Shown here: piece by piece, positions 1-64,000 of the stretch
Layout: the number at the start of each line of letters is the position of its first letter
Position numbering within the stretch: position 1 is the stretch's first letter
Source: an uncultured Chloroflexia bacterium
GTDB lineage: Bacteria; Chloroflexota; Limnocylindria; Limnocylindrales; CSP1-4
Assembly (NCBI GenBank): GCA_963748625.1
Contig: CAVVJT010000010.1
Coordinates: forward strand, 672,001 to 736,000
DNA: 64,000 bases
Reading direction: 5' to 3'
The notes under the pieces: model-generated
Databases searched by the model: none
What the model saw: only the letters and a program-made list of their open reading frames with translations
Told to the model about the DNA's origin: nothing
Program-made: the position numbers and the translations under genes

Positions 1-280
1 CCTGTCGGTGTCGGGGCTCCTGACCGGGCGGCCTGTCATCGGCCTCCCAAGGCCGGGCGGGCCGCTCGGGGCGATCGTGGTGCTGGGGCGATCCCCCACG
101 GCTGCCGGCACGATCGCCGTCGCGCCGATACGGCGGGCGAGGCCCACTGGCGGGGCGCGGTCCATACGGCCGCGGGCCCCTGGAGCCTGCATGCGACCCG
201 CTTCCGGGCGCGCCGTGCTGATCCTTGCTGCTCGCCGGGCGCTGCGGGCGTTCGTCGTCGGGGCGCGGACGGTCAGCCAC
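1..280 (-). CDS. Partial CDS: low-complexity R/P/G-rich N-terminus running off the window edge; possibly an RlmB/TrmH-family rRNA methyltransferase
   Basis: GTG at 280 overlaps the cysS end and the frame is open to position 1 (MADRPRPDDERPQRP...). The product guess rests only on the common cysS-rlmB synteny. Confidence 0.4.
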   Translation of the reverse strand, partial: MADRPRPDDERPQRPASSKDQHGAPGSGSHAGSRGPRPYGPRPASGPRPPYRRDGDRAGSRGGSPQHHDRPERPARPWEADDRPPGQEPRHRQ

Positions 281-1682
281 CGGAGGCCACCACGTGGCGC
301 CAGCGCTGCCCGTCGCGTGTGTCCTCGACGGCAACCCCTCGTGCGAGGAGCTCGTCGCGCAGCCGATCCGACTCGGACCACTGCTTCGCCGCTCGGGCGG
401 CCGCCCGTGCCTCGAGCATCGCGGCCAGCTCGGGCTCGAGCGCCGCCTCGCCGGGGGCGGCGATGCCCAGCACCTCGTCGAGGTCGCGGACCATCGCTGT
501 GGCCCGGCCGGCGTCCGCGGTGGAGAGGGTCCTGGCATCGAGGCGGCGATTCAGTTCGCGCACGCCGTCGAACAGGGCGGCCAGTGCCGCCGAGACGTTG
601 AGATCGTCGTCCAGGCCCGCGGTGAACGCCTCGCGCACGCCGTCGAGCACCACCGGCAGCGTGGGGTCGTCCTCACGATCCTCCCTGTAGGCAGCGAGCG
701 CAACCAGCAGCGCGTCGATCCTCTCGATTGCCGCCGCGGCCGCCGCGAGCGAGTCGTCGGAGTAGTTGAGCGGGGCCCGATAGTGGACGGCCGTCAGCGC
801 GTACCGGAGGGCTCGCGGCGACACGCCGGCGGCGATGAGATCGGACACGCGCGCGATGTTGCCCGTTGACTTGGCCATCTTCTCGCCGCCCATCCGCAGG
901 TGGGCGCAATGCATCCACGTCCGCACAAACGGCTCGCCGGTGGCCGCCTCGGACTGGGCGATCTCGTCCTCGTGATGCGGGAAGACCAGGTCCACGCCGC
1001 CGGTGTGGATGTCGAAGGACGATCCGAGGTGGGCCATGCTCATCGCCGAGCACTCGATGTGCCAGCCGGGCCTGCCGGTCCCGATCGCCGTGGACCATGC
1101 CGGCTCGCCGGGCTTCGCGCCCTTCCACAGCACGAAGTCACGGACGTCGTCCTTGCCGTACTCGTCGGCCTCCACGCGCTCGCCGACACGCATGGCGTCC
1201 GGATCGAGGCGCGCCAGGCGGCCGTACGCGGGCCATGACGCGATGCGGAAGAAGACCGAGCCGTCGTCGGTCCGGTAGGCGTGGCCCTTGGCCTGGAGCT
1301 GGGCCACGAGATCGACGATCTGGTCGATGTGCTCCGTCGCTCGGGGCAGGACGTCGGGACGCGTCATGCCGAGGGACTCGGCGTCGGCCAGGAACCTGGC
1401 GGCATAGCGGTCGGCAAGGTCCGTGATCGAGATGTTCTCAGCCGCAGCACCCCGGATGATCTTGTCGTCGATGTCGGTCAGGTTCATCACCCAGGTCACG
1501 CGCAGGCCGCGCCAGCGCAGGTAGCGAACCAGGACATCGGCGAACAGGAACGAGCGGAAGTTGCCGATATGGGCTGGACCGTAGACCGTGGGGCCGCAGC
1601 TGTAGATGCGGACGTGGCCGGGTTCGAGCGGCTCGAGGGGACGGACCTCGCCCGAGAGCGTGTCCTGCAGGCGGATCGTCAT
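273..1682 (-). CDS. cysS: Cysteine--tRNA ligase
   Basis: CGPTVY, HIGN, GRPGWHIECS and KMAKS motifs; ATG at 1682 overlaps the ispDF stop (ATGA). Confidence 0.97.
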   Translation of the reverse strand: MTIRLQDTLSGEVRPLEPLEPGHVRIYSCGPTVYGPAHIGNFRSFLFADVLVRYLRWRGLRVTWVMNLTDIDDKIIRGAAAENISITDLADRYAARFLADAESLGMTRPDVLPRATEHIDQIVDLVAQLQAKGHAYRTDDGSVFFRIASWPAYGRLARLDPDAMRVGERVEADEYGKDDVRDFVLWKGAKPGEPAWSTAIGTGRPGWHIECSAMSMAHLGSSFDIHTGGVDLVFPHHEDEIAQSEAATGEPFVRTWMHCAHLRMGGEKMAKSTGNIARVSDLIAAGVSPRALRYALTAVHYRAPLNYSDDSLAAAAAAIERIDALLVALAAYREDREDDPTLPVVLDGVREAFTAGLDDDLNVSAALAALFDGVRELNRRLDARTLSTADAGRATAMVRDLDEVLGIAAPGEAALEPELAAMLEARAAARAAKQWSESDRLRDELLARGVAVEDTRDGQRWRHVVASGG

Positions 1683-2869
1683 CGCGCGCTCCACGCGCTC
1701 GCCACGGCGCGGGCCGAGATGGAGCGGCCCGCACCCTCGTCGCCCGCAAGGTTGCCTGTCGAGGCCTTCACGTTCACAACCCCTTCGTCCACCCCCAGCA
1801 CCGACGCGATCGCCGCGCGCATGAGGTCCAGCCGCGCGCCGAGCTTCGGGCGCGCCCCGATCACCACGATATCCACTGATGCAGGCCGAAGGCCGGCGCC
1901 ATCGAGCCGCCGCACGACCTCAGCGAGCAGCTCGGTACTGGCCACGCCCCGTGGCGTGCGCGCATCCGCTGGGAACAGCCGTCCAAGATCGCCGAGGCCG
2001 GCCGCCCCGAGGAGGGCGTCGGCGACAGCGTGGAGCACCACGTCGCCGTCGGAGTGGCCGGCGAGCCTCGGGGCTCCGGGGATCTCGATCCCTCCGAGCC
2101 GCAGACCGGTGCCGGGACCGAACGGGTGGCTGTCATGGCCGAACCCGATCCGGGCCGCCGGCACGGCCAGCGCCTGTTCGACGCGCCGCAGGTCGTCCGG
2201 GAGTGTCACCTTGAGGTTTGCCGGTTCGCCGGGGATCGCATGGACAGGAATGGTACAGGCCTCGAGCAGGGCGGCCTCGTCGGTGAATTGCCGAGGGCCA
2301 TCAGGCGGGAAGGCCGCCCACGCCTTGAGCAGCAGGCCGCGGCGAGCGCCCTGGGGCGTCTGCGCGGCTGCAAGCGTCGAGCGGTCGACGGTCTCCTGGA
2401 CCAGGCCGTCCCACACCCGCTTGAGCGTCTCTGCGACCGGCAGGACCGGGAGGGCGGCACCATGCACGGCCGCTGCCTCGGCGACCGCCTCCACCAGGGC
2501 CGGCGTCGCAAGCGGGCGCGCGCCGTCGTGGACGAGGACCGGCCTGTCGAACCCGCTGGGATCAACGGAATCCAGGAACCGGACGCCGGCGGCAACCGAC
2601 TGCTGGCGGGTGGCACCACCGGCGACGACGGCGTCCGCCATGCCACCGGTGAGCGGATCGGCGGCCACGGCGTCCACGCGCTCCGGTGCGGTGACGAGGA
2701 TCAGCCGGTCCACGCACGGAGCCGCCCGCATGGCCGCCAGGGTCCAGTGGAGCAGCGGACGACCCCCGACGAGCCAGGCGAGCTTGTCGGCTCCGCCCAT
2801 CCGGCGCGAGGAGCCGGCGGCGACCACCACGACGTCGGCGATCGGTCGTCCCGGAGTGCCCTCCGTCAC
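1679..2869 (-). CDS. ispDF: Bifunctional IspD/IspF (MEP pathway)
   Basis: N-terminal AAGSSRRMG, VLVHDGARP, AQTPQ and NLKVT motifs; C-terminal RIGFGHDSH, GHSDGDVVLHA and VNVKAST motifs. Confidence 0.93.
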   Translation of the reverse strand: MTEGTPGRPIADVVVVAAGSSRRMGGADKLAWLVGGRPLLHWTLAAMRAAPCVDRLILVTAPERVDAVAADPLTGGMADAVVAGGATRQQSVAAGVRFLDSVDPSGFDRPVLVHDGARPLATPALVEAVAEAAAVHGAALPVLPVAETLKRVWDGLVQETVDRSTLAAAQTPQGARRGLLLKAWAAFPPDGPRQFTDEAALLEACTIPVHAIPGEPANLKVTLPDDLRRVEQALAVPAARIGFGHDSHPFGPGTGLRLGGIEIPGAPRLAGHSDGDVVLHAVADALLGAAGLGDLGRLFPADARTPRGVASTELLAEVVRRLDGAGLRPASVDIVVIGARPKLGARLDLMRAAIASVLGVDEGVVNVKASTGNLAGDEGAGRSISARAVASAWSAR

Positions 2870-3927
2870 CCCTGGTCGACGCGCTGCTGGGCGAAGATCA
2901 TCCGCCCGGCCACCGTCTGGAGGACCCGCGTCACGCTGACATCGACGTCACGGTCGATCAGGCGTGCGCCACCCTCGACGACGATCATGGTTCCGTCGTC
3001 GAGGAAGCCGACGCCCTGACCTGCCTCCTTGCCCTCCTGGATCACCCGCACGCGCAGCTCCTCGCCAGGGAGCACGGCCGGCTTGACGGCGTTCGCCAGC
3101 GAGTTGATGTTCATGACGCGGACGCCTTGGAGCTCGGCGACGCGGTTGAGGTTGAAGTCGTTGGTGAGGATCAGGCGGCTGCGGCGCTTTGCGAGCTCCA
3201 CGAGCTTCGCGTCAACCTCCGTGGCCCCGGGCGCCTCGTCGTCGACAACCTCCACCGGCGTGCGGGTATCGCGTTGGATCCGCTGGAGCATCTCGAGGCC
3301 ACGCCGCCCGCGGTTGCGGCGGAGCGTGTCGGACGAGTCCGCGATGTGCTGCATCTCCTCCAGGACGAAACGGGGCACCACGAGCGTGCCGAAGATGAAG
3401 CCTGACTCCACGATGTCCGCGATGCGCCCATCGATGAGGACGCTCGTGTCCACCACGATCCGCGGCTCGCCCTCCTTGCGCGCGTCTTCAGCACCCGGCC
3501 GCCGGACGAGACCCGCGTTCTCGGCCGCGGTGATCAGGTCATGACGCTTGGCGACCGTAAGGCCCATCATCCCGAGGCCCAGGAACAGCGAGATCCCCAG
3601 CGGCAGCCAGGTCCCGAGTGGGCCTTCGATCTGGGCCAGTGGCAGGGAGAGCAGCAATCCCAGGAGCAGGCCGACAAACAGCCCGAGCACCGCCGCAACG
3701 AACTCCGCGGTCGACATCTCCTGGACTCGCGTGATGAGCCATTGGGCGGGCACGATCGTGAGGTACGGGAGCACAGCGAATCCGACGATCATCCAGGAGA
3801 TCGTCCATGCGGCGAGCAGGAGGCCCGTGTAGGCCGACCCTGCGAAGAGCCCGTTCCCCGAGGCCGCGATCCCAAGACCAACGAAGGACCCGAGCGCGGC
3901 ACCCAGGATCCGGATGGTCCGGATCAA
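2866..3927 (-). CDS. PIN/TRAM-domain membrane protein (YacL family)
   Basis: Four hydrophobic helices, then PIN (VDTSVLIDGRI, LTNDFNLN) and TRAM (GVGFLDDGTMIVVE). TTG start at 3927 follows GAGGA. Confidence 0.9.
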   Translation of the reverse strand: MIRTIRILGAALGSFVGLGIAASGNGLFAGSAYTGLLLAAWTISWMIVGFAVLPYLTIVPAQWLITRVQEMSTAEFVAAVLGLFVGLLLGLLLSLPLAQIEGPLGTWLPLGISLFLGLGMMGLTVAKRHDLITAAENAGLVRRPGAEDARKEGEPRIVVDTSVLIDGRIADIVESGFIFGTLVVPRFVLEEMQHIADSSDTLRRNRGRRGLEMLQRIQRDTRTPVEVVDDEAPGATEVDAKLVELAKRRSRLILTNDFNLNRVAELQGVRVMNINSLANAVKPAVLPGEELRVRVIQEGKEAGQGVGFLDDGTMIVVEGGARLIDRDVDVSVTRVLQTVAGRMIFAQQRVDQG

Positions 3928-3980
3928 GCGTTGTCCTCGTACCGACGTGCGTGCCACGGCGGCCATCGGGGCCGCAGCAT
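3924..3980 (-). CDS. Putative leaderless uORF MLRPRWPPWHARRYEDNA, coupled to the YacL-family gene
   Basis: TG-C-TAGGCT extended -10 (hexamer 3987-3992), 6 nt, then ATG; its TGA overlaps the downstream TTG. Confidence 0.4.
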   Translation of the reverse strand: MLRPRWPPWHARRYEDNA

Positions 3981-4026
3981 CCGGCGAGCCTAGCACGCAC
4001 CGTCCGGCGTGGCACCGGGCCGAAGG

Positions 4027-5460
4027 TCAGGGTCGGCGCGCAGTCCCCGCCCCCGCCCGGTCTGCCGGCGCGCCCTCGCCGAGCGCCGCCCGAACACCGT
4101 CGGCAAGGGTGCCCACCGTGACGAGCTCGATGCCTGCAACGTCGGCGACGGGACGTCCGTGGGAGCGCGGCACCACGGCCCGCGTGAAGCCCAGTCGTGC
4201 CGCCTCGCGGAGGCGCCGCTCCAGGCCTCCGACCGCGCGCAGCTCGCCCAGGAGCCCGACCTCGCCGATGGCGACGGTCCCCGGCACCAGCGGCCGGTCG
4301 CGCAGCGACGACGCGAGGGCGAGGGCCAGCGGGAGGTCGAGGCCGGGCTCTGAGACCGACAGGCCGCCAGCCAGGTTCGCGTAGACGTCGTGCTGGCCGA
4401 GACCGATGCCGGCACGGCGGCCAAGGACGGCCACCAGGAGCGCCAGGCGGTTGGGATCCACGCCGGAGGCGGTGCGCCGGGGGGCCGGGGCTGCCGTCGG
4501 TGCGACGAGCGCCTGGACCTCGACCAGGATCGGACGCGATCCCTCCAGGATTGGCGCGACCACGCTGCCGGGTGCGGGAACGTCGTGCTCCGCGAGGAAC
4601 GCTCGAGCGGGATCGGCCACCTCAGCCAGCCCGCGGTCACTCATCTCGAACACACCGACCTCTTCGGTCGAGCCATAGCGGTTCTTGGCGGCGCGCAGCA
4701 AGCGCAGGCCGCCGGTGCGATCCCCTTCGACGGACAGGACGACGTCGACGAGATGCTCCAGGGTCTTGGGTCCGGCAAGCGCCCCGTCCTTGGTCACGTG
4801 GCCGACGAGGACGACCGGGATGCCCTCGCCCTTGGCGAGCTCCATCAGGCGCAGCGTGGCCTCGCGCACCTGGCCGACACTGCCTGCAGGGCCGTCGAGC
4901 TCCTCGGAGGCCAGGGTCTGCACCGAGTCCACCATGAGCAGACCCGGCCGGTCGGCGCGCGCGAGCTCGGCGATCCGTGCCACCCCTGTCTCGGCCACAA
5001 CGCGAATGGCATCGCCGATGGCCCCGTCGGCCAAGCCGAGGCGGGTCGCCCGCAGCCGGACCTGTGCGGTCGACTCCTCGCCAGTGGCGTAGAGGACGGT
5101 GGCTCCGGTGGCCGCGATGCCCGCAGCAATCTGCAGCAGCAGGGTCGACTTGCCGATGCCGGGCTCGCCACCAAGCAGGACGAGCGACCCCGCCACCAGA
5201 CCGCCTCCGAGCACGCGGTCCAGCTCGCCGATGCCGATCGCGCGGCGCGCCTGGACGTCGCCCTCGCCCGCATGGGAGAGCGGGACCGGCACCGAGCCGC
5301 TCCCGGGTCCGGGCAACGCGGTCGGCCGGGTACGTGGCTGGTCGCGGATGACGGTCTCGACGAGGGTGTTCCAGTCACCGCACGTGCGGCACTGGCCCTC
5401 CCAGCGCAGGACGGACGCGCCGCAGGACTGGCAGACGAACCGGCTCTGGGCGCGGGTCAC
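4027..5460 (-). CDS. radA: DNA repair protein RadA/Sms
   Basis: N-terminal CxxC..CxxC zinc finger, GGEPGIGKST Walker A, KNRYG motif and Lon-like C-terminus. Confidence 0.96.
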   Translation of the reverse strand: MTRAQSRFVCQSCGASVLRWEGQCRTCGDWNTLVETVIRDQPRTRPTALPGPGSGSVPVPLSHAGEGDVQARRAIGIGELDRVLGGGLVAGSLVLLGGEPGIGKSTLLLQIAAGIAATGATVLYATGEESTAQVRLRATRLGLADGAIGDAIRVVAETGVARIAELARADRPGLLMVDSVQTLASEELDGPAGSVGQVREATLRLMELAKGEGIPVVLVGHVTKDGALAGPKTLEHLVDVVLSVEGDRTGGLRLLRAAKNRYGSTEEVGVFEMSDRGLAEVADPARAFLAEHDVPAPGSVVAPILEGSRPILVEVQALVAPTAAPAPRRTASGVDPNRLALLVAVLGRRAGIGLGQHDVYANLAGGLSVSEPGLDLPLALALASSLRDRPLVPGTVAIGEVGLLGELRAVGGLERRLREAARLGFTRAVVPRSHGRPVADVAGIELVTVGTLADGVRAALGEGAPADRAGAGTARRP

Positions 5461-5478
5461 GGACGACGTTCGCGCGCG

Positions 5479-7953
<2,475 letters not shown>

Positions 7954-8132
7954 GCGCCGAGCTCATCTCCGTGGTCGCGGAGGCGACCTGAGGGCCATCC
8001 TAGCACCTGCCTCTTTGGGGGGCGACAGGCGATCGTGGTGCGGGTGCGAGGTCCGAAGGTCACGTGCCTCGCACTCCATTGTTCGTCATCGCGGCCCGCA
8101 AGGATGCATCGCCACCCTGACGTTGCGGTGAA

Positions 8133-8170
8133 GGAATCGAAACGACCCGCCGGGTACCCGACGGGTCGTC
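8133..8170 (-). terminator. Stem-loop terminator downstream of rpsA
   Basis: Minus strand GACGACCCGTCGGG-TA-CCCGGCGGGTCGTT followed by TCGATT. Confidence 0.6.
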
Positions 8171-8205
8171 TGCGATTGGCGCGAGCGGCACGAGACCGCG
8201 CACGT

Positions 8206-10439
8206 TCAACTCTTGGGTTCAGCCTCGCTGGCGTCGGCCATGTCAGCGGCGGCATCAGCCTCGACGTCGTCGGCCATGGCGGCCTCCGCAACCGCTTCGG
8301 CCTCGATGGCCTCAGCCGCCTCGATGACCGCCTCGGCCTCGATGGCCTCGGCAACCGCTTCGGCCTCGATGGCCTCAGCCGCCTCGATGACCGCCTCGGC
8401 CTCGATGGCCTCGGCAACCGCTTCGGCCTCGACCTCCTCGGCCGCCTCGATGACCGCGGCGGCGAGCGCCGGGTCTGCGATGGCGCCGTTCTCGACGGCC
8501 TCGATGACCGCCTCGGCCTCGATGGCCTCGGCAACCGCTTCGGCCTCGACCTCCTCGGCCGCCTCGATCACGATCTCGGCCTCGATGGCCTCGGCAACCG
8601 CTTCGGCCTCGACCTCCTCGGCCGCCTCGATCACGATCTCGGCAGCGGCAGCGGTCTCGATCGCTTCGGCCTCGATGGCCTGGGCAGCCTGCTCGACGGC
8701 CTTGGGCTCGGCCTTCGGGGTGGTCTCGGCGGCCTCGGCGGCGGCCAGCTGGCTGCGCACCTGGGCGAACGCCGCGGCGAGCGTCGTATCGATGCCGCCC
8801 TCCGGCTCCGACTGGGTGTCGGACGGGGCATACCCGCGGTCCGGCCGCTCGCGGCGCTCGCGGCGCTCGCGACGCTCGCCCGTGGGGGCGACCGACGGCG
8901 TGGCACCGGGCTCCGGCGCAGGCCGCACCGGCGGCTCCTCGGCCTGCTTGAGCGAGAGGCCCAGGCGATGGCGCTCGGAGTCGAGGCTGATGATCTTGAG
9001 CTTGAGGACCTGACCTTCGTGGACCACGTCGCCCGGGTGGGCGACGCGCTGGTGGCTCAGCTCGGAGATGTGGATCAGGCCCTCGAGACCCTCGCGAACC
9101 CGGACGAACGCGCCGAAGTTCACGAGCTTGGTCACGGTGCCGTCGATCACGTCGCCGACCTTGAAGTCAGCGACGGTGCTCTCCCAGGGATCGGGCTGCA
9201 GGCGGCGGATCGAGAGGCTGATCCGGCCGCGCTCGTGGTTGATGTCGATGACCTCGGCCTCGACCTCGTCGCCCACCTTGTAGCCGGCCTCGGGGTTGTT
9301 GACCTTGTTCCACGAGAGCTCGCTCTTGTGGACGAGGCCATCGATCCCGCCGAGATCGATGAAGATGCCGAACGGCGCGATCGACCGGACGTTGCCGGTG
9401 ACCTTCTGGTTGACCTGGAGGCTGCTGAACAGCTCGTCCCGCTTCTCCCGGCGCTCCTCGTAGAGGGCGACCTTCTCGGAGAGGATGAGCCGGTTGGCCT
9501 TGCGGTTGACCTCGAGGATCTTGAGCCGGAGCTTGCGGCCGATATACGGCTGGAGCTTCTCGGCGATCTCCTGTGCGGCGTCACGCGGCTGCTCGTTCTG
9601 CGGCCGGCGCGGGAAGTCCACGATCTGGCTGATCGGCACGAAGCCGCGGATGCCGCAGTCGACGATCAGGCCGCCCTTGTTGTGGTCGATGACCGGGGCG
9701 TCGATGATCGTGCCCGCCTCGAACAGCTCCTGCATGGAGCGCCACTTGCGCTCAAGGCCCGCGCGGCGGAGCGAGAGGACGACGTGGCCCTCCGGTGACT
9801 CCGGCTGCAGGACGTACACCAGCACGACGTCGCCGATGTTGAGCTGGGGAGCGCTCTCAGCGTGCCGGCCGAAGAGCTCGCGATTGCTGACAACACCCTC
9901 TGACTTGGCGCCGATGTCGACCAGGATCTCGTCCTTGTCGATCCGGACGACGGTGCCCTCGACGACATCGCCATGCTTGAAGCTCTTGATGTCCGAGTCC
10001 TGCTCGGCGAGGAGCTCCTCCATGGTCGTCGGCTCGGGGCCGACCGGGCGGCGCGGGGCGACAACGATCTCCCCGTCCTCCTCGACGGCCGCAGGCGGCG
10101 CGTCGGCGACGTCTTCGGCGGGGACTTCGGGCGCCGTCTCGGGCTCGGGCGCCGTCTCGGGCGCGGGCGCGGTCTCGGGCTCGGGCGCGGTCTCGGGCTC
10201 GGGCGCCGTCTCGGGCTCGGGCGCGGTCTCGGGCTCGGGCGCGGTCTCGGGCGCCGTCTCGGGCGCGGTCTCGGGCGCGTCTCGGGCTCGGGCGCCGTCT
10301 CGGGCTCGGGCGCCGTCTCGGGCTCGACGGGCTCGTCGGCGACGGCAATCGCCGCGACGGTCTCTTCGGACGCCGGGGTCTCAACGGAGGCGACCGCCTC
10401 CGGCTCCGGCGCGGTCCCGCCCTGCTGCTCTTCGGTCAA
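8206..10439 (-). CDS. rpsA: 30S ribosomal protein bS1 (4 S1 domains) with acidic N- and C-terminal repeat extensions; apparent 1-bp frameshift near 10279
   Basis: S1 repeats (GDVVEGTV, GFVPISQI, GLVHKSELSW, GLIHISELSH). AAGGAG precedes TTG at 10439. One added base in a defective 18-bp repeat unit joins this start to the 8206-10023 ORF. Confidence 0.9.
8276..8680 (-). repeat. 63-bp (21-aa) tandem repeat, about 5 copies, encoding the Glu/Ala-rich tail of bS1
   Basis: GCAACCGCTTCGGCCTCGA recurs near 8288, 8351, 8414, 8531 and 8594. Confidence 0.85.
10127..10326 (-). repeat. 18-bp tandem repeat encoding (ETAPEP)n in the bS1 N-terminus
   Basis: Repeated TCGGGCGC[CG]GTCTCGGGC units on the + strand. 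Confidence 0.9.
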
Positions 10440-10660
10440 GGTGATCCAGTCTCCTTAGGTGGATTTCGCCCTGGAATCACAAACGGCCGCCGAACACGAA
10501 CCCGGGGCCGTCACCTCTGAGGGAGTTGGATCATGCGTGCTGTGCCTGCAGTCCGCTCCTTCGCTGTCACCGAAACCTGGGATCGAATGCTCTTCAACTG
10601 TCCGTGCCCGTTGGGCGGGGAGAGTCTAGCACTCCGGATGCGCGGGTACAATCTGCGCCC

Positions 10661-11538
10661 GTGCCGGAACTTCCCGATCTCGACGTTGTCGCCGACGCCT
10701 TCCACGCCTCCCTGGCGGGACGGGTGGTAGAGGCCGTCCGGGCCCTGATGCCGCTCACGGTCCGAGGCACCCCTGCAGAGCTCGAGTCGCTTGTGGGTCA
10801 GCCCCTCGCGCGCGTCGCGCGTGCGGGCAAGTTCTCTGGACTTCTTCCTCGATCCCGACCAGGGTAGCGGTCAACCCCATGCTCACCGGCCGGTTCCAGC
10901 TCGCGAGCCGGGGCGAGAAGTCGCCATCCGGTGTTGCCCTGGAGATCCACTTCGGGTCGCGGCCGTATCCTCCGCCTGACGCCGCACCATGGACCACCGG
11001 CGCATCATGGCTCCCGTCTGACGGCGCCCCCGTGACTGTCCGCTACCGCGACCCGACCCAGATGGGCAAGGTGTACGTCCTGCCCGCCGGGATCGAACGC
11101 CAGGTTCCCGGGCGCGGAGCAGGCGAGATGGGCCCGGACGCGTTGGATCCCGACCTGACAGTGGAGGTGTGGCGGGACCGAATCAGACGTCATCCGGGCG
11201 AGCTCAAGAACCTGCTGCGGAACCAAGCGTTTGTGGCCGGCATCGGCAACGCGTACTCCGACGAGATCCTCTTCGAGGCCAGGCTCCAGCCGTTCCGGAA
11301 GCGTGCCTCACTGGCGGACGAGGAAACGGACGAGCTCTACCGGGCGATGCGGTCGGTGCTGGCGGACAGCGTGGCCCTGCTCCGTGATCGCGTCCCGCCC
11401 ACGTTCGAGACGCAGGTCCGCGACCACCTTGCAGTCCACAATCGCGGCGGCGACGCATGCCCACGATGCGGCGGGAGGATCACATCCGTGCGGGCGGGCG
11501 GGTACCCGACGGGCTTCTGCCGGACCTGCCAGCGCTAG
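10661..11538 (+). CDS. Fpg/Nei family DNA glycosylase (two apparent +1 indels at about 10835-10865)
   Basis: N-terminal MPELPD catalytic motif, RAGKF, H2TH (AGIGNAYSDEILF) and C-terminal CPRC..CRTCQ zinc finger; TACAAT lies 8 nt before the GTG. Confidence 0.88.
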
Positions 11539-11582
11539 GCGAGGCGTAGACCAGCCTCACCTGGGAGGGGCGGACGAGGCGA

Positions 11583-12395
11583 TCACGGGACAGGTGATGC
11601 CGGCTTGGCGTCAGGGATGACCAGCACCTGACCTCGGCGGATCACGTCGCCACCCGAGAGCCCGTTCGCCTTGCGGAGGGCCTTGACTGTCACGCCGAAC
11701 TTGAGCGCGATGCTGTTCAGGGTGTCGCCCCGCTTGACCTTGTACGTTCGACCGGTGGCAGCGGTCGGGCTCGCAGAGCCAGGGGCGACCGCTGTGGCTG
11801 CAGCCGTGGCAGACGCCCCGGGTGCGACAACCTCCGGGCTTGGATCGACCTGCGGGGACGGTGAGCCTCCCTGACCGGCTGCCAGGGACGAACCTGGCGT
11901 CGGCTCGTCTGGCACGCCCGAGGGCGACGTCGTGCGGGCGATCACCAGCACGAGGAACGCGACCACGATCAGGCCGACGAGCACTGCCTGACCTCCCGTC
12001 CTGGCCTGGGGGGACGTGATCCCGACGGCCAGCCCGGAGCGCACGGGCTCCAAGGTTGTGACTCGCGGTCGTCCCGGCGGCCAGAGCCCGGCGTCGAAGG
12101 AACCGCCAGCTGAAGAGCCCAGCAGTGCGCGTGCAGCCACGTGGGTCGCGCACGTTTCGTAGGCAGACGTGAGACAGAGCTGCCGCTGCTTCGACGCCGT
12201 GAGGACGGCCGGCGGCTGCACCGCCGAGCAGACATGCGAGCGGGTGGGCTGGGCAGCCCGCCACGTACCGTCGCCGCCAGCCAGGTACGGGCACACGACC
12301 AGCTCGGGGAGTGGCGACGGAGCCGAATTGACGTCCAACTCCTCGATCGGGCGCGACTCCGGCTCGGGGCTGTCGTCGGGGAGGCTCGCGGTCAC
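11583..12395 (-). CDS. Membrane-anchored LysM protein with a Cys/His-rich N-terminal domain
   Basis: C-terminal YKVKRGDTLNSIALKFGVTVKALRKANGL..IRRGQVLVIP, one TM helix and a P/S/T linker; TATGCT lies 6 nt before the GTG. Confidence 0.85.
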   Translation of the reverse strand: MTASLPDDSPEPESRPIEELDVNSAPSPLPELVVCPYLAGGDGTWRAAQPTRSHVCSAVQPPAVLTASKQRQLCLTSAYETCATHVAARALLGSSAGGSFDAGLWPPGRPRVTTLEPVRSGLAVGITSPQARTGGQAVLVGLIVVAFLVLVIARTTSPSGVPDEPTPGSSLAAGQGGSPSPQVDPSPEVVAPGASATAAATAVAPGSASPTAATGRTYKVKRGDTLNSIALKFGVTVKALRKANGLSGGDVIRRGQVLVIPDAKPASPVP

Positions 12396-12468
12396 GTGCC
12401 GAGCATAGCAATGCCCGGACGATGCCGCCCCAAGCGGTGCCAGGCTGCGTCGGGTCCTTAAATGCAAA

Positions 12469-12587
<119 letters not shown>

Positions 12588-12724
12588 TTCATGCATCTGG
12601 TAGATGACGGCAGCGACGCACGTTGCACAAGCAACGCCGGCGCCAGTCGATCGAGGATCACTTCTGCCTTGGGGAGACCCAATCTCACCCGGCACGCTGA
12701 CCCTTGGTCAGGTGCTGGATTAAG

Positions 12725-15776
<3,052 letters not shown>

Positions 15777-15920
15777 TCCGCCAGCATCTGACCAAGCGGT
15801 CAGTGCGGGACGGGTCTTTTTGATCGGGGTTCTCCTTGAATTTACGGCGAAGTGATCTTGTCGTCGTCGATCCTGGGAAGGTTCGACAACGCTCGATCTT
15901 CTTTACTGCCGTCATCTATC

Positions 15921-15936
15921 CAGTTGTTAAGGTGCA
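15921..15936 (-). promoter_or_regulatory. boxA-like antitermination element in the 16S-23S spacer
   Basis: TGCACCTTAACAACTG, identical to the copy in the rrn leader. Confidence 0.6.
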
Positions 15937-16093
15937 CCGCCGAAGCGGTCCACGACCGGCACACCGGTCGTCCAGCAGATCCGCTGGTCGGTGGGCTCGC
16001 CAGGCGAGCGCACTGATCAGGGGATTGCCGCCCGGGCCATCCCGGGGGTCTGTATGAAACTTGAAGGTGGGTTCTGTCTGCCAGCGGCCGAGG

Positions 16094-16169
16094 TGGTGGA
16101 GACGAGGAGACTCGAACTCCTGACCCTCTCCTTGCAAAGGAGATGCTCTGCCAACTGAGCTACGTCCCC
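16094..16169 (-). tRNA. tRNA-Ala(TGC)
   Basis: Cloverleaf with anticodon arm TCTCC-TTTGCAA-GGAGA; CCA encoded. Confidence 0.97.
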
Positions 16170-16190
16170 AAGGAGGCGACGGACAGGGAG

Positions 16191-16267
16191 TGGTGGGCGC
16201 ACCTGGACTCGAACCAGGGACCTCGGCCTTATCAGGGCCGCGCTCTAACCAGCTGAGCTATGCGCCC
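16191..16267 (-). tRNA. tRNA-Ile(GAT)
   Basis: Cloverleaf with anticodon loop CTGATAA; CCA encoded. Confidence 0.97.
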
Positions 16268-16486
16268 CTGAGGGGCTGGCCGGCAGGGCGGCTGCACCGT
16301 AACCCTTGAAGAGTGGTAGGAACAGGGCCGTAGATCATGCCCGGTACGGTGTCTCGCCGAGTCGCAATTCGATCTCCGGCTTGCGCCGGCGCACCCCACT
16401 CGACTAGAGGTGCAAACGATCGTGCGATCAACCTGGGAGCCATCAACGCCGGCAGCCCACCGATTTGCTGCCGACTCGGATCTCCC

Positions 16487-17981
<1,495 letters not shown>

Positions 17982-18054
17982 AACTCAGCCTTGCGGCTAA
18001 GAAGCTCAAGCTTGGTCCAGGCACGTTCTCGTGCTGAAGTTCCTACCACTCTTC

Positions 18055-18070
18055 AGTTGTTAAGGTGCAG
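18055..18070 (-). promoter_or_regulatory. boxA-like element in the rrn leader
   Basis: TGCACCTTAACAACTG. The adjacent GAAGAGTGGTAGG can pair with its complement at about 16308-16320 to form the 16S processing stem. Confidence 0.6.
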
Positions 18071-18105
18071 CGCCCGGCCTTTACCGCCCGGAGCGCGGAC
18101 TGCTC

Positions 18106-18134
18106 ATATTGCCGCAGTTCGCTCCCCGTGTCAA
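18106..18134 (-). promoter_or_regulatory. rrn P2 promoter
   Basis: TTGACA-17 nt-CAATAT. Confidence 0.75.
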
Positions 18135-18205
18135 ACGGGGTGTCGGGGTGGTGGCCGCCGGAGCGACCGACCGTCGAGCCTCGGGTTCGTGAGGCGCGAG
18201 GAGGG

Positions 18206-18234
18206 ATGTTAGGGAAGGTCGGCCCGGCTGTCAA
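18206..18234 (-). promoter_or_regulatory. rrn P1 promoter
   Basis: TTGACA-17 nt-TAACAT, exactly 100 bp upstream of P2. Confidence 0.8.
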
Positions 18235-18273
18235 ACGGATGCTCCAGCGAGGTCCCGGATCTCCGTGGCGCGC

Positions 18274-18459
18274 TCAGATCGGGCCTTCCTGGGCGAGAAG
18301 CACGATCATCCCTCCGAAGAGAAAGCACAGGATGGCGAGCTCGGCGGTTGGCACGGCACCGGCGAGTCCGATGGCCACGGCGAAGGCCACGAGCCCGATG
18401 ACCAGCGCGAGGAGGGGCTTGATCCCCCGGAGCAACACTTCGAAGATCAGCTCACGCAC
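18274..18459 (-). CDS. Small two-TM membrane protein (61 aa)
   Basis: GTG directly follows the recR stop; two hydrophobic stretches. Confidence 0.65.
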   Translation of the reverse strand: MRELIFEVLLRGIKPLLALVIGLVAFAVAIGLAGAVPTAELAILCFLFGGMIVLLAQEGPI

Positions 18460-19077
18460 CTAGAGCGCCCTCCGGCCCTGGAGCGCCCGGATGAGGGTCA
18501 CGTCATCGGCGTACTCGAGATCGCCCCCCACGGGCAGGCCGCGTGCAATACGTGTCACCGACGCGACGAGGCCGTCGAGGCGCTCGCCAAGGTACATCGC
18601 GGTCGCCTCGCCCTCGAGCGTGGGGTTGGTGGCGATGATGACCTCCTCGATCTGCGCACCGTCACGCTTCGCCTCCGCAGCCCGCTCGAGGAGCTCGCGC
18701 ACCTTGAGCCGGTCCGGTCCGATGCCGTCGATCGGGCTGATCGCGCCATGGAGGACGTGATAGCGGCCCTTGAACTCGCCCGTCCGCTCGATCGCGAGCA
18801 CATCGAGCGGCTCCTCCACGACGCACAGGCGGAGCACGTCGCGCCCGGGATCGCGGCAGATCGGACAGAGGGGGGCGTCGCTGATGTTGAAGCAGCGGTC
18901 GCAGAAGACCACCTCGTCGCGCACGGCGATCAGCGCCCGGGCGAGGGCACGCGCCTCAGCATCGGGAGCGCGGAGCAAGTGGTAGGTGAGCCGCTGCGCC
19001 GTCTTGGGTCCGATGCCCGGCAGCCGGGCAAAGGACTCGATCAGGCGTGCGACGGGTTCGATGACCGCGCCGGCCAT
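18460..19077 (-). CDS. recR: Recombination mediator RecR
   Basis: LPGIGPKTAQRL HhH, CxxC..CxxC zinc finger and TOPRIM (ATNPTLEGEATA). Confidence 0.97.
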   Translation of the reverse strand: MAGAVIEPVARLIESFARLPGIGPKTAQRLTYHLLRAPDAEARALARALIAVRDEVVFCDRCFNISDAPLCPICRDPGRDVLRLCVVEEPLDVLAIERTGEFKGRYHVLHGAISPIDGIGPDRLKVRELLERAAEAKRDGAQIEEVIIATNPTLEGEATAMYLGERLDGLVASVTRIARGLPVGGDLEYADDVTLIRALQGRRAL

Positions 19078-19087
19078 GGGCGGGCGA

Positions 19088-19393
19088 TCAGCCCAGGCCG
19101 GGGATGCGCAGGCCGGCCGTCACGGCGCCCATCCGCTGCTCGGCCATGGCCTGGGACGCGCGGAGCGCCTCGTTCACCGCAGAGGTCACGAGGTCCTGGA
19201 GCATCTCCACGTCCTCGGGGTCGACGGCTGCCGGGTCGATCGTGAGGCCCACGAGGACCTGCTTGCCGGTGACGGTGGCCTTGACGACGCCGCCGCCCGC
19301 GGACCCCTCCACCGTTGCGGTCTCCAGCTCCTCCTGGATGCGCGCCATCTGCTGCTGCATCTGCATCAGCATCTTCTGCGGGTTCATGCCCAT
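19088..19393 (-). CDS. ybaB: YbaB/EbfC nucleoid-associated protein
   Basis: GSAGGGVVKATVTG and DPEDVEMLQDLV; lies between dnaX and recR; GGAGGA SD. Confidence 0.93.
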   Translation of the reverse strand: MGMNPQKMLMQMQQQMARIQEELETATVEGSAGGGVVKATVTGKQVLVGLTIDPAAVDPEDVEMLQDLVTSAVNEALRASQAMAEQRMGAVTAGLRIPGLG

Positions 19394-19476
19394 TGGCGCT
19401 GGTCCTCCAGTGCTCGTGATGTGGTGAGGGTCAGTCTCGCGCATGCGCGGCGCTCGTGCACGCCCCTGGACGGCGG

Positions 19477-21192
19477 TCAGCTGACCTCGGGGATGTCGAG
19501 CCGGTCCTCGGCGAAGATGCGGTGTGCCTCAGCCAGGATCGCGGCCGCCTCCTGGTCATCGGGAAGGGGCGGCACGAGCTCCAGGTTCGTCGCAACGAGC
19601 CGGACCCCGACCTCGTGGCCGAGGAAGGCGCCGATGCAGCTCTCGAGGAGCGGCCTGCGGCGCTCGGTCAGATCCTTGAGGAACGCCTTCTCCTCGGGGA
19701 ACCCGATGGTGACGATCCGGCCCTCGATCCCCATCGGCCGGCAGTCGACGACGGCGGCCTTGGCCGCGGGACTCCGCGCGGCGATCGCGGCCACGACCGT
19801 CGTCCAGCCGCCACGGAGGCGCTCGAGGTCATCGTCGATGGGGATCGGGGCGCCAGGAGCCGGAGGCGGCGCCGGATCGGACGGGGGGGCCGCTACCTCG
19901 GGCGGTGCGGGGTCGGGATGCGGAGTCGGGGTGACGAGGGCGGGGGTCGGGGTCGGGGCCGGGGTCGGGGCCGGGGTCGGGGCCGGGGTCGGGGCCAGGG
20001 TCGGGGCCGGGGTCGGGGCCGGGGTCGGGGCGACGGGGGCCGGGGTCGGGGCGACGGGGGCCGGGGCCGGGGCGACGGGGGCCGGGGCCGGGGTCGGGGT
20101 CGGGGCGGATGACGACGATGGCGCCACGGCAACCGGTCGGACCGCCAGAGGCGCTGAGGGAGCTGCCTCGAGCAGGGCGAGCTCCAACTGCAGCCGCAGA
20201 CCGCCGGGTCCGAGCCGCGTGGGGTCGATCGAGGCGAGCCGGCGGGCGGCGGCGGTCACCCCGGGGTTGGTCCCCGCTCCCGACGCGAGATCGGCGAGGA
20301 GCTGCGCACGCAGCGCATCGACGGCCTGGTCAAGGAAGGCTCGCAGGTCGCGACCACGCTCCTCGAGGGCATCGAGCTGGGCGATGCCGACCGCCGCGTC
20401 CCCGGTGACGAGTGCGTTCCCGAACGCCTCCACCAGCTCCCCGTCGGCGAGTCCAAGGAGCTCCCGGACAGCATCGGCCGTGATCGGCCCGGACGTGGAG
20501 GCCAGCAGCTGGTCGAGGATCGATTCGGCGTCGCGCATGCCGCCGGCAGCGAGGCCGGCGATGACGGCCACGGCGTCGGGGTCGGCTGCCCGACCATCTG
20601 CGCTGAGGATCCGCTCCAGCTTGCCGCTGATCTCGGGAATGGTCAGCCGACGCACGTCATAGCGCTGCAGGCGCGACAGGATCGCGGGAGGGAAGCCCTG
20701 CGGGTGAGTGGACGCGAACATGAAGACGACGAAGTCGGGGGGCTCCTCGAGCGACTTGAGCAACGCGTTCCACGCGTCCTTCGTGATCTGGTGCGCCTCG
20801 TCGAGGATGTAGACCTTGCGCCGCAGCTCCCCGGGCGGGTAGTTGATGCGCTCGCGCAGCTCACGGATGCTGTCGATGCCGCGGTTGGACGCGGCGTCGA
20901 TCTCGATGACGTCGAGGGTGGCCCCATCACGGATGGCCGTGCAGGCCGTGCAGCGATCGCAGGGATCGGCGTTTGCCGCGAGGTCCAGGCAGTTGACGGC
21001 CTTGGCGACGATGCGGGCCAGGGAGGTCTTGCCGGTGCCGCGCGGGCCCGTGAAGAGGAGCGCGTGCGAGACCTGGCCGGTCGCCACCGCGTTGCGCAGC
21101 GTGGCGACCACCGCCTCCTGGCCGACGATCTCGGAGAACGTCTGGGCGCGCCAGCGGCGGTAGAGGGCCTGGTGGGGTGTCCCTGTCGTCAA
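19477..21192 (-). CDS. dnaX: DNA polymerase III subunit gamma/tau
   Basis: ALYRRWR, GPRGTGKT, EIDAASN and ALLKSLEEPP; CAGGAG SD before TTG at 21192. Confidence 0.95.
   Translation of the reverse strand: MTTGTPHQALYRRWRAQTFSEIVGQEAVVATLRNAVATGQVSHALLFTGPRGTGKTSLARIVAKAVNCLDLAANADPCDRCTACTAIRDGATLDVIEIDAASNRGIDSIRELRERINYPPGELRRKVYILDEAHQITKDAWNALLKSLEEPPDFVVFMFASTHPQGFPPAILSRLQRYDVRRLTIPEISGKLERILSADGRAADPDAVAVIAGLAAGGMRDAESILDQLLASTSGPITADAVRELLGLADGELVEAFGNALVTGDAAVGIAQLDALEERGRDLRAFLDQAVDALRAQLLADLASGAGTNPGVTAAARRLASIDPTRLGPGGLRLQLELALLEAAPSAPLAVRPVAVAPSSSSAPTPTPAPAPVAPAPAPVAPTPAPVAPTPAPTPAPTLAPTPAPTPAPTPAPTPTPALVTPTPHPDPAPPEVAAPPSDPAPPPAPGAPIPIDDDLERLRGGWTTVVAAIAARSPAAKAAVVDCRPMGIEGRIVTIGFPEEKAFLKDLTERRRPLLESCIGAFLGHEVGVRLVATNLELVPPLPDDQEAAAILAEAHRIFAEDRLDIPEVS
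19940..20106 (-). repeat. 12-bp tandem repeat encoding a (PAPT)n linker in DnaX
   Basis: Repeated GGGGTCGGGGCC units on the + strand. Confidence 0.85.
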
Positions 21193-21237
21193 CGTCGCTC
21201 CTGCTCGATGGGCATGGGGCGGCCGGGTTGGAGAAGT

Positions 21238-21503
21238 GCCGTGCACCCTCCGTCGATACGGACGCACCCGCGCCCAGCGGTGAGCGCGGCTCGGACCAGG
21301 CCGTTCCGCGGCACCCGGCGATCATCGCTGAGTGCTGCTTCCTTCCGGACCTGACACGGTTCACGAGTCGCCGCTGCGCGGGACCCGGTCCTCAACGTCG
21401 CGAACACCGTCGGCTCTCGAGAACGCCGACCTCGGGAGGGAATTCAGCCCTGCTGGAGCGGATTGCAGGTACAGGGCACCGCTAGTTCCCCGCCTAGCAC
21501 GGC
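21238..21503 (-). ncRNA. ffs: Large (Alu-domain-containing) bacterial SRP RNA
   Basis: Helix-8 motif TGTCAGGTCCGGAAGGAAGCAGCA; paired ends GCCGTGC..GCACGGC; TAGACT -10 upstream; sits directly before dnaX. Confidence 0.93.
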
Positions 21504-21626
21504 GCGCAGAGTCTACCTTGGATCGTGCCCGGACAGAGCCGGGCGCGAGGAGGCGCGGACGGGCGCGAGGGTCGTGGGATGGGAGGTGTCCGCGGGGAGC
21601 AATGTGCTCGACCGGCGAAGAGGGGC

Positions 21627-21714
21627 TGGCGGAGAGGGCGGGATTTGAACCCGCGATGGGTTGCCCCATACCGCATTTCCAGTGCGGCGCCCTAGGCCAC
21701 TAGGCGACCTCTCC
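21627..21714 (-). tRNA. tRNA-Ser(GGA)
   Basis: CCGCA-CTGGAAA-TGCGG anticodon arm, long variable arm, GCCA end. Confidence 0.96.
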
Positions 21715-21731
21715 GCCGCCAAGAATAGCAA

Positions 21732-21757
21732 GACCCGACGAGTTGCCTCGTCGGGTC
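21732..21757 (-). terminator. Hairpin between the two tRNA-Ser genes
   Basis: GACCCGACGAG-TTGC-CTCGTCGGGTC perfect inverted repeat. Confidence 0.7.
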
Positions 21758-21774
21758 CATCAGCTGGGCACCTG

Positions 21775-21862
21775 TGGCGGAGAGGGTGGGATTCGAACCC
21801 ACGCTAGCTCTCGCTAGACCGCTTTTCGAGAGCGGCACCATCAACCACTCGGACACCTCTCC
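21775..21862 (-). tRNA. tRNA-Ser(CGA)
   Basis: CCGCT-CTCGAAA-AGCGG anticodon arm, long variable arm, GCCA end. Confidence 0.96.
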
Positions 21863-21951
21863 GCCGCGAAGGATAGCAAAGGCTTCGGGGCGTGCCGCGC
21901 GGGGCGATGCCGCGGAGCCCCATGGGACGCAGGCGGGTCCGAGGCCGGGGG

Positions 21952-23109
21952 TCAGGGCGTGCTGGCGTACGGGGCAGGCCACCGACGCATGGCGATGACC
22001 GCACCCACCGGCGTGGCGATCGCGGCCACCGCGAGCACGGCGGACACCGAGCCTGTCGCAGTCACCAGCGGCAGGCCCGCGGCGGCGACCAGGAGGGAGC
22101 CGACCGCGCCGGTGGCAAAGTGCAGGGCAGAGGCCGCCGCCTGGCGGTCCGGCGGAGCGGAGGCCAGCACGGCGGCGAGCGAGGGGAGCGCGGTCCAGGC
22201 GAACCCGGCCCCGAACAGCAGCCTTGCCGCGACAAGGAATGACGGCGTCGGGGCAAGGGCGGTGAGCAGGCCCGAGACCGCCAGGAGCAGGCCGGCGACC
22301 AGGAACATGCGCCGGCCACCGAGCACCCGCAGCACGACAGGCACAGCGAGGAAGGCGGGCACCTCGACGATCGTCCCCGCCGCGATCGCGAGGCCGATCT
22401 CCCAGCCGGAGCCACCGAGCTCCGCGATCCGCGGTCCGGTGAAGATCGTCGGGGCACTCGCGCCGGCGTAGACGACCGCGAGCGCGGCCAGGAACACTGG
22501 CGAGCGGCCCACCCCGGTCCGGACCGCACGGATCATGCTCTCGCCGCCGGCCTCCGCCAACCCGGTGCCCCGGCGCAGCTCGCTGCCCAGGCGCACGGCG
22601 ACCACCGCCGCCGTCGCGGCGCACAGGCCCGCCCCGAAAATCCCCGGCGCGGCCCATGCGAGTCCCGAGAAGGAGACGGCCGCCCCGACGATGAGGGCCG
22701 CAAGGATGTACCCGGTGGAGGCGCCGACCCGCACGCGTGCGTACTTGGTGCGACTCCCCTCGAACCGCGCCAGGGCCAGGGAGTCGGCGAGCGGCGCGAA
22801 CGCCGAGGACACCATCGACCAGGCGAGGAACGAGACGATCAGCACCCACAGCACGCCTGCGGCGTGGCCGAATGCCGCGGGCACGCCCGCCAGGAAGGCG
22901 ACCACGAGGATCCGCCTTCGTCCATGCCGGTCCCCAAGGCGTCCCCACGTGGGGGCGGCGATGAGCGTCAGGATCGCCGCTGCGGCGGCCAGCGGCCCCA
23001 CGAGCGCTGCCGGCAGTCCAGCGTTGATCAGGAGAACAGCCGCGAACGGACCGATCGCGCCATAGCTGGACCCGCGGAGCAGGAAGAGGGCGAGGAGGCG
23101 GAGCGTCAT
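21952..23109 (-). CDS. MFS transporter
   Basis: About 12 hydrophobic segments; motif A GRLGDRHGRR. Confidence 0.85.
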   Translation of the reverse strand: MTLRLLALFLLRGSSYGAIGPFAAVLLINAGLPAALVGPLAAAAAILTLIAAPTWGRLGDRHGRRRILVVAFLAGVPAAFGHAAGVLWVLIVSFLAWSMVSSAFAPLADSLALARFEGSRTKYARVRVGASTGYILAALIVGAAVSFSGLAWAAPGIFGAGLCAATAAVVAVRLGSELRRGTGLAEAGGESMIRAVRTGVGRSPVFLAALAVVYAGASAPTIFTGPRIAELGGSGWEIGLAIAAGTIVEVPAFLAVPVVLRVLGGRRMFLVAGLLLAVSGLLTALAPTPSFLVAARLLFGAGFAWTALPSLAAVLASAPPDRQAAASALHFATGAVGSLLVAAAGLPLVTATGSVSAVLAVAAIATPVGAVIAMRRWPAPYASTP

Positions 23110-23134
23110 CTGCTGAGCCGTCGCGTGGGAGCGA

Positions 23135-23581
23135 TCAAGCCCCCACCGATGCCTCCTGGCCTGCAAGCTCCTCAGCCTCGGCGCGACAGATCCCGGAGAC
23201 CACCTCGAGGCGGCGCCCGAGGGCCGGGTGCCGGGCCAGCTGGACCACCGTGCCGGCAGCGCCCGAGACAGGATTCGGGGCGGCGTACACCAGCATTGCG
23301 GCATCACATTCGAGGAGGGCGCCAACGCACATGGGACAGGGCTCGAGGGTGGTGAAGATGGCGATGTCCGAGAGACGCGGCGTGCCGAGCTTGCGGGCGG
23401 CCTCGCGAAGCACCGCGACGACCGCGTGGGCGGTCGGGTCCGCGCCATCGCCCGCCGCACAGGACCCGCGGGCCACCATCGCGTCGTTGAGTACCGCCAC
23501 CGCGCCGACCGCAGGGGCACCCCGGGCGGCGGCGGCCCGGGCCTCCGCGAGCGCCTCCCCCATGAACAGCGCGTAGTTCAT
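23135..23581 (-). CDS. tadA: TadA-like nucleoside deaminase lacking the catalytic Glu
   Basis: FMGEALAEA..VGAV..DPTAHAV..TTLEPCPMCVGA; located near tRNA-Ser(CGA), ffs and dnaX; TATCAT lies 7 nt before the ATG. Confidence 0.8.
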   Translation of the reverse strand: MNYALFMGEALAEARAAAARGAPAVGAVAVLNDAMVARGSCAAGDGADPTAHAVVAVLREAARKLGTPRLSDIAIFTTLEPCPMCVGALLECDAAMLVYAAPNPVSGAAGTVVQLARHPALGRRLEVVSGICRAEAEELAGQEASVGA

Positions 23582-23746
23582 GCAATCGATGATAACCACT
23601 TGGCCGTCGCGCTACGATGACCCTGAACCGTGCCGCATCCCCGGCGCAGCAAGCGCCGGCCCGCATCGTGGCGTGCGATGCGCGCTCCCGGACGGCACCT
23701 CGCTATCCCCCCGGCCGGCGGCCGGGGCCAACCGGAGCCTCCACGC

Positions 23747-24937
23747 ATGGCTGCACCCCAGCGCATCGGAATCCTGACCGGCGGCGGCGACGTCCCCGGC
23801 CTCAACGCGGTCATCAAGAGCGTCGTCTACCGGGCGACCGACCTCGGGTACGAGGTCCTCGGCATCCGCCGTGGCTGGGAGGGCCTGACCCACCAGCGCC
23901 GCAGTCCCGAGCTGGACCCGGAATACGTGCGGATCCTGGACCGGATCAACACCCGGACCATCGACCGGACCGGCGGCACGATCCTGCACTCCTCGCGCAC
24001 GAACCCGCGCAAGATGCGGGCGAAGTCCTTCCCCGCCTGGCTGGACCCGAAGACGGTCGCCGGCAAGGAGACCGCGGAAGGTGTCTTCGATCTCACCGAC
24101 CATGTCCTCGACACGATCGAGCACCTTGGCCTGACGCACCTCGTCACCATCGGCGGCGACGACACGCTCTCCTTCTCGTCCGTCCTCTACGGGCGCGGCC
24201 TGCCGCTCGTCGCGATCCCCAAGACGATGGACAACGACGTCAACGGGACCGAGTACTGCATCGGCTTCTCGTCTGCGATCACCCGGGCGAAGGAGGTCCT
24301 CAACCGCCAGCGCACGACCCTCGGGTCGCACGAACGCATCGGCGTGTTCCGCATCTTCGGCCGGGATGCCGGCTTCACTGCGCTCTACACGGCGTACGTG
24401 ACCAGCACCCGGGCGGTCATCCCCGAGTTCAACTACGACATCAAGGCCCTGGCGGAGGTGCTCAAGGAGGACCACCGCAACAACCCGTCGCGCTACGCCA
24501 TCGTGATCACCGCCGAGGGCGCGATGTGGGAAGGCGGCCACATGCAGGAGACGGGCGAGGCTGACGCCTTCGGACACCGGCACAAGATGAACGTGGGCGA
24601 GGTCCTCGCGTCGGAGCTCAAGAGCCTGACCGGCATCGAGTCGGTTGCGTCCGACCTCACCTACGACCTGCGCTCGGGCGAGCCGGACATGCTTGATTCG
24701 ATGGTCGCCTCGACCTTCGCCAACGTGGCGATGGACCTCATCCGTGACGGCATCGGCGGGCGCATGGTCGCCATCCGTGACGGCAAGTACAGCCACGTGT
24801 CCCTGGCCGAGACGGGCAAGCCGCCGCGCCGCGTCCAGCTCGACGCCTACGACCTGGAGCGCTTCCGCCCGAAGTACTCGGACAAGCTGGGCTCGCCGCT
24901 CCTGCTGACCCCGTCGCTGGGGCCGGTGGTCGACTGA
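23747..24937 (+). CDS. pfkA: 6-phosphofructokinase (PfkA family), PPi-type signature
   Basis: ILTGGGDVPGLN, GGTILHSSR, IGGDDT and PKTMDND. Confidence 0.9.
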   Translation: MAAPQRIGILTGGGDVPGLNAVIKSVVYRATDLGYEVLGIRRGWEGLTHQRRSPELDPEYVRILDRINTRTIDRTGGTILHSSRTNPRKMRAKSFPAWLDPKTVAGKETAEGVFDLTDHVLDTIEHLGLTHLVTIGGDDTLSFSSVLYGRGLPLVAIPKTMDNDVNGTEYCIGFSSAITRAKEVLNRQRTTLGSHERIGVFRIFGRDAGFTALYTAYVTSTRAVIPEFNYDIKALAEVLKEDHRNNPSRYAIVITAEGAMWEGGHMQETGEADAFGHRHKMNVGEVLASELKSLTGIESVASDLTYDLRSGEPDMLDSMVASTFANVAMDLIRDGIGGRMVAIRDGKYSHVSLAETGKPPRRVQLDAYDLERFRPKYSDKLGSPLLLTPSLGPVVD

Positions 24938-24982
24938 GATCCCCCGCCCGGCAGGCGCCGGGCGAACCCTCGTGGAGCCCTC

Positions 24983-25008
24983 GACGGGCCGCCTTCGGGC
25001 GGCCCGTT
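24983..25008. terminator. Hairpin between convergent genes
   Basis: GACGGGCCGCC-TTCG-GGCGGCCCGTT. Confidence 0.7.
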
Positions 25009-25022
25009 GGATTCCCGGCGTC

Positions 25023-25904
25023 CTAGCCCTCCATACCGGAGAGCTGGCGGATGGCGCGCGCGAGGTTCGACATGTCCTCGTCGCCGTAGCCGCGGGCGAC
25101 CAGCCCTGCCTCCAGCTGCGCCGCAAGGGCGGCGAGCGGCAACACGGTGCCCGTCTCCTTGCCCAGCTCCATCGCGATGCCGAGATCCTTGAGATGGAGC
25201 GCGGTCCGGAAGCCCAGCGGATAGTCGTTGGCGATCATCTTGCCGCTGCGGTTGGCCAGGATCCAGGAGCCGGCCACGCCACCGCCGAGCGCCTGGGCGG
25301 TTGCCACCGGGTCGAGCCCCGCCTTCATGGCGAGGACCATGCCCTCGGCAACCGCGAGGTACACGCCCGCGATCATCACCTGGTTGACGGCCTTGACCGC
25401 CTGGCCTGCGCCTGCAGGGCCGAAATGGGTGATGGTCGTGCCCATCGCCGCGAGCACCGGCCGGGCGCGCTCCACATCCTCCGGCTCGCCGCCCACGAAG
25501 ATGGTGAGCGTGCCCTTGCGGGCCCCCTCGGACCCGCCGGACACAGGCGCATCCACGAACCCGATGCCGCGCTCGCGCAGGCGGGCAGCGAACGCGCGCG
25601 TCGCCCCGGGCGAGATGGTTGAGACGTCGATCACCAGGCTGCCCGCCGCGAGCCCCTCCACGATGCCGCCGGCGCCGAACAGCACCGCCTCGACATCCGG
25701 CGTGTCGGAGACACAGGTCAGCGCCACGGTTGCGTCCCGGGCCGCGTCAGCTGCCGTTGCAGCCTCGACTGCTCCCAGGGCCACGACGTCCGCCGCCCTG
25801 CCCGGCGTGCGGTTCCAGACGGTGACCTCGAACCCTGCCTTGCGGAGGTTGGCGGACATCGCCGACCCCATGGTGCCCATGCCTGCGAATGCGATCCGCT
25901 CCAC
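25023..25904 (-). CDS. NAD(P)-dependent beta-hydroxyacid dehydrogenase (3-hydroxyisobutyrate/tartronate-semialdehyde reductase family)
   Basis: GMGTMG Rossmann motif, DAPVSGG, catalytic KAVNQ and KDL; AAGGAGG SD. Confidence 0.9.
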   Translation of the reverse strand: MERIAFAGMGTMGSAMSANLRKAGFEVTVWNRTPGRAADVVALGAVEAATAADAARDATVALTCVSDTPDVEAVLFGAGGIVEGLAAGSLVIDVSTISPGATRAFAARLRERGIGFVDAPVSGGSEGARKGTLTIFVGGEPEDVERARPVLAAMGTTITHFGPAGAGQAVKAVNQVMIAGVYLAVAEGMVLAMKAGLDPVATAQALGGGVAGSWILANRSGKMIANDYPLGFRTALHLKDLGIAMELGKETGTVLPLAALAAQLEAGLVARGYGDEDMSNLARAIRQLSGMEG

Positions 25905-25999
25905 TGGTGCCTCCTTCGGTCTGACGGCGAAGCGTACCGGGGGCGGGTGCCCGCGCGACCGCCATTCCGGTCAGGCTCCGGCCGCGTACGATGCGCTCC

Positions 26000-26671
26000 A
26001 TGGATGCGCTGGGATTCGATCGACGCAAGTTGGGAACCGGTCTGCTCGCCTTCGGCTTGACGGGGGTGCTGCTCGCGGGGGTCATCGCCACCGCTCTCGT
26101 CGGCGGTGCGGTTGCCGCCCGCAACCTCGATGAGCGGTTGATCGCGGACCAGGAGCGGCTCGCAGGCGCGCTCACCCGTCTCACGGTATCCATGGAGTCG
26201 CTCGCCCTGACGACCGAGCACGCTGGTGACACGCTGGCCACCTCGGCCTCCACGGTCGCGGAGGCCCAGCTGGTCCTGCAGGACACCGCGAGTGCGGCGG
26301 GGGCGCTCGCCTCGGCGCTGGACATCTCCATCCTGGGCAGCAAGCCGTTCGCCGGTGCCTCGGACAGGCTGAGCGCGCTGGCCCTCCGCCTCGCCGACTT
26401 CGAGGGTCAGGCGGGCGGACTCGCGCTCAACCTGGACACGAACGCCACGGATGCGGCGGCGATGACCGAGCAGGTCCGCCAGCTCAAGGTCCAGATCCAG
26501 GAGCTGGCCACGACCGTCGCCGACTTCGACCGGATCGACCAGGTCGTGGGCCTGCTCATCGGCGGCATCGTGCTGGCTGGGGCGCTCGTGGCCTGGGTGG
26601 CGGTGGGTGCGGCGATCTGCGCGTGGATCGGCTGGCGGCTCCGCCGGGGCCCACCCGCGATGCCCGCCTGA
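26000..26671 (+). CDS. Hypothetical membrane protein (TM, coiled coil, TM)
   Basis: Two terminal hydrophobic helices flank an Ala/Leu heptad region; TACGAT lies 7 nt before the ATG. Confidence 0.7.
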   Translation: MDALGFDRRKLGTGLLAFGLTGVLLAGVIATALVGGAVAARNLDERLIADQERLAGALTRLTVSMESLALTTEHAGDTLATSASTVAEAQLVLQDTASAAGALASALDISILGSKPFAGASDRLSALALRLADFEGQAGGLALNLDTNATDAAAMTEQVRQLKVQIQELATTVADFDRIDQVVGLLIGGIVLAGALVAWVAVGAAICAWIGWRLRRGPPAMPA

Positions 26672-26726
26672 CGGCGGAGGTCCGCGTCGGTGGGTGCGCT
26701 CCCCCTCGTCCGGGAGTGCGCTCAGC

Positions 26727-27926
26727 TCAGCGCGTCAGGCGCGCCTGGAGGCTGGCTGCGGTGACATGCTCGCCGCGCAGGGCGGGCAGGATGACGTCCT
26801 CCACCATGCGCTCCGTGGCTCGACCGTCGGCGACGTCGAAGTTGGCCGCAGCGAATGCCCGCACCCGCTCGAGGTCCCATGCGCCGTCGCGGATCGCGGC
26901 CGCGAGGCCGGCCGTGTCCTCGAAGATCGGGCCAGGGGCGTCGCGCCGGAAGTCGAAGTAGAACCCGCGCTCGATGTCGTACGCGTCCTCATCGGGGGCG
27001 AGGAACAGGATCGGTCGACCGAGGAGCGCGAACTCGTAGATGACGCTGGAGTAGTCCGAGACGAGGATGTCCGCGATGAGCATGAGCTCGTTGACGTCCG
27101 GATAGCCACACGCGTCGACCGCGAAGCCCGCGAGATGGGGAGGGATGACCAGGCCCTCGCGCACGAACGGGTGCAGCTTGAGCAGCACCAGGTACCCGTC
27201 GCCAAGGGTGCGGGACATCTCCTCGAGGTCGAGCAGGTTCTCGTAGCGGGCCCTGCCGACGGTCTCGCCCCGGAACGTCGGGGCGTACAGCACGACCTTG
27301 CGGCCGGCGGCCTGGGGGAATGCCGCGCGGGCGCGGCTCTCCGCCGTGGCCCGCCGGTCGGGGTCAGTGAGGATGTCCGTGCGGGCCATGCCGACCGCCG
27401 AGCAGAAGATCTCGGGCGAGGAGTTGAACGCCTCCGCGTAGTGCGGCGCGACGTTCATCGACGACACGAGCGCGATGCTGTAGTTGGAGTGGATCGCGAC
27501 CTTCCGGACCAGGTCCTCGTCAGCGCCAAAGGACTTGTCGAGGACGCTGTAGCCGAACTTCTTGAAGGCCCCGGCGGCGTGCCAGACCTGGACCCGCAGC
27601 GTGCCCTTGCGCGGCGTGACGACGTACATGGGGAAGAAGTAGTCGTCCACCAGCGTGACGCGCGCATTCGCCAGGTGGTAGCCGCTGCGCACCGACGCCC
27701 ACAACGGTCCGAAGCGCCCGAGCACCCGGCCGCGCGTGAGCGTGATCTCGACCACCTTGGCCTCGGGGTGGCGGCGAACGAGCTCCTCGCGCACGAAGGC
27801 GAGGTTGCCGGTCAGGCGCGGCAGATGGGACGTCGCGAACACGACCGTGGGCTTCGTGGGCAGGATGCTGCCGACGGCGAAGCCGACGCGCGACAGGAAG
27901 GTCCGTGCGACCCGACGACGGCTCAC
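26727..27926 (-). CDS. CDP-glycerol/CDP-ribitol:polyol-phosphate transferase (TagB/TagF family)
   Basis: QVWHAAGAFKKFG, LYAPTFRG, KLHP and DILVSDYSSVIYEF. Confidence 0.9.
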   Translation of the reverse strand: MSRRRVARTFLSRVGFAVGSILPTKPTVVFATSHLPRLTGNLAFVREELVRRHPEAKVVEITLTRGRVLGRFGPLWASVRSGYHLANARVTLVDDYFFPMYVVTPRKGTLRVQVWHAAGAFKKFGYSVLDKSFGADEDLVRKVAIHSNYSIALVSSMNVAPHYAEAFNSSPEIFCSAVGMARTDILTDPDRRATAESRARAAFPQAAGRKVVLYAPTFRGETVGRARYENLLDLEEMSRTLGDGYLVLLKLHPFVREGLVIPPHLAGFAVDACGYPDVNELMLIADILVSDYSSVIYEFALLGRPILFLAPDEDAYDIERGFYFDFRRDAPGPIFEDTAGLAAAIRDGAWDLERVRAFAAANFDVADGRATERMVEDVILPALRGEHVTAASLQARLTR

Positions 27927-28065
27927 GGCAGCAGGGCTCGATGCATCGGCGGCATGATACCGGCAGCGTCGGTGCGCGACCCCGCAGGACCGGGCTACCC
28001 TGTCCCAGCGCCGATCATGCGTCCGCGCACCACAGTCCGTCGGTCCCCGCAGGAGCTCCTCCCGC

Positions 28066-29481
28066 ATGCAGATCCACGCCATCGTCCTCGCCGGCGGTGA
28101 CGGCAACCGTTTCGGCGGTGAGTTGCCCAAGCAGTTCGTCCGCCTCGCGGGTGACCCGATCCTGCTGCGCACCCTCCGGCGGTTCGGGGCGGCCCGGCTC
28201 GACCGCGTCGTGGTGGTGGCGCACCCGCGCTGGCTGGACGAGACCACGCGGCTGGTGGGCGAGGCCGACCTGGGCGTGGACGTCCGGGTCGTGGCCGGCG
28301 GGGCCACGCGCAACGAGAGCACGCGCAACGGGCTCGCAGCCCTGGAGGCGGACGCCGCCGACATCGTGCTCGTCCACGACGCCGTGCGGCCGCTGCTGCC
28401 CTTGGAGGTTATCCAGCGCTCGGTCGAACCGATCATCTCTGGGCGCGCCGACGCCACGGACACCGTGATCCCCAGTGCTGACACGCTCGTGATCGTGGAC
28501 GGCGAGGACGTGGTGGAGATCCCCGATCGCAGCCGGTACCGCCGCGGCCAGACGCCCCAGACATTCCGGGTGGGCGTGCTGACCCAGGCCTACGAGGCGG
28601 CCGAGCGGGCGGGCGACCTCACCGCGACCGACGACTGCAGCCTTGTCCTGCGCTACGTGCCCGGCGCCCGGATGCTGGGAGTCGCGGGCGACGAGATCAA
28701 CCTCAAGATCACCACCCGGATCGACATGGTCATGGCCGACCGCATGCTCCAGATGAGCGTGCTGGTCCCGGGCGTCGAGCCGCACGCCACGTCGTCGCTG
28801 ACCGGTGCCCGCGTGTACGTCGTCGGGGGCACGAAGGGCATCGGCGGGGCGATCGCCGACCAGGCACGCCTGCTGGGCGCCCAGGCCGTGGTGGACGGCA
28901 CCTCCACGGGCCTCGACGTGCGCGACCACGCTGCCGTCGCGGAACGCATGGCGGCGGCCGCTGAGCGGATGGGCGGGATCGACCACGTCGTCTGCACGGC
29001 GGGCGTGCTGCGCATCGGGCCGCTTGCGGCGATGGACCCCGCGACCGTGGCCGAGGTGGTGGACATCAACCTCACCGGCAGCCTCAACGTCGCGCGGGCC
29101 GCCCACCCGTACCTCGCGGCCAGCCGCGGCTCGCTCACGCTGTTCACGTCGAGCTCGTTCACGCGCGGGCGCCCGAGCTACGTTCCCTACTCGGCGTCGA
29201 AGGCGGCCGTCGTCAACATGACGCAGGGTCTTTCCGACGAATGGGCCGACGACGGAATCCGGGTGAACGCGATGAGCCCGGAGCGGACCGACACGCCGAT
29301 GCGGCGCGAGGCGTTCCCTGCCGAGAACCGCGAGGGCATGCTGGGCGCCCAGGACGTGGCCCTGGCGACATTGCGGGTGATCCGCTCGGACCTCACCGGC
29401 CAGGTGGTGGACGTGAAGCACAGCGACCTGGCTCCGGACGACGTGGTGGGCACGGGCGGCCCCGGCCGCACCGCGTCCTGA
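28066..29481 (+). CDS. Bifunctional cytidylyltransferase (IspD/TarI-like) plus SDR reductase; Bcs1-like CDP-ribitol synthase
   Basis: LAGGDGNRFG, VHDAVRP and GQTPQ, followed by GGTKGIG and YSASK; CAGGAG SD. Confidence 0.85.
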   Translation: MQIHAIVLAGGDGNRFGGELPKQFVRLAGDPILLRTLRRFGAARLDRVVVVAHPRWLDETTRLVGEADLGVDVRVVAGGATRNESTRNGLAALEADAADIVLVHDAVRPLLPLEVIQRSVEPIISGRADATDTVIPSADTLVIVDGEDVVEIPDRSRYRRGQTPQTFRVGVLTQAYEAAERAGDLTATDDCSLVLRYVPGARMLGVAGDEINLKITTRIDMVMADRMLQMSVLVPGVEPHATSSLTGARVYVVGGTKGIGGAIADQARLLGAQAVVDGTSTGLDVRDHAAVAERMAAAAERMGGIDHVVCTAGVLRIGPLAAMDPATVAEVVDINLTGSLNVARAAHPYLAASRGSLTLFTSSSFTRGRPSYVPYSASKAAVVNMTQGLSDEWADDGIRVNAMSPERTDTPMRREAFPAENREGMLGAQDVALATLRVIRSDLTGQVVDVKHSDLAPDDVVGTGGPGRTAS

Positions 29482-29514
29482 CCGCCACCACCGTCCGGCC
29501 CGCGTGTCCCGCCC

Positions 29515-30639
29515 GTGACCCCGCTCGAGTACCGGCTCTCGGCCCTGGTGCTGCGCGCACTGGGTGCGCTGTTCGGACTCCTGCCCATCCGGCACAACCG
29601 GGTGGTGCTGGCCACCGCCCGGCTCGCCGTCCTCGAGGGCAATCTCCTGGGCATCCACGACGCGATCCGCCGGCTGCGACCCGATGCCGAGATCGTGCTG
29701 CTGCTGGAGCCATACGGCTATGGGCTCCTGGCGAAGGTCCGATATCTGCTGCGGCTCGTCCGGGGCATGTACCACGTGCGCACGGCCGGGCTGGTGGTGG
29801 TGGACAACGCGTGGCTGCCGGTCCACGTGGCACCCCATCGTGCCGGCACGACCATCGTCCAGGTCTGGCATGCGGCGGGTGCCCTCAAGCGCTTCGGCGC
29901 CGATGCGCTGACACCGCTGGCCGAGCCCGAGCGCAGGTTCCTCCACCGGTACTACGACTTCGTCGTGTCCAGCGGGGAGGCGTCCCGGGAGCCGTGGTCG
30001 CGCGCACTGCGGACACCCGTGGAGCGGGTGGTGCCGCTGGGCACGCCGCGGACCGACCTCTTCTTCGATCCCGCGGCCGTCGCCGCTGCCCGCGGACGCG
30101 CGCTGGCGGCGCACCCCGAGCTGGCGGGACGGCGTGTGATCCTCCACGCCCCGACGTTCCGCGGTCGTGGCGCGGCCAAGCGCGGCGACGACCAGCTCGA
30201 TGCGGTGGCACTGCGGGCCACCCTGGGGGCCGCTGACGCGCTGGTGCTCAAGTCCCACCCGAACCTCGACCCGAGAAGGGTCCGCACGGACGGCTACGAC
30301 GTGGTCGCTGCGCCGTCGGACGACATGAACGACCTGCTGGCGGCGGCCGACGTGCTGATCACGGACTACTCGTCGTCGGTGTTCGAGTTCGCGCTGCTGC
30401 GCCGGCCCCTGGTGCTGCTGGTGGGGGATCTCGAGTCGTACGAGCAGGACCCCGGCCTCTACCTGGACATGCGGAGCGACATGGTGGGGGCGCTTGTCAC
30501 CGACACGGCCGGCGTCGCGGCGGCTGTTGCCGCGGCCGAGGTGGACGAGGATGCCTACGACGCCTTCCTCGCACGCCACCTCGGCGGGTGCGACGGCCAC
30601 GCGGCGGAACGTTTCGTGGAGCGCTTCCTGCCGCGCTGA
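29515..30639 (+). CDS. Second TagB/TagF-family polyol-phosphate transferase
   Basis: QVWHAAGALKRFG, GTPRTD, HAPTFRG and LITDYSSSVFEF. Confidence 0.9.
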   Translation: MTPLEYRLSALVLRALGALFGLLPIRHNRVVLATARLAVLEGNLLGIHDAIRRLRPDAEIVLLLEPYGYGLLAKVRYLLRLVRGMYHVRTAGLVVVDNAWLPVHVAPHRAGTTIVQVWHAAGALKRFGADALTPLAEPERRFLHRYYDFVVSSGEASREPWSRALRTPVERVVPLGTPRTDLFFDPAAVAAARGRALAAHPELAGRRVILHAPTFRGRGAAKRGDDQLDAVALRATLGAADALVLKSHPNLDPRRVRTDGYDVVAAPSDDMNDLLAAADVLITDYSSSVFEFALLRRPLVLLVGDLESYEQDPGLYLDMRSDMVGALVTDTAGVAAAVAAAEVDEDAYDAFLARHLGGCDGHAAERFVERFLPR

Positions 30640-30661
30640 TCCGGGGTCCACGACATGGCGG

Positions 30662-32716
30662 TCAGCCCTTGGACTGTCCCGTTGTCCCGTCCGCGCCCGG
30701 CTGTAGGGCCTTGCCGGCCTTGGCAGCCCTGCGACCCTTGATCTTCCGCTTGAGGCCGGCCAGACGGGAGCGGACTCCGCGTGCCACGCGCCTGCTTTGG
30801 AGGCGCACCTCGCCTGACATCCGTTCCACGGGGCCCGCTGTCCTGATGCCCTCGATTCCGACCTGTCCCCCGGTGATCACCACCTCGCCGAGCGGAACCG
30901 GGCGTCCGTCCACGTGCAGGCCAAGCGGGTGGCGCCCGTCACCGAGGGCTGCGAGCGATGCCCGCCGGATGGTGAGCCGCACCCCGTCGTGGCGCGCCAC
31001 GGCGTGCTCACCGCGGACGGCCGGGTCCCCACCCGCCACCAGTGCGGTGGCACCGGCGACACGCTCGCCTGCCGTCATGGGCAGCACGACATCGAACCGG
31101 TCGTCATGGGCGACCAGCCACGGCCGGACGCTGCCCTGCCAGCCACCTGCGCCATCCACACCCGGGACGACCGTGAGGCTGACTGGCCTGCCCGGCTCGA
31201 CCACTGGCATCGCGGCGGCGGCATCGGGCCGCAGGAGCGCCGGGAGGAGCGCGCCGCGGGCGCCATCGGCCGGTGCGAGCGGACCCCGGATGTCCAGGCC
31301 AAGTCCCCGGATGCGGGCGACGACGCTCCACGGTCCGAGCGTGAGCGGGACGCCCGCTGGACCCATGGAATCCGGGCGGATCGTGATGGTGCCCCGCGCC
31401 ACGGGCACGACGTGGGACGCGTCCTCCCCGCGAGCGAGCTTGAGGCGGCTCCCGGCAGGGACGACCCACTCCACCCACCCGCCGGTCTCCTCGACCACCG
31501 CGTTCAGACGGTAGTCGTCGAGCTCGCCGGTGACGTCGGGCGGCCCGTCGAGGATCCCTTCGGTCAGGCGCGGGTCGAGGTACACGCGCCCCCCGGCCCG
31601 GAGCAGCGTGAACGGCGCGCCGTCATCCCACAGCAGCCGCGCGCGGTAGCTGATGTCCAGCGCCCCGTCCTGCGTGCGCCATCCCGTCGCGACCGCGTCC
31701 ACGCGCAGACGGGCCTCACGATCGACGAGCCTCTCCAGCTGCTCGAAGCGGCCTTCCCGCAGGAGCGTGGACCGCAGGCGGATGACCGCTCCGAGGCCGT
31801 CGTGGACACGGTCGTCGAGGCAGTCGAGCGCCAGGGCGCGCATGGCGTCGAAGACGCGGCGCCGGTACGCCGTGTCGCCGGCATCCCAGGCGGGATCGGC
31901 AAGGCGGCCCAGCATCTCGGTGCGGTAGAAGCGGCGCAGGAATCGCGCGCGTTCGTCGGGTGGCTCAGCCTCGGCCCGCACCAGGTCCAGGATCCGTCGC
32001 AGGTGGCTGTAGTACTCGTCCGGGTCAAGCGGCCGTGACGAGAGGTTGGCCCCGTCGTCGCGCTCGCAGTAGTAGTAGACGGGTTCATCCGCATAGACCG
32101 AGATCACGCGGGCGCGCAGGTAGGCGGTGGTGACGAGAAGCTCGTCCTCGATCTTGGGCCAGCCCTCCGGGAAGCGGATGCCCTGCTCCCGCAAGAACGC
32201 GGTTCGGAACAGCTTGCAGACCGTCAGGTTCGCGATGACCGGCGCGTCGTGCCACGTCCCGACTTGGACCGTCTTGCGGAACAGGTCCCAGGAGACGTTG
32301 CGGAAGTTGCTGACCAGCTTGCCGATCACCACGTCCGCGTCGTTGGCACGGGCCATCGCGGCCAGGCGCTCCATGGCGAAGGGCGCGAGGCGATCGTCGG
32401 CATCGAGGAAGAAGATGTACGCACCGCCGGCCATGTCCAGCGCGAGGTTGCGCGGCCGTCCGGGGCTACCCGAGGCGGGGATGTGCTCCACGCGGATCCA
32501 CGGGTGTGACGCCGCGAGGGCGTCGAGGCGGGCGCCCGATCCGTCGGTGGACCCGTCGTCCACGAAGATCGCCTCAAGCCCGTGGCCTGCGAGCGTCTGC
32601 CCGAGCACCGACGAGATGGACCGCTCCAGCGCCGGGCCCGCATTGTGGACAGGCACGATCACCGTGACCGCGGGAGCCGAGGCACGGGCGGACGGGTCGC
32701 CGTGGCCGGGCTGCAT
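30662..32716 (-). CDS. GT2 glycosyltransferase, TarS-like
   Basis: VIVPVHNA, VDDGSTD, SGSPGRPRN, FLDADD, KLFRTAFL and IEDE, plus a long C-terminal extension. Confidence 0.85.
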   Translation of the reverse strand: MQPGHGDPSARASAPAVTVIVPVHNAGPALERSISSVLGQTLAGHGLEAIFVDDGSTDGSGARLDALAASHPWIRVEHIPASGSPGRPRNLALDMAGGAYIFFLDADDRLAPFAMERLAAMARANDADVVIGKLVSNFRNVSWDLFRKTVQVGTWHDAPVIANLTVCKLFRTAFLREQGIRFPEGWPKIEDELLVTTAYLRARVISVYADEPVYYYCERDDGANLSSRPLDPDEYYSHLRRILDLVRAEAEPPDERARFLRRFYRTEMLGRLADPAWDAGDTAYRRRVFDAMRALALDCLDDRVHDGLGAVIRLRSTLLREGRFEQLERLVDREARLRVDAVATGWRTQDGALDISYRARLLWDDGAPFTLLRAGGRVYLDPRLTEGILDGPPDVTGELDDYRLNAVVEETGGWVEWVVPAGSRLKLARGEDASHVVPVARGTITIRPDSMGPAGVPLTLGPWSVVARIRGLGLDIRGPLAPADGARGALLPALLRPDAAAAMPVVEPGRPVSLTVVPGVDGAGGWQGSVRPWLVAHDDRFDVVLPMTAGERVAGATALVAGGDPAVRGEHAVARHDGVRLTIRRASLAALGDGRHPLGLHVDGRPVPLGEVVITGGQVGIEGIRTAGPVERMSGEVRLQSRRVARGVRSRLAGLKRKIKGRRAAKAGKALQPGADGTTGQSKG

Positions 32717-32801
32717 CGGGGGGTCTCCGCTGGCGGGCTTGGACCTACAGCCTAGCGCGGGCGACGCACCGCGGCCGGGTCCGCTGGGGCACACTGCAGG
32801 C

Positions 32802-33743
32802 ATGCCTACCAGGATCATCCTCGACGTTGACACGGGCACCGACGACGCGGTCGCCCTGATGACTGCCGCCCTCTCGCCGGACATCGAGCTCGTGGGCGCG
32901 ACGGTCGTGAATGGCAACACCGTGCTGGACTCGTGCGTGGAGAACACGCTGCGCGTGTTCGAGTGGATCGGGATGCCGGAGGTGCCCGTGTTCCGCGGTA
33001 TGTCCCGGCCCCTGGCCCGCCCGCAGATGACGCAGGTCAACCCGGCAACGCGGATCCACGGCGACAAGCTGGACCTGCCCGAGGCAACGATCAAGGCCCG
33101 GGACCAGCACGCGGTGGACTGGCTGATCGACACGTACCTCGCGTCGGACGGCGACATCACGCTGGTCCCGGTGGGCCCCCTCACGAACATCGCCACCGCG
33201 ATGCAGAAGGAGCCGCGGATCCTGGAGCGGATCCCGGAGATCGTGATCATGGGCGGGGCGCACGACCACGGGAACTCCACGGCATCGGCCGAGTTCAACA
33301 TCTGGCTGGACCCCGAGGCGGCCCGGATCGTGGTCAACAGCGGCCGGCCGATCCGGATGGTCCCGCTCGACGCGACGCACCGCGCGCTGGTCTCCACCGA
33401 CGATGCGCTCGGGCTGCGGGCGCTGGGCACGCCTGCCGGCGAGGCCGCCGCCCGCTTCATCCTCAAGCGGATCGAGGGCTACGACGCCACCCAGCCGATG
33501 CATCGCGCGGGCGCTGCACCAGTGCACGACGCGCTCGCGGTGTGCGCCGTGATCGACCCGTCGATCCTGGAGACGCACTTCATCCCGGTGGACGTGGAGA
33601 CAGGCGGGGAGCTGTCCGCGGGTCGCACGGTGTGCGACTTCCGGTTCCGCAGCCGCAAGCCCGCCAATGTGCACTTCGCGATGGACGCGGACGAGCCCAA
33701 GTTCGTGCGGATGCTCACGGAGATCCTCGGCCGGACGGCCTGA
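32802..33743 (+). CDS. Inosine/uridine-preferring nucleoside hydrolase
   Basis: DVDTGTDD, GPLTNIA, AEFNIWLDPEAA and VHDA. Confidence 0.93.
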   Translation: MPTRIILDVDTGTDDAVALMTAALSPDIELVGATVVNGNTVLDSCVENTLRVFEWIGMPEVPVFRGMSRPLARPQMTQVNPATRIHGDKLDLPEATIKARDQHAVDWLIDTYLASDGDITLVPVGPLTNIATAMQKEPRILERIPEIVIMGGAHDHGNSTASAEFNIWLDPEAARIVVNSGRPIRMVPLDATHRALVSTDDALGLRALGTPAGEAAARFILKRIEGYDATQPMHRAGAAPVHDALAVCAVIDPSILETHFIPVDVETGGELSAGRTVCDFRFRSRKPANVHFAMDADEPKFVRMLTEILGRTA

Positions 33744-33787
33744 GGGTCTGAGCGTCCGGACGGCCCAAGCGTCCGGACGGCCTGAGC
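33731..33787. repeat. Three copies of CCGGACGGCC at the end of the hydrolase gene
   Basis: Copies at 33731, 33756 and 33773. Confidence 0.55.
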
Positions 33788-33814
33788 CGCGGATCCGGCA
33801 GAGGCCCCAGGGAA

Positions 33815-35224
33815 CTACGGGCCGAGGTGGTAGCCCATCCGACGGGGCAGCCTCGCGAGCTTGTCGGTCACGGGGTCCACGGAGCCGCGGGCGTCCAGCT
33901 CGTCGTCGCGGCGCACGGTGGCCGCGTTGACGATGGCCGCGCCGACACTCCGGAATGGCTCGGGCGGGAAGTGGCGAGGCTCGCGGTCCACCAGTGGAAG
34001 CCTCGTGTCGGCCGTCTCCTGGCCCAGGGCAAGCGCAGCCATGACCTTGCCCATGAGGTGGCTCGGGCCGACGCCGTTGCCGGTGTAGCCCAGGGCGTAG
34101 TGGATCCGCGCGCCGCCGAAGCTGCCCGCGAAGGGCTGGTGGTCGGTGGCGACGTCGATCGGGCCGCCCCAGCGGGCCTCGATGGGCACGTCCCGGAACC
34201 CAGGGAAGAACCGGTGGATCGCCTCGATCGCGTGCCGGGTGCCGGTCTCGTCCGCATCGAATGCCGTGCCGACCCTGCCCGAGAACGTGCCCCGTTCGCC
34301 GCCGACACCCAGCGCGATGCGCCCGTCCGGCGTGGTCCGCAGGTAGCGCAGCGCGGCGCGGTAGTCGTAGATGGAGACCCCGGTGGTCCAGTTGATCTCG
34401 GCGAGGCGCTCGGGCGCGGGAGCGGTGATCGCCATGTAGGAGCCCCGGGCCACGATGCGGCTGCCGAACCGCTTGGTCGCGGCGGCCCAGGCGTTGATCG
34501 CGAGGATCGCCTGCGGGGCACGAACCGACCCGTGCGCCGTGGTCGCCACGACCGGATCGCCGGGCGCGAGGCGCATCACCGGCGAGTGCTCGTAGACCTG
34601 CACCCCCGCGTCCATGATCACGCGGCGCAACCCGCGGGCGAGGCGAGCGGGCTGGACCGTGCCGCCATCCTCGACGAGGTGGCCGCCCTCGAACACCGGG
34701 GAGGAGCAGTAGCCGGCCAGCTCGGCACGCGACAGGATGCGGTAGTGCCCCTCGATCCCCAGCGCGCGGGCCGTCTCGACCGGCTCCTCCCAGCCACCCG
34801 CCTGGCGTGGCGCGGATGCAACCCCGATGTAGCCGTCGCGCTTGTACCAGGCGTCAACCCCGTGGTCGGTCATCCAGGCCTCGAGCTCGTCGATCGTCCG
34901 GGCGCCGGCATCGATCACGGCCAGGGCACCCTCGCGGCCGAACAGCTCGAGCAAGGTGCCCGCGTGATCGTAGAAGCCGTTGATGAAGCCGCCGTTGCGA
35001 CCCGACGGCCCGAAGCCGCACTCGTCCCGCTCGATGAGCACGACGCGGATGCCGGGCTGCCGCTGCACCAGTTGCCAGGCCGCCCACATCCCCGTGTAGC
35101 CGCCGCCCACGATGACGACGTCGGCCTCGATGTCGAGGCCCAGGACCGGTGCGGGCTCGCCCCGGAACTCCGGGTGCCCGAGGGCCTCCTTGAGCCACCA
35201 ACAGGTCTGTGCAATCTCGCTCAT
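33815..35224 (-). CDS. FAD-dependent oxidoreductase (DAO/PuuB-like)
   Basis: IVGGGYTG, GPSGRNGG, QPARLARGL, WGGPID and GYTGNGVG; TAGGCT lies 7 nt before the ATG. Confidence 0.88.
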   Translation of the reverse strand: MSEIAQTCWWLKEALGHPEFRGEPAPVLGLDIEADVVIVGGGYTGMWAAWQLVQRQPGIRVVLIERDECGFGPSGRNGGFINGFYDHAGTLLELFGREGALAVIDAGARTIDELEAWMTDHGVDAWYKRDGYIGVASAPRQAGGWEEPVETARALGIEGHYRILSRAELAGYCSSPVFEGGHLVEDGGTVQPARLARGLRRVIMDAGVQVYEHSPVMRLAPGDPVVATTAHGSVRAPQAILAINAWAAATKRFGSRIVARGSYMAITAPAPERLAEINWTTGVSIYDYRAALRYLRTTPDGRIALGVGGERGTFSGRVGTAFDADETGTRHAIEAIHRFFPGFRDVPIEARWGGPIDVATDHQPFAGSFGGARIHYALGYTGNGVGPSHLMGKVMAALALGQETADTRLPLVDREPRHFPPEPFRSVGAAIVNAATVRRDDELDARGSVDPVTDKLARLPRRMGYHLGP

Positions 35225-35366
35225 GCGTTGCAGCCTACGCCTCCGGGCGCCCGCCAGGTGCCGTTGTTCCGACCAGGCGGCAGTGCGTGGCGCGGAGCCG
35301 CGACGCGGCGTTTCGGAAATTGCGGCACCATGGCGCGACGAATTCACCTTGGAGGGGTACTCACCT

Positions 35367-36212
35367 ATGCGCTCAACCCGGATCCTGCTGGCCTCGCTTG
35401 CGGCCGCCAGCGTCATCGTCGCCGCCTGTGGCTCCGGCACCACGACGGCCCCGTCCCAGGCACCGCAGGCCACGAACCTGCCCGCCCCGACCGTCAACCC
35501 CGATGCGGCCACGCTGACCGACGGCACCTGGAACCTGGTGACGTTCAGCCCGGACGCCAGCATCACCATCGGGGGCGACCTCAACCCGACGATCAACTTC
35601 ACCGCCGACGGCAAGGTCTCCGGTGTCGCCGCCTGCAACCAGTACACGAGCACCTACACGGTGGACGGCGACGCCCTGACGATCCAGCCTGCCGCGATGA
35701 CCGCGATGGCCTGCGCAACCGACGTGCAGTCCAAGTTCGAGACTGCCTACCTTGACGCACTGACCAAGGTGCGTGCGTTCGTGATCGACCTCGCCGGGGA
35801 CGTGAACACGCTGACCCTGGGCGACGAGAGCGGCACCACGCTCATGCGCTACACGCTGGGCTCGACCACGATCGCCGGGGATTGGACCGCGACGGGGATC
35901 AACAACGGCAAGGAGGCCGTGGTGAGCGTCGCCAGCGGCTCAACGGTGACCATGACCCTTGGCGAGGACGGCAGCGTCACCGGCAACGCGACCTGCAACA
36001 CCTACAACGGGACGTACGAGCTCGACGGGGACAAGATCACGTTCGGCCCGATGATGTCCACCAAGATGGCGTGCGAGTCCGACGAGCTGAATGCGCAGGA
36101 GCAGGCCTACCTCATGGCGCTCGACAACACCACGACGTGGGAGCTCGCGAACGGCGTGCTCACGTTCCGCGACGATGCGGGCGCCATGCAGGCGACGTAC
36201 GCCGCCAAGTAG
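35367..36212 (+). CDS. Lipoprotein with two META (HslJ-like) domains
   Basis: Lipobox VAAC; repeated G..CN.Y...Y..DGD...T.MAC pattern; GGAGG SD. Confidence 0.88.
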   Translation: MRSTRILLASLAAASVIVAACGSGTTTAPSQAPQATNLPAPTVNPDAATLTDGTWNLVTFSPDASITIGGDLNPTINFTADGKVSGVAACNQYTSTYTVDGDALTIQPAAMTAMACATDVQSKFETAYLDALTKVRAFVIDLAGDVNTLTLGDESGTTLMRYTLGSTTIAGDWTATGINNGKEAVVSVASGSTVTMTLGEDGSVTGNATCNTYNGTYELDGDKITFGPMMSTKMACESDELNAQEQAYLMALDNTTTWELANGVLTFRDDAGAMQATYAAK

Positions 36213-36257
36213 CCGCCCATCCGGCCGGGGTTTCGACCCGGGCCCGCAGCATGCACG

Positions 36258-36298
36258 ACCGCCCGATCGTCAGGCCGACGATCGGGCGGTTTCCTTTC
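36258..36298 (+). terminator. Intrinsic terminator after the META gene
   Basis: ACCGCCCGATCGTC-AGGCC-GACGATCGGGCGGT followed by TTCCTTTC. Confidence 0.75.
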
Positions 36299-36328
36299 CG
36301 GCCACGGCGTCAGGCACCGGACATGCAA

Positions 36329-36354
36329 CGACCCCGGAGATGACTCCGGGGTCG
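36329..36354 (-). terminator. Hairpin downstream of tRNA-Arg
   Basis: CGACCCCGGAG-ATGA-CTCCGGGGTCG. Confidence 0.65.
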
Positions 36355-36370
36355 ACGTGTGTTCAAGGAA

Positions 36371-36446
36371 TGGCGCGCCCGGCGGGACTCGAACCCACGA
36401 CCTTTAGGTCCGCAACCTAACGCTCTATCCGCTGAGCTACGGGCGC
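36371..36446 (-). tRNA. tRNA-Arg(GCG)
   Basis: GCGCCCGTAGCTCAGCGGATAGAGCG-TTAGG-TTGCGGA-CCTAA..GTTCGAGTCCCGCCGGGCGCGCCA; A20 arginine identity element present. Confidence 0.95.
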
Positions 36447-36455
36447 CTGTATGAC

Positions 36456-36547
<92 letters not shown>

Positions 36548-36602
36548 GTGCAGCGCCGGGGATCATAGCAGGATCGTCGAGCTGGACGCCGCGGCAGCGG
36601 GA

Positions 36603-36696
36603 CGCCGCAGCCGTTCCTGCCCGGCGCCGGAGCCGTTCCTGCCCGGCGCCGCAGCCGTTCCTGCCCGGCGCCGCAGCCGTTCCTGCCCGGCGCCGC
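36603..36696. repeat. 22-bp tandem repeat, 4 copies
   Basis: CGCCG[C/G]AGCCGTTCCTGCCCGG at 36603, 36625, 36647 and 36669. Confidence 0.9.
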
Positions 36697-37012
36697 CCCC
36701 GCGCCACCAGTGCGGCCCTGCCGCCCGGCGTGCCCTGCCGCCCGGCGGGCCTTGTGAGCGGAAGTGCGCACGTTGAGGCCGCCAGGCGGGACGATCGGCC
36801 CGAAACCGGGCGGACGCGGCCCGACCTGCCCGCTCGGCGGTGGGGCTGCGCGGAATCCCGCACGCAGGGCCCGCTGGACGGGAGCCGGACCTGACCCCGC
36901 ATCGGGGCCCATGCCCGGCCACCACGAAACGAAGGGATGAACCCGGCAGGAGCCTGTCGGGGGCTCGGCCGCTGCCCGTGGGCAGACTTGACGGAATACG
37001 GCATGATTTCCG

Positions 37013-37057
37013 CCGCAACAACCTCGGGCCATACGCACCGCAACAACCTCGGGCCAT
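37013..37057 (+). repeat. 20-bp direct repeat (25-bp period) upstream of the VanW gene
   Basis: CCGCAACAACCTCGGGCCAT at 37013 and 37038. Confidence 0.85.
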
Positions 37058-37083
37058 TCCCGCCCCCGCACGCCAGGACTCCG

Positions 37084-39030
37084 TTGACCGACTCCGCCCC
37101 CGACGCCCAGTCCGCCTCGTCGCCGGACGCTGCCCCTGCCGCTGCCGACCTCACGGCGCCTGCCGAACCGGTCGTGCCGGTCAAGCCCGTCGGCGCGATC
37201 GATCCGGCCCCTGCGGTCCGACGGCCGGGTCACCACCGCAAGCGTCGCTGGGTGCTGGTTGGGTTCCTTGTCCTGCTGGTGCTCCTCGCGCTCGGCGCTG
37301 GCGGTGCCGCGGCGGGTGCCGCGACGTGGGATGCCGGCTACGCGGAGCGGGTGCTGCCCGGCGTGACGGCCGGCGGGGTGGACCTCTCGGATATGACGCG
37401 CGACGAGGCGATCGCCGCGCTGGAGGCCGCGTACCCCGTTGACCAGGGCAGCGTGGTGCTGCAGACGCCGGCGGGCGACATCGAGATCACGTACGCCAGC
37501 GTGGGCCGGAGCGTGGACGCGGCTGCTGTGGTGGACGAGGCGCTCGCAATGGGCAAGGCGGGTGACCTGCCGACAAGGCTCCCGGAGGAGATCAGGATCG
37601 CGCTCGACGGGGCGACGCTCCCCGCGCCCGAGCTCCGGCTCGATGAGGCGGCGCTCGAGACGGCCATCCGCGATGCGCTCGCGCCCATGGCCGTCGCCCC
37701 CGTCAGCGCAACCGTCACCATGACGCCCGAGGGTCCCGTGACGACCCCGGCCGCCGAGGGCAGCAGCGTGGACCCGGAGCCCGCGGTCGCAGTCGCCCTG
37801 GCGGCCCTGCGCCGGATGGACGCCCCTGCCACCGTGAGCATCCCCGTCGAGCCGACCCAGCTGGAGCCTGGCGTCACCGATGCCGAGGTCGCCGAGGCGA
37901 TCGCTGCCGCCGAGCGCCTGGCGGGCGACGTCCAGCTCAAGTTCAAGAAGAAGACCTGGACTATCAAGGCGCCGACGGTGCAGACGTGGATCTCCTTCAC
38001 CGGCGGGGACGAGTCGGTCCGCCCGCAGGTGGATGCGACCAGGATCCCCGAGGCGAAGGCCTTCACGAAGGCCCGCAAGACGGTCAAGGAGAAGCCCCAG
38101 TCCGCGGTCTTCCTGCGCACCAAGTCCGGCAAGATCTTCGGTGTGGCGCCCGGCGCCTACGGCCGCAAGCTGGACCCGGCGGGCACCGCCGACCGCGTTG
38201 TCGCCGAGCTCGCCTCTCGCCTGACCGGGGCCAAGCCCGCGGCCGTGAAGGTCGCGATGGTGGACGTGGAGCCGGAGGTCACCACCGAGGAGGCCGGCAA
38301 GAAGGCTCCGGTGATGACCAGGCTCGGGACATGGACCACGTGGTTCACGATCTCGGACCGCAACTACTTCGGCGCCAACATCTGGAAGCCCGCCCAGTAC
38401 ATCAACGGCACCGTCCTGCGGCCCGGCCAGTCGTTCGAGTGGTGGAGCGCCATCGGCCCGGTCACCTCCGCGCGCGGCTTCGGCGCCGGCGGCGTCATCC
38501 GCGGCAGCTACACCGATCCGACGGGCGCCATGGGCGGCGGCATGTGCTCGAGCTCCACGACGCTGTTCAACGCCGCACTGCGCGCCGGCCTGCGCATGGG
38601 CGCGCGCGACAACCACAAGTACTACATCAGCCGCTATCCGCTCGGCCTGGACGCGACAGTCTGGATCATGGGCGGCGGGGTGCAGTCGATGACGTTCACG
38701 AACGACATGCCCACGCCGATCCTGATCCGCGGACTCCGCACCCGCAGCGGCGGCACGGGCTACGTGACGTACGAGATCTGGGGCAAGCCCGACGGGCGCA
38801 AGGTCAGCATCAGCCGGCCCAGCGTCAGCAATGTCGTGAAGGCCACCACCCGCACCGAGTACACCGACGACCTGCCCAAGGGCCAGCGGATGCAGGTGGA
38901 GTACCCGGCCAACCAGATGGATGTCGCCGTGACACGGGTGGTGCGCAACGCCAAGGGCAACGTCATCCACAACGAGACCTGGCGGACGCACTACATCCGC
39001 TGGGACGGCCTGATCCAGGTGGGCCGCTGA
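37084..39030 (+). CDS. VanW-family protein with N-terminal TM, putative peptidoglycan-binding region and G5-like C-terminus
   Basis: VLPGVTAGGVDLS, INGTVLRPGQSF, GGGMC..STTLFNA, YPLGLDATV and FTND; start uncertain. Confidence 0.85.
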   Translation: MTDSAPDAQSASSPDAAPAAADLTAPAEPVVPVKPVGAIDPAPAVRRPGHHRKRRWVLVGFLVLLVLLALGAGGAAAGAATWDAGYAERVLPGVTAGGVDLSDMTRDEAIAALEAAYPVDQGSVVLQTPAGDIEITYASVGRSVDAAAVVDEALAMGKAGDLPTRLPEEIRIALDGATLPAPELRLDEAALETAIRDALAPMAVAPVSATVTMTPEGPVTTPAAEGSSVDPEPAVAVALAALRRMDAPATVSIPVEPTQLEPGVTDAEVAEAIAAAERLAGDVQLKFKKKTWTIKAPTVQTWISFTGGDESVRPQVDATRIPEAKAFTKARKTVKEKPQSAVFLRTKSGKIFGVAPGAYGRKLDPAGTADRVVAELASRLTGAKPAAVKVAMVDVEPEVTTEEAGKKAPVMTRLGTWTTWFTISDRNYFGANIWKPAQYINGTVLRPGQSFEWWSAIGPVTSARGFGAGGVIRGSYTDPTGAMGGGMCSSSTTLFNAALRAGLRMGARDNHKYYISRYPLGLDATVWIMGGGVQSMTFTNDMPTPILIRGLRTRSGGTGYVTYEIWGKPDGRKVSISRPSVSNVVKATTRTEYTDDLPKGQRMQVEYPANQMDVAVTRVVRNAKGNVIHNETWRTHYIRWDGLIQVGR

Positions 39031-39048
39031 CGCTGTCAACGGCGGCGG

Positions 39049-40910
39049 CTACGGCGATGGCTGGGGCGTCGCGTCGATCGGCATGAAGTGGTTGGGCGAG
39101 GCGGGCGACTGCGGCGGGTCCAGGCGTCCGACCACCTGCCAGCTCCGCGCCGCCTCCGGGTCCGGCGCGTTGGGGTTCCGCAGGAGGCGCACGAGGTACG
39201 TGCCACGCTGGGGTGCCGGGACGGCGGCGTCGGGAAGCGGTGACGGGGCGTACTGGCTGTAGGCGCTGTACTGCACGCGGATCGCCGGGGATGGCTGCTC
39301 GTCCGAGATGGCCCCGTCCGTGAGTTGCGTCGCCTGGACCTCATCGCGCGTGAGCCATGCGGGCGGACACGTCACGAACGCGGTGTCCGTGAGGCCCTCC
39401 ACACCGATCTGCAGAAGGCAGTGCTGGAGCGGCCCGGCAACGAGCCAGCCATCCACGGCGACGGTCACCGGCCCGCGGGGCATCATCCCGAGGTCCTCGA
39501 GGACCGCGACCTCTGCCGTGAAGCCGCCGTCCTCGGCGAAGGAGCCGAGCCAGCCGAGGTATTCGAGTCCGACCGGGAGGACCCGGAACGCCAGGGGTCC
39601 GTCCAGCATGAACGACGACTCTGGGTCGAGCTGTGCCGCCGTTATGTCGGCCATGGTGACCTGCTCGGTCGTGCCGGCCAGGTCCCATTGGTTGCATGGT
39701 GCCGGGTTGCGCCCGCACGCTCGCTGATTGGCGAGAACCTTGCCCTCGACGAAGACGACCCTGCCGAGGAGCGCGTCGCGGTCGGCGCTGAGCTGGGCTC
39801 CCAGTTCCGCGGGCAACTGGATGGAGACGAGGTCCGCCGGCGCGGTCGTGGGCGCAGACGACTGCGTCACGCCGGGGTCGGGCAGCGCGTCCAGGCGGCC
39901 CACCACCAGCCAGCCGCGGCATCCCTCGCAGCCCTTGGTCTCGGCGGTGACCAGGCGGACGAGGTAGAGGCCGCGGCGCGGCTCATCGTTGCCGCCGACT
40001 CCCGGGCTGACCGGCGACGGAGCGAACTCCCGGTACGCACCGTACTGCACGAGGACCGCCGTGTCGGGGATGTCCATGCGCCCGCCGTTCTCGCCCTCGG
40101 GCGTCGCCGGCAGCACCGGCGCATCAGCGAGGAACGCACGGAGGCCGGGGCAGTCGAAGGGGGCCGGGGCTGCTCCGGGAAGACCGGACCGCAGGACGGC
40201 AGGTTGACGCCCGCCAGCCACGCGTCCACGGCGACGACGCGCCCGTCGGGGGTGGCCGACTCGAGCGCCTTGAGGCCGGCCACGTCAACGGCGCCCGTCA
40301 CTCCATCGGCCAGGTCCACGTGGCCGAGGAGCTCGAGCGGGCCGGACGCCGCGATGCGCAGGGCGACGGGACCGCGCAGCTCCGTGGCGGTCAGCGGGAT
40401 CGGCTTGATGCGCTCCCGCTCGGCCACCGCCGCCCGGCCGATGTCCGGGTCGAGCCCCTCGACGACCCCGACCTCCGTGCAGAGGGTCCCCGGGTCGCTA
40501 TCGCAAGCGATCCAAGGCGTGCCGCCGGGCGGGATGATCCCAGCCGACGTCACGACCGTCCGCGGTGCAAGGTCGCCCGCTCGCACCGCCAGGATCACCG
40601 CCTCGAGGGCGGCCGCATCGAGCACCTCCACCACTGCCGGGGGTTCGGACGCGGGCTGCCCGGAGGGTGTGGCAGTCGCCGCAGGCCCGGGCTGCAGCGC
40701 GGGGATGCCGACGGTGACGGCCAGGGCCGTCACGGCCACGGCGGCCGCCACGAGGGCCAGCACGCCGCGCCACGAGCGCCCCGCCCGGGTGCCGGCGTCC
40801 GCCTCATCGGTCGGGAGGGAGGCCAGCATCGCCCGAAGGGTGTCCGGCGCATCGGGCAGTGGCGCCCCGTGAAGCGCGTCCCGCAGCCGGCGCTCGCGGT
40901 CGTCGCTCAT
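39049..40910 (-). CDS. Putative anti-sigma/membrane sensor of about 620 aa with a duplicated extracytoplasmic domain (1-bp frameshift near 40165)
   Basis: ATGA-coupled to the ECF sigma; N-terminal ERRLRDAL..APDTLR, then a TM helix; one added C in a C-run joins the two ORFs. Confidence 0.65.
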
Positions 40911-41473
40911 GGCCGCTCCCCTTCCCCATCGAGCACCGGCCCGAGCCGCCCCAGCGCCCGGTGCAGCCTGGACTTCACGGTCCCGATCGGCCAGCCGGTC
41001 CGCACGGCCACGTCGGCCAGCGTCAGGTCGGCCCAGTAGTGGAGGACCACGACCACCCGTTCATCGGGCTCCAGGACCGCGAGCGCCCGGAGCGCGGCGT
41101 CCCGCTCCAGCACGTCCCGGAACGGATCGGCGACGGTCCCGCCGTGCGCTTCCCCGTCAAGCTCGATGAAGCGGATCCTCCCCGCACGGCGCAGGCGGTC
41201 ACGGCAGACGTTCACCAGGATTCGGTCGAACCAGGGTTCAAAGCCCGCCGGGTCTCGCAGGGACCCAAGGCCGCGCCACGCCCGCAGGAGCGCCTCCTGC
41301 ACCGCGTCCTCGGCGTCGGCGCGCCTGCCGAGCAGGAGACCGGCCAGCCGGTAGGCGCGGTCGAGCCCGCGGTCCGCCTGCCGCAGGAACCGTTCCCGGG
41401 CGGCATCGCCCCCAGAGGTTTCCAGCGTCCTCTCCCATCGGCTGCCGGGACGCACCAGCGCGAGTGCTCGCAT
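40907..41473 (-). CDS. ECF RNA polymerase sigma factor
   Basis: AEDAVQEALLRAW, WFDRILVNVCRDRLR and GTVKSRLHRA; start uncertain. Confidence 0.9.
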   Translation of the reverse strand: MRALALVRPGSRWERTLETSGGDAARERFLRQADRGLDRAYRLAGLLLGRRADAEDAVQEALLRAWRGLGSLRDPAGFEPWFDRILVNVCRDRLRRAGRIRFIELDGEAHGGTVADPFRDVLERDAALRALAVLEPDERVVVVLHYWADLTLADVAVRTGWPIGTVKSRLHRALGRLGPVLDGEGERP

Positions 41474-41485
41474 CGTACCCATCCA

Positions 41486-41510
41486 GACGACTGGCGGACC
41501 GGAACGGTTC
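41486..41510 (-). promoter_or_regulatory. Candidate ECF-type autoregulatory promoter
   Basis: GAACC-16 nt-CGTC directly upstream of the sigma gene. Confidence 0.55.
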
Positions 41511-41651
41511 TCGGGCGAGCCGGACCAGCTTCCAGGGCGACCCGGACTCCACCGGCACGGACGCCCTGACAGCCTGCGGGTTCGAACCCGATACTCCCCC
41601 CATGCCGAAGCACACCGATCCCGCCCGCGGGCTATTCCCGGTCTCCCGGAC

Positions 41652-42506
41652 ATGAGCCGCCGGCCATTCCTGCTGCTGCTCCCGCTCCTCGCTGCGGCGC
41701 TGGTCGTGGGCGCGTGCGGGCCTACCACGCCGTCGGTGACCGGTGCGCCCACCGCGGTCGCCACGTCCGGACCGATCTCCCCGGCACCGGGCGGCCCCGC
41801 AGAAATCCAGGTCTATGCCGCAGCCTCGCTCGAGCACGTCCTCGTCGAGCTCGCCCGGGCGTACGAGGGCGGCCACCCGGGCACGACCCTCGCCGTCATC
41901 TCGGGCTCGTCGGCGGCCCTCGCGGGCAGCATCGAGGAGGGGGCGCCCGCCGACATTCTCCTCTCGGCCGACACCGCGATCCCCCAGCGGCTCGCGGACG
42001 CAGGGCGGACCACCGGCGACGTGACGATCTTCGCGGGCAACGAGCTCGCGCTCATCGTGCCCGCGGGCAACCCGGCCATGGTCCTGGCGCCCGGCGACAT
42101 GGCCAACACCGACGTGAAGGTCGTCGCCGCGGCGGAGGATGCGCCGATCACCGCCTACACGAGGCAGCTGTTCGACCAGCTCGCCGGGCTCGAGACCTAT
42201 CCGGACGACATCGCCGCCCGCTACGAGTCGAACGTGGTCTCGCGGGAGGACGACGTGCGCGGCATCGTGGCCAGGGTCGCGGCGGACGAGGGCGACGCCG
42301 GCATCGTCTACCTGACCGACGCCAAGGCGTCCAAGGACACCCAGACCATTGCCATCCCGAGCGAGTTCAACGTCGCCGCGAGCTACGGCGCGGTGGCGCT
42401 GAAGGGGTCTGCCAACGACGAGGCCGCGGCGGGATTCCTTGCCTGGCTCACCAGCACCGAGGCGCAGGACATCCTGGCCTCGTTCGGGTTCCGGCCGGTC
42501 GCCTGA
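41652..42506 (+). CDS. modA: Molybdate ABC transporter substrate-binding lipoprotein
   Basis: Lipobox VGAC, YAAASL, SGSSAAL, GAPADILLSA and DAGIVYLTD. Confidence 0.85.
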   Translation: MSRRPFLLLLPLLAAALVVGACGPTTPSVTGAPTAVATSGPISPAPGGPAEIQVYAAASLEHVLVELARAYEGGHPGTTLAVISGSSAALAGSIEEGAPADILLSADTAIPQRLADAGRTTGDVTIFAGNELALIVPAGNPAMVLAPGDMANTDVKVVAAAEDAPITAYTRQLFDQLAGLETYPDDIAARYESNVVSREDDVRGIVARVAADEGDAGIVYLTDAKASKDTQTIAIPSEFNVAASYGAVALKGSANDEAAAGFLAWLTSTEAQDILASFGFRPVA

Positions 42507-42605
42507 ACGGGGCAGCGGCCCGCGACTGCTCCGGACCGCGGGGCCGGTCCGCCGAGTAGCCTGGCGAAGCACGCTGACCGTGCCAACGGTCGGACGCCGC
42601 GCAGG

Positions 42606-42634
42606 TTGACGCGCGGGAGCAGGGCCGGTACCGT
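42606..42634 (+). promoter_or_regulatory. Sigma70-type promoter of the aro operon
   Basis: TTGACG-17 nt-TACCGT. Confidence 0.7.
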
Positions 42635-42644
42635 CGGAAGCAGG

Positions 42645-42758
42645 ATGTGCGCCATCTATCGCTTTACCTGCCCGGCATGACCGCTCGAGGGGCCTAGCCC
42701 CCTCCGGACGGCGGGTCGTGCCGGGTGAGCAGAGGTCCAGGACCTCTGCTTTTTTGTT
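42645..42758 (+). promoter_or_regulatory. Attenuator: leader peptide MCAIYRFTCPA (42645-42680) and intrinsic terminator (42728-42758)
   Basis: uORF with TAT and TTT codons; CCCGGCATGACC pairs with GGTCGTGCCGGG; AGCAGAGGTC-CAG-GACCTCTGCT followed by TTTTTGTT. Confidence 0.75.
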
Positions 42759-42823
42759 CTCCGACGATGCGGCGGCGCGGGATCGCGCCCACCCACCTGC
42801 AGGGCAAGGGACCAGAGAGCCAG

Positions 42824-43885
42824 ATGTTCGTGGTGATGCGGACCGGGGCCAGCGAGGCCGAGGTCAACGGCGTGAAGGGGCTGATCCTCTCGGAGGGTCT
42901 CACCCCATTCGAGAACGCCGGCGCGGACCGGACGGTCATCGCGGTCGTCGGCGAGATCGGGCGGCGGCGCGACGCCCTTCGTTCACGGCTGGAGGGAACG
43001 CCCGGCGTCGCCACCGTGACGGCGATCACCAAGCCCTACAAGCTGGTCTCGCGGGAGTTCCACCCGGAGAACACGGTGATCCGGGTGCTCGACGCGGCTG
43101 TCGGTGACGGGTCGCTCACCGTGATGGCCGGCCCCTGCTCGGTGGAGAACCGCGACCAGCTCTTCGAGACCGTGGACTTCGTCGCCGCCCACGGCGCCAC
43201 GATCATCCGCGGTGGGGCCTTCAAGCCCCGGACCAGCCCGTACAGCTTCCAGGGCCTGGGCGTCGAGGGCCTGCGCTACCTCGCGGAGGCACGGGCCAGG
43301 ACCGGCCTGCCCGTGGTCACCGAGGTCATGGAGCCGTCCCAGGTGGACATCGTCGCCGAGTACAGCGACATCCTCCAGATCGGCACCCGGAACATGCAGA
43401 ACTTCTCGCTGCTGCTCGCGTGCGGGCGCGCGGGACGGCCCGTGATGCTCAAGCGCGGCTTCGGCAACACGATCGAGGAGTGGCTGATGGCCGCGGAGTA
43501 CATCGCGTCCGCCGGCAACAGCCAGATCATCCTGTGCGAGCGCGGCATCCGGACCTTCGACAACGCCACCCGCAACACGCTGGACCTGACGGCGGTGCCG
43601 CTGATGCACCACCTGACCCACCTGCCGGTCGTGATCGACCCGTCGCACGCCACCGGGAAGCGCTGGCTGGTCAAGCCGCTTGCGATCGCCGGGGTCGCGG
43701 TGGGTGCCGACGGCATCATGGTGGAGGTCCATCCCCGGCCGGACGAGGCGCTCTCGGACGCCGAGCAGCAGCTGGACTTCCCGATGTACGCCTCGATGAT
43801 GACGGCGATCACCGCCGTCCACGGGCACGTGGCGGACCTCCACGGCGACCATCTGCACCCCGCGGCCTCCGGCGGCCAGGGCTAG
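42824..43885 (+). CDS. aroF: DAHP synthase, type I-beta with N-terminal regulatory domain
   Basis: AGPCSVE, GGAFKPRTSPYSFQG, LKRG, CERGIR and DPSH. Confidence 0.95.
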   Translation: MFVVMRTGASEAEVNGVKGLILSEGLTPFENAGADRTVIAVVGEIGRRRDALRSRLEGTPGVATVTAITKPYKLVSREFHPENTVIRVLDAAVGDGSLTVMAGPCSVENRDQLFETVDFVAAHGATIIRGGAFKPRTSPYSFQGLGVEGLRYLAEARARTGLPVVTEVMEPSQVDIVAEYSDILQIGTRNMQNFSLLLACGRAGRPVMLKRGFGNTIEEWLMAAEYIASAGNSQIILCERGIRTFDNATRNTLDLTAVPLMHHLTHLPVVIDPSHATGKRWLVKPLAIAGVAVGADGIMVEVHPRPDEALSDAEQQLDFPMYASMMTAITAVHGHVADLHGDHLHPAASGGQG

Positions 43886-43899
43886 GCGCAGGCCGCGCC

Positions 43900-45255
43900 A
43901 TGGTGACCCCGGCGGGCATCCCCGCTGACGATGCGCTGGTCGTGCGCCCTGTGGCGCGCCTCCGCGGCCATCCGGCGCTGCCCGGCGACAAGAGCATCTC
44001 GCACCGGGCGCTGCTGCTCGCGCTGCTCGCGACCGGCGAGAGCCGGATCTCGGCGTCCGGCGACGGCGGTGACGTGCGCTCCACCGCCGGTGTCGTGCGC
44101 GCGCTGGGCGCCGTCGTGGAGCGGGTCGCGGAGCACGGCGGCCGCGTGGACTACCGGATCGTCTCTCCGGGCGGCGACGCCCTCGCCGAGCCCGAACAGA
44201 TCCTCGACTGCGGCAACTCGGGCACCACGACCCGCCTGGTCGCAGGCCTGCTCGCGGGCCGAGGGCTGTTCACCGTCCTCGACGGAGACGCGTCGCTGCG
44301 ACGGCGTCCGATGGGTCGCGTGGTGGAGCCGCTGCGCGCGATGGGTGCACTGATCACCGGCCGTCGGGACGACACGCTCCTGCCGCTCGCGATCCGGGGC
44401 CGCGCCCACCTGGCGCCGCTTGCCTACCGGACGCCCGTTCCCTCCGCGCAGGTGAAGTCCGCGATCCTGCTGGCCGGGCTTGCGGCCGATGGCGAGACGG
44501 TCGTGACCGAGGGGGTTGCCACGCGCGACCACACCGAGCGGATGCTGCGGGCACGGGGCATCGCGGTGCGCGAGGAGCTGGCTGCGGACGGCGCCCACAC
44601 GGTGCGCCTCACCGGACCGGCGGCGCCCGCCGCGATCGACGAGACCGTCCCCTCGGACCCGTCCGGCGCCGCCTTCTGGCTGGTCGCGGGCGCTGCCCAC
44701 CCCGACGCCGAGCTCTACCTCGATGGGGTGAGCACGAACCCGACCCGGCGTGCCATCATCGACATCCTCAGGCGCATGGGCGCCGACATCGAGGAGCAGG
44801 ACCGGCCGGCCCCGGGTGGACCGGACGGCGAGCCCCTCGCGGACCTCGTGGTGCGCTCCAGCAGCCTCCGGGGCATCGACCTGTCGCCCGTGGACGTCGC
44901 GTCCGCGATCGACGAGATCCCCGTGCTCTGCCTGGCCGCGGCCGCCGCAACCGGGACCACGCGGATCCGCGGCGTGGGCGAGCTCCGGCACAAGGAATCG
45001 GACCGGGTCGCGGGGATCGCGAACGGTCTGGCAGCGCTCGGTGCGGACATCCGCGTCGAGGGCGATGACATCGTGGTCCAGGGTGGCCGCCGCCTCACCG
45101 GGGCGGTCACGGAAACGCTTGACGATCACCGGCTGGCGATGACCTTCGCCGTGGCCGGCCTCATCGCCGAGGGCGAGACCGTCGTGCTCCGACCAGGGTC
45201 GGCGGCGATCTCGTACCCCGGCTTCTACCACGAACTCGAAGGGGTGCGAGCATGA
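43900..45255 (+). CDS. aroA: EPSP synthase
   Basis: PGDKSISHR, CGNSGTT, SAQVKSA, RDHTERML, KESDR and DHRLAM. Confidence 0.96.
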   Translation: MVTPAGIPADDALVVRPVARLRGHPALPGDKSISHRALLLALLATGESRISASGDGGDVRSTAGVVRALGAVVERVAEHGGRVDYRIVSPGGDALAEPEQILDCGNSGTTTRLVAGLLAGRGLFTVLDGDASLRRRPMGRVVEPLRAMGALITGRRDDTLLPLAIRGRAHLAPLAYRTPVPSAQVKSAILLAGLAADGETVVTEGVATRDHTERMLRARGIAVREELAADGAHTVRLTGPAAPAAIDETVPSDPSGAAFWLVAGAAHPDAELYLDGVSTNPTRRAIIDILRRMGADIEEQDRPAPGGPDGEPLADLVVRSSSLRGIDLSPVDVASAIDEIPVLCLAAAAATGTTRIRGVGELRHKESDRVAGIANGLAALGADIRVEGDDIVVQGGRRLTGAVTETLDDHRLAMTFAVAGLIAEGETVVLRPGSAAISYPGFYHELEGVRA

Positions 45256-46178
45256 CGAAGCGCGTCGTCCTCATCGGCCATCCGGTGGCCCACTCGCTGT
45301 CCGGCGCGATGCAGCAGGCCGGATTCGACAAGCTCGGCATCGACGCGCGCTACGAGCTCTGGGACAAGTCCCCCGCAGAGCTCGCCGAGGCGATCGCCGC
45401 GCTGCGCACCGAGGAGTTCCTGGGCGCCAACGTGACGATCCCCCACAAGGAGCGGGTCGTCCCCCTGATCGACCGGCTGACGGAGGAGGCCCACGCCACC
45501 GGTGCGGTCAACGCGATCACCAAGGAGGGCAAGAAGCTCGTCGGGCACAACACCGACGTGCCGGGCTTCAAGGTCGCCCTCGACAAGCTGGTGGGCAAGC
45601 AGAAGATGCCGCGCCACGCGGTGGTCCTCGGCGCCGGAGGGGGCGCTCGGGCCGTGGTCTACGGCCTGATCCGCGAGGGCTTCCAGCGCGTGATCGTGTT
45701 CAACCGCCATCTGCACCGCGGCGAGTCGATGGTCAAGCACTTCGCGAAGAGCTCGTCCCACATGGACCTGCGCGCGATGCCCTGGCACGAGTCGATCATC
45801 GAGGCAGAGCTGTCCAAGGCGAAGATCCTGGTCAACGCCACGTCCATCGGCCTGACCACCGACGAGTCGCCGATCCCGGGCGAGATCCTGACGCCCGACC
45901 TGCTCGTGCTGGACCTGATCTACAGCCAGACCCGGCTGCTGCGCGACGCCCAGAAGGCCGGCTGCACCACGGCCGACGGCGGCCAGATGCTGCTCCACCA
46001 GGGCGCAGCGGCGTTCTCCCTGTGGACGGGCCAGCCGGCCCCGCTCGAGGACATGCAGGCGGCTCTCGAGGATGCACGGGCCCATGGCGTCCGCTCGGCC
46101 GAGGGGGAGCCCGCGGGCGAGGCGGCCGAGACCACCGGGAACACCGCAGGCGAAGCGGCCGACGCCGCCGCCGTCTGA
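45252..46178 (+). CDS. aroE: Shikimate dehydrogenase
   Basis: GHPVAHSLS, ANVTIPHK, GHNTD, GAGGGAR and VNATSIG. Confidence 0.95.
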   Translation: MTKRVVLIGHPVAHSLSGAMQQAGFDKLGIDARYELWDKSPAELAEAIAALRTEEFLGANVTIPHKERVVPLIDRLTEEAHATGAVNAITKEGKKLVGHNTDVPGFKVALDKLVGKQKMPRHAVVLGAGGGARAVVYGLIREGFQRVIVFNRHLHRGESMVKHFAKSSSHMDLRAMPWHESIIEAELSKAKILVNATSIGLTTDESPIPGEILTPDLLVLDLIYSQTRLLRDAQKAGCTTADGGQMLLHQGAAAFSLWTGQPAPLEDMQAALEDARAHGVRSAEGEPAGEAAETTGNTAGEAADAAAV

Positions 46179-46201
46179 CGGACGCGACGGGCGCAACGGG
46201 C

Positions 46202-47510
46202 ATGGAGCGGTTCCGGTTCATCACCGCGGGCGAGAGCCACGGGCCCATGCTGGGCGCCGTGATCGAGGGCGTGCCTGCCGGGCTCGCCCTGACCGAGGAC
46301 GACCTCGCGGTGGACCTGGGCCGCCGCCAGCGGGGGTATGGCCGGGGCGCCCGCCAGGCCATCGAGCAGGACCGAGCCAGGATCCTGTCCGGCGTCCGCC
46401 ACGGCTACACCATGGGCTCGCCGATCCTGCTCGAGATGGACAACCGGGATTGGGCGAACTGGACGAAGGTGATGCAGGTCGGGCCGCTCACCGCTGCCGA
46501 AGCGGCCGAGCTCGCGGCACTCGCCGCCGAGGGCAACAAGCGCGCGAAGCCCATCACGGCGGTCCGGCCCGGCCACGCGGACCTCGCGGGCTCGCTCAAG
46601 TACGGCTTCAACGACGTGCGCAACGCGCTCGAACGCTCCTCGGCCCGTGAGACGACCGCGCGGGTCGCGGCGGGTGGCGTCGCACGCGCCTTCCTGCGGA
46701 CCCTGGGCATCGAGGTCTGGTCGTTCACCGCGGAGGTTGGCGGCGTGGCGGTGGACCCGGCGCGCTGCACGCGGACCCGCGAGGAGGCCGAGGCGTCGCC
46801 GTTGCGCTGCCCTGACCCCGACGCCGAGACGGCGATGGTCGCCCGCATCGACGAGGCGCGCAGCAACGGGGACACGGTCGGGGGCGTGTTCGAGGTGGTC
46901 GTCCACGGCGCACCGATCGGCCTCGGGAGCTACACGCACTGGGACCGGCGCCTGGATGCCGCGCTCGCAGCGGCGGTGATGAGCATCCAGATCGTCAAGG
47001 GCGTCGAGATCGGCCTCGGCTTCGAGCAGACCCGCCGCTTCGGCTCGCAGGTCCACGATGTCATCGAGGGCCGCCGCGACGACGGCACCTGGGTCCATCG
47101 CAGCAACAACGCCGGCGGCCTCACCGGTGGCATGACCAACGGCGAGCCGATCGTGATCCGGGGCGCCGTCAAGCCCATCTCCACGCTCGCCCGACCGCTG
47201 CCCACCGCCGACCTGATCACCGGCACGGAGGTCGAGAAGGCGCACTACGAGCGGTCTGACATCTCCGTGGTTCCGGCCGCGGGCGTCATCGGCGAGGCCA
47301 TGGTCATGCTGACCCTGGCGCAGTTCGTGCTGGAGAAGACCGGCGGCGACTCCATGGCCGAGGTCCTCGACAACCTGCGCCGCTACCGCGAGCGCATCGC
47401 GCAATCCCCCGCCGCCCCTGCACCCGGCGCCCGCGACGGCGGCCACATCGCCCCCGGCGGGCTGGATCACCCAACCGCGGTCCGACGACGCCCCCGGCGG
47501 GGCCGGCTGA
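46202..47510 (+). CDS. aroC: Chorismate synthase (true stop probably 47510; as read the ORF runs to 47671)
   Basis: TAGESHG, RPGHAD, ERSSARET, SNNAGGLTGGMTNG and ERSD; probable indel near 47480. Confidence 0.93.
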
Positions 47511-47516
47511 CCGGCC

Positions 47517-49176
47517 GTGGACCTGGTCCTCGTCGGCCTGCCCGGCGCCGGCAAGTCCGCCGTCGGGCGCCGCATCGCCAATCGCCACGGCGCCTTGTTC
47601 TTCGACCTCGACGAGCAGATCGAGAAGGCGGCCGGGCGCACGATCCCCGAGATCTTCGAGGAGGAGGGTGAGGCCGGGTTCCGCCGCCTGGAGCGCGAGG
47701 CGGTGCTCGCCCTTGGCGACCCCGATCCCGGACGAGCGATCCGGCGGGTGATCTCGCCCGGCGGCGGCGCCATCGTGGACCCGCGCAACCGCTGGCACCT
47801 GTACCGCGGCCGGCTCCCAGTGTGGCTCGACGTCCGCCCGGAGGTGCTCGCCCAGCGCCTGCGCCGCTCCCCCACCGTGCGCCCGCTCGTCCAGGGTGGC
47901 GACCCGCTGGGCCGTATCCGCCAGCTCGCCGCAGCGCGGGAGCGCTTCTACGGCGCGGCCCACCGGGTCAACGGCATCACGGAGGTCGGCGGCGTCGTGG
48001 ACGCCGTCGAGCGGCTCGCGCGCGACTGGTCACGCGGCGGCCCGACCACCCTCCTGCGGGCGTCGACCTCCATCGGCGACATCGTGATCGGCGAGGGCAT
48101 CGCAGCCCGGGCCGTGGGCGACGCGCTGCGGGCGGCGAAGGCCCGGCGGGCGATCCTGGTGACGGAGCCGCGGGCACGCGAGGCCTTCGGCGAGGGCCTG
48201 GCCGCGTCACTGGCGGCGGACGGCTGGCCGGTCGAGTGGCTGATGCTCCCCGAGGGCGAGGACGCCAAGCGCTTCGAGGTGATCGGGGAGTCAGCGCGGG
48301 AGCTGGCCCGACGGCGCGTGGAGCGCGGCGAGCCGCTCGTCGCCGATCGGCGGCGGGGCGCTGGGCGATCCGGCGGGGTTCCTGGCGGCCGCCTACCTGC
48401 GAGGCGTGCCGTGGATCCAGGTCCCCACGACGCTGGTCGCCCAGGTGGACAGCTCCATCGGGGGCAAGACCGGCGTGGACCTGCCCGAGGGCAAGAACCT
48501 GCTGGGCGCGTTCCACCACCCCTCGGCGATCATCCTGGACGTCGCCGCCCTGCGCACCTTGCCGGAGCGCCAGCTGCGGGCTGCCCTGGGTGAGATCGTG
48601 AAGATGGCAGCCCTTGGCGACGAGGCGCTGTTCACGACGCTCGAGGCCGACGGGGAGGCCGTGGCGGCCGGCGAGCGGCGCGCGTTCGAGAGCGCCTACG
48701 AGCGGGGCGTCGTGGCCGAGATCGTGGAGCGAGCCGGCTGGGCGAAGGTGACGGTGGTCGCCGCTGACGAGAAGGAGCAGGGCGGGGCGACCGGGCGTAT
48801 CGCGTTGAACCTGGGCCACACCGTGGCGCACGCGATCGAGGCCGTGGACGGGTACGAGACGCTCATGCACGGCGAGGCGGTCGCGTACGGGCTGCGCGCC
48901 GCATGCCGGATCGGGGTGGCCGTCGGGGTGACGCCGCCGGAGCGGGCCGCGCGCGTGGAGCGGCTGCTGGACCGCCTCACCCTGGGCGCCGCTCCCCTCC
49001 CCTATGCCGTCGAAGCTGTCCTCGCCGCGACCGGGACCGACAAGAAGCGCTCGAGCGGGCGCCAGCGCTGGGTGCTGCCCACCGCCGACGGCTTTCTCGT
49101 GCGGGACGACGTGGACGAGACCCCGATCGAGACGGCGGTGCGCTCCGTGCTGGCCGGATCGGGGGCAGCGGCATGA
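47517..49176 (+). CDS. aroKB: Fused shikimate kinase / 3-dehydroquinate synthase (1 extra base near 48343)
   Basis: GLPGAGKS and GEAGFR, then GEDAK, (frameshift) IGGGALGD, PTTLVAQVDSSIGGKTG, LNLGHT and HGEAV. Confidence 0.88.
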
Positions 49177-49493
49177 GCGACGACATGACGCCCGACACGC
49201 GCACCGACGATGACCTGGCCGAGGTCCGCGCCCGGATCGACGAGCTCGACCGGCAGATCGTCGGGCTGCTCAACGCGCGCGCGTCCCTCGGCCGCGCGGC
49301 CGGCCACGCGAAGGTCGCGGCGGGTCGCGAGGACGTTCTCGACGCCGAACGGGAGCGCGAGGTGCTGCTGCGCGTGGCCATGGCCAACCAGGGCCCCATC
49401 CCCCAAGCCGACCTGCTGGGCCTGTACCACCAGATCATGGCCATCACGCGCGACCTGGAGCATCGCGACCGCGAGGGGCACCTCGAGGAATGA
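49173..49493 (+). CDS. Chorismate mutase (AroQ type)
   Basis: LAEVRARIDELDRQIVGLLNAR..K..DAEREREVL; ATGA overlap with aroKB. Confidence 0.88.
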   Translation: MSDDMTPDTRTDDDLAEVRARIDELDRQIVGLLNARASLGRAAGHAKVAAGREDVLDAEREREVLLRVAMANQGPIPQADLLGLYHQIMAITRDLEHRDREGHLEE

Positions 49494-50481
49494 CGGACGA
49501 TCCGTCCCTCGACAGCGGCGGCCAGCTGTTCGTCCCGGCTGTCACGGGCGCCGCTCGACCCGATCCGCGGATCCTGCCGCCCTCGCCTGTCACGCGGTTC
49601 GCGCCTGCGCCGACCGGCCACCTGCACCTGGGCCACCTCGTGAACGCGATCTACGTCTGGGGCGTCGCGGCTGCGACCGCCGGCACGGTCGTCCTGCGCA
49701 TCGAGGACCACGACCGGCAGCGCTCGCGCCCCGAGTACGAGATGGACCTGCTCGAGGATCTCGAGCGGCTGGGGCTCACCAGCTCCTCCCCCACGCCGCG
49801 CGAGCTCTCGCTTGCGGTCTCGGACTTCCGGCAGTCGGACTGCGCTCCCGTCTATGCGGCGGCCCTGGGTCGACTGCGTGCCGACGGCCTCGTGTACGCC
49901 TGCGCCTGCACCCGGTCGACCTTCGCCGCGTACGAGGCCGAGCGGGGCCGGCCGTGGCGCGGCATCGGCTGCCCGGGTGACTGTCGGGCGCTGGAGCTCC
50001 CCGAGGATGGCGCCGTGGGCCTGCGAGTGGCGGTGGGGGCGGGCTCCGAGCGATGGGTGGACCTCCTGGCGGGCCCGGTGTCGGACGAGCCCGCGGTGGC
50101 CGGCGACCCGCTCGTCCGCGACCGGGTGGGCAACTGGACGTACGCGTTCTGCGTGGTGGTGGACGACATGCGCCACGGAGTCTCGCTCGTCATCCGCGGG
50201 CCGCGACCTGCTCGACGCCACGCCGCGTGCAGCTGCGCCTCGCCCGCCTCCTCGGCCGAGCGGACTCGCCGCACTTCCTGCACCATCCTCTCGTGCGACG
50301 GATCAGCGGGCAGAAGCTCTCGAAAGCCGAGCGGGACACCTCGGTCCGCTCGATGCTCGACGATGGCAGGACGCCCGCCGAGCTGTTCGGGCAGGCGGCG
50401 CGACTCGCCGGCCTGCGGGACACGGACGCGCCGCTCGAAGTGGCGGCGTTGGGCTCATTGTTCCGAGGACCGGCAGCATGA
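49490..50481 (+). CDS. gluQ: Glutamyl-Q tRNA(Asp) synthetase-like protein (two apparent +1 indels at about 50200-50227)
   Basis: TRFAPAPTGHLHLGH, LRIEDHD, CACTR, VVDD..VIRG.DL and KLSK; no anticodon-binding domain. Confidence 0.8.
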
Positions 50482-50966
50482 CCGGGCCGATGGCCAGCGG
50501 GCGGCCGCTGCTGCTCCTCGACGTCGATGGCGTGCTGCTCGTCTGGCGCGGGTCGGCGTGGGACGACGATGGATCCGGTGAAGGCGACGTCGAGTTCCAC
50601 CCCGATGTTGCCGGATGGCTTGCGGACCTGGGCCGCGCGTTCGATCTCGCGTGGGCCACGACCTGGGAGGACCAGGCGAACCGCGAGATCGGACCCGCGC
50701 TGGGGCTGCCGCACCTCCCGTTCGTGGCGTTCGAGATGGACTACCGGGCCCGGACGCCGAAGCTCCGGAGCCTTGCGGCGTGGGTGGGCGACCGCCCGTG
50801 CGCCTGGATCGACGACGACCTCCACGCCGATGCGGAGACGTGGGCCGCCGGGCGGGCCGCGCCGACGCTCCTCGTGCACGTCGATGCCGCCGAGGGCATC
50901 GCCCGCCGCCACGTGGACGAGCTGCTGGACTGGGCTGCGACCCTGCGCGGAGAGGCACTGCGGTGA
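50478..50966 (+). CDS. HAD-superfamily small phosphatase-like protein
   Basis: LLLDVDGVL, WATTW and AWIDD; ATGA overlap with gluQ. Confidence 0.8.
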   Translation: MTGPMASGRPLLLLDVDGVLLVWRGSAWDDDGSGEGDVEFHPDVAGWLADLGRAFDLAWATTWEDQANREIGPALGLPHLPFVAFEMDYRARTPKLRSLAAWVGDRPCAWIDDDLHADAETWAAGRAAPTLLVHVDAAEGIARRHVDELLDWAATLRGEALR

Positions 50967-51193
50967 CGCGCGGCTGGCGGATCACGGCGGTCCTCGCCGC
51001 GGTAGCGGTGTTCGTCGCTGTGCTCGTCGATCCCGCGCCGGACCCGGTGCCGCTCCTGGGCGACGTGCCGGGCGTCGTGCTCGCAGTCGGGTGGGCGGCC
51101 CTCGCGTTCGGCTGGGTGTGGATGCTCTCGGGCGTCGCGCGCGGCTTCTGCTGGCTCCGGGGCGAGGCGGCCTGCCGGCTTCCGCGGGAGTAG
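50963..51193 (+). CDS. Small two-TM membrane protein
   Basis: GTGA overlap with the upstream stop; two hydrophobic helices. Confidence 0.55.
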   Translation: MTRGWRITAVLAAVAVFVAVLVDPAPDPVPLLGDVPGVVLAVGWAALAFGWVWMLSGVARGFCWLRGEAACRLPRE

Positions 51194-51229
51194 CACCGGC
51201 ACACTGCAGTCACACGTCGATGCGAGACG

Positions 51230-52623
51230 TCAGAGAGGCGGGCGTGCCCAACCGCCGGAGGCGGCCTCGACCACGGCCGCGCCGGCCAGCGCCACGTGCT
51301 CCTGCCATGGGCCCGCAACCACCTGCACGCCGATGGGGAGCCCGCCGGGTGCCGTCCCGCCGCGCACCACCACCGACGGCCAACCGGTGATGTTGTGGAC
51401 ATCGCTGTAGCCGTCACCGAAGGCGGGATCGATCCCCTCGCCGTGGAGGACGGCGGGCAGCGGGAGGGCCGGGCAGACGATGAGGTCGGTCCGGGTGACG
51501 TGAGCCAGCGCAGCATCCGGGCACGCAGGTCGTCAACGTGGTCCAGCAGCGCGGACAGCTCCTCGCCGGGCAGGGCGTGGCCGTGCGTGAACCACGGGCG
51601 CGACTCGTAGGAGCCCATGCCGGGCGTGCCCGCGGCGTTGATGAGCCGGCGCAGCCAGGCGTAGCCGTCGGCCCCGACGAGGGCGTCGTAGACCTCGGCC
51701 ACTGCCGGCAGGTCGGGCGGCATGCGGCGTTCGACCACAGCGCCAGCTGCGGCCAGCGCAAGCCCCGCGGCCTCGACGGCAGCCTGGGTCTCGGGTGTCG
51801 GCGTGCGGACGCCGTTGTCGGCGAAGAGCGCGACGCGAAGGCCGTCGATACGCACGGCATCGGGGTCCCCCAGCGGCGTCGGTGCCACGTGCGGGTCGCG
51901 CCCGTCGGGCCCTGCGATCACGGGCAGCACGAGTGCCAGGTCTGCCACCGTGCGCGCCATCGGCCCGAGCTGGGTGAGGCTGTCGAGCAAGCCCCCCGGG
52001 CCGGGCCAGTGGCCCGTCCGCGGCACGCGGCCACTGGTGGGCTTGATGCCCGCGATCCCGCAGACGTGCGCGGGCTGGCGGATGGAGTCGCCCGTGTCGG
52101 ACCCGATGTCGAAGAACGAGCAGCCGGCGGCCACAGCGGCGGCGGGCCCGCCCGATGAGCCGCCCGGCGAGCGGGCCAGGTCGTACGGGTTGGAGGTCCG
52201 GCCGTAGACGTCGTTGTCGGTCTCGTTGGACCAGGTGAACTCGGGCGTATTGGTCTTGCCCAGGAGGATTCCGCCGGCGGCGCGCAGCCGGGCGGCAACC
52301 GTCGCGTCACGGGGTGGCACACGGTGGCGCCAGCCCACGGAGCCCGCGGTGGTGGTGACGCCGGCGGTGTCGAGCGAATCCTTGAGGGTGAACGGGACGC
52401 CGTGGAGTGGGCCGAGGCGCTCGCCGCGCGCGAGGGCGGCATCCGCCTCCAGGGCATGCTCGAGGGCGTCGGGAGCAAGCGCGACGACGGCGTTGATGCG
52501 GGGGTTGACATCCTCGATCCGGGCGAGGCACGCGCGGACGGCTCTCTCCGACGACGTCTCGCCGCCCGCAATCAGCGCGGCGACGTCGGTGGTGCTCCGG
52601 AAGACGAGGTCCACGTCATGCAC
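51230..52623 (-). CDS. Amidase-signature family amidase (frameshift near 51490-51500)
   Basis: GPLHGVPFTLKD, GKTNTPE, GGSSGG and GSDTGDSIR; the C-terminus (NITGWP..GLPIGVQ) continues in another frame. Confidence 0.88.
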
Positions 52624-52632
52624 CCGCGCAGT

Positions 52633-54321
52633 CTACGGAACGGTGGCGCCCCCGGCGGGCTCCAGCACGGGCCCGCGTTCCCAGGCGGGTGCGGAGAACA
52701 GTTCCGGCCGATGGGTCAGGACGATCAGCGTGCGGTCCCCGGCCGCCGCCGGCAGGTCTGCGATGAATGTGCGAGCGGCCGCCTCGTCAAGGTGCTCGGT
52801 AGGTTCATCCAGGACGAGAATCCTGACATCAGCCAGAAGGGCCCGTGCGAGCGCGAGGCGCTGGCGCTGGCCCCCGGAGAGCCGGGCGCCGTGCTCGCCG
52901 ACCTGGGTCTCGAGCCCGTCGGGCAGGGCGTGCACCCAGTCCAGCAGGCGCGCTCGGGCTAGTGCCCCCTCCAGCTCGGCGACCGGCGCCCCGGGTCGCG
53001 CCAGCCGCAGGTTGTCGGCCAGCGAGGCATCGAAGATGTGGGGATCCTGCTCGCAGAGCCCGGTCGCGCTGCGGGCGATGTCACCGGGCACCCGCCGCAG
53101 GTCCACGGGCTCACCGCAGGCGGTGACAAGGGCCAGCGACCCGCTCTCGGCATCCAGGAACCGCAGCAGCGCGGCCGCGAGGGTGCTCTTGCCGGACCCG
53201 CTCGGGCCGGTCACCACGACCCGGGCCCCCGGGTCCACGTCGAGTGACGGCAGGCGCAGCGCCACCTCGGCCGCACCCGGGTAGCGCACCACCAGGTCCA
53301 CCGCCCGCACGCCGAGGGCGCCCGAGGGCAGGCCCAGCACCTCGCCGGCGGCGGGCTCCCGGACCGGCTCCGGGCGATGGAGGATGTCGAGCACGCGGCG
53401 CGCCGATGCCACCAGGCCCGGCAGCAGGCGCGCGGATGGGGCGAGCGGCGCGACCACCTCGTGGAGGGCGATCGGGGTGAGCACGACCACGGCCAGCGAC
53501 ACCGCTGCGAGGCTGCCATCGCGCACGGCCGAGATCCCGAGCACCAGGGCCAGCCAGACGGCCGCCCCCGACGAGAGTGCCGCCACGAGGTTGCCCACGC
53601 CCGACCCGAGCGCCGAGCGTCGCTCTGCGGCGAGGACGCGTGCGCTCACCCGCTCCACATCCGCCACCCCTCGCGCCACAGCGCCGGCGGCGAGGATCTC
53701 GGGTGCCCCGCGGACCAGGTCCAGCGCGGCATCGGTGAGGTCGCCACGGGCCGGCGCCAAGCTCGCCTCCGCGTGCCTGGAGACCACGCCGGCGACAGCC
53801 GGGGCCAGGATCGCCGTGGCGAGCAGGGTGAGCGCCAGCACGAGGCCCACGGCCGGCACCAGCCAGCCCACCAGCAGCACGGTGCCGATGGCGACCACCG
53901 CCGCCGAGGCATACGGCAGCAGCACCCGGAGCCAGAGGTCGGCGAGACCGTCCACGTCGCCCACGAGCCGGGCAAGGAGATCGCCCGAGCGCAGCTCCGC
54001 AAGACCGGCGGGCGCGAGCCGGACCAGGCGGGCATAGGCGGTTCCACGCAGCTCGGCCAGGACCCGGAACGCGGCGTCGTGGGCGGCGACCCGCTCGAGA
54101 TAGCGCAGGACGCCGCGCGCGATGCCGAAGGCGCGGACCGCGGTGATCGCGAGCATCAGCGTCATCATCACCGGCTGCTCGGCCGCCTTGGAGATCAGCC
54201 AGGCCGACGTCGCCGCTAGGCCGATCGCCGCCCCGGCCGCGCCCACGCCCGCGAGGACGGCGAGCACGAGCCGGCCCGTCACCGGCCGACCGATCCGCAG
54301 GATCGCGAGGAGCGCGCTCAT
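52633..54321 (-). CDS. cydC: Thiol/heme ABC exporter subunit CydC
   Basis: SAWLISKAA, VRAFGIARG..RYLER, GPSGSGKS, LSGGQRQR and LDEPTEHLD. Confidence 0.92.
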   Translation of the reverse strand: MSALLAILRIGRPVTGRLVLAVLAGVGAAGAAIGLAATSAWLISKAAEQPVMMTLMLAITAVRAFGIARGVLRYLERVAAHDAAFRVLAELRGTAYARLVRLAPAGLAELRSGDLLARLVGDVDGLADLWLRVLLPYASAAVVAIGTVLLVGWLVPAVGLVLALTLLATAILAPAVAGVVSRHAEASLAPARGDLTDAALDLVRGAPEILAAGAVARGVADVERVSARVLAAERRSALGSGVGNLVAALSSGAAVWLALVLGISAVRDGSLAAVSLAVVVLTPIALHEVVAPLAPSARLLPGLVASARRVLDILHRPEPVREPAAGEVLGLPSGALGVRAVDLVVRYPGAAEVALRLPSLDVDPGARVVVTGPSGSGKSTLAAALLRFLDAESGSLALVTACGEPVDLRRVPGDIARSATGLCEQDPHIFDASLADNLRLARPGAPVAELEGALARARLLDWVHALPDGLETQVGEHGARLSGGQRQRLALARALLADVRILVLDEPTEHLDEAAARTFIADLPAAAGDRTLIVLTHRPELFSAPAWERGPVLEPAGGATVP

Positions 54322-56015
54322 GCCGCATCCCCGGCAGCGAGGACCGGCTCGATGGCTTCCCATGCCACCTCGACCACGCGATCCGCCCCGGCGATCGCAC
54401 CCGGCCGGTGGGCCACCAGGAGCACGGCAGCGCCGGCATCGGCCGCGGCCCGGACGGCGCCCAGCACCGCCGCCTCCGCCTCGTCGTCCAAGCCCGCCGT
54501 CGGCTCGTCGAGCAGCAGCACCGGCGTCCGCCGCACGAGCGCCCGCGCGATGCCGACCCGTCGCCGCTGGCCGCTCGACAGCCCGCGCCCGCGCTCGCCC
54601 AGCACCTGGCCGGACTCGATCTCGGCAAGGCCCACCGAGGCCAGCGCGCCGGCCACGTCGGCATCGGCTACCTCGTGGCGCGCGCCGAGGCGCACGTTGT
54701 CCGCCACGGAGCCCGCGAACAGGAATGGCGCCTGCGGCACCCAGGCCACCGTCGAACACCAGGCGTCGGCGTCGAGATCGCGGATGTCCACCACCTGCCC
54801 GCCGCCGGCGGCGAGCACCGCACCCTCGTCGGGCTCCAGGAGCCCGAGCACCACGGCGAGCAGCGTGCTCTTGCCGACACCGCTTGGTCCAGTGATCGCC
54901 ACCACCTCGCCCGGCCGAACCTCCAGCGAGGCGGCACACGGCGCGAGCAGGTCACGTCCTGGCTGGGCCACCGAGACGCCTGCCACCACGAGCGCCTCGA
55001 GCGGCGCCGGCACCGGCCCGTGACCGCGGGCCTCGGGCAGGCCGGCATCGATGACCGCGAACGCGCGCGCCGCGGCCGTGGCACCCTCTTCGGAGGCATG
55101 GAACTCCGCACCCAGCCGGCGCAGCGGCAGGTAGGCCTCCGGGGCCAGGATCAGGGCGAACAGGCCCACCTCGAGCGTCATCCAGCCGCCCGCGAGCCGA
55201 AGCCCGATGCCCACGGCGATCAACGCCACCGAGATGGTCGCCAGCAGCTCCAGCGCCATCGCGGACAGGAACGCGATCCGCAGGGTCGCCATGGTGGTCG
55301 TCCGGTAGCCGTCGGTCAGGCGGCGCAGGATCGCCACCTGTGCCTCGGCGGCCCCATAGGCACGAAGCGTGGGCAGACCGGCGACCACGTCGCCGAACCG
55401 GTGGGCCAGCCTCCCGAGCACCGCCCAGCGCCGGGACCGGTGCGCCGCCGACATCTTCCCGATCAGGATCATGAACACCGGGATCAGCGGTACCGTGACC
55501 GCCACGATCAGGGCGGAGACGGCATCGATGCCCAGCAGCGCAAGCACCACGAGCACCGGCACCACGACGGCGAGGGCCACCTGGGGCAGGTAGCGCCCGA
55601 ACCATCCGTCAAGCGAGTCGAGCCCGCGGGTGGCAAGCAGGACGAGCTCGCCTGACGCCTGGTCCGCCGCCCAGCGCGGGCCGAGCAGGACAGCCCGCTC
55701 CAGCAGGCGCGCGCGCAGGTCGGCCTTGACGCTGCCGCTGATGCGCTGGGCGGTGACGTCCGCCGCCCAGCCGAGGACGGCGCGTGCCGCGAGGACGACG
55801 GCGAGGGCCGCCAGCTGCGGGGCGAGGTCCGCGACGTCCAGGCCGCGTGTGACCGCCCCCGCGATGGACGTCGCGAGCAGCCAGGCCCCGAGGACGGCAA
55901 GCAGCGCGGCCGCCACCCCGAGGATGACGGCCGCGACGAGCGATCCACGCGCGATTCGCGCAGCGCCGATGAGTCTGCGGGTGGGGCTCACGGATGGCCG
56001 TGGGGACGCGGCCAC
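54318..56015 (-). CDS. cydD: Thiol/heme ABC exporter subunit CydD
   Basis: RYLPQ, PLIPVFMILIG, TMATLRIAFLS, LAPEAYLPLR and LSSGQRRR; alternative start at 55991. Confidence 0.92.
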   Translation of the reverse strand: MAASPRPSVSPTRRLIGAARIARGSLVAAVILGVAAALLAVLGAWLLATSIAGAVTRGLDVADLAPQLAALAVVLAARAVLGWAADVTAQRISGSVKADLRARLLERAVLLGPRWAADQASGELVLLATRGLDSLDGWFGRYLPQVALAVVVPVLVVLALLGIDAVSALIVAVTVPLIPVFMILIGKMSAAHRSRRWAVLGRLAHRFGDVVAGLPTLRAYGAAEAQVAILRRLTDGYRTTTMATLRIAFLSAMALELLATISVALIAVGIGLRLAGGWMTLEVGLFALILAPEAYLPLRRLGAEFHASEEGATAAARAFAVIDAGLPEARGHGPVPAPLEALVVAGVSVAQPGRDLLAPCAASLEVRPGEVVAITGPSGVGKSTLLAVVLGLLEPDEGAVLAAGGGQVVDIRDLDADAWCSTVAWVPQAPFLFAGSVADNVRLGARHEVADADVAGALASVGLAEIESGQVLGERGRGLSSGQRRRVGIARALVRRTPVLLLDEPTAGLDDEAEAAVLGAVRAAADAGAAVLLVAHRPGAIAGADRVVEVAWEAIEPVLAAGDAA

Positions 56016-56019
56016 ATGG

Positions 56020-57045
56020 TCAGGCCTCCGCGGCCGCCGCGGGCGGTGCCTCGACCGTCGACCGTGGCACGGTGACCCGCTTGCGGAACACGTAGTAGGT
56101 CCAGGTCTGGTAGATCAGCACCACCGGGACGAAGATCACGGCCACGACCGTCATGATCGTGAGCGTGTACGGCGTCGAGGCGGCGTTCGTGGTCGTGAGG
56201 CTGAAGGCCGGGTCCGTGGTGGACGGCATGACGTCCGGGAACAGGGCCAGGAACAGGCTGGCCACGGCGAGCCCGATCGCGAGCGCCGAGGCGAAGAACG
56301 CCCAGCCCTCCTTGCGGACCTTGCCGGCCACCACCGACCCCAGCCAGGCGACAGCGGCGACGACAGCCACGCCCATCGAGAGCGCGTCGCCACGGATGAG
56401 GTTCGCCCCGACCAGGAAGGCCACGGCCACGACGGCCGTCACCAGGCCCACCGGCAGGACCAGCTTCGCCGCCCGCTCGCGGATGACGCCGTCGGTCTTG
56501 AGGGCCAGGAAGTTGAGGCCGTGGGTGACGAACAGCAAGAGGGTCGTCAGGCCGCCCAACAGCCCGAACGGATTGAGCAGCGTCATGAGGTTGCCGGTGA
56601 AGTTGCCGTCCTCGTTGATCGGCACGCCCGCGACGATGTTCGCGAAGGCGACGCCCCACAGGACCGCGGCCAGGAAGCTGCCCACCGCGATGAGGACGTC
56701 CATGCGCAGGCGCCACGTCCCGTCACCGCGCTTGTTGCGGTACTCGACGCCGATCCCGCGCAGGATCAGCGCGACGAGGATGAGGAACAGGGCGAGGTAG
56801 AAACCCGAGAACAGGGTCGCGTACCAGTAGGGGAACGCGGCGAACATGGCGCCGCCCGCGACCAGGACCCAGACCTCGTTGCCGTCCCAGACCGGGCCGA
56901 TGGTCCGGATCATGGAGCGGCGTTCCGGCTCGTTCTTGCCGAGCACGAAGAGCAGGATGCCGACCCCGAAGTCGAAGCCTTCGAGGACGAAGTAGCCGAT
57001 CCAGAGGACGGCGATCAGCGCGAACCAGAGGGTGGTGAGCTCCAT
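56020..57045 (-). CDS. cydB: Cytochrome bd oxidase subunit II
   Basis: LEGFDFGVG, IGPVWDGNEVW and FAAFP. Confidence 0.96.
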   Translation of the reverse strand: MELTTLWFALIAVLWIGYFVLEGFDFGVGILLFVLGKNEPERRSMIRTIGPVWDGNEVWVLVAGGAMFAAFPYWYATLFSGFYLALFLILVALILRGIGVEYRNKRGDGTWRLRMDVLIAVGSFLAAVLWGVAFANIVAGVPINEDGNFTGNLMTLLNPFGLLGGLTTLLLFVTHGLNFLALKTDGVIRERAAKLVLPVGLVTAVVAVAFLVGANLIRGDALSMGVAVVAAVAWLGSVVAGKVRKEGWAFFASALAIGLAVASLFLALFPDVMPSTTDPAFSLTTTNAASTPYTLTIMTVVAVIFVPVVLIYQTWTYYVFRKRVTVPRSTVEAPPAAAAEA

Positions 57046-57056
57046 CGTCGTTGCCC

Positions 57057-58463
57057 CTAGTACCCGAGTCCGAGCGCCGGCTCGGCCTCGTGCTCAAAGC
57101 CTTTGTCGTCAGTCGCCTCGGGCAGGCCGGCCCTCACGCGCCGGACCACGAGGCCGAGCATCACGACCGCCAGCACGCCGTACAGCAGCGTGAACCCGAC
57201 CATCGTGATCGTGACCTCCAGCGGGGTCGCCAGGGGCGACACCCCGGTGGCCGTGGTCATCAGGCCGTAGACGATCCACGGCTGGCGCCCGATCTCGGTG
57301 AACATCCAGCCGAAGGAGTTCGCGGCCAGCGGCAGGAACGGCAGCAGCACCGCGAGGCCCACGGTCTTGAGGCTCGGCGTCCTGCCCTTGCGCATCCGGA
57401 GCAGGAACCAGGCGCCGACAAGGCCCGCGAGGACCCCGGCGCCGATCATCAGGCGGAAGGTCCAGTAGGTGACCGGCGTGTTCGGCGTGTAGTCGCCCGG
57501 CCCGAATTGAGCCTCCTCCATCTTCTGGAGGTCGTTGATGCCCATGACCTTGCCGTCGAAGGTGCCGGTTGCCAGGAAGGACAGCACATACGGGATCTTG
57601 ATCGAGAAGATCTCCTCGCTCCCGTCGAGCGTGCCGATGGTGAACAGCGAGAAGGCGGCAGGCTGCTCGGTCTCCCAGAGCGCCTCGGCAGCGGCCATCT
57701 TCATCGGCTGCTGCTCGGTCATGATCTTGCCCTGGATGTCGCCGGTCACCGCGACCAGCAGGCCCGAGGCCACCAGCATGATGGCGCCGGCCTTGGCCGC
57801 GGCACGGAACGGCCCGGCCTTCGCGGGGTTGCCACGGTCCTTGACCATCCGGTACATCGCGATGCCCGCGATGAACGCGCCCGTGGTCATGAAGGCCGCC
57901 GCGATCGTGTGCGGGAAGGTGATGAGGTTGGTGCTGTTGGTCAGCACAGCGAGGAAGTCGGTGAGCTCTGCGCGGCCGCTGACCAGGTTGAGCTTGTAGC
58001 CCACCGGGTGCTGCATCCAGGAGTTGGCCGCGAGGATGAAGTACGCGGACAGGAGCGTGCCGACCGCGGCGACCCAGATGGTCGCGAGGTGGACGCGCTT
58101 GGAGAGGCGGCCCCAGCCGAAGATCCACAGGCCCAGGAAGGTGGACTCGAGGAAGAAGGCGAGCAGGCCCTCGACGGCAAGCGGCGCTCCGAAGATGTCG
58201 CCGACGAACCGGCTGTAGTCGGACCAGTTCATGCCGAACTGGAACTCCTGCACGATGCCGGTCACCAGGCCGAGCGCGAAGTTGATGAGGAACAGCTCCC
58301 CGAAGAAACGGGTCAGCTGGAGGTACTGCTCCTTGCCGGTCCGGTACCAGGCGGTCTGGAAGGCCGCGACCGAGAAGGCGAGTCCGATCGTGAGCGGGAC
58401 GAACAAGAAGTGGTAGACGGTGGTGATCCCGAACTGCCACCGCGACAGCATCAACGGATCCAC
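57057..58463 (-). CDS. cydA: Cytochrome bd oxidase subunit I
   Basis: SRWQFGITTVYHFLFVP, AFFLESTF, QPMKMAAAE and TEIGRQPW; GAGGAG SD. Confidence 0.96.
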   Translation of the reverse strand: MDPLMLSRWQFGITTVYHFLFVPLTIGLAFSVAAFQTAWYRTGKEQYLQLTRFFGELFLINFALGLVTGIVQEFQFGMNWSDYSRFVGDIFGAPLAVEGLLAFFLESTFLGLWIFGWGRLSKRVHLATIWVAAVGTLLSAYFILAANSWMQHPVGYKLNLVSGRAELTDFLAVLTNSTNLITFPHTIAAAFMTTGAFIAGIAMYRMVKDRGNPAKAGPFRAAAKAGAIMLVASGLLVAVTGDIQGKIMTEQQPMKMAAAEALWETEQPAAFSLFTIGTLDGSEEIFSIKIPYVLSFLATGTFDGKVMGINDLQKMEEAQFGPGDYTPNTPVTYWTFRLMIGAGVLAGLVGAWFLLRMRKGRTPSLKTVGLAVLLPFLPLAANSFGWMFTEIGRQPWIVYGLMTTATGVSPLATPLEVTITMVGFTLLYGVLAVVMLGLVVRRVRAGLPEATDDKGFEHEAEPALGLGY

Positions 58464-58622
58464 GGGTGACGCAGCTCCTCCCTGGTGGTGATTCTCCTCG
58501 GGAGGAGTGTGTCTGAAGCACATACACCAGTGCCCGGCCGAACGGCACGTATGGGGCACGTCCGCAATGGGCCGGATGGCGTGCGGTTCCGGCCGAGGAC
58601 CCGGGCGCGTCTGACCCGCCTC

Positions 58623-59111
58623 TTAGCGGCGGCACGCCTCGTCGTAGCGGGCGAGCTCCGCGGCGACCGACAGCGGACTACGGTGCTGGCGATCCGTGGG
58701 CGCCTCGGCGTTGACCCGGGCGATGGCCGCATTGATCCGGACGACCAGCTCCTCGAGCGCCGCGCGGTCGCGACGGCGCGCGAAGGACGATGGCACGGGG
58801 CCGGACGCGGCCCGGCTGAGGAGGGCATCACGTCGCTCGAGCAGCTCGCGGACCTCCTTGTCGGCCTCGATCCAGGGCGGCGCATAGCCCTGGTTGCGGA
58901 GCAGGTGGAATGCGAGGTCCATGTCGCCTGCGTAGGGATTGCCGTCGTCCGGCAGAGGCTCGCCCTGGTGGGGCAGGTTGTCGAACTGCCCGTCCTCGAT
59001 CGCCTCGCGGATCTGGCGGTCGATGAGCGTCTCCCAGTCCGGGCCGACCTCCATCTGGCCGTCAGGGCGGCGGCGGTGGACGAGTGGCTTGTTGTCGGGT
59101 GCGTCGGGCAT
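58623..59111 (-). CDS. DUF1992 (DnaJC28 conserved domain) protein
   Basis: IDRQIREAIEDGQFDNLPHQGEPL..LRNQGYAPPWIE. Confidence 0.85.
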   Translation of the reverse strand: MPDAPDNKPLVHRRRPDGQMEVGPDWETLIDRQIREAIEDGQFDNLPHQGEPLPDDGNPYAGDMDLAFHLLRNQGYAPPWIEADKEVRELLERRDALLSRAASGPVPSSFARRRDRAALEELVVRINAAIARVNAEAPTDRQHRSPLSVAAELARYDEACRR

Positions 59112-59144
59112 GGCGGCATCTTGCCACCGGCACCAGGCCGACGG

Positions 59145-59200
59145 CGTGCGCGCAGCGTCATGCAGGCGCCGTGCGCGCAGCGTCATGCAGGCGCCGTGCG
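59145..59200. repeat. 25-bp tandem duplication
   Basis: CGTGCGCGCAGCGTCATGCAGGCGC at 59145 and 59170. Confidence 0.85.
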
Positions 59201-59206
59201 GCAACA

Positions 59207-59848
59207 TCAGGCCGGGGTCGAGCGGTCCTCGATCTCCCACGCATGGTCCAGGGCGTGCCACGCGATGCGCCGGGCGGCATAGCGTGGCGGCCACCGCTTG
59301 CCGGCCAGCGGGCTGCCGTCCGACGGTTGGGCGAGCGCGGCGAGCATCGCCCCCCGGATGGCGGCAGCGTCCAGCCCGCGTGTCCTGATGCCGATGACGG
59401 CGGCGTAGGCCGCATCGCCACCGTTGACGTGCTCGACGACCTTGGACGTGTCCCGGCCCCCGCCCCGCGGTCCCTTGCGCAACTCCTCGGGCGCAGCCGC
59501 GGCAATGGCGTCGAACCTGTCCCAGGCGGCCCGCACGATCGCGACCAGCGCTGCCGCCTCGCGAGTGTCCAGCGGGCGGCGGTCGGCATCCGCCACGATC
59601 GCGGGGACGCCGAAGGCGGTGGATGCGTCACCCTCGCGGCGCTCCGCGACCACCGGCTCGACGTCCACGGGGCCGGTGAGCCCGGCACGCTCGAGGACGG
59701 AACGGTAGCGGGGCAGGGCGTCCTGAAGCTCGCGGAGCGCGGCCGCCTCGTCGCGCCCGGACCGGGCCAGGCCCGGCCAGTCGAGCGCGGACACGTACAC
59801 GCGTTTGGGGGTGGCCTCGACCAGGACGTGGAGCTGCGGATCGGACAT
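59207..59848 (-). CDS. Conserved hypothetical protein (HicB-like N-terminus, DinB-like C-terminus)
   Basis: SALDWPGLARSG, LRKGPRGGGRD..H and WPPRYAARRIAWHALDHAWEIED; CATACT lies 6 nt before the ATG. Confidence 0.75.
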   Translation of the reverse strand: MSDPQLHVLVEATPKRVYVSALDWPGLARSGRDEAAALRELQDALPRYRSVLERAGLTGPVDVEPVVAERREGDASTAFGVPAIVADADRRPLDTREAAALVAIVRAAWDRFDAIAAAAPEELRKGPRGGGRDTSKVVEHVNGGDAAYAAVIGIRTRGLDAAAIRGAMLAALAQPSDGSPLAGKRWPPRYAARRIAWHALDHAWEIEDRSTPA

Positions 59849-59887
59849 CGGCCCAGTATGCCGCCAGCCGCGTTACGCTTGCCCGCG

Positions 59888-60802
59888 ATGACCCCCACGC
59901 CGCAGCCCCACCCGGTGCCCCGTATCCCGCTCACGGTGAACCCGGCCGACATCGGGCTCGTTGACGCGCTGCGCGCGGCCGGTCGCTACTGGCTGGCCAC
60001 CCCGGCGCACTGGGTCCTGCCCGTGGTCGCGGTCGCCCTCGTGAACCTGCTCGCGGCCCTTGTCCTCGGCGGTGCGGCCATCACGTCCGAGCAGCTGCAG
60101 GCCGTCCTGGTCAACGGTCCGCTGGGAACCCAGATGGACATGGAGCGGCTGCCGAAGGTGATCGCGGGACCGGTCGCCGTCGGCCTCGTGACGCTTGTCG
60201 CGCGCTGGTTCCTGGTGGCCAACGCGATCGCCGGGCTCCGTGGCCGCGAGCTCACGGCGGGCTGGGTCGTGACGTCCGGGCTGCGTGCGTTCCTCGCCGA
60301 TATGCTTGTGTCCCTCTCAATGGTCATCCTTTTCAGCGTGGCGCTGTCGCTGGGGCCGACGGGCCTGCTGGTGATCCTGGCTGTCGCCCCGCTCGCCATC
60401 TACCTCGGGATCCGGCTCCAGTTCTGGACGCTGGCGATCTTCGACGGACGCTCGGTGTTCGGCGGCGCTGACACCTCGTGGCGGGTCACTCGGCGCGCCG
60501 TGCTGCGCGTGGCCGGCTGGGCCCTCGCCATCCTGGGCCTCGGCATCCTCGTGGCCATCCCGCTCACGATCGTGGACCTCGTGGCAGGGTCGGTGCCGGT
60601 GGTCGGTGCGGTGATCGGCGGGACCGCGGAGATGGCGCTGTCCGCGTTCACGGTGGTGGTGATGGCGATCCTGTACGAGAGCCAGCGCCTGCGCACCGAT
60701 CCTGCCGCGTACCAGGCGTCGCTGGCGCAGCACCCGGCGGCACTGGCGCCTGAGATCCCGGAGCCGAGCAGCCCGTACGATCCTCCGCCGCCCCCGGCCT
60801 GA
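59888..60802 (+). CDS. Multi-TM hypothetical membrane protein
   Basis: About 6 hydrophobic helices; TACGCT lies 8 nt before the ATG. Confidence 0.75.
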   Translation: MTPTPQPHPVPRIPLTVNPADIGLVDALRAAGRYWLATPAHWVLPVVAVALVNLLAALVLGGAAITSEQLQAVLVNGPLGTQMDMERLPKVIAGPVAVGLVTLVARWFLVANAIAGLRGRELTAGWVVTSGLRAFLADMLVSLSMVILFSVALSLGPTGLLVILAVAPLAIYLGIRLQFWTLAIFDGRSVFGGADTSWRVTRRAVLRVAGWALAILGLGILVAIPLTIVDLVAGSVPVVGAVIGGTAEMALSAFTVVVMAILYESQRLRTDPAAYQASLAQHPAALAPEIPEPSSPYDPPPPPA

Positions 60803-60837
60803 CGCCAGCCGCCGCAGGGGCCTGCCAGCGGGCCAGA

Positions 60838-61698
60838 TCAGCGGGCAGTGGCACCACGCAGGTCGGCGACGAGCGCCGCAAGCACCCCCACATCGCGGCC
60901 GTCCGGCCCGAGCGCATCCACCAGCGCCGAGGCGACGATCACCCCGTCGGCGCCGGCTTCCGCGATCGCCCGCACATGCGCAGGCTGCGACACCCCGAAG
61001 CCCACGGCCACGGGCACGGGCGACACGGCCTTCACCTCGCGGACGAGGTTGGCGACCGTGGGTGGCAGTGACGTCCGGGCTCCGGTCACGCCCACGAGCG
61101 ACACGCAGTAGAGGAACCCGCCGCTGCGTCGGGCGACCGCCTCCCTGCGGGCCGGCGATGACGTCGGCGCGACCAGGTACACCACGGCGATCCCCGCCTC
61201 GGTGGCCACGGCCTCGAACGGTGCACCCTCGTCGGGCGTCAGGTCGGCGACGATGACGCCGGCCACACCGGCCCGCGCGAGGGCCAGCGCGCGGTCGCGT
61301 CCGTCGCCGCCACCGATGAGCTGGTTCGCGTAGCCCATCGCGACCACCGGGACGCCGGGGCGCGCCGCCGCGATCCTGCCGGTCAGCGCGAGGCTCCGGT
61401 CGAACGTGGCCCCGGCGGCCAGCGCACCCTGGGACGCCCGCTGCAGCGTGGCGCCATCGGCAAGGGGGTCGCTGTACGGGAGGCCGACCTCCAGCAGGTC
61501 TGCGCCGGCGTCGATGGCGGCGCAGGCGATCTCGAACGAGGTCTCCGCGTCCGGGTAGCCGGCGACGACATACGGGATGAGGGCGGCCCGACCGTCAGCG
61601 CTGGCGCGGGTGAAGGCGTCGGCGATGCGCCTGGCGCCGGCGGTGTCGTTGGTGTGCGGCAGGGTCGTCCCCGCCGGCCCTGATGCCCGGAGTGTCAT
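60838..61698 (-). CDS. trpA: Tryptophan synthase alpha subunit
   Basis: EVGLPYSDPLADG, LVAPTS, VSLVGVTG and VGFGVS. Confidence 0.96.
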   Translation of the reverse strand: MTLRASGPAGTTLPHTNDTAGARRIADAFTRASADGRAALIPYVVAGYPDAETSFEIACAAIDAGADLLEVGLPYSDPLADGATLQRASQGALAAGATFDRSLALTGRIAAARPGVPVVAMGYANQLIGGGDGRDRALALARAGVAGVIVADLTPDEGAPFEAVATEAGIAVVYLVAPTSSPARREAVARRSGGFLYCVSLVGVTGARTSLPPTVANLVREVKAVSPVPVAVGFGVSQPAHVRAIAEAGADGVIVASALVDALGPDGRDVGVLAALVADLRGATAR

Positions 61699-61751
61699 CG
61701 GAGGGTCTCCTGGGGCCGGGAGGCCGGCCCTGATGCCCGGAGTGTCATCGG
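61673..61751 (-). repeat. 29-bp direct repeat (50-bp period) duplicating the trpB/trpA junction
   Basis: GCCGGCCCTGATGCCCGGAGTGTCATCGG at 61673 and 61723. Confidence 0.85.
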
Positions 61752-64000
61752 CTCGTGTCCCAGGGCTGCACGTCGGCGAAGCGCTCCAGCGCCGCCATGT
61801 CCTTGTCGCCCCGGCCGGAGAAGCCGACGAGCACGATGGCCTCGTCGGGGTACGGCACCCCTGAGCCCTCCAGCCCCGCGAGGAGCTTGGGCAGCGCCGC
61901 CACCGCGTGCGACGTCTCCAGGGCGGGCAGGATGCCCTCGGTGAGGGTCACGGTCTTCATCGCGGCGATCGCCTCGCGGTCGGTGGCGGTGCCCACCTCC
62001 ATGCGGCCGGCCTCCGCGAGGGCCGCCAGCTGCGGCCCGACCCCCGGATAGTCCAGGCCGGCCGACGCGCTGTGCGCCTCGACCACCTGGCCGTCGCGGT
62101 CCTGGAGCATCAGCGATCGGGATCCGTGGAGGATGCCGGGCGTCCCCCCGACGATGGCGGCGGCGTGCCGCCCGGTTGCCACGCCGTCACCCGCGGCCTC
62201 GGCGACCGCGAGCCGCACCGACGGCTCCCCGATGAACCGTGCCAGCAGCCCGATCGCGTTGGAGCCGCCGCCGACGCACGCCAGCGCCAGGTCCGGCAGC
62301 CGCCCTTCGACCTCGTACAGCTGCGCGGCCGCCTCGTCGCCGATGCGCCGCTGGAGATCGCGCACGATCGTGGGGTACGGGTGCGGGCCCATCGCGGAGC
62401 CGAGCACGTAGTGGGTGGTCTCCACGTTGGTGACCCAGTCGCGCATGGCCTCGTTGACGGCGTCCTTGAGGGTCGCCGTGCCCGAGGTGACCGAGCGGAC
62501 CTCCGCACCGAGCTGGCGCATCCGCAGGACGTTGGGTGCCTGGCGCTGGATGTCCTCCTCGCCCATGAAGACGACGCAGGGAAGGCCCAGCAGCGCGCAT
62601 GCGGTCGCGGTCGCGACGCCGTGCTGGCCGGCGCCCGTCTCGGCGATCACGCGGCTCTTGCCCAGGCGGCGCGTCAGCAGCGCCTGGCCGAGGGCGTTGT
62701 TGATCTTGTGGGCCCCGGTGTGGGCAAGGTCCTCGCGCTTGAGGTACAGCCGGATCTCCGGGATGCGCGGGACCTTCCAGCCTCGCTCGCCCGAGAGCAG
62801 CGCGGCCTCCGCGCGGACCTCCGCCGCGAGCCGGTCGGCGCGATAGAGCGCGGTGGGCCGGCCGGCGAAGCGGGCGAGGAGCTCATCGAGCTCCGCCCAG
62901 AACCGGGGGTCGTGGCGGATCGCGTCGTAGGCGGCCTCGAGCTGCTCCAGGGCCGCGATCAGCGTCTCGGGCACGTAGCGCCCGCCAAAGTCGCGCTCCA
63001 TGCCCCAGCGGCCGGCGTCGTCCGTCTCGAGGATGCCGGGGTGGACGGGCGTGGGCACGAACGCGACGTTGGGCCGGTAGCGGCGGGCGTCGCGGGCGCG
63101 CTTGGTGAACAGCGCGACCTTGAACGGGTCCTTGCGCGGCTTGTCACCGGGCGTGCGCGGCCCCTCGGTGCCCGACGCGACATCCACGCCGACGCACGGC
63201 ACGGCGAGGACCGCCTCCCCCACCGATGCGGCCGTCAGGCCCCCGGCCAGGGTGATCGGGATCTCGCGCGCGACGGCGGCGGCAAGGGCGGTGTTGACGC
63301 GGATGCCGGTCCCGCCCGGGTGGGGGCCCCCGGCGGCGTCGAGCAGGATGCCGCCTGCGCCCGCGTCAAGGTAGGTCCGGGCGCGGCGGATGACGTCGTC
63401 GGCGATGGCGCCGGGGCCCACGCGGAGCGCCTTCCAGACGGGCCGGTCGATGGCGGCGATCGCAGCGGGCGGCTCGTCGCCGCTGAGCTGGACCTCATCG
63501 GGGTCGACGGCTGCGATGACGCGCGCCAGCTCGTCGGCGGGGAGATCCGCGGTGACCACCACGATCTTCGGCATGCTCGTCGCGGACGCGGCGGCCTGCC
63601 GCGCGAGGCGGGCGAGGTTGGCGCCCTGCTCCAGGGTGAGACAGCGCGGGGTGCCGGGCGCGAAATTGATGCCGATCGCGTCGGCGCCGGCGCGGACCGC
63701 GGCAAGGACGCCCTTCGCGTCGGTGACGCCGCAGATCTTGACGCCGGGCAGACGTGCCTCGGACGCGGGGCTGGCCGGGTGCCGGCCTGCGGCCACGAAC
63801 GCACGGGCCGTGGAAGCCGGGTCGCCAGCGCGCATCAGCGCCTCACCGACGAGGGCCGCATCGAAGCCGGTCGCCCGCCAGCGGGCGATGGTGGCGGTGT
63901 TGCGGACGCCCGACTCGGCCACAACCAGGCGGTCGGCGGGCACGAGGTCGAACAGGCGCACCGCCTGCTCCGGATCGACGTCCAGCGTGCGTAGGTCGCG
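61745..64000 (-). CDS. trpB: TrpC-TrpF-TrpB fusion (5' end lies outside the window)
   Basis: One frame carries VAESGV..LVGEALMR (TrpC), VKICGV..LAGGL..GVDVASG (TrpF) and FGGRYVPE, LKREDLAHTGAHKINN, GGGSNA, SGRGDKD (TrpB). Confidence 0.92.
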   Translation of the reverse strand, partial: RDLRTLDVDPEQAVRLFDLVPADRLVVAESGVRNTATIARWRATGFDAALVGEALMRAGDPASTARAFVAAGRHPASPASEARLPGVKICGVTDAKGVLAAVRAGADAIGINFAPGTPRCLTLEQGANLARLARQAAASATSMPKIVVVTADLPADELARVIAAVDPDEVQLSGDEPPAAIAAIDRPVWKALRVGPGAIADDVIRRARTYLDAGAGGILLDAAGGPHPGGTGIRVNTALAAAVAREIPITLAGGLTAASVGEAVLAVPCVGVDVASGTEGPRTPGDKPRKDPFKVALFTKRARDARRYRPNVAFVPTPVHPGILETDDAGRWGMERDFGGRYVPETLIAALEQLEAAYDAIRHDPRFWAELDELLARFAGRPTALYRADRLAAEVRAEAALLSGERGWKVPRIPEIRLYLKREDLAHTGAHKINNALGQALLTRRLGKSRVIAETGAGQHGVATATACALLGLPCVVFMGEEDIQRQAPNVLRMRQLGAEVRSVTSGTATLKDAVNEAMRDWVTNVETTHYVLGSAMGPHPYPTIVRDLQRRIGDEAAAQLYEVEGRLPDLALACVGGGSNAIGLLARFIGEPSVRLAVAEAAGDGVATGRHAAAIVGGTPGILHGSRSLMLQDRDGQVVEAHSASAGLDYPGVGPQLAALAEAGRMEVGTATDREAIAAMKTVTLTEGILPALETSHAVAALPKLLAGLEGSGVPYPDEAIVLVGFSGRGDKDMAALERFADVQPWDTSR

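Follow-up and report, generated by a model that had tools for sequence, protein, structure and literature searches.

A putative pseudo-deaminase with valine in place of the catalytic glutamate at the tadA position of Limnocylindria (Chloroflexota)

The deaminase TadA is usually viewed as an enzyme with one job; it is essential in E. coli, and its only required substrate is tRNA-Arg(ACG). Passages of two earlier papers define the TadA clade by a signature consisting of a Glu before strand 1 (EVPV), an Asn in strand 2, a basic residue after strand 4, and a Glu and a Phe in the C-terminal helix (PMC3239186, PMC3711424), and part of a third paper gives the gene order in B. subtilis as yaaJ-scr-dnaX-yaaK-recR (PMC10454642). 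In ADAT3, the Glu position is occupied by V225 and the zinc ligands are H223, C289 and C292, and the ADAT2 mutant E73A, in which the equivalent Glu is replaced, "hardly retained any activity", as reported in a section of PMC8216470. Our literature search found no description of a bacterial TadA without the Glu, or of a Chloroflexota state with tRNA-Arg(GCG) and no TadA; the main text of PMC6063277 does not mention Chloroflexi, and its supplements may list TadA absence by phylum.

Here, we analysed a TadA-like gene in a window of 64,000 nucleotides (the whole stretch of DNA under study) from an uncultured Chloroflexia bacterium. The window's own genome is referred to as G000, and f1 to f4 are families of the class that is called Limnocylindria (Chloroflexota) in record titles.

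The HAV gene and its locus

The gene (P0001; 23,135 to 23,581, minus strand) encodes a TadA-fold protein of 148 amino acids with a Val at the position of the catalytic Glu. Its ORF starts with ATG, and an alternative GTG lies 18 nt upstream, which would give 154 amino acids. The translation contains GADPTAHAVVAVLREA and TLEPCPMCVGA, and it reads DPTAHAV where TadA has HAE; it is therefore called the HAV gene below. Based on the alignment to an E. coli-derived TadA chain, residue n of the window protein corresponds to n+5 in E. coli, such that V54 is E59 and C41 is N46. Codon 54 is GTC (23,420 to 23,422, minus strand; GAC on the plus strand), aligns with the proton-shuttle Glu, and is two positions away from both GAA and GAG. 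The three zinc ligands are all present on the same strand, namely H52 (codon at 23,426 to 23,428) and the two Cys of the PCPMC motif at 23,327 to 23,338, C82 (23,336 to 23,338) and C85 (23,327 to 23,329). The sequence-only reading of this DNA, which had described a whole ORF with HAV in place of HAE and intact zinc ligands, is thus borne out. It had also described a drift of two substrate motifs. APAVG does replace EVPVG in this protein and GSC replaces G-x-N, but the drift is in part specific to the genome or the genus: Asn is found at the N46 position in 17 of the 21 genus members, and the Glu of EVPVG in 35 of the 40 members outside the genus. The G000 copy is the most divergent in its genus (end branch 0.28) and carries E4A and T74A at positions that are at least 95% conserved.

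The gene order in the window is the HAV gene, tRNA-Ser(CGA) (21,775 to 21,862), tRNA-Ser(GGA) (21,627 to 21,714), the SRP RNA gene ffs/scr (21,239 to 21,502), dnaX (19,477 to 21,267), ybaB (19,088 to 19,444) and recR (18,460 to 19,077), all on the minus strand; the tRNAs were called by ARAGORN, the SRP RNA by Bacteria_large_SRP (183 bits), and the three protein genes by Pfam. The HAV gene therefore occupies the orthologous tadA position, with scr/ffs-dnaX-ybaB-recR downstream as in the case of B. subtilis yaaJ. On the same strand and at most 1.5 kb downstream, dnaX was found in 14 of 19 genus loci and in all 11 f4/f1 loci. An MFS transporter gene (21,952 to 23,109, minus strand; MFS_1) starts 25 nt past the HAV stop codon. 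Among the loci of the tblastn database, G000 alone (L004) has it next to the HAV gene, no other locus giving a match, and it is a G000-specific insertion outside the conserved locus. On the other side lies a divergent phosphofructokinase gene (23,747 to 24,937, plus strand; PFK, 214.9 bits); f1 loci share this neighbour of the HAV gene, and no f4 or f3 locus has it. As a clue to function, the neighbours were uninformative: they point to no operon partner, the f4 neighbours differ, and only the ancestral tRNA/ffs/dnaX context recurs.

The gene had also been read as having its own leaderless promoter. A -10-like hexamer, TATCAT (23,589 to 23,594, minus strand), lies 7 nt upstream of the ATG, and TATCAT or TATGAT occurs at this spacing, without a Shine-Dalgarno sequence, in 19 of 19 genus orthologues. 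A scan for consensus sigma-70 sites at the HAV gene returned 0 promoters and no terminator. The promoter reading is partly supported, the conservation of the hexamer pointing to a possible leaderless start. A search of public sequencing runs listed no RNA run.

Descent from TadA, loss of the glutamate and loss of tRNA contacts

The HAV protein matches Pfam dCMP_cyt_deam_1 and MafB19-deam, and its best matches in a sequence search of the PDB are TadA. The AF2 model (pLDDT 89.3) has TadA 7cph as its top Foldseek match (TM 0.91), and a profile-profile comparison aligned the HAV family with canonical TadA over 147 columns without gaps at 100% probability. On the NCBIfam TadA equivalog NF008113, the G000 protein scores 93.9 bits, below the curated cut-off of 150, and the HAV family members score 87 to 128 bits; on this model the genuine HAE TadA proteins of f3 reach only about 130 to 157 bits, and 4 of the 151 class genomes pass the cut-off. 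In the maximum-likelihood protein tree, the 31 HAV rows form a monophyletic clade (support 100) that lies inside TadA against a guanine-deaminase outgroup (support 100), on a stem of 0.94 changes per site. Within the clade, the f1 and f4 sequences are reciprocally monophyletic (support 91 and 90), and the clade is joined to f3 TadA with weak support only (85 to 86). Taken together, the alignments, the tree and the locus show that the HAV gene is a vertically inherited tadA descendant at the ancestral tadA locus. The same tree, which was built without ADAT3, indicates that the HAV clade arose inside bacterial TadA, independently of ADAT3.

We next consider residue 54 in the family, defined as 61 distinct orthologues from f1 and f4, with a second collection of 51 further loci. 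In an alignment-based count, the Glu position holds Val in 58, Ile in 1 and Leu in 2 of the 61 members, and never Glu. The further loci gave 49 Val, 1 Ile and 1 Leu, and the 119 nearest 90% clusters gave 118 Val and 1 Leu. As a comparison, Glu occupies this place in 38 of 38 TadA genes from f3, f5 and further families within the phylum. All 61 HAV family members have the zinc ligands, DPTAHA and EPCxMC, and TxE is kept. Overall, 21 conserved positions are shared and 16 are specific to the family; the latter include the N-terminal MNYEL, F76, V86, S129 and R132, with N2, Y3, E4 and R132 among the polar ones. The proteins of the family end in C-terminal stretches of differing sequence and length, and 18 of 19 in the genus end in GA, mostly [ST]GA. 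Given what the Glu does in homologues, the HAV product is presumably unable to deaminate adenosine. We know of no active member of this deaminase fold that lacks the Glu. Conservation of the zinc ligands may reflect fold stability only.

The residues with which TadA contacts tRNA were compared between 106 TadA and 61 HAV sequences, with the roles of the residues taken from section 12 of PMC3711424. Asn at N46 is found in 103/106 TadA vs 17/61 HAV sequences, Arg at R98 (R94 in S. aureus) in 102/106 vs 7/61, with Asp or Glu in 41 HAV sequences, Lys or Arg at K110 in 101/106 vs 13/61, and Phe at F149 in 94/106 vs 0/61. The results show that the invariant TadA contacts N46, R98, K110, F148/149 and R153 are gone in the HAV family, and V28 of EVPV is kept in a single member of the 61, an f1 member outside the genus. 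At the TadA signature positions, G000 itself has A22, C41 and V105 and a C-terminal helix without Phe. The median pI is 5.0 to 5.5 in the HAV family, 6.2 in f3 TadA and 9.3 in other TadA of the phylum. The earlier proposal had been a retained pseudo-deaminase with a non-catalytic role such as tRNA binding. The retention of a gene without the Glu stands, but TadA-style tRNA binding is doubtful, given that the anticodon-loop contacts are gone and the family is acidic.

A homodimer was predicted for the HAV protein with a model score of 0.77, compared to 0.00 for the best control, although this score may reflect likeness to solved TadA dimers. Of 30 proteins with solved one-chain pairs, 20 attain this score mark, compared to 1 of 23 whose solved form is a single chain. 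Three runs of the homodimer model agree in at least 88% of contacts, with a partner pLDDT of at least 88, and the predicted interface includes the invariant residues D48, T50, H52, L70, C82, M84, G87 and A88.

Arginine tRNAs and their co-distribution with TadA

One tRNA-Arg(GCG) gene is present in the whole G000 genome, at 36,371 to 36,446 of the window (minus strand; anticodon loop UUGCGGA; ARAGORN, and Rfam tRNA at 70 bits), and the genome also has UCG and CCG tRNA-Arg genes (ARAGORN, all 10 contigs). It stands where bacteria normally carry tRNA-Arg(ACG), the substrate of TadA. No tRNA-Arg(ACG) was found by ARAGORN in any of the 10 contigs of this genome, which is 98.3% complete. The sole A34 call, a 91-nt "tRNA-Asp(ATC)", looks like coding sequence.

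The tRNAs of relatives were tallied by exact pattern match in a class sample of 151 genomes and a phylum sample of 121. Within the class, the ACG pattern was found in 0/44 f1, 0/6 f2, 34/49 f3 and 0/50 f4 genomes, and the GCG pattern in 39/44, 6/6, 2/49 and 46/50, respectively. The two states separate cleanly, with HAE and ACG in f3 and HAV and GCG in f1 and f4; the two f3 genomes that bear GCG (G044 and G090) have no TadA-level match. Of the 121 genomes of the phylum sample, 9 have a TadA over the cut-off, 10 (those 9 and G193) match the ACG pattern, and 102 match the GCG pattern. This co-distribution fits the suggestion, made from the window alone, that the protein was freed by the GCG anticodon.

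The f1, f2 and f4 lineage would decode CGN by tRNA-Arg with GCG, UCG and CCG anticodons, with no A34 tRNA left, and there would thus be nothing for TadA to edit. Since the substrate tRNA is gone while the HAV protein is conserved, the present role of the protein must be other than editing. The GCG tRNA of G000 is 97% identical to that of f2, 88 to 90% identical to the GCG tRNAs of other classes (f8 and f18), and 65 to 74% identical to the ACG tRNAs of f3. The tRNA sequences do not polarise the change: the ACG and GCG tRNAs of f3 have one acceptor stem in common, and switches between ACG and GCG seem to have been repeated within tRNA lineages.

Selection, competing explanations and comparison with known systems

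The codon-model omega of the HAV gene is 0.034 in the genus, 0.046 in f1 and 0.052 in f4, compared to 0.067 for f3 TadA, and the median pairwise Nei-Gojobori dN/dS is 0.19 (171 pairs). Purifying selection acts as strongly on the HAV gene as it does on genuine TadA in f3, the sister family; this agrees with the earlier view that the gene is retained and not decaying. Two explanations that make nothing of the protein can be judged against these data. A sequencing or assembly error in an organism that truly has HAE can practically be dismissed. We found no point in its favour, and it would need two nucleotide differences. All 19 genus orthologues have Val at this position (codon GTC in 11 and GTG in 8), and every f1 and f4 member examined has an aliphatic residue. 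Public contigs of three runs (X1, X3 and X4, of which X3 may be the source sample) also span 23,420 to 23,422 with no difference listed, so that the error is already refuted and the earlier judgement that a miscall is unlikely holds. It is scarcely more credible that the gene is a relic, either in slow decay or kept merely for DNA signals of the downstream tRNA-Ser, SRP RNA and dnaX genes. The substrate tRNA is gone, and essential RNA genes follow immediately downstream of the gene. A search of f2 did not recover the gene (0/16 genomes in one sample and 0/6 in the class sample), nor did it turn up in 5 of the 44 f1 genomes in the class sample and 6 of the 24 from the genus, where the genomes without it are 62 to 97% complete; it is thus dispensable in some relatives. 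Two metagenomic cluster representatives (P0122 and P0123) have C-terminal tails out of frame, by sequencing error or real decay. However, the omega values are at or below that of f3 TadA, and the ORFs are intact and of constant length in 61/61 distinct sequences from two families that are about 0.5 changes per site apart in RpoB (35 of the 46 rows of the RpoB tree were read, leaving out 11 wrong-strand "longest ORFs" on a branch 6.03 long). The shared and family-specific protein positions are, moreover, inexplicable by DNA signals, and the relic explanation is already contradicted by the selection data. A G042 match to residues 1 to 79 only was discarded as a case of decay, as a run of N begins right after residue 79.

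The remaining two explanations grant the protein a function. The sequence-only reading had proposed a heterodimer partner in the manner of ADAT3, that is, a non-catalytic subunit whose partner would be a second, active protein of the deaminase fold. The change of Glu to Val with the zinc ligands retained is the exact ADAT3 signature (described in parts of PMC8216470 and PMC3239186), and the fold search also matched ADAT3 chains (TM 0.83). A search of the G000 genome, however, found no second TadA and no HAE-type TadA, the best TadA-family match being the HAV gene itself. Two other genes of the genome match the deaminase fold, one for a guanine deaminase (1wkq, E 7.4e-47) and one that is cytosine-deaminase-like and apparently frameshifted; both paralogues are missing from many HAV-bearing genomes, and many of these show a single deaminase match. 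The protein, at 148 amino acids, also lacks an ADAT3-type N-terminal domain, and a homodimer is predicted with a high score. With no catalytic TadA partner in G000, the heterodimer idea fails, and we regard such a subunit as very unlikely. An enzyme that is still active, either a hydrolytic deaminase or another zinc hydrolase, which relies on another general base or has turned to a new substrate (small molecule or nucleic acid), would explain why the zinc ligands, DPTAHA and EPCxMC are universal in the family, why there are 16 family-specific positions with polar residues among them, why 32/61 members have Asp at the N46 position, and why selection is strong. Nevertheless, no acidic residue close to the site is conserved family-wide (in the genus, Asn, His or Cys takes the place of Asp at position 41), residue 54 is aliphatic in every member, and ADAT2 E73A is nearly inactive (PMC8216470, in the section on this mutant). 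We therefore consider an active enzyme improbable.

The explanation that we hold to be probable is that the HAV protein is a catalytically dead, repurposed TadA descendant and a bacterial parallel to ADAT3: a zinc-stabilised pseudo-deaminase, probably a homodimer, whose work is to bind and not to catalyse. We infer the catalytic death, the dimer and the binding role alike, with RNA, a nucleotide or a protein as the possible partner. On this explanation, tadA was simply lost elsewhere in the phylum. In the HAV lineage, it was kept, remodelled along the long stem branch and then subject to strong purifying selection, which preserves the zinc site, the new family-specific residues and those at the interface predicted for a TadA-type homodimer. 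As to how this state arose, we lean towards a course in which, after the swap of ACG for GCG, TadA was converted by E59V and the loss of its grip on tRNA into a non-catalytic homodimer that is conserved and has taken on a new role in the cell.

In the HAV lineage, the job of TadA is gone and the protein is under strong selection across two families, with its chemistry apparently off as in ADAT3. If this is true, bacterial TadA has, or readily acquires, a second function independent of deamination, and the lineage would have repeated, naturally and independently, the step from which ADAT3 arose in eukaryotes and would serve as a living model of how an essential tRNA-editing enzyme becomes a pseudoenzyme. 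Questions that become directly testable are whether the TadA fold has a deamination-independent function, how pseudoenzymes originate from essential RNA-modifying enzymes, and how anticodon sets and modification enzymes are lost or rewired jointly. The pattern of GCG and TadA across the phylum also matters for annotation and for codon-usage models; public pipelines label HAV proteins "tRNA(adenine34) deaminase", a name that probably misstates their function.

Compared to bacterial TadA (E. coli TadA, B. subtilis YaaJ and S. aureus TadA), the HAV protein has the same fold (TM 0.88 to 0.91), is collinear at 33 to 48% identity, and shares the zinc triad, DPTAHA, TxEPCxMC, the position upstream of scr/ffs-dnaX-ybaB-recR and possibly, as the model predicts, a homodimer. 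It differs in having Val, Ile or Leu for Glu59, in not keeping N46, R98, K110, F148/149, R153 and V28, in being acidic, in a score of 93.9 bits against a cut-off of 150, and in a genome without tRNA-Arg(ACG). With ADAT3/Tad3 it has in common Val for the proton-shuttle Glu, retained zinc ligands and lost tRNA-recognition determinants (PMC8216470, in part), and both appear to be pseudo-deaminases from a TadA-like ancestor. In contrast to the HAV protein, which is a single deaminase domain from residue 1, ADAT3 has an N-terminal (ferredoxin-like) tRNA-binding domain, pairs with catalytic ADAT2, where the HAV genome has no catalytic TadA, and caps its zinc with its C-terminus, for which the variable C-termini of the HAV family show no conserved counterpart. 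The Mollicutes without TadA, as described in part of PMC3711424, resemble the HAV lineage in that tRNA-Arg(ACG) gave way to GCG, a UCG tRNA is present and TadA activity is unneeded. In those bacteria, weakened tadA alleles were followed by loss of the gene, whereas in this free-living lineage with a 4.6-Mb genome of 71% GC, the HAV gene was kept and conserved after the loss of the catalytic residue.

Descent from TadA and genomic position

The HAV gene (P0001; window 23135..23581, minus strand) encodes a protein of 148 aa whose translated ORF contains DPTAHAVVA and TLEPCPMC, and its codon 54 (window 23420-23422, minus strand) is GTC, for Val. When the protein was matched residue by residue to an E. 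coli-derived TadA chain (window residue n being E. coli n+5), V54 fell on E59, and H52, C82 and C85 fell on the zinc ligands H57, C87 and C90; further equivalences are C41 to N46, N103 to D108 and V105 to K110. ORF, codon and alignment bear out in every detail the observation of the sequence-only reading that HAV stands for HAE with the zinc ligands intact. Pfam assigns the protein a cytidine/dCMP-deaminase zinc domain, and it scores 93.9 bits against the NCBIfam TadA equivalog, below the cut-off of 150. The closest solved structures by sequence are TadA (7cph, E 3.9e-23; 1z3a; 2b3j), ADAT3 chains also being among the matches (E 4e-12), and TadA structures are the top matches (TM 0.88-0.91) of an AlphaFold model made from 31 family members (pLDDT 89.3, pTM 0.87).

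Aligned profile to profile, the HAV family and canonical TadA match over 147 columns without a gap. In a maximum-likelihood (ML) tree of 77 proteins with guanine-deaminase-like outgroups, the 31 HAV rows group together (100); the stem of this clade measures 0.94 changes per site, and the clade falls within TadA relative to the outgroups (100). HAV sequences of f1 and f4, two families of the class called Limnocylindria in record titles, are reciprocally monophyletic (91, 90); the grouping of HAV with TadA of a third family, f3, is weak (85-86). On the minus strand of the window, the order is HAV, MFS transporter, tRNA-Ser(CGA), tRNA-Ser(GGA), SRP RNA, dnaX, ybaB, recR and rRNA operon, and the B. 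subtilis order given in PMC10454642 is yaaJ(tadA)-scr-dnaX-yaaK-recR. dnaX lies 3' of the HAV gene, on the same strand and within 1.5 kb, at 14 of 19 loci of the genus of the source genome (G000, in f1) and at all 11 longer f4/f1 loci, while it follows none of the 29 TadA loci of f3 and f5 and none of the 10 from other families. Since dnaX comes after the HAV gene and not after this phylum's HAE genes, the HAV gene holds the classical tadA position. Taken together, these results show that the HAV gene is a TadA descendant at TadA's own locus.

The MFS transporter gene (window 21952-23109, minus strand), 25 nt after the HAV stop and before the tRNA-Ser genes, had a match at this place in the locus of G000 itself (L004) and in no other locus of the tblastn database. 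A second motif, ATCCTA[GC]C (window about 23610-23625), precedes the HAV start by about 35-40 nt and is conserved in the genus; it is TAGGAT-like on the other strand and may be the -10 box of a divergent phosphofructokinase gene.

Distribution and selection of the HAV family

The class was sampled with 151 genomes of 80% completeness or more, and the TadA model found a match in 39/44 of f1, 0/6 of f2, 47/49 of f3, 49/50 of f4 and 1/1 of f5. We took the best matches in f1 and f4 genomes together with the highest-scoring f3 and f5 loci, and removed duplicates. This left 61 distinct f1/f4 sequences, of which 21 belong to the genus, 22 to other f1 genera and 18 to f4; the Glu position is occupied by V in 58 of them, by I in one and by L in two. 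E stands there in 38/38 genes of f3, f5 and further families of the phylum; in 68 further HAE rows, global representatives picked for HAE, the E is there by construction. Three second-copy HAE loci of about 35% identity (L080, L094, L095) were left out as paralogues. A third small deaminase type of about 150 aa (HAE, APFGAV, NAEPCSMC), which shares 35-41% identity with the HAV protein, is carried by a few genus genomes (L025, L027 and L080 of G011, G002 and G170) and not by G000.

A profile of the family (A1), run on a phylum sample of 121 genomes, scored 219-249 bits in f1 (3/3) and f4 (9/9) genomes, 121-140 on canonical TadA and below 92 on all else, and members were not found in other classes of this sample. 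Of the best 80 loci in a second collection, 29 are canonical TadA with E and the remaining 51 are members, with V in 49, I in one and L in one. The record titles there are Candidatus Limnocylindrales, Limnocylindria, Chloroflexota or 'uncultured Chloroflexia', apart from four members with other labels that come from short contigs of 4.8-10.7 kb and are probably binning errors. The nearest 119 clusters at 90% identity have V in 118 and L in 1, and the best 150 representatives at 50% identity include 36 HAV and 105 HAE proteins. P0234, a protein of 154 aa from another lineage, is otherwise canonical TadA (EVPVGAV; C-terminal LLEDFLAARR helix, LL..F..RR), yet has DPTAHAV; placed elsewhere in the ML tree, it is an independent Glu-to-Val case outside the HAV family.

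Orthologues of 71-80% identity were found in 18 of 24 other genus genomes searched; two gave paralogue-level matches only, and four (62-88% complete) gave no match. HAV is read in 19/19 genus sequences, G000 included, with GTC in 11 and GTG in 8. Over 171 pairs within the genus (median dS 0.71), Nei-Gojobori dN/dS ranges from 0.02 to 0.31 around a median of 0.19, and omega under GY+F3X4+G4 is 0.034 in the genus, 0.046 in f1 and 0.052 in f4, compared with 0.067 for genuine HAE TadA of f3. The comparison across orthologues proposed earlier therefore returned purifying selection, not decay. The contigs of three public runs that cover codon 54 list no difference there. Uniform HAV, the two Val codons, low dN/dS and the public contigs together rule out sequencing error and speak strongly against decay. 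The G000 copy is the most divergent in the genus (end branch 0.28), yet intact; its substitutions E4A and T74A fall on two positions whose conservation across the family is 95% or more. One same-genus orthologue (L166:502-840, G042:C73) reads DPTAHPV, with Pro at the Ala of H-A-V, and has a run of N after residue 79 that makes its C-terminal half unreadable.

Substrate tRNA and candidate partners

ARAGORN made 59 tRNA calls on the whole 4.63-Mb G000 assembly (98.3% complete). The Arg tRNAs are GCG (single copy, window 36371-36446), UCG (one good gene and one doubtful call), CCG, CCU (two) and UCU, with no tRNA-Arg(ACG), the TadA substrate, in the assembly. The sole A34 call, a 91-nt 'tRNA-Asp(ATC)' (window 61199-61289, minus strand), and a 79-nt 'tRNA-Arg(TCG)' (G000:C10:67828-67906) are probable false positives, as they have no usual D-arm and resemble GC-rich coding sequence. 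In addition, G000 carries a tRNA-Ile(UAU) gene outside the window (G000:C10:1271914-1271989), a second unusual decoding trait. Of its only two CAU tRNAs, one is initiator-like and one elongator-like, and TilS N-terminal family TIGR02432, which matched 14/14 reference genomes as a control, had no match in G000; AUA is apparently read there without lysidine.

The sequence-only reading had also suggested a heterodimer partner, and this part was not supported: a search of G000 for a second HAE-type TadA found none. The strongest TadA-family match is the HAV gene itself, and the other two are paralogues, a guanine deaminase (HAE; 1wkq, E 7.4e-47) and a cytosine-deaminase-like gene (HGE ... PCDMC; L003:1384-1995, plus strand, equal to G000:C2 about 164942-165553). 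The latter has an Arg/Gly-rich translation after LLYGIP and is probably frameshifted, as a pseudogene or through an assembly error.

In relatives, tRNA-Arg genes were counted by exact-pattern searches for D-arm, anticodon and T-arm, for which reversed-pattern controls gave 0. In the class sample, the ACG pattern occurs in f1 0/44, f2 0/6, f3 34/49, f4 0/50 and f5 0/1, and GCG in f1 39/44 plus G000, f2 6/6, f3 2/49, f4 46/50 and f5 0/1. HAV thus co-varies with GCG and HAE with ACG, which agrees with the earlier proposal that the gene was freed by the GCG anticodon. The two f3 genomes with GCG, G044 (97% complete) and G090 (86%), are both without a TadA-level match, and G044 is nested within f3 in the RpoB tree, which shows that anticodon switch and TadA loss recurred. 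Of the 121 genomes in the phylum sample, each 90% complete or better, 9 have TadA above the NCBIfam cut-off; the ACG pattern occurs in these 9 and in G193 (10/121), and GCG in 102/121. A G34 tRNA-Arg without TadA seems to be the majority state of the phylum, and we found no paper reporting this in the literature searched. The tallies take in genomes flagged unpublished (G102, G122, G131, G134, G156, G166, G206), and three loci from two of them (L035, L056, L112) were among the sequences used for the TadA and tRNA alignments, the trees, the omega estimate and the residue table.

A tree of RpoB alone, read from 35 usable rows after 11 mis-called ORFs were set aside, recovered the class (100), f3+f5 (100), f1+f2 (99) and these with f4 (99). 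On the simplest reading, TadA would have been converted to HAV once, on the stem of f1, f2 and f4, with later loss in the small-genome family f2. The origin could also be older than this stem, since most other classes already have GCG, and the tRNA sequences give no clear direction for the ACG/GCG change. Across the RpoB loci L247-L295, the match to the RpoB family model is unbroken at positions about 293-893 in f3, f2 and one f17 genome, and it breaks near 555-595 in f1, f4, f5 and most of the other families. The break suggests that RpoB carries an insert or a divergent segment specific to certain lineages.

Possible role and relation to known deaminases

Comparison of the 61 HAV with 106 HAE sequences gave 21 positions at least 90% conserved in both, among them (E. 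coli numbers) D53, T55, H57, A58, L75, T83, E85, P86, C87, M89, C90, G92, A93, G112 and G135. In contrast, other TadA invariants have drifted: V28 is V in 1/61, N46 is N in 17, D in 32 and other in 12, R98 is D or E in 41, Q in 11, R in 7 and N in 2, K110 is V or I in 27, R in 13 and mixed in the rest, F148/F149 occur in 0/61, and N127/H128 and R153 are not kept. According to the text of PMC3711424, S. aureus TadA uses R70 and R94 to hold the G37 and G36 backbone and D104 to hold the U33 ribose, its K106 contacts the C32-A38 pair, and E. coli H57, K111 and F149 are within the region touching the anticodon loop; by our arithmetic (constant spacing from the zinc His, gap-free alignment), the four S. 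aureus residues are E. coli 74, 98, 108 and 110. A passage of PMC3239186 gives the same signature for the TadA/Tad2 clade, and Tad3 without the E. With a median pI of 5.0-5.5 and a net charge of -5 to -6, HAV proteins are acidic; median pI is 6.2 in f3 TadA and 9.3 in the phylum's other TadA. Sixteen positions are conserved in the HAV family only: N-terminal M-N-Y-E-L, A29, A34, M35, V54, F76, V86, A109, A116, S129, R132 and A136. A two-copy model of the HAV protein reached 0.77 (best control 0.00), a mark also reached by 20/30 solved one-chain pairs and 1/23 solved single chains; runs agreed in at least 88% of contacts with pLDDT of at least 88, and the predicted symmetric interface (residues 45-50, 52, 55, 58-70, 82-92 and others) includes many invariant residues. 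Because TadA dimers are already solved, the model indicates likeness to them and is not proof of a dimer.

Taken together, these results show that a protein of TadA ancestry has lost the proton shuttle and the tRNA grip, has no substrate or catalytic partner in G000, and is under strong purifying selection. A surviving or new enzymatic activity is unlikely: as reported in PMC8216470, the equivalent mutant ADAT2 E73A has hardly any activity left and ADAT3 with Val is inactive, from which we infer that the HAV protein is catalytically dead. A role as an ADAT3-like heterodimer subunit is very improbable, the search for a partner having found only the two paralogues, and a decaying relic is less likely still under such selection. 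The HAV protein is probably a non-catalytic, selected TadA descendant. It would persist as a zinc-stabilised homodimer with a binding role, and, more speculatively, the new conserved polar N-terminal residues and R132 are candidates for a new surface.

Public annotations call HAV proteins 'tRNA(adenine34) deaminase' (JGI) or 'nucleoside deaminase' (NCBI), and the literature searched, supplements aside, yielded no description of a bacterial protein of this kind. The HAV protein resembles ADAT3 in its manner of inactivation but differs in having neither the N-terminal domain nor a catalytic partner and in its independent bacterial origin, and it fails the defining features of the functional TadA family. 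The same rewiring of decoding is described for Mollicutes in the text of PMC3711424, with the difference that tadA was lost there and converted here.
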